Source of the DNA: an archaeon | Lineage (GTDB): Archaea; Asgardarchaeota; Thorarchaeia; Thorarchaeales; Thorarchaeaceae | Length of the DNA: 13,202 nucleotides | Reading direction: 5' to 3' | Assembly (NCBI GenBank): GCA_024275415.1 | Contig: JAJRZD010000115.1 | Span: forward strand, 1-13,202 | Shown: positions 1 through 13,202 of the stretch, piece by piece | How positions within the stretch are numbered: position 1 is the stretch's first letter | How the letters are laid out: each line of letters opens with the position of its first letter | Position numbers and translations under genes: made by a program | Notes under the pieces: model-generated | The model's database searches: none | The model's input: the letters and a program-made list of their open reading frames with translations, nothing else | Told to the model about the DNA's origin: nothing

Positions 1-231
1 ACCTACTGAACCTATATACTGATAGGCATCGCTCCCGTACAGGAAGGAGTATACAACAACTTCGATTACAGACACTAGTAATACTGGAATCACTGTAATC
101 ATCAAGTATTGCGGGAATCTCCTGCTCCAAAGTGAAATCGTCCGTGAAACAAGTCCCGTCCAGCTGACCGTAAAGTCTTGATCTTGTAGGTCTGCTGGCG
201 CCTCAAAAATTGGACCTTCGTCAAATGCCAA
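1..231 (-). CDS. Membrane protein, N-terminal 77 aa only (runs off the left edge; absent from the ORF track)
   Basis: Manual translation from TTG at 231: MAFDEGPIFEAPADLQDQDFTVSWTGLVSRTISLWSRRFPQYLMITVIPVLLVSVIEVVVYSFLYGSDAYQYIGSVG. The frame is open to base 1, a GAGGAGG RBS lies 7 nt upstream, and there is a hydrophobic TM-like segment (YLMITVIPVLLVSVIEVVVYSFLY). Confidence 0.65.
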   Translation of the reverse strand, partial: MAFDEGPIFEAPADLQDQDFTVSWTGLVSRTISLWSRRFPQYLMITVIPVLLVSVIEVVVYSFLYGSDAYQYIGSVG

Positions 232-238
232 GTTATGT

Positions 239-245
239 CCTCCTC
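239..245 (-). promoter_or_regulatory. Shine-Dalgarno site of the 1..231 gene
   Basis: GAGGAGG on the minus strand with a 7-nt spacer to TTG. Confidence 0.55.
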
Positions 246-269
246 ATACTTGAGAGGATACATGAACTC

Positions 270-275
270 TTATAA
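270..275. promoter_or_regulatory. Possible TATA box in the divergent intergenic region
   Basis: Palindromic TTATAA about 25 nt upstream of the minus-strand RBS. A second candidate, CTATAA at 327..332, lies upstream of dut. Confidence 0.3.
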
Positions 276-369
276 TCACTTTCTTTTTGACGCATCAGAA
301 ATCGTATTAGATTGTGATGGCAATCTCTATAACTCTCACCCAGTCTTTTGTTTCAGAGAGGAATCTGTA

Positions 370-813
370 ATGAAGGATGAGCAAGTCGTTGTGAAGGTGA
401 AGCGGCTCATATCGGGAAGTTTCCTACCGGCTCGAGCAAAAGAAGGGGATGCCGCTTTTGATTTGTATTCCATTACAGACCATATGATGATGCCCGGTGA
501 AACATATGGGGTGCCAACAGGTATTGCCTTGGAGATTCCTGCCGGATATGAAGGACAAGTACGCCCTAGAAGTGGACTGGCTTTGAAGCACGGAATCACA
601 ATCCTTAACTCACCTGGAACCATTGACAGCGGATATAGAGGAGAGGTCAAGATCATTGTCCATAACATGAGTGATGAGCCATTCAACATCACAAAAGGCA
701 TGAGGATTGCGCAGATAGCGATTCGCCCTGTTCCCGATGTCCAATTCATCGAGGTGGATACTCTTGAGGGATCTGATCGAGGTGACGGGGGATTCGGAAG
801 TACTGGCATTTGA
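370..813 (+). CDS. dut: Trimeric dUTP diphosphatase (dUTPase)
   Basis: All five dUTPase motifs are present: AAFDL, RPRSGLALK, GTIDSGYRGE, RIAQ, RGDGGFGSTG. Start reassigned from 235 to ATG 370 (MKDEQVVVKVKRL), which follows GAGGA; the 45 upstream codons do not resemble dUTPase and overlap the divergent gene's RBS/promoter. Confidence 0.95.
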   Translation: MKDEQVVVKVKRLISGSFLPARAKEGDAAFDLYSITDHMMMPGETYGVPTGIALEIPAGYEGQVRPRSGLALKHGITILNSPGTIDSGYRGEVKIIVHNMSDEPFNITKGMRIAQIAIRPVPDVQFIEVDTLEGSDRGDGGFGSTGI

Positions 814-899
814 TGTCTTCAGCGGAATGCTTTTCGATGAGCGGCAGTGGAAACTCCATCTATCTACACCGTCTGCTAGCAAGTGTCAGTGGCATTCTC

Positions 900-1442
900 T
901 CATCCCATCCTTCTGAGATACCACCCGATGTCTACAAGGTTCTTGGCGACCAGCTTTTCTTTTGAAAGCCTTACGAGCCGTTCTCCATCAATCGACAATG
1001 CCGCCAACCCAATGACCTGACCGTCTTGATCTATTACTACCACTCGTTGTCTGCGTTTCAGGGTAGTATTCAGCCTGACAACGCCCTCTTTGATTATGCT
1101 CTTTCCGTACGTGAATGATTCGGCACTTAACCTATTCACGATGATGATGTTCTCTGTAAGAGTGGATAGGTGTTCCAGAATAGGTAGACCCAGCCGAAAT
1201 CTCTCATCTACCATGTCACCTAGCCATAAGCCAATGTGATGCATCTCGAAATCATCAAGATTCTCATCCGCCAGTGTCATCCAGTCATAAGGGATTAGGT
1301 ATATCGACTGGGAGCCCTCTCTGGCTATGACGGCAGGCACTCGGTTGGCAAGGATACTCCTAGTAACGCCTTCTCCAAAGTCTGAATCAATCTGAGTCTG
1401 CACAGATTGCCACAGGATGGGATCTGCAAGTTCTAGTTTCAT
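900..1442 (-). CDS. nip7: NIP7-like ribosome biogenesis protein with C-terminal PUA domain
   Basis: AESFTYGKSIIKEGV and terminal DIGWYLRR match the NIP7 family pattern (xFLYGxxxxKxG ... DxGxYLR); PUA-type VVVIDQDGQVIGLA; AGGAG RBS upstream; adjacent to a NOP2-family gene. Confidence 0.85.
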   Translation of the reverse strand: MKLELADPILWQSVQTQIDSDFGEGVTRSILANRVPAVIAREGSQSIYLIPYDWMTLADENLDDFEMHHIGLWLGDMVDERFRLGLPILEHLSTLTENIIIVNRLSAESFTYGKSIIKEGVVRLNTTLKRRQRVVVIDQDGQVIGLAALSIDGERLVRLSKEKLVAKNLVDIGWYLRRMG

Positions 1443-1494
1443 TCATATCCAACTCCTATTTTCCCACGCACAGGCACGACTCGATAGATGATGA

Positions 1495-2478
1495 TCACCC
1501 TCCCTTCTTCATCTTGCACATGAAGAACCCCTCTGTCCCGTGAAGATGCGGGAGGAACCTACGAGCATGCTTCAACGAGTCATCCAATTGGACCCCATAC
1601 GGATTGGGATAACCCGGACTACCAAACTCGATGTCTATTGGGACGACTCTTATCTCAGGATATTTCCGCAGGATGTCATCGATGACGTATTCGTTTTCTT
1701 CCGGTGCTATCGAGCATGTCGCATATACGATTTCTCCTCCAACCGCTAACCGTCTGATTGCACTGTCAAGGAGTTCGTCCTGCCGTGTCGCACAGTAACG
1801 GATATCAGCCATTGATTTGCTGGTCTTTCTGGAGGGATCTAGAGGGATCAAACCTTCTCCAGAGCAAGGTGCATCAAGGAGTATCTTTGTCGGTTCGAGG
1901 CTGGTCTGGTCTATCTTTCGAGCATCGCCTCTGAGCACAATTGCGTTAGTGACACCGCATCTGAGGATGTTGCTCTTGAGACTGCTCAGACGCGACTTGT
2001 CCTGTTCTACAGCGATCACAAGTCCTGAATTATCCATCAACTGTGCGAGATGAGTCGTTTTTCCTCCTGGTGCAGCAGCTAGGTCTGCCACGATGTCATC
2101 CGGCTTAGGATCCAGCACTTCCACTGTTGTCATTGAAGGAACGCCCTGAATGTAATAGTATCCAAGCATGTACTCGATTAGGCTCCCCGGGGAGTACCCT
2201 TTGAAGTCGGAGTAGTATCCGTACTGCAGCCAATGTATCTTTTCGAGTCCAACGCCTTTCCGCTCAAGACTCTCCACGGTTGAACTAGCATCGTTCCTCA
2301 AAGGGTTGACCCTGATAGCGGTTCTGATCGGTTTCTCGCATGCACTGAGGAACCGCAACGTTTCTTCTTGCCCCCACAAGCTCAGGTATCTCTCAATCAT
2401 ATATGGCAGGTATCCGTACCTCTTAGCAAGCTCCTTTGCCTTTGTCTTGAGTTCACGACGGGACATTAAGCATATCAT
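1495..2478 (-). CDS. NOL1/NOP2/Sun (RsmB/RsmF) family RNA cytosine-C5 methyltransferase
   Basis: Motif I DLAAAPGGKT, motif IV LLDAPCSGEG, motif VI VYATCSIAPEENE (both catalytic Cys present), C-terminal GTEGFF. The ATG overlaps the deaminase stop (ATGA); alternative in-frame ATG at 2466. Confidence 0.93.
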   Translation of the reverse strand: MICLMSRRELKTKAKELAKRYGYLPYMIERYLSLWGQEETLRFLSACEKPIRTAIRVNPLRNDASSTVESLERKGVGLEKIHWLQYGYYSDFKGYSPGSLIEYMLGYYYIQGVPSMTTVEVLDPKPDDIVADLAAAPGGKTTHLAQLMDNSGLVIAVEQDKSRLSSLKSNILRCGVTNAIVLRGDARKIDQTSLEPTKILLDAPCSGEGLIPLDPSRKTSKSMADIRYCATRQDELLDSAIRRLAVGGEIVYATCSIAPEENEYVIDDILRKYPEIRVVPIDIEFGSPGYPNPYGVQLDDSLKHARRFLPHLHGTEGFFMCKMKKGG

Positions 2479-2930
2479 TCTCCAATATCTTCATCCCACA
2501 ACTCCGGCTTTTCCTTGATGAAGTTAGTCATGAGCTCGACACACCTGCTATCATCAAGGACATCGACCATGACACCTCTCGACATCAGGTATGACTCTGG
2601 GCCTTTGAATGTCCGGTTCTCGCCGACGACCACTTTCGGAATCTTGTAAAGCAGGACTGCTCCACTGCACATATCACAGGGAGAAAGTGTGGAGTACAGA
2701 ACCGCGCGTCTGTAGTCTTTCGCCTTCAACCGTCCTGCATTCTCGAGGCAGTCCATCTCGGCGTGGAGTACGACACTCCCTTCTTGCACTCGCTTGTTAT
2801 GACCTCGCCCTACGATATTGTCGTCAATCACAAGAACCGAACCAATCGGGATACCTCCTTCTTCTAGCCCTTTTACTGCTTCTTCGATCGCGGCGTTCAT
2901 GAACGTTGTATGTTCTTCCATTGGCATCAT
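2475..2930 (-). CDS. Zn-dependent cytosine/nucleoside deaminase, FCY1-type (CDA fold)
   Basis: HAE and PCDMC zinc motifs. EGGIPIG, GRGHNKR, LSPCDMCSGA, VVGENRTF and terminal WDEDIGE closely follow yeast Fcy1 as I recall it. Confidence 0.9.
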   Translation of the reverse strand: MMPMEEHTTFMNAAIEEAVKGLEEGGIPIGSVLVIDDNIVGRGHNKRVQEGSVVLHAEMDCLENAGRLKAKDYRRAVLYSTLSPCDMCSGAVLLYKIPKVVVGENRTFKGPESYLMSRGVMVDVLDDSRCVELMTNFIKEKPELWDEDIGE

Positions 2931-2936
2931 TCTCTC

Positions 2937-4184
2937 CTATCTTTCCAGTGCATCCACAAGCTCGGTCACATCAGGTGAAATGATTGGAACCTTGGGTGTC
3001 AGTCTGTCCGGTGTGGCTAGGTCTTTGAACCCTGAACCTGTGATAGGGACTACTACCTTGTCAGTCCTATCGATCGTGCCGTCATTCAGTAGATATTCCA
3101 AACCTGCGAGCGCTGCTACACCGCTGGGCTCTGCGAATATCCCTTCTTGCTTTCCGAGCAGAACGAGATACCGCTCGATGTCTTCATCCCGAACAGACAC
3201 TGCCTGACCATCGGCAATCTTTAGGTACTTGAGTGCTGCGTCGCCATCCCAGGGGAATGGGTCTGCCAGCCCTCCGGCAACCGTGTCATTCGAATCCCAC
3301 GGGATGATATCCAATGGGTCTTGGTTCTCTTTGAAAGCTCGCACGATGGGTGAACAACCTTCAGGCTGTACGACGACCGGATGCGGCAGGGACTCGATGA
3401 AACCAAGCTCCTTGAACTCCCAGAATCCCTTCATGGTGCCAGCCATGAGACCTCCGCTTCCTGTGGGAAATAGTATCCAATCTGGCACATCCCAGCTCAT
3501 CTGTTCGGCCATCTCATAACCCAGCGACTTGGTTCCTTCGAACTGAAAGCCATTGAATGGTCCGAACGATGGTGTCGGTGTCCATCCGAGTTCAGCGCAT
3601 GCACGGTTCAACAATGTAGTGGTTGGATCCACGCCCTCCTCGACCTTTCGTACCCTGAAAACATGAGCACCAAGGGTGCGAAGATGTATCAGCTTTCCAG
3701 CAGGTGCATTCTCAGGGACGAACACTACCGCCCTGAGCCCCGCCCTTGCAGCATAGGTCGCCATGGAGGCAGCCGCGTTCCCAGATGATGCGGCAGAAAC
3801 AGTTTCTACGCCGTCCTCTTTTGCCCGGGTCACTCCTACGCAGATTGGTCTGTCTTTAAAGGAACCCGATGGGTTCATGGTTTCTATCTTGAAGAACAGG
3901 TTACTCATCCCGAGCATCTCTGCCAAGTTATTGCTGAGGACTAAAGGAGTATTTCCCTCCCCTAACGAGATGGCACTCTCTTTTTTCCTGACTGGCATGA
4001 ACTCGAAGTATTTCCAAAGCCCCTCCTTCCGGCTCTCGATGTCTGCCTGTGTGATGGTATCCTTGATTGCTTCAAGGTCAAGGATTACATCGATTCGTCC
4101 GCCACACCCATCATTTGCAGGGACGGTATTCTCTTCGTATTCTTTCCCACACTTTGCACACTTGTATTGTCTGGTCGCAATCAC
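2937..4184 (-). CDS. thrC: Threonine synthase-like fold-type II PLP enzyme with N-terminal Zn-ribbon; substrate uncertain
   Basis: CAKCG ribbon, SLGEGNTPL, NPSGSFKDR (PLP Lys110), SSGNA, EGTKSLGYE, PTGSGG, AEPSG, TGSGFKD. GTG start preceded by GGAGGTTGGTGA. Confidence 0.85.
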   Translation of the reverse strand: MIATRQYKCAKCGKEYEENTVPANDGCGGRIDVILDLEAIKDTITQADIESRKEGLWKYFEFMPVRKKESAISLGEGNTPLVLSNNLAEMLGMSNLFFKIETMNPSGSFKDRPICVGVTRAKEDGVETVSAASSGNAAASMATYAARAGLRAVVFVPENAPAGKLIHLRTLGAHVFRVRKVEEGVDPTTTLLNRACAELGWTPTPSFGPFNGFQFEGTKSLGYEMAEQMSWDVPDWILFPTGSGGLMAGTMKGFWEFKELGFIESLPHPVVVQPEGCSPIVRAFKENQDPLDIIPWDSNDTVAGGLADPFPWDGDAALKYLKIADGQAVSVRDEDIERYLVLLGKQEGIFAEPSGVAALAGLEYLLNDGTIDRTDKVVVPITGSGFKDLATPDRLTPKVPIISPDVTELVDALER

Positions 4185-4188
4185 GATG

Positions 4189-4200
4189 TCACCAACCTCC
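4189..4200 (-). promoter_or_regulatory. Shine-Dalgarno region of the thrC-like gene
   Basis: GGAGGTTGGTGA upstream of GTG 4184. Confidence 0.55.
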
Positions 4201-4308
4201 TACCCCTGAGTTGTACTCTCGTTAAGTGAGTTTCGTTCACTGATGCATAGAAAGACCTAACACAATGCTATATGATGAACCTATCATCGCCTGTCTGGTG
4301 GGAATACA

Positions 4309-4902
4309 ATGAATACATCCAGTTTCGAGGTCGAGGTGAAAATCCCTATCCAAGATGTAGAAGAGGTGGAACGGAAAATACGGGAGGTAGGCGGGGTGAA
4401 GACGAATAGCGAAACCCAGATTGACACCTATTTCAACCATCCGTGCAGAAACTTTGAGAGCACAGACGAGGCACTGCGGATAAGGAAAAGGGAACGAATC
4501 TCTGTCAGCAATAGCAGTTCAGCCGTTCCTGATACAAAGGTCGAGGTCACCTTCAAGGGCCCTAAGATTGATGATACCACCAAGACCCGTGTCGAGGTGT
4601 CCGCTGCCGTCAATGATGCTGTTAGTATGAGTTCCATCCTATCATACCTTGGATTCCGCGAAGTGGCGACTATCGTCAAAGAACGTATTTTTTTCACACT
4701 CGGTGATATGGTCGTAAGCATTGACTCTGTTAAGAAGGTCGGGACCTTCCTCGAAGTGGAGCAAATCGTCGAATCAGAGGACATGGTTCCTGAAACAAAA
4801 GATATGATATTCACATTCCTTGACAGTATCGGGTTGGAACGTGAAGATTCGATTAGGGAATCTTATCTCGAGCTATATCTGGAACGAACATCCTCTTCCT
4901 GA
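4309..4902 (+). CDS. cyaB: CYTH-domain protein (class IV adenylate cyclase CyaB family / triphosphate tunnel metalloenzyme)
   Basis: N-terminal EVEVK (ExExK), QIDTYF, ALRIR, TFKGP, R.E, K.R, D.V..VG.FLEVE, SYLEL. Actual cyclase activity cannot be inferred; many CYTH proteins are triphosphatases. Confidence 0.9.
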   Translation: MNTSSFEVEVKIPIQDVEEVERKIREVGGVKTNSETQIDTYFNHPCRNFESTDEALRIRKRERISVSNSSSAVPDTKVEVTFKGPKIDDTTKTRVEVSAAVNDAVSMSSILSYLGFREVATIVKERIFFTLGDMVVSIDSVKKVGTFLEVEQIVESEDMVPETKDMIFTFLDSIGLEREDSIRESYLELYLERTSSS

Positions 4903-4924
4903 TAGAATACATCGTCCGGTTTCA

Positions 4925-4961
4925 TCAGATTCGGCTCTTCATTATCTTCTATCCTCATCAT
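4925..4961 (-). ncRNA. Candidate box C/D guide sRNA (compact, single guide)
   Basis: Intergenic ATGATGA (box C, 4961-4955) and CTGA (box D, 4928-4925). The segment GAAGAGCCGA (4940-4931) is complementary to UCGGCUCUUC of the LSU rRNA peptidyl-transferase region. No clear C'/D' pair. Confidence 0.3.
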
Positions 4962-4999
4962 CTGCGGCATTCTATCGAGTTCTCACAAACCGACTGCAT

Positions 5000-5024
5000 G
5001 GTTGAAGGCCGACGGCCTTCAACC
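5000..5024. terminator. Perfect 11-bp hairpin between convergent genes (terminator/processing or REP-like element)
   Basis: GGTTGAAGGCC-GAC-GGCCTTCAACC, extendable with ATG/CAT across one bulge. Confidence 0.45.
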
Positions 5025-5041
5025 CATCTTTAAATCCGATG

Positions 5042-5404
5042 TTAACGCAGCAGCCAGACGGCATCGACAGAAGTGACTTCTCCCAATGTGATAAATGATG
5101 TCACTTCTCCACGTACGACAACGATGGATCCTAAAGCCGGTTTGTCACCATCCCATGTGAACGCGAGGGAATTCCCATCGTCGTCAGTTATCGTCATGAC
5201 GTCCTGAAATATGAATGTCAGCTCACCTTTTACAGTGACCTTTGTTCCAGTACTCACATCTCCACTATTGATATCGCCTATTGATGTAACTCCTATCAAT
5301 CCGTCATGCCATGCTACGACACTGACAGCTATAACAGCAACAACCGCGATAACAAGAACAACTCGTTTGTTCGATTTTCCAGATTTTCGTTTCTTTTTTG
5401 GCAT
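5042..5404 (-). CDS. Membrane-anchored extracytoplasmic OB-fold-like protein
   Basis: Basic N-terminus (MPKKKRKSGKSNKR), one hydrophobic helix, then a beta-rich domain with IGDI....G..VTVKGEL and VVVRGEV strands typical of OB barrels. Confidence 0.65.
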   Translation of the reverse strand: MPKKKRKSGKSNKRVVLVIAVVAVIAVSVVAWHDGLIGVTSIGDINSGDVSTGTKVTVKGELTFIFQDVMTITDDDGNSLAFTWDGDKPALGSIVVVRGEVTSFITLGEVTSVDAVWLLR

Positions 5405-5434
5405 TGGCGCTCAGGGGAACGATTACCATTGCCC

Positions 5435-5456
5435 TATAATAATTAAGTGGCTTAAT
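5435..5456. promoter_or_regulatory. AT-rich promoter-like segment with a 6-3-6 inverted repeat
   Basis: TTATTATA on the minus strand about 30 nt upstream of ATG 5404, abutting ATTAAG-TGG-CTTAAT (5442..5456). Confidence 0.25.
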
Positions 5457-5484
5457 AGACTCTGTGTGTTTTTGACACCGTGAT

Positions 5485-6132
5485 TCACTCCACTATGGAC
5501 GCTTCTTCTCTCAGACGTTCGACGAACTTCTTTAGCAATTCGTGTCTTTCATCGGCAAGGTGGCGTGCAACATCTGTGTAAAGGAGGCTCCGTAACTTTA
5601 GCAGCTTCTCGTAGGCATGATTGATGAATCCTGTAATACCCGTTCCAGAAACAGATGCCTGTGCAATCGATCTGAACACGCCCACTGCGCCCATCGCATC
5701 GAGCTTGTCCGCATCACTTAGTATCTTTCCTTCAAGTGAAGTAGGTTCAAGGCCTTCGCTGAAACGGTGTGTCCTGATCGCCTCTACGACTCCCTGTATC
5801 TCATCTTCATTGTATCCTATATCCTTTAGAAACTCTCTACTCATTTCCCCTGATATGACCGAGTGAGATTTACCTAGCTCACGCTCAAATGGTCGTCCAA
5901 TGTCATGCAACAATGCTGCGGCACATAGCACTCGCAAATTAGCACCTAGTTTCTGCCCGACCTCCATGCATAGACGAAGGACTCGTCTTGAATGATCATG
6001 TGTGTGTGCTCCCTTTCCGTTACTTTCCAGTATCCTTCTTGCGTATGCGTCAACCATCTTTTCTGGGAACATGCTTTTCTCACAACTCATTGCCTTTTCC
6101 CGTTCTTTCGCAAAATCGACCGGTTCCACCAT
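5485..6132 (-). CDS. HD-domain metal-dependent phosphohydrolase (YedJ/YpgQ-like)
   Basis: AHTHDHSRRV, AALLHDIG, SH, AIRTHRFS, LSDADKLDAMGAVG, C-terminal A.ERH. The true start may be a downstream Met. Confidence 0.9.
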   Translation of the reverse strand: MVEPVDFAKEREKAMSCEKSMFPEKMVDAYARRILESNGKGAHTHDHSRRVLRLCMEVGQKLGANLRVLCAAALLHDIGRPFERELGKSHSVISGEMSREFLKDIGYNEDEIQGVVEAIRTHRFSEGLEPTSLEGKILSDADKLDAMGAVGVFRSIAQASVSGTGITGFINHAYEKLLKLRSLLYTDVARHLADERHELLKKFVERLREEASIVE

Positions 6133-6152
6133 ATTAAATCACCGACTATGCC

Positions 6153-6166
6153 AGAAACGCTTTAAT
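6153..6166. promoter_or_regulatory. Possible BRE/TATA in the divergent HD / surface-protein promoter region
   Basis: AGAAACGCTTTAAT; reads TTAAAG on the minus strand about 28 nt before the HD ATG. Confidence 0.25.
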
Positions 6167-6253
6167 CATTAGGTGCCGTCTGAATAATGCTAATTAGAAG
6201 TACGCCTTTCTTACACTGATAAGCGCCACTGATGGCAACGAGAGGTATTAGAC

Positions 6254-9200
6254 TTGAGTGCCACGGAAACCGTTACAAAACGCAAAGTTGGAGCATCCAC
6301 AATCCTTAGTGCAATTTTCATCGTTGCTATGGTTGTCTGGGGAACCTATTCACTGGTTATGATTTCCATGGACAAAGTTCGCTCGGAAGAACCCCATGTT
6401 CAACTGGAAGACATCGAGCCATGGAACTACAATATTGACTGGGCTGGAGGACGCTCTAACTGGTTTGACGACATCAACTACACCGACCTCCCACTCGACC
6501 AACAGCTCCCCCAGGATCTTCTGGATCAGCTCAATAATACACTTTTTTTGGTTCGTCCTGCTGATCCAGCACAATTGTGGCGTGGTACAGCTTATGACCT
6601 CTACGATGGGTCTGGATGGAGCAAGTCGTTATCCGGAGGTACTTTCTCCCTCTCCCCCATATCGCGAGCTTCAGCCGCCAATCAAATTTATACTATCAGC
6701 ATGAACGTTTCGGTAAGTGCGAACGTGGAACCGATAGAACTGCCGTCTCTCTTCCCAGAGATTCAGGTCATTGAGGACTCTTTTAGGACCATCCCCGCAG
6801 ACGCATTGATTGATTATTACCTCGAAACAGATGAATATGATACGCTATTGTTGTATCCTTTTTTGGCTGGCAATCTTGGCGACACTGTCCTATTGGAATA
6901 TGACATCAGCTATGTCGATCAGGATCTGGCCACCATTGAAGCGAACGCCCTGCATGGTTCAGCTGCTGAGGCCGGTATTGCAACAGACTATGGACGGTCT
7001 GCCACCACAGTCGAACTCTCATCGATTGTATTGGACGAGATTGCGCCTTTCAGATCTGACACAGCCACTGCCTATGAACAAGCCATGGCGGTGGACTTGT
7101 ACTTCAAGACCAACTACGAGTTGATGATGAACGAGAGCCAGATTAATGAGCGACCTGATGGTCAGGAGGTCACTGAATGGCTAATCGAGCGAGGTGGTGG
7201 TCTGCCGATGGATTTTGCCACCGCGTACAGTGTATTCATGAGGGAACTGGACATTCCCGCTAGGATGACAATTGGATATGCGATGGGCGACCCGAATCCC
7301 GATGGTAGTGATTCGCGTCTTGTCAAGGTGCTTCATATGATGTTCTGGGTTGAAGTATTCATCCCTACCAGCACTACAGATGGAGAATGGATCCAAGTTA
7401 TCCCTGTGCCGCTCCCATCGGATTTTGGAGGTGGCGATCTTCCCCAGAACACAGGTGCCAGCAACGTCACCATCCTCGTTGGCACTCCCGAGAATATTGC
7501 ATTGCAGCTGATTGACCCTACCTCACCTCTTATCCCACAATGGTCAATGATTGGTGACCCTTTCAACCTTAGTGCGATGGTTCTGGTCAATGGGCAGCCC
7601 TATGTGGGTTCGGAACCTATCCGTTTTTATGACCTGACGGATGGTGTTGAAATTGGAACGACCCCAATCCAATTCACTCCTGATGGACAGCACTTACCCC
7701 TTGCCAATATCACTTACGCATTTCCTGATGGTTCTACAGTTGGCGCTCACAATATATCCGCAATGTGGATTACCTCCACATTTCTGGCTACCGGCTACAC
7801 ATCTTGGGCGGCAGTTGGACAATCAAGCCCCTCTGTCCCTGTGCAACCTTTCACGTTCACTCCCAGCGAAACCATCCAGATGGACATCAAGCTTGGACTT
7901 AATAACTACACGGCACAGTGGGTAGACACCCTGCATGTGTTCGGGGTCATGACCATTGGTGGTTCCCCTGCTAATGGCACCCGTCTGGCTGAATTGGGGA
8001 ATGACCAGATGTGGATAATGTGGGATGGACTATGGTATGCGAATGCAACCATTGGCCCTGACGGATACTATGAATACTATATCTATCTTGATCCCACAGA
8101 CCTTGTCCGGATGACGGCTGGACAACATAACGTGTCCGCTTTTTATGCAGGCGCAACTGACCCTGAAACAGGGATTCCAGTAGTACTTGCCGGCAGTTCC
8201 GATAATTCTACAGTGACGCTTAGTGCGGTCGTGGGTTTTGATTTGACAGTGACACCAACAACCTCCTATGGTGGAGGCACTATAACCTACGACGGTAACC
8301 TCTACCTCCTGAATGGAACCCAACTCGTTGGAGAAACAGTAGGCATTCTGTTTGACGGCGCAGTGGTGGATACCACTATAACCAATGGCACTGGTGGTTT
8401 CAACTATGGCTATGTTATTCCTCTTGCACAGTCGTCAGGCGACTACCTTGCTCAAGTTAATTTCACCTCTACGATTCCATTAGTGAACGGTAACACTAGT
8501 CTGCCCGTTACAGTGACCGTAGAAAGCGGTGCTACGACTCTTACGATTGATTCGACCCCAAAGGATCCACAGGCTGTTCACACCTACGAGAATATCACGA
8601 TTTTCGGCACACTCACTGTGACCTCTGACGGGACGCCGCTTGGTGGCCGAGTTGTTGACATCTACTGGGACTGGAACAATGGGACTGTACAACTCCTCGG
8701 CTCCAATACGACGGATGCAGTCGGTTATTACACGTTCACCTACCAAATCCCTGCATATTCGGAAGGGCTAGCCACCTACTGGACTGAGTTCAGTTCATTG
8801 GAGCCAAACTATCAGTCTTCTGCCTCACCTATGATGAACATCACTGTGAAACGATATGATGTGATTGTATCCATCGAAACAATCCAGAGTTCAGTGGTCA
8901 TAGGGGAAACGTTGGATATCCAAGGAACTGTCTATCTCCCAGAAATTCCAGCTCTCCTCGGGGGTGTATCAGTGGATCTATGGTGGGATAACGGGTCGAT
9001 ATACAACATTGCCACTGTAGTTACCAATACTGGTACGGGCATCTACATTTTCAACTATACAGTTCCCATTACACACCCTCTTCAAACAGTTTCACTTTGG
9101 GCCAACTACACATCCACCTCTCCCGCACTCTACAGCAACGAGTCGGTTCATCTCCCAATAGTTGTCAGGAACTATGACTCATACATCTCGGTGAATGCGA

Positions 9201-12200
9201 ACTCATCGGTGATTCATCTAAATGAAACTGTGTACATCTACGGTTATCTTGAACATGAGAATGGGACTCCTCTTACGGGAATGCTCGTGACCATCACTTG
9301 GAACAATGGCACAGACTACAACTTCCAAGCTTATACTAATGCCACCGGCTGGTACAACTTCTACTATAATTGTTCTTTATCTCAGGATTCTGAAGGGACC
9401 GTCACAGTCACAGTCGCTCATGTTTCCGTGGACATAACTTACAGTGGCTCAACTGCCATACTGAGCCCCTCTCTTACGCTCCAGCTGTATCAGCTTACGA
9501 TTACTTCGTCCGTGAATCCCAATCCTGTTCATCTTGACGAGTCTTTCATTTTTGATGGTGTCCTTACATTTGATGTGAATGGGAAACCATTAGCAGGTGC
9601 TACTATCTTGATATTCTACCAATATGAGAATGGCACAACATACTCCTTACCAAAGGTGACGAACTCTACTGGCGGGTTCTTATTCCAGTATAACTGTTCA
9701 CTCAGTGACACAATAGGAGCGATATATGTCTGGGGTCAGTACATCAGTAGTGATCCTCTCTGGGACAATGCGACCTCGCTCACGCACACAGTCAATCTGA
9801 TATTATACTCCATGACACTTACGACGTTCACAAATAGCACATCCTATTTCATCGATGAAGCAGTATTTATCTGGGGGCGGTTGACGTATTCGCATAATGG
9901 CACCCCACTGGACAATCAACCTATCACAATCTACTGGCTGGATACAGGATTGCAGACCCTTGGCCCTGTGTATACTAACTCAACTGGCTACTTCAACTAC
10001 ACCTACCAGCTCATGCCCGGGGTAGACCCGGAGGGTTCTGTCACGGTCTGGGCAGCGTTTAACACGACTGTCCCATTATGGGATAATGCGAGTTCCACGC
10101 CTGGGGTGACCTTCTCCGTCACCAGATATGCAGTGACAATCGATATCACTGTGACTCCTAACCCTGTCTACCTCAATGAGACCCTGACTATCCAAGCACA
10201 TGCCTATTTCACTCATAACGGGTCTGACGTAGCATGGATTCTCCTTTCGTTCTATTGGAACAACGGCACAGTTCATCTGCTGGGAAGCTACACGACAGAC
10301 TTGACAGGATGGACACAATTTACGTATTCAGGGATGGACAACGATTCAGTTTGGACTTCGATTGACGTTTATGCGACATTCTCAGGCAATCTCCTCCTTT
10401 CAAGTGCAGAATCGAACCATGTGAGCCTCACACTCCAACAATGGGCCACGCTGTTCGTTAATGTGGGTACAGGAGGAATCACCAGTTACAAGCTTGGTGA
10501 AACTGTGGTGATTACTGGGCTGTTCTATTATGATGTTGTCGGCCCAGACATCCCCTATGGCAGTGCGACCATTGAGGTCCTTGTCGATGGAACACCTGTG
10601 AATACTACCATCACCATATCTGATGGCTCTTTCACTGGCTACTGGACAATTCCTATAGATACCACGACAGGCTCACACGACATAACTGTCAGGTTCACAT
10701 CACCAGTGAACTGGATTGCAGGTACGACATATTCACCTGCTATTTCTCTCACTATCGATGCGGTCAATATCATCTGGACTTTTGATGCCACGCCCGACCC
10801 TGTCTACAGGGGTGAGTGGCTCTACATATCCGGGACTCTGGATTTGGACAACGGGAGTGTGTATGCAGGTGCGACTGTCACGATTTACTGGCAAAGCCCC
10901 TCGCAATCAATACCATCTGAGATTGCAGTGCGCGTGACAGACGGAAGTGGCTTCTTCGAGCTATGGTACCAGGTCAGTGACACTGCAGAACTGGGGCTGA
11001 CGACAATACTAGTTGATTGCTCTTCTGGTACGCCAGTGATTGCCTACAGCACGGCAACCGATCTGGTCACTGTTGAATTGATTCCTGTCGTTCTTATTGG
11101 GAGTGGGAGTGTTACTGACACTATCTATCTAGGTGATACGATTGATTTCTCTGGCACGCTGACCTTTGGCAATGGAACCCCCATGGTCGGGTATGAAGTG
11201 TCGATAATATGGGACTATTCAGTACTAGCCACAATAACCATTGAGGATGCAGTTACTGGCTCCTTCTCTTACTCGTATCTTCTTCCTTGGGACGAGTCGG
11301 TTCGTAACATCACATACTTCATAGAATTCAATAGGCCTTCGGAGGCATATCAAGAATCTCAAACTAACGACACCTATCTGGAGATTCGTGATACGGTCGC
11401 CATAACCTTAGATTCTCAGACTGTAGATGTTGTATTCAGAGGCGACCTTTTGACGATTTCTGGAACTGTCACGAATGGCGGTGGTGCTGATGGAGGTGTC
11501 CCCATCGAGGTGCTGATTGACGGCGCGCCGTCTGGACAATATGATGTGACCGATTCTGAGGGCCGGTTCTCTGTAGATCTCTTGATTCGAAACAGCATCT
11601 CCCCTGACCTTCATAACTTCACTGTATCTATCAACTCCGCCTATTACGATGTAAGCAGTGCTCCTGCATATTGGGAGGTTGAAGTCCACATAACCTCGAC
11701 TATCACCATTGCATTCGATGACCTATCTGATGTAGTACCCACACAGCAGTTTACAATCAGTTTTACAGTGATTGACGAAGACGGCAACACTCCTGTAGGC
11801 GATTATGTTTCGGTATACCTCAATGATACTTACATCACCGATTTACGGATTAGTGACGGTCTTAACACGTGGTCAATCACATTGCCATCGTCTTGGTCAG
11901 GAGGTTCTGGGTACTTTATTGCAGTGGTCGAGTGGGATGGCTCCACCTATGTGGAAGGCGCCGTTGGAGAAACGGATGATTCCATTCATGTGTATGATAG
12001 TGCAGAGTTCACATCATTTGGTCCTCCCTATGCAGCAGTCAACAGCCGTGTCAGACTGACGGGGCAATTGATAGACGGTGCGGGCAACCCTATCGTCGGT
12101 GCTACAATTCGCCTTTATCTGAACCGCACTCCTTCACCTGGTGGTATCTCGGCAACCGTCACTACTGACGCGTCGGGAGTGTTCTCTTATATTCTCCCAT

Positions 12201-12478
12201 CCCAATTCACCGAAACAGGCTCCTATTTCTTCGTTGCAGAGTTTGTTATGGGTGATGGAACACTCGTCACTGGAAGACATGACTTCGAGATCACGCTTGG
12301 AGCCCCACCGGGATTCGACACAGCTTTGTTAATTACGTGGGTTGTAGCAATAGGGATTGAGTTGTTCATTGCAATGGTCATTATTGCACGATACCGATAT
12401 AACCGTGGAAGCTCTAGGTTATTTGGGTTCAGACTTCGAAGCAGGTCGTCGGACATATATGATTCATTGGTAAGGTGA
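6254..12478 (+). CDS. Giant cell-surface protein: TM anchor + TgpA-like transglutaminase-fold module (triad apparently lost) + about 15 Ig-like repeats + C-terminal TM
   Basis: TTG start 7 nt after GAGGT; N-terminal TM (ILSAIFIVAMVVWGTYSLVMI); LWRGTAYDLYDGSGWS (TgpA N-domain-like); DFATAYSVFMRELDIPARMTIGY and WVEVF (TGase core); about 105-aa beta-rich repeats; TM at 12323..12388; Arg-rich tail. Confidence 0.9.
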   Translation: MSATETVTKRKVGASTILSAIFIVAMVVWGTYSLVMISMDKVRSEEPHVQLEDIEPWNYNIDWAGGRSNWFDDINYTDLPLDQQLPQDLLDQLNNTLFLVRPADPAQLWRGTAYDLYDGSGWSKSLSGGTFSLSPISRASAANQIYTISMNVSVSANVEPIELPSLFPEIQVIEDSFRTIPADALIDYYLETDEYDTLLLYPFLAGNLGDTVLLEYDISYVDQDLATIEANALHGSAAEAGIATDYGRSATTVELSSIVLDEIAPFRSDTATAYEQAMAVDLYFKTNYELMMNESQINERPDGQEVTEWLIERGGGLPMDFATAYSVFMRELDIPARMTIGYAMGDPNPDGSDSRLVKVLHMMFWVEVFIPTSTTDGEWIQVIPVPLPSDFGGGDLPQNTGASNVTILVGTPENIALQLIDPTSPLIPQWSMIGDPFNLSAMVLVNGQPYVGSEPIRFYDLTDGVEIGTTPIQFTPDGQHLPLANITYAFPDGSTVGAHNISAMWITSTFLATGYTSWAAVGQSSPSVPVQPFTFTPSETIQMDIKLGLNNYTAQWVDTLHVFGVMTIGGSPANGTRLAELGNDQMWIMWDGLWYANATIGPDGYYEYYIYLDPTDLVRMTAGQHNVSAFYAGATDPETGIPVVLAGSSDNSTVTLSAVVGFDLTVTPTTSYGGGTITYDGNLYLLNGTQLVGETVGILFDGAVVDTTITNGTGGFNYGYVIPLAQSSGDYLAQVNFTSTIPLVNGNTSLPVTVTVESGATTLTIDSTPKDPQAVHTYENITIFGTLTVTSDGTPLGGRVVDIYWDWNNGTVQLLGSNTTDAVGYYTFTYQIPAYSEGLATYWTEFSSLEPNYQSSASPMMNITVKRYDVIVSIETIQSSVVIGETLDIQGTVYLPEIPALLGGVSVDLWWDNGSIYNIATVVTNTGTGIYIFNYTVPITHPLQTVSLWANYTSTSPALYSNESVHLPIVVRNYDSYISVNANSSVIHLNETVYIYGYLEHENGTPLTGMLVTITWNNGTDYNFQAYTNATGWYNFYYNCSLSQDSEGTVTVTVAHVSVDITYSGSTAILSPSLTLQLYQLTITSSVNPNPVHLDESFIFDGVLTFDVNGKPLAGATILIFYQYENGTTYSLPKVTNSTGGFLFQYNCSLSDTIGAIYVWGQYISSDPLWDNATSLTHTVNLILYSMTLTTFTNSTSYFIDEAVFIWGRLTYSHNGTPLDNQPITIYWLDTGLQTLGPVYTNSTGYFNYTYQLMPGVDPEGSVTVWAAFNTTVPLWDNASSTPGVTFSVTRYAVTIDITVTPNPVYLNETLTIQAHAYFTHNGSDVAWILLSFYWNNGTVHLLGSYTTDLTGWTQFTYSGMDNDSVWTSIDVYATFSGNLLLSSAESNHVSLTLQQWATLFVNVGTGGITSYKLGETVVITGLFYYDVVGPDIPYGSATIEVLVDGTPVNTTITISDGSFTGYWTIPIDTTTGSHDITVRFTSPVNWIAGTTYSPAISLTIDAVNIIWTFDATPDPVYRGEWLYISGTLDLDNGSVYAGATVTIYWQSPSQSIPSEIAVRVTDGSGFFELWYQVSDTAELGLTTILVDCSSGTPVIAYSTATDLVTVELIPVVLIGSGSVTDTIYLGDTIDFSGTLTFGNGTPMVGYEVSIIWDYSVLATITIEDAVTGSFSYSYLLPWDESVRNITYFIEFNRPSEAYQESQTNDTYLEIRDTVAITLDSQTVDVVFRGDLLTISGTVTNGGGADGGVPIEVLIDGAPSGQYDVTDSEGRFSVDLLIRNSISPDLHNFTVSINSAYYDVSSAPAYWEVEVHITSTITIAFDDLSDVVPTQQFTISFTVIDEDGNTPVGDYVSVYLNDTYITDLRISDGLNTWSITLPSSWSGGSGYFIAVVEWDGSTYVEGAVGETDDSIHVYDSAEFTSFGPPYAAVNSRVRLTGQLIDGAGNPIVGATIRLYLNRTPSPGGISATVTTDASGVFSYILPSQFTETGSYFFVAEFVMGDGTLVTGRHDFEITLGAPPGFDTALLITWVVAIGIELFIAMVIIARYRYNRGSSRLFGFRLRSRSSDIYDSLVR
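7460..12300 (+). repeat. Tandem array of about 15 diverged Ig-like (bacterial Ig/invasin-like) protein repeats
   Basis: Recurring pattern [V/Y]xxGExxxIxGxL...NGTPLxGxxVxIxWxNG...TxxxGxFxxxY...W with a period of about 100-110 aa. The repeat is visible at protein level only. Confidence 0.75.
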
Positions 12479-12479
12479 T

Positions 12480-12938
12480 ATGATGCAGTTACTCAATATA
12501 GCAATGCCAGCGATTGCGCTCACTGGAGCAGTCATTGTGGTGCTCTTGTACCTGTACTATGTTAAAGGGATGTTTCGTAGCACCCCTCGAACTGTAACAT
12601 CTGTGGACATTCCTGGCAAACTACGGAACATAAAGAAGCTGGCTGATGCTGGCAAGTACGAAGGCGCGATAACCCTTGCATATCGCACTTTTGAGCAGAT
12701 GTGTGGGATGAAGATGGGTTCGGAGCGGATGCCCTCTGAAACCGCTCGCGAGTACATTGAGCGTGTATTGAAGGCTATACCTCTTGACGCAGAATCTGTA
12801 GAGTCCTTTGTGCAAGCATATGAGGAATCCCGGTTCTCGAATCACACTGTGACCAGAGACCGTTACGAGCTTGCAATCAAGATATTCACTGACATCTACC
12901 CCCGGATTGAGGGTGCTACCATAACTAGGGCGCGATGA
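12480..12938 (+). CDS. Membrane-anchored DUF4129-domain protein
   Basis: N-terminal TM, then AGKYEGAITLAY, PSETAREY and YEESRFSNH, the DUF4129 pattern. Starts 1 nt after the upstream stop, which lies inside an AGGTGA RBS. Confidence 0.8.
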   Translation: MMQLLNIAMPAIALTGAVIVVLLYLYYVKGMFRSTPRTVTSVDIPGKLRNIKKLADAGKYEGAITLAYRTFEQMCGMKMGSERMPSETAREYIERVLKAIPLDAESVESFVQAYEESRFSNHTVTRDRYELAIKIFTDIYPRIEGATITRAR

Positions 12939-12959
12939 TATGATGATGCGATTCCAGTT

Positions 12960-12966
12960 GGAGTGA
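12960..12966 (+). promoter_or_regulatory. Shine-Dalgarno site of the DUF4350-like gene
   Basis: GGAGTGA with a 5-nt spacer to ATG 12972. Confidence 0.5.
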
Positions 12967-12971
12967 TATAG

Positions 12972-13202
12972 ATGGGTTGGAAGGAAGCTCTGCAGATTAC
13001 AGTCTTCATTCTGGCATTGATCCCGATTGGATACCTTGGCATCACTACGATGGCTAACTATAATCAGGAGTACCAATATGACTTTTCCATCTACAACACA
13101 AACTGGAATGGTTTGAGTGAGTTCAGGACAGATATCGAACAAAGTGGGTATCGTGTACAGACAATACAATCCTCTATGAGCGTTATCAGTAGGTATCGCG
13201 GG
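12972..13202 (+). CDS. DUF4350-like secreted/membrane protein, N-terminal 77 aa (runs off the right edge; absent from the ORF track)
   Basis: Manual translation: MGWKEALQITVFILALIPIGYLGITTMANYNQEYQYDFSIYNTNWNGLSEFRTDIEQSGYRVQTIQSSMSVISRYRG. TM/signal helix followed by FSIYNTNWNGLSEF, matching the archaeal DUF4350 N-terminal motif (FSxYNxxWNGxSxF); typical DUF4129 context. Confidence 0.75.
   Translation, partial: MGWKEALQITVFILALIPIGYLGITTMANYNQEYQYDFSIYNTNWNGLSEFRTDIEQSGYRVQTIQSSMSVISRYRG

Follow-up and report, generated by a model that had tools for sequence, protein, structure and literature searches.

Background

Among described proteins, the one most relevant to the present analysis is TgpA (PA2873) of Pseudomonas aeruginosa, a membrane protein which shows transglutaminase activity in vitro and is important for the viability of that bacterium (PMC3507681). 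Inactive transglutaminase-like domains that carry out functions of their own have also been described, namely those of band 4.2 (EPB42), Cyk3, Rad4/XPC and FBXO21 (PMC3386208, PMC10318531). A further relevant body of work concerns the gene neighbourhood formed by arCOG01314 (DUF4350), MoxR and vWA proteins, which Makarova, Galperin and Koonin predicted in 2015 to encode a secretion or membrane-remodelling complex, and for whose arCOG01314 component they predicted an external GldG-like domain (PMC5898192); the part of that paper's text that was searched makes no mention of a transglutaminase component.

The MoxR/DUF58/DUF4350/DUF4129 operon is widespread in archaea and bacteria, and it is uncharacterised. 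Literature searches returned nothing on transglutaminase-like proteins of Thorarchaeota and nothing of relevance on transglutaminases among Asgard surface proteins, and the literature searched contained no paper linking a dead TgpA-like head to the DUF4350/MoxR/vWA system or to Asgard archaea. The present work deals with a very large protein of this kind, referred to below as the giant, which is encoded within a stretch of 13,202 nucleotides (the window) from an archaeon of the class Thorarchaeia.

Results

Architecture of the giant

The giant is encoded on the + strand at 6254..12478, in a single reading frame of 2,074 codons that is intact, as the original prediction had stated, and that yields a protein of 2,074 aa from a TTG start. 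Translation probably begins with the TTG at 6254, given that the N-termini of the orthologues follow the pattern M-S/G-x-x-x-x-x-x-K-R-K-V-G and then enter a membrane helix; the database gene call (P0002, 2,039 aa) begins at Met36, within the N-terminal helix, and therefore truncates it. This helix, which is preceded by KRK, covers residues 14-39 (6293..6370, +; hydropathy peak 17-35) and is probably an uncleaved signal anchor, since the hydrophobic stretch extends over some 26 residues and is not followed by small residues at -3/-1. It leads into a conserved, aromatic-rich juxtamembrane linker of 48 residues that is modelled with low confidence (residues 40-87; 6371..6514, +; pLDDT 31-47), and from there into the head, a TgpA-like ectodomain made up of a beta-sandwich and a transglutaminase core, which was recognised with AF2, Foldseek and VIA (residues 88-400; 6515..7453, +).

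Within the head, residues 270-382 (7061..7399, +) score 41.9 bits with the Pfam family Transglut_core (PF01841), for which the cut-off is 23 (E 1.3e-10), and 47.8 bits when the genome was searched; a search of NCBIfam with the giant matched no family. The Pfam matches behind this core form a chain of Ig-like, CarboxypepD_reg, MG2 and DUF6795-type repeats (7454..12283, +), with MG4 and Big_1 also represented, and this chain is rich in N-x-S/T sequons, of which the whole giant has 53 compared to the 20 expected from its composition, the density being greatest in residues 400-1400. About 1,600 residues of Ig region separate the head from a C-terminal membrane helix (residues 2026-2044; 12329..12385, +), which is followed by an Arg-rich tail and which, together with 17-35, is one of the two membrane helices detected by hydropathy.

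The original prediction had put the head on the tip of a long stalk, an arrangement with which this order of segments does not agree, because the head follows the N-terminal helix after the 48-residue linker and the Ig chain lies between the two anchors. From the position of the head directly behind the first helix, and of the Ig region between the head and the second, we infer that the head sits at the membrane and that the Ig chain spans the two anchors, unless the first helix is cleaved.

Fold of the head and replacement of the catalytic triad

The head was modelled with AF2 as residues 40-480, using an alignment of 56 orthologues, and the resulting model has a mean pLDDT of 81, with values of 81-97 across residues 88-400. 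Foldseek matched it to the periplasmic domain of TgpA with an E of 2.8e-12. In VIA the comparison with TgpA (6g4h/6g49) gave Z 21, well clear of the entries that followed, with 254-256 of 278-288 residues superposed at an rmsd of 3.5 A; this superposition bears out the earlier claim that the fold is preserved. That the core has the papain-like transglutaminase fold is likewise apparent from the matches to TG2, TG3 and factor XIII (Z 7-10), and band 4.2 and XPC are also found among the fold matches (Z 6-7.6).

Active transglutaminases and thiol peptidases carry a Cys-His-Asp triad, in place of which the giant has Pro318, Met363 and Ile383. The translation of 6254-12478 contains the segments GGGLPMDFATA, KVLHMMFWVEVF and GEWIQVIPVP, and TgpA (6g49) is the only entry among the PDB sequences that phmmer matched to the giant. 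In the phmmer alignment Pro318 (ccg, 7205..7207, +) lies opposite the Cys of SGFCAHYA and Met363 (atg, 7340..7342, +) opposite the His of FDAHAWVE, and when Asgard relatives were aligned by profile, Ile383 (atc, 7400..7402, +) came to lie opposite the Asp of W-x-Q-F-D-P. In the AF2 model the core helix starts exactly at Pro318 (model residue 279), which is thus its first residue. The replacement of the whole triad that had originally been proposed is therefore upheld by the motifs in the translation, by exact codon coordinates, and by the agreement of Pfam, phmmer and the profile alignment. Two small transglutaminase-core paralogues in the same genome have C, H and D intact (G-D-C-D-E, H-A-W/Y, D-P). 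With high confidence, the residues at these positions indicate that the head is devoid of classical transglutaminase or protease chemistry and that catalysis has been lost.

Conservation across the Thorarchaeia

The loss of the triad was followed through a set of 108 orthologues whose heads are 43-70% identical. The Cys position is Pro in 108/108; the Asp position is always hydrophobic (I83, V16, L8, M1); and no position of the motif varies more than that of the His (M38, T27, A13, Q9, L8, I6). The question of whether orthologues share P/M/I or keep C/H/D is thereby answered: Pro is universal, position 363 varies, and position 383 stays hydrophobic. Uniform Pro at the Cys site and uniform hydrophobicity at the Asp site imply that the loss of the triad is not a chance or sequencing feature, and the loss is, as judged from the alignment, ancient and Thorarchaeia-wide. 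A six-frame search of the class found the giant gene in single copy in 73/87 genomes, in 23/24 high-quality genomes and in 17/17 genera.

The remainder of the core has not drifted. Gly316, Leu317, Phe321, Thr323, Arg330, His361, Glu367, Trp379 and Gln381 are invariant in the 108 orthologues, Arg337 is Arg in 107/108, and Asp320 is nearly invariant. In the full-length alignment the best-conserved 50-residue block of the entire giant is 301-350, the block which contains the dead nucleophile site, with 79% identity; the juxtamembrane block 51-100 comes second with 69%, and the Ig region or stalk averages 51%. The core must thus be under strong purifying selection despite the loss of its triad, and the contrast between 79% and 51% accords with the strong selection on the dead core that had been suggested at the outset. 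The nearest relative shares no more than about 70% protein identity, so that synonymous sites would be saturated. A preserved transglutaminase-like fold, missing catalytic residues and purifying selection are found together here, as in a pseudoenzyme.

Relatives outside the clade and history of the loss

A profile search of 1.84 billion representatives returned 11,162 matches, the best 150 of which were aligned and tabulated, and a tree was built. In this tree the Thorarchaeia clade is monophyletic with a support of 100 and is uniformly Pro / any residue / hydrophobic, and its neighbours have D-H-E, S/A/G-H-D or the full C-H-D. The D-H-E form is represented by P0116, which belongs to a sister family in the same class, and the full C-H-D by P0166 and P0125 of the Freyarchaeota; in one more clade the Cys is replaced by Trp, Phe or Tyr, and the His by Tyr.

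In the transglutaminase-like superfamily Cys-His-Asp is ancestral. Given this ancestral state and the triad states of the neighbours in the tree, the nucleophile is reconstructed as having disappeared more than once within this Asgard radiation, and the Thorarchaeia clade is the one that lost all three residues. The giant is also depleted in Lys, a feature which follows the Thorarchaeia clade and not the state of the triad, the other dead clades having 2-3% Lys.

The operon

Immediately downstream of the giant lies a DUF4129 gene (12480..12938, +) encoding 152 aa with one membrane helix and a Lys/Arg-rich domain. Most orthologues carry DUF4129 as a fusion to the giant, placed after a single helix; the subclade of the window has it as a separate gene, and there the giant possesses a C-terminal helix and Arg-rich tail of its own. 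The next gene is the start of a DUF4350 gene (12972..13202, +), which is cut by the end of the contig and continues on another contig of the same genome (G000:C7), the last 141 bases of the window, which is a whole contig (G000:C101), being identical to the first 141 of G000:C7. There the remainder of the DUF4350 gene is followed by genes for a MoxR AAA_3 ATPase, a DUF58/vWA protein, a membrane protein of 469 residues and a DHHA1 protein.

The order giant/DUF4129/DUF4350/MoxR/DUF58-vWA/membrane protein is repeated in four other loci, which adjoin the nearest NCBI orthologue, a D-H-E form, an A-H-D form and the C-H-D form of Freyarchaeota. In this genome as well as in the four loci, DUF4350, AAA_3 MoxR and DUF58-vWA genes are therefore co-directional and stand beside an Ig-bearing membrane protein. 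The occurrence of the same operon beside C-H-D, A-H-D, D-H-E and dead forms means that the system persists with live and dead heads alike. The external part of the DUF4350 protein of this genome is Lys-poor and has sequons, and its tail is Lys/Arg-rich, a distribution which argues that its GldG-like domain lies outside the cell. A complex prediction of the head (residues 50-405) with the external domain of this DUF4350 protein gave a score of 0.02, which counts neither for nor against a contact between them.

Discussion

A probable non-catalytic role for the head

The best reading of the dead head is that it has a non-catalytic role. The original prediction had reached this reading from the loss of the whole triad in a protein with a preserved fold and an intact reading frame, and the strength of the selection now measured leads to it again, with the TgpA fold and the high identity around the dead nucleophile both pointing the same way. 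More specifically, we consider it probable, though well short of certain, that the giant is a pseudoenzyme in which the transglutaminase core of a TgpA-like ectodomain has been kept as a non-catalytic module for contacts in the DUF4129/DUF4350/MoxR/DUF58 system.

The ancestor would have been a Cys-His-Asp protein with a membrane helix, a TgpA-like ectodomain, Ig repeats, a second membrane helix and a cytoplasmic DUF4129; the same operon of the Freyarchaeota still encodes an architecture of this ancestral type, with Cys-His-Asp. Where the Thorarchaeia clade branched off, the nucleophile would have been replaced by Pro, which would cap the core helix, and the Asp by a hydrophobic residue of the buried type, and the His position would have been freed from constraint, with the remaining core staying under the strongest purifying selection within the giant. 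The domain would then no longer form or cleave isopeptide or peptide bonds, and would stand as a folded module at the external surface of the membrane, where the head and the juxtamembrane linker would most likely make protein-protein contacts in the system formed by the giant, DUF4129, DUF4350, MoxR, DUF58-vWA and the membrane protein, and a glycosylatable Ig chain would span both membrane anchors. It is a scaffold or contact role of this general sort that we infer for the head.

The suggestion that the dead cleft serves as a binding site is doubtful, because the replacements and their neighbours are all hydrophobic: the presence of Pro, of Met/Thr/Ala/Leu and of Ile/Val/Leu at the triad positions, in such surroundings, suggests that the former active-site pocket is filled and is not an open cleft. 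Both this filling and the orientation of His361, Asp320 and Glu367 were deduced from sequence and secondary structure.

Other explanations

If the head were still an enzyme, it would have to act through a non-canonical site, for example one in which His361 is combined with Asp320 or Glu367 and with a Thr or water nucleophile, and the conservation of His361, Glu367 and Gln381, with Asp320 nearly as constant, is what would be expected of such a site. Several of these columns, however, are also conserved in relatives which keep C-H-D, with Glu nearly always at 367, Gln in most cases at 381 and His, Asn or Gln at 361, and they must therefore be regarded as scaffold positions of the family. His361 (7334..7336, +), which lies two residues ahead of the catalytic His position in the orthologue alignment and which the original prediction had itself named as a residue that could overturn it, was for this reason rejected as a replacement base: His, Asn or Gln occupies its column in triad-keeping relatives among the best 150, P0185 has C, H and D plus a His in that column, and TgpA has Asp there, so the position is ancestral and not compensatory. 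A nucleophile is equally hard to find, since no Ser or Cys is invariant anywhere in the head among the 108 orthologues. Cys326 was likewise rejected as a displaced nucleophile: Cys stands at this position in 90/108 orthologues, but the present protein and 8 more have Ser, and a further 9 have Ala, Thr or Gly. Among residues with a hydroxyl group, invariance in the head is limited to Thr307 and Thr323, and the column of the latter is, with few exceptions, Thr or Ser in the best 150 relatives with or without the triad. Position 320 is less constrained in these relatives (D/H/Q/N/V/S/Y), and the near-fixation of Asp320 may be specific to the Thorarchaeia clade. A surviving enzyme is, on balance, very unlikely. 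It is highly improbable, too, that the dead head regulates the live transglutaminase-like proteins of the genome, or acts as a decoy for them, by binding their substrates without turnover. The genome does encode two live paralogues, of which one is anchored in the membrane and has an external part rich in sequons, and a dominant-negative idea has been raised for Cyk3 (PMC3386208), but the paralogues are unlinked to the giant and distantly related to it, a hydrophobic filling of the pocket argues against the binding of a substrate Gln or Lys, and the operon partners are identical whether the head is live or dead. Hardly any credence can be given to the notion that the core is a decaying relic without a function of its own and that only the Ig chain matters; the free drift of the catalytic His position is as this notion would have it, but the core is the best-conserved part of the protein, with dozens of residues invariant over 108 orthologues and 17 genera.

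A different topology would make the head a distal knob for adhesion or ligand binding, with the N-terminal helix cleaved, the C-terminal helix as the only anchor, and the head at the free end of a stalk of about 15 Ig domains. Surface adhesins are often built as a head on a stalk with a C-terminal anchor, and the giant has such an anchor as well as a long, sequon-rich Ig chain. This arrangement is nevertheless unlikely, because the hydrophobic stretch of about 26 residues, which has no small -3/-1 residues behind it, is conserved as such in the orthologues, because the 48-residue segment that follows is highly conserved, as expected of a retained juxtamembrane element, because the pocket residues are hydrophobic, and because the homologous TgpA retains its N-terminal membrane helices (PMC3507681). 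A broader proposal, which is conceivable but doubtful, is that the Asgard operon builds a membrane-tethered glycoprotein coat in which the TgpA-like head is an assembly or docking unit, an ancestral catalysis such as covalent cross-linking having been lost independently several times. The losses would in that case be those to Pro in the Thorarchaeia, to Ser, Ala or Gly in other clades, and to Trp, Phe or Tyr in a third, and the proposal, if true, would provide a natural series of live and dead forms for working out the roles of TgpA-type systems.

Significance

Whatever the precise contacts of the proposed non-catalytic module, the database name "transglutaminase-like putative cysteine protease" is wrong as chemistry for the whole Thorarchaeia clade. 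The giant is a near-universal, single-copy and very large surface component of an Asgard class which has no characterised envelope, and the live heads of the Freyarchaeota and the dead heads of the Thorarchaeia, which stand in orthologous operons, offer a contrast that can separate the catalytic from the structural role of TgpA-type proteins.

Comparison with known systems

The closest likeness is to TgpA, whose ectodomain has the same two-part fold as the head and which shares with the giant the plan of one or more membrane helices, an external transglutaminase domain, a further membrane helix and a cytoplasmic DUF4129. In the giant the ectodomain does follow an N-terminal helix, but the DUF4129 domain is encoded by the separate next gene instead of belonging to the same polypeptide. 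TgpA further differs in that it keeps Cys-His-Asp, of which the giant retains none, in that it has six predicted membrane helices (PMC3507681) compared to the single N-terminal helix of the giant, and in that it lacks an Ig chain.

At the level of the operon, the locus resembles the arCOG01314 neighbourhood in combining a DUF4350 protein that bears an external GldG-like domain, a MoxR AAA+ ATPase, a DUF58/vWA protein and Ig-bearing membrane proteins; the Thorarchaeia version differs in that the Ig-bearing part is a TgpA-like giant with a dead core, and in the addition of DUF4129. The PFNA cluster of Bifidobacterium (pkb2, fn3, aaa-atp/MoxR, duf58 and tgm; PMC12067865) likewise brings together MoxR, DUF58, a transglutaminase-like membrane protein and a surface repeat protein, but it is bacterial, it includes a kinase gene, and its FN3 protein is separate.

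With erythrocyte band 4.2 (EPB42), fungal Cyk3 and Rad4/XPC the giant has in common a conserved transglutaminase fold without catalytic residues, retained in order to bind or to give structure. These eukaryotic inactive forms, to which the giant is compared here as a likeness, are found in the cytoplasm or the nucleus, and the majority keep part of the triad (His and Asp in the case of Cyk3), whereas the giant is extracellular, archaeal and membrane-anchored and has lost all three residues. Pseudo-transglutaminases are an already known kind of protein, and the giant adds one in an uncharacterised Asgard surface system.

Gene structure and genomic context

The gene for the giant, a membrane-anchored protein of 2,074 residues with a TgpA-like head that has lost the transglutaminase triad, is truncated in the database gene call, which begins at Met36 and yields a protein of 2,039 residues in which the N-terminal membrane helix is cut (window 6254-6361 is affected); a start at the TTG at 6254 agrees with the N-termini of the giant's orthologues. 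At the other end of the protein, DUF4129 lies behind one helix and is fused to the giant in most orthologues, and in the present protein and its nearest relatives the giant has a C-terminal helix of its own and an Arg-rich tail, while DUF4129 is a separate one-helix protein whose gene starts 2 bases past the giant's stop. The arrangement at window 12329-12938 is a gene fission in the window's subclade.

The operon can be followed beyond the window, because the last 141 bases of the contig (13062-13202) are identical to the first 141 bases of another contig of the same genome (L007, contig C7), on which it continues with DUF4350, MoxR, DUF58/vWA, a 469-residue membrane protein and DHHA1. A long antisense ORF of 182-193 residues on the minus strand (12621-13202) overlaps both the DUF4129 gene and the DUF4350 gene; Pfam gave no match for it, and very probably it is not a real gene. 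Upstream of the giant, an RsmB/F-type rRNA methyltransferase gene is found on the minus strand both in the window (1495-2478) and in the Freyarchaeota locus L008 (3111-4412), and this shared position hints at an old synteny. In related loci with the orthologous operon, two genes for Snf7 (ESCRT-III) proteins and one for a small GTPase of the Arf/Ras/Roc type, both kinds being typical of Asgard archaea, lie within a few kb of it (L009 1719-2929; L010 16306-16848).

Composition of the external parts

The external parts encoded by the operon (window 6371-12328; L007 1-864) are extremely depleted in lysine, with 10 lysines in the approximately 1,986 residues of the giant's ectodomain and 1 in the 288 residues of the DUF4350 external domain. 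Lysine makes up 4-6.5% of cytoplasmic proteins in the same genome, and 2-3% of the giant's relatives outside the Thor clade (the Thorarchaeia orthologues), whether their triads are live or dead. The juxtamembrane segment of the giant (residues 40-87; window 6371-6514) has many Trp, Tyr, Asn and Asp residues and is highly conserved; its pLDDT in the structural model is 31-47, and it is possibly an interface whose folding requires a partner.

Comparison with related proteins

In sister Asgard clades the Cys-His-Asp triad is replaced by Ser-His-Asp, Ala-His-Asp or Gly-His-Asp (P0118-P0131, P0121, P0224), and the Ser-His-Asp forms may be active as serine enzymes or may be inactive. Other giants, 2,000-3,300 residues long, each contain three or four copies of the transglutaminase core (P0132, P0138, P0143, P0163 and others), and in these multi-core proteins Cys-His and Ser-His copies of the core are mixed within one polypeptide.

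Follow-up and report, generated by a model that had tools for sequence, protein, structure and literature searches.

A predicted extracellular TgpA-like protein with a 15-domain beta-sandwich stalk, a candidate arm of a MoxR/DUF58 envelope module in Asgard archaea

Overall Architecture of the Stalk Protein

Among known prokaryotes, none are closer to eukaryotes than the Asgard archaea. In the stretch of DNA analyzed here (the window; 13,202 nucleotides from a member of the Thorarchaeaceae), a single open reading frame on the forward strand (6254..12478; 2,074 aa) encoded a TgpA-like surface protein and spanned the whole of the stalk described in the initial annotation. We consider it likely that this protein serves, in an Asgard form of the TgpA/MoxR/DUF58 envelope module of prokaryotes, as the extracellular arm, an assignment that tells its partners and not its activity. 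Its N-terminus would enter the membrane from inside the cell and its head would be displayed outside, followed by 15 end-to-end beta-sandwiches, a second helix leading back and a short Arg-rich cytoplasmic tail. A neighboring TM-DUF4129 protein would link it to DUF4350, a MoxR AAA+ ATPase, a DUF58/vWA protein and a polytopic membrane protein. The features observed directly were the domain architecture, the beta-sandwich folds, the excess and conservation of sequons, the operon and the distribution among genomes.

All features given below lie on the forward strand. The gene starts at a TTG codon with a Shine-Dalgarno-like site (GAGAGGT) upstream, and the encoded N-terminus has the pattern MS...R.MG.TTI common to its homologues; the version given by the gene caller began at M36, which cut off the first transmembrane helix. 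The protein comprises, in order, an N-terminal transmembrane helix (TM1; aa ~15-38; 6296..6367; detected by hydropathy, with a model helix at 14-38), a transglutaminase-like head, the 15 beta-sandwich domains, a C-terminal transmembrane helix (TM2; aa 2023-2045; 12320..12388; hydropathy) and an Arg-rich, putatively cytoplasmic tail (12389..12475) with 8 R/K vs 2 D/E.

The Transglutaminase-Like Head

The head consists of an N-terminal beta domain (aa 78-219; 6485..6910), which was delimited in the model and aligned with the TgpA periplasmic domain, and a transglutaminase-like core (aa 225-385; 6926..7408) recognized by Pfam, alignment and model. Transglut_core (PF01841) matched aa 270-382 (41.9 bits; cut-off 23), and of the solved structures 6g49 (P. 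aeruginosa TgpA) was the closest in sequence. The AlphaFold2 model of the head (pLDDT 83.7) had the TgpA periplasmic domain as its top Foldseek matches (6g4h/6g49; E ~4e-12, TMt 0.62-0.63). In the alignment to 6g49, the catalytic Cys-His-Asp triad was absent, its positions being Pro/Met, Met, and Ile, and it was absent in 108 of 108 relatives as well. Distant Asgard relatives retained the His and Asp/Glu and lacked the Cys. The head was the best-conserved part of the protein (median identity 50-53% among relatives), and ordinary-sized relatives (717-815 aa) shared only ~24-32% identity with it. Because the triad is lost, the head probably binds something rather than cutting or cross-linking it.

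As in TgpA (PA2873) of P. aeruginosa, the transglutaminase-like ectodomain of the stalk protein has TM helices on either side and DUF4129 after it, and the operon also encodes a MoxR AAA_3 ATPase and DUF58/vWA. In contrast to TgpA, the stalk protein has one N-terminal helix in place of the longer TgpA_N membrane region, other residues stand at all three catalytic positions (Cys, His, and Asp), an insertion of ~1,600 aa of beta-sandwiches separates the core from the C-terminal helix, and DUF4129 resides on a separate TM protein in its clade. It would represent an extreme natural variant of the widespread TgpA/MoxR/DUF58 module, a dead enzyme plus a 15-domain spacer, and as such speaks for a module that can function in the absence of transglutaminase or protease chemistry.

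The three-gene MoxR-vWA-TGL operon occurs widely and has a predicted role at the membrane (PMC3495828). In the protease system predicted by Zhang and Aravind, the TGL domain sits in a cytoplasmic loop; the TGL domain here, by contrast, is dead and, judging from the topology, would lie outside. TgpA is reported to matter for the viability of P. aeruginosa (PMC3507681).

At the fold level only (9-11% identity, rmsd ~30 Å overall), the protein also resembled protein 4.2 and animal transglutaminases (7uzs, 8cs9, 1ggu), with which it shares the domain order of a beta-sandwich, a transglutaminase core and two beta-barrel/sandwich domains. Protein 4.2 is likewise catalytically inactive. However, these are soluble proteins, either cytoplasmic or secreted, and they lack a long array of repeats.

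The Beta-Sandwich Array

A repeat HMM built iteratively from the stalk protein itself divided aa 664-2017 into 13 consecutive repeats, 98-107 aa long (each E 1e-25 to 1e-35), and gave two further marginal matches (aa 426-522 and aa 557-643). The marginal two were confident, divergent beta-sandwiches in AlphaFold2 models, namely D1 (aa 405-521; 7466..7816; 3 sequons; HMM E 0.017) and D2 (aa 540-657; 7871..8224; 5 sequons). The array therefore totals 15 domains at 7466..12304, in almost exact agreement with the about 15 repeats that had been proposed at 7460-12300.

D3 (aa 664-764; 8243..8545), D4 (aa 768-873; 8555..8872) and D5 (aa 874-979; 8873..9190) had 4 sequons each. D6 (aa 980-1084; 9191..9505; 6 sequons) and D7 (aa 1085-1190; 9506..9823; 4 sequons) belong to a central block variable in copy number; next came D8 (aa 1191-1297; 9824..10144; 6 sequons) and D9 (aa 1298-1402; 10145..10459; 4 sequons), the last sequon-rich domain. 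D10 (aa 1406-1509; 10469..10780; 1 sequon) opened the sequon-poor C-terminal block, which continued with D11 (aa 1510-1615; 10781..11098; 1 sequon), D12 (aa 1617-1720; 11102..11413; 3 sequons), D13 (aa 1721-1820; 11414..11713; 1 sequon), D14 (aa 1821-1919; 11714..12010; 1 sequon) and D15 (aa 1920-2017; 12011..12304; 1 sequon). D3 to D7 and D9 were supported by both the HMM and the model, D8 and D10 to D14 by the HMM, and D15 by the HMM and Pfam, with its best match to CarboxypepD_reg / Big_1.

A model of seven repeats (pLDDT 91.5; pTM 0.49) showed ~7-8 strands per repeat and matched tandem Ig/MG proteins in the fold search (Z 12-13), which confirmed the expected beta-sandwich repeats. Pfam scores exceeded the cut-offs for CarboxypepD_reg (54.4 vs 32.3 bits), DUF6795 (60.8 vs 27.4), MG2 (35.5 vs 32.8) and MG4 (28.4 vs 24.7). 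The label "Ig-like" given in the initial annotation thus held for the beta-sandwich fold, but by sequence the repeats are of the CarboxypepD_reg / MG class and not classical Ig. The motifs it had quoted were all found (WNNGT three times, TNxTG four times, YNCSLS and PLWDNAxS twice each). No DNA-level tandem repeat was found and the identity between repeats was only 9-37%; therefore, the duplications are old.

The MG2 and MG4 matches, together with C5, C3, A2ML1, CD109, and E. coli ECAM among the top fold matches, raised the idea that the sandwiches coil into a compact ring or superhelix, as do the MG domains of alpha-2-macroglobulin and complement C3/C5. The pTM of 0.49, which does not fix the domain-to-domain geometry, is also compatible with such a cage. 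However, superposition on C5/C3-type proteins gave an rmsd of 20-60 Å over 3-7 domains, so the model was not ring-shaped. No thioester, bait, CUB or receptor-binding domain was found (no A2M, TED or CUB Pfam match), and the protein has 3 Cys in total, none within CxEQ. Whole central domains were moreover gained or lost among relatives, a kind of change that would be hard to accommodate in a closed cage. We regard this arrangement as highly improbable.

The array also resembled the extender regions of giant adhesins (6xi3, Z 12.4; invasin 1cwv, Z 12.1; SiiE 2yn3; MpIBP 4p99), in which end-to-end ~100-aa beta-sandwiches project a terminal domain, and most of its domains abut without linkers, as in rigid stalks. 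The protein might then be a singly anchored adhesin or contact fiber, in line with one option of the initial annotation, with a cleaved N-terminal signal and a reach of ~55-65 nm from the C-terminal anchor, the dead head at the tip binding a partner cell, a surface or a polymer. On the evidence of anchoring and gene context given below, this is rather unlikely.

Sequons and Predicted Glycosylation

The stalk protein contained 53 N-x-S/T sequons (x not P), close to the roughly 50 counted earlier by hand, and all 53 lay between TM1 and TM2. The expectation was 20.0 from composition and 19.9 +/- 3.9 (maximum 33) over 2,000 shuffles. The density of 2.56 per 100 aa was 4.6 times the proteome average of 0.56, and the ORF ranked second by sequon z among the 2,537 ORFs with 150 aa or more. 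Sequons peaked at aa 900-1400, in accordance with the earlier remark that they are densest in the central repeats. Across 93 relatives, the density pattern was conserved, with 1.1 per 100 aa in the head, 3.2-5.3 in D3-D9 and 0.9-1.9 in D10-D15, and at 27 alignment columns a sequon occurred in at least 60% of these relatives.

The genome encodes an STT3/AglB oligosaccharyltransferase gene, which, together with the sequon excess, the site conservation and the predicted outside topology, suggests that the stalk may be glycosylated. In the only published Asgard glycoproteome, the sequon used was N-x-S/T, and glycosylation was infrequent and mostly on one solute-binding protein (PMC11284389), so the sequon excess may exceed real occupancy. 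With conserved sequons in surface turns, D3-D9 may form a glycan-shielded spacer of adjustable length, and the sequon-poor head and six C-terminal domains are probably membrane-near or partner-engaged. Several giant adhesins are stiffened by Ca2+ (PDB titles), whereas the sequons here would give N-glycans. The conservation of a sequon-poor head would also suit the binding tip of an adhesin. The sequon pattern is equally compatible with a single anchor, with the head at the tip and D10-D15 buried among surface proteins.

Topology and Anchoring

Hydrophobic helices at both termini, as noted in the initial annotation, were found at aa ~15-38 and 2023-2045. KRK precedes TM1 and 8 Arg follow TM2; by the positive-inside rule and hydropathy, the repeat region would be extracellular, and the confinement of the sequons between the helices agrees with this location. 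The hydrophobic run of TM1 was ~24-28 residues, and that of a typical signal peptide is shorter. W29, R43, P47, and H48 in TM1 and its juxtamembrane segment were conserved in at least 90% of relatives. In relatives, a weak TgpA_N match, limited to the end part of the 333-position profile, covered the last N-terminal helix, to which TM1 corresponds and which is a permanent anchor in TgpA. These features argue against the cleaved signal of a singly anchored adhesin; only with TM1 cleaved would the head lie distal to the anchor, as a ligand-binding domain does in giant repeat adhesins. TM1 is probably uncleaved and a permanent anchor, with the N-terminus inside the cell; therefore, the chain would probably be tethered at both ends and rise ~30 nm at most, half of the 60 nm reach proposed earlier.

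Operon and Partner Genes

The partner gene (12480..12938; 152 aa) begins 2 nt past the stalk stop and encodes one TM helix and a DUF4129 predicted to be cytoplasmic; in many relatives DUF4129 is fused to the stalk protein, and here it is a separate adjacent ORF. The first 77 codons of a DUF4350 gene follow (12972..13202) and run off the contig. It continues on contig C7, joined via a 141-nt identical overlap, where MoxR, DUF58, and a polytopic membrane protein come after DUF4350. In this genome, the operon, with the stalk gene first, therefore extends over the C101/C7 junction. The order stalk-DUF4129-DUF4350-MoxR(AAA_3)-DUF58/vWA-unknown was kept in eight relatives, including three distant Asgard families; in relatives, MoxR matched AAA_3 at 2.9e-61 and bpMoxR at 3.3e-9, and DUF58 was matched at 6e-34. 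Upstream neighbors of the stalk gene were housekeeping enzymes, syntenic in relatives. The position at the head of a MoxR operon argues further against an adhesin, and through DUF4129 the stalk would be coupled to MoxR.

A 15-domain filament, a transglutaminase-like head, MoxR and DUF58/vWA in one operon also recall the Esr clusters of Actinomycetales, in which a secreted 14-Ig-like-domain protein (EsrA) with a terminal sensor is paired with MoxR, vWA, and transglutaminase (bioRxiv 10.64898/2026.09.08.750141). A surface sensor of this style would expose a sensing head on its filament and relay binding to MoxR/vWA to trigger a response. However, no beta-propeller was matched by Pfam in the stalk protein, and no kinase, phosphatase or FHA gene was found among the operon genes scanned, the upstream neighbors being the housekeeping enzymes. 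The MoxR is a classical AAA_3 type, far closer to AAA_3 than to bpMoxR. The Esr transglutaminase is separate and proposed to attach the filament, whereas here a dead domain is part of the filament protein. Sensors of conflict systems diversify, but the stalk head is its most conserved part. A sensing role of this kind therefore seems improbable.

The PFNA cluster of Bifidobacterium is reported to have five core genes including an FN3 protein, and to combine this beta-sandwich surface protein with MoxR and transglutaminase in one cluster (PMC8430577); in contrast to the stalk protein, the FN3 protein there is encoded apart from the transglutaminase.

Distribution and Variation Among Relatives

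Relatives were found in 162 of 201 sampled Asgard genomes, with one stalk gene per genome in Thorarchaeia (17 of 18 genomes from the same family had a single copy); the forms in most other Asgard archaea were shorter. Adhesins usually occur in several copies and vary between strains, whereas this gene is single-copy, phylum-wide, syntenic and domain-by-domain orthologous. An adhesin would be in keeping with Asgard cells, which are without an S-layer and show "complex surface proteins" (PMC9834061). Nevertheless, the single copy, the housekeeping synteny, the orthologous domains and the DUF4129-DUF4350-MoxR-DUF58 operon favor the envelope module over the candidate cell-cell contact apparatus of the initial annotation, and the stalk protein looks like a core cell-envelope component, not a free-standing adhesin. 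Single-copy, heavily glycosylatable, widespread, of lineage-set length and tied to MoxR, it is a concrete candidate component of the Asgard envelope.

More speculatively, the family might account for some of the "complex surface proteins" that cryo-ET revealed on Asgard cells, which have no S-layer (PMC9834061), as a double-anchored, glycan-coated arch of lineage-tuned length (~0 to 18 domains), coupled mechanically or conformationally by DUF4129 to the MoxR AAA+ ATPase and driven by ATP. We give this arch little credence; if true, it would be an ATP-driven surface machine that organizes the Asgard envelope or contacts with partner cells. According to PMC3495828, dynein and midasin have their nearest prokaryotic relative in the MoxR AAA+ ATPase.

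Stalk length among the relatives was set by lineage, from about 800 to 2,400 aa. Repeat-number variation, which had been suggested as a check, was indeed found at the center of the array: the domains were positionally orthologous among relatives, and copy number shifted solely in the D6-D8 block. Of the relatives, 56% lacked D8, and one of 2,272 aa had it in triplicate.

Stalk Gene and Membrane Topology

The whole repeat region was contained in a single ORF of 2,074 aa (6254–12478, plus strand; the stalk gene), which started with TTG at position 6254 and carried GAGAGGT upstream. The automatic gene call (P0002, 2,039 aa) begins at Met36 within the first hydrophobic helix, so this helix was truncated (window 6254–6361), and the TTG start restored the N-terminus that is common to the homologues. 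Databases label the stalk protein merely as a "transglutaminase domain-containing protein," and no NCBIfam family matched it.

Hydropathy located two helices, TM1 at aa ~15–38 and TM2 at aa 2023–2045. KRK directly preceded TM1, TM2 was followed by eight Arg vs. two acidic residues, and the 1,985 residues between the helices were acidic and very poor in Lys, which amounted to 0.6% of the whole protein. Under the positive-inside rule, this charge pattern indicated that both termini are probably cytoplasmic and that everything between the helices lies outside the cell. The hydrophobic run of TM1 was ~24–28 residues long, the helix and its juxtamembrane residues were conserved among relatives, and TM1 had its counterpart in the final helix of TgpA_N by homology. 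These three features favored the retention of TM1, and on balance we consider the stalk protein somewhat more likely than not to be anchored at both ends.

Repeat Array and Fold

An HMM grown from one repeat detected 13 contiguous repeats of 98–107 aa at aa 664–2017 (E 1e-25 to 1e-35) and two marginal ones at aa 426–522 and 557–643. The AlphaFold2 model of aa 1–663, built with 48 homologues (mean pLDDT 83.7), comprised a TM helix in its N-terminal part, a head made of a beta domain (aa 78–219) and a transglutaminase core (aa 225–385), and two confident beta-sandwiches, D1 (aa 405–521) and D2 (aa 540–657). Together with the 13 HMM repeats, these two gave a stalk of 15 domains (D1–D15, counted from the N-terminal side).

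The model of seven repeats (aa 664–1402) was all-beta with a pLDDT of 91.5, and Foldseek and VIA-align matched it to tandem Ig/MG proteins with Z of 12–13: PirB, the MG domains of C5, C3, A2ML1, CD109, and ECAM, the adhesin extender 6xi3, and the invasin 1cwv. The models and the structural matches thus agreed on a beta-sandwich fold. The initial annotation had called the repeats Ig-like, which holds for the fold; by sequence they are of the prealbumin/MG kind, with Pfam matches to CarboxypepD_reg, DUF6795, MG2, MG4, and Big_1. The superpositions on these tandem Ig/MG proteins had large rmsd values, which showed that the seven-repeat model is not coiled into a macroglobulin ring. A thioester or macroglobulin identity was rejected, since TED, bait, and CxEQ were all absent, and a compact macroglobulin-like cage is very improbable despite the MG matches.

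The identity between repeats was 9–37%, the central neighbors D6 and D7 being the closest pair, and TRF, used to look for recent duplication at the DNA level, reported solely a 15-nt microrepeat. The duplications are therefore ancient. The repeat HMM weakly matched just two further ORFs in the genome, and the idea of a shared surface-protein module was rejected on this ground.

A beta-sandwich domain is ~4 nm long, and the contour length of the 15-domain array would therefore be about 60 nm. If TM1 is retained, the two ends share one membrane, and the array would have to bend into an arch or hairpin no taller than about 30 nm or else run along the surface.

Sequons and Their Distribution

The proposed wealth of about 50 N-x-S/T sequons was borne out: the stalk protein had 53 sites, all 53 of them between TM1 and TM2, vs. 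20.0 expected from its composition, and 2,000 shuffles of the sequence gave 19.9 ± 3.9 with a maximum of 33. Its density was 2.56 per 100 aa vs. a genome average of 0.56, and it ranked second by sequon z among the 2,537 non-overlapping ORFs. A similar enrichment was seen in a dozen or more further giant ORFs of the genome (1,700–2,650 aa). The sequon-rich ORFs, with 36–67 sequons (2–3.7 times expectation), included two adjacent genes of ~2,590 aa each on contig C38 (4398–12161 and 12158–19957), C1:63018–70961, C109:1305–7883, C45:30699–36095, and C94:1634–4138. Sequon richness is thus a trait of the large surface proteins of this organism and not peculiar to the stalk protein. The repeat family of these giant ORFs is different, and the near specificity of the repeat HMM for the stalk protein indicated that they are built from other domains.

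When 93 full-length relatives were aligned, a sequon was shared by 60% or more of the sequences in 27 columns, and the retention of Asn was higher at sequon sites (0.51) than at the remaining Asn positions (0.28). The sequons were located in conserved repeat turns (NGT-P-L-x-G, W-N-N-G-T, and T-N-x-T-G). As first noted, they were densest in the central repeats, and this pattern was kept across the family: the conserved density per 100 aa was 1.1 in the head, ~2.9 in D1–D2, 3.2–5.3 in D3–D9, and 0.9–1.9 in D10–D15. The genome contained an STT3/AglB gene. In the sole Asgard glycoproteome, glycosylation was infrequent and made use of the N-x-S/T sequon (PMC11284389).

Sequon-poor ends and a rich middle fit an arch with an exposed apex. 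They fit equally well a singly anchored fiber with a buried base and a binding surface at its tip. That the stalk protein is an adhesin or contact fiber is rather unlikely.

Transglutaminase-Like Head

The head matched Transglut_core, and its closest solved structure, by sequence and by fold, was that of the TgpA periplasmic domain from P. aeruginosa (structural match E 4e-12, TMt 0.63). The catalytic Cys, His, and Asp were replaced in the stalk protein and in 108 of 108 relatives examined, and the motif around the lost triad was nearly invariant (GGLPxDFATAY, R330, R337, H361, E367, W379, and Q381). Distant Asgard homologues of 1,170–1,852 aa (L018:7243–10755, plus strand; L019:7138–10647, minus strand; L017:7474–13032, plus strand) retained the canonical His and Asp/Glu but not the Cys. 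The loss of the triad seems to have been gradual, beginning with the Cys.

Operon and Proposed Role

An ORF encoding a TM helix and a cytoplasmic DUF4129 (12480–12938) began 2 nt past the stop of the stalk gene. In many relatives the two proteins are fused, with one helix in front of DUF4129; in this clade (window 12320–12938) the stalk protein has its own terminal TM helix and Arg-rich tail, and DUF4129 is on a separate ORF. A split by stop-codon mutation was rejected, because the helix and tail of the stalk protein are additional, the DUF4129 ORF retains the ancestral TM helix of the family, and TM2 is merely 8.7% identical to the family.

Over its final 141 nt (13062–13202), the window was identical to the start of contig C7 of the same genome (1–141), indicating that the two contigs are adjacent. 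A DUF4350 gene began at 12972 and continued on C7 (4–1296), followed there by MoxR (AAA_3; 1312–2301), DUF58/vWA (2329–3648), and an unnamed polytopic membrane protein that had no Pfam match (3648–5051) and ~eight hydrophobic segments in a close homologue. The minus-strand ORF at 12621–13202 (182–193 aa) was rejected; it lies across parts of the DUF4129 and DUF4350 genes, matched no family, and is probably not a gene. Eight relatives shared the order stalk–DUF4129–DUF4350–MoxR–DUF58/vWA–unnamed protein, and three distant Asgard families were represented among them. The operon is the widespread MoxR–vWA–transglutaminase neighborhood that Zhang and Aravind described (PMC3495828). In P. aeruginosa, TgpA is reported to be important for viability (PMC3507681).

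On the reading with the best support, Asgard envelopes have a TgpA/MoxR/DUF58 membrane module among their core features, and the stalk would be the arm that this module extends outside the cell, shielded by glycans. The protein differs from TgpA in its dead head and in an insertion of ~1,600 aa made up of beta-sandwich domains; binding would be the task of the catalytically dead head, and the central stalk domains may act as a spacer of adjustable length. The actinobacterial Esr pathway, in which a filament of 14 Ig-like domains is paired with MoxR, vWA, and transglutaminase, offers an attractive parallel, by which the stalk protein would be a sensor. However, this analogy was supported neither by a propeller in the protein nor by a kinase or FHA partner among the operon genes scanned, and such a role appears decidedly unlikely.

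Distribution and Length Variation

The upstream block (window 235–6132) encoded a dUTPase, a UPF0113/PUA protein, an RsmB/F-type methyltransferase, a cytidine/dCMP deaminase, a PLP-dependent enzyme, a CYTH protein, and an HD protein, and in Thorarchaeia relatives its genes from PUA to HD kept their synteny with the stalk gene. Of 18 genomes from the same family, 17 had the stalk gene in a single copy, and the upstream housekeeping synteny was conserved. The named homologues were nearly all from Thorarchaeota, and the head was matched in 162 of 201 Asgard genomes sampled across the phylum.

Open-frame sizes grouped by family (~780–810, 1,150–1,260, 1,470–1,590, 1,853, and 1,750–2,405 aa), and the HMM counted 5–6 repeats in the 1,170-aa relatives, 12 in the 1,852-aa relative, and 9–18 in Thorarchaeia. 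Within Thorarchaeia the domains were collinear and orthologous position by position. Repeat number varied in the central D6–D8: D8 was absent from 56% of relatives, and the additional domains in longer relatives were copies of D6–D8 (D8 three times in one, D6–D7–D6–D7 in another). The expansion of the central repeats by tandem duplication, as originally suggested, was thus correct, but it took place over deep evolutionary time.

Taken singly, the parts are familiar (the domains, the type of operon, and archaeal surface proteins rich in sequons), and the stalk protein is no categorical surprise. No paper joining Thorarchaeota with transglutaminase was found in the literature. As far as we found, the combination is new: a dead-head TgpA-type protein with ~1,600 aa of beta-sandwiches, conserved across the phylum, in which the lineage determines how long the stalk is. 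Because Asgard cells have no S-layer and bear complex surface proteins (PMC9834061), the stalk protein merits a targeted experiment.

A duplication of the transglutaminase-like head is suggested for one Asgard family, where the head matched twice in tandem within a single open frame of ~1,580 aa (G024:C1:575272–577170 and G086:C1:54383–56353).
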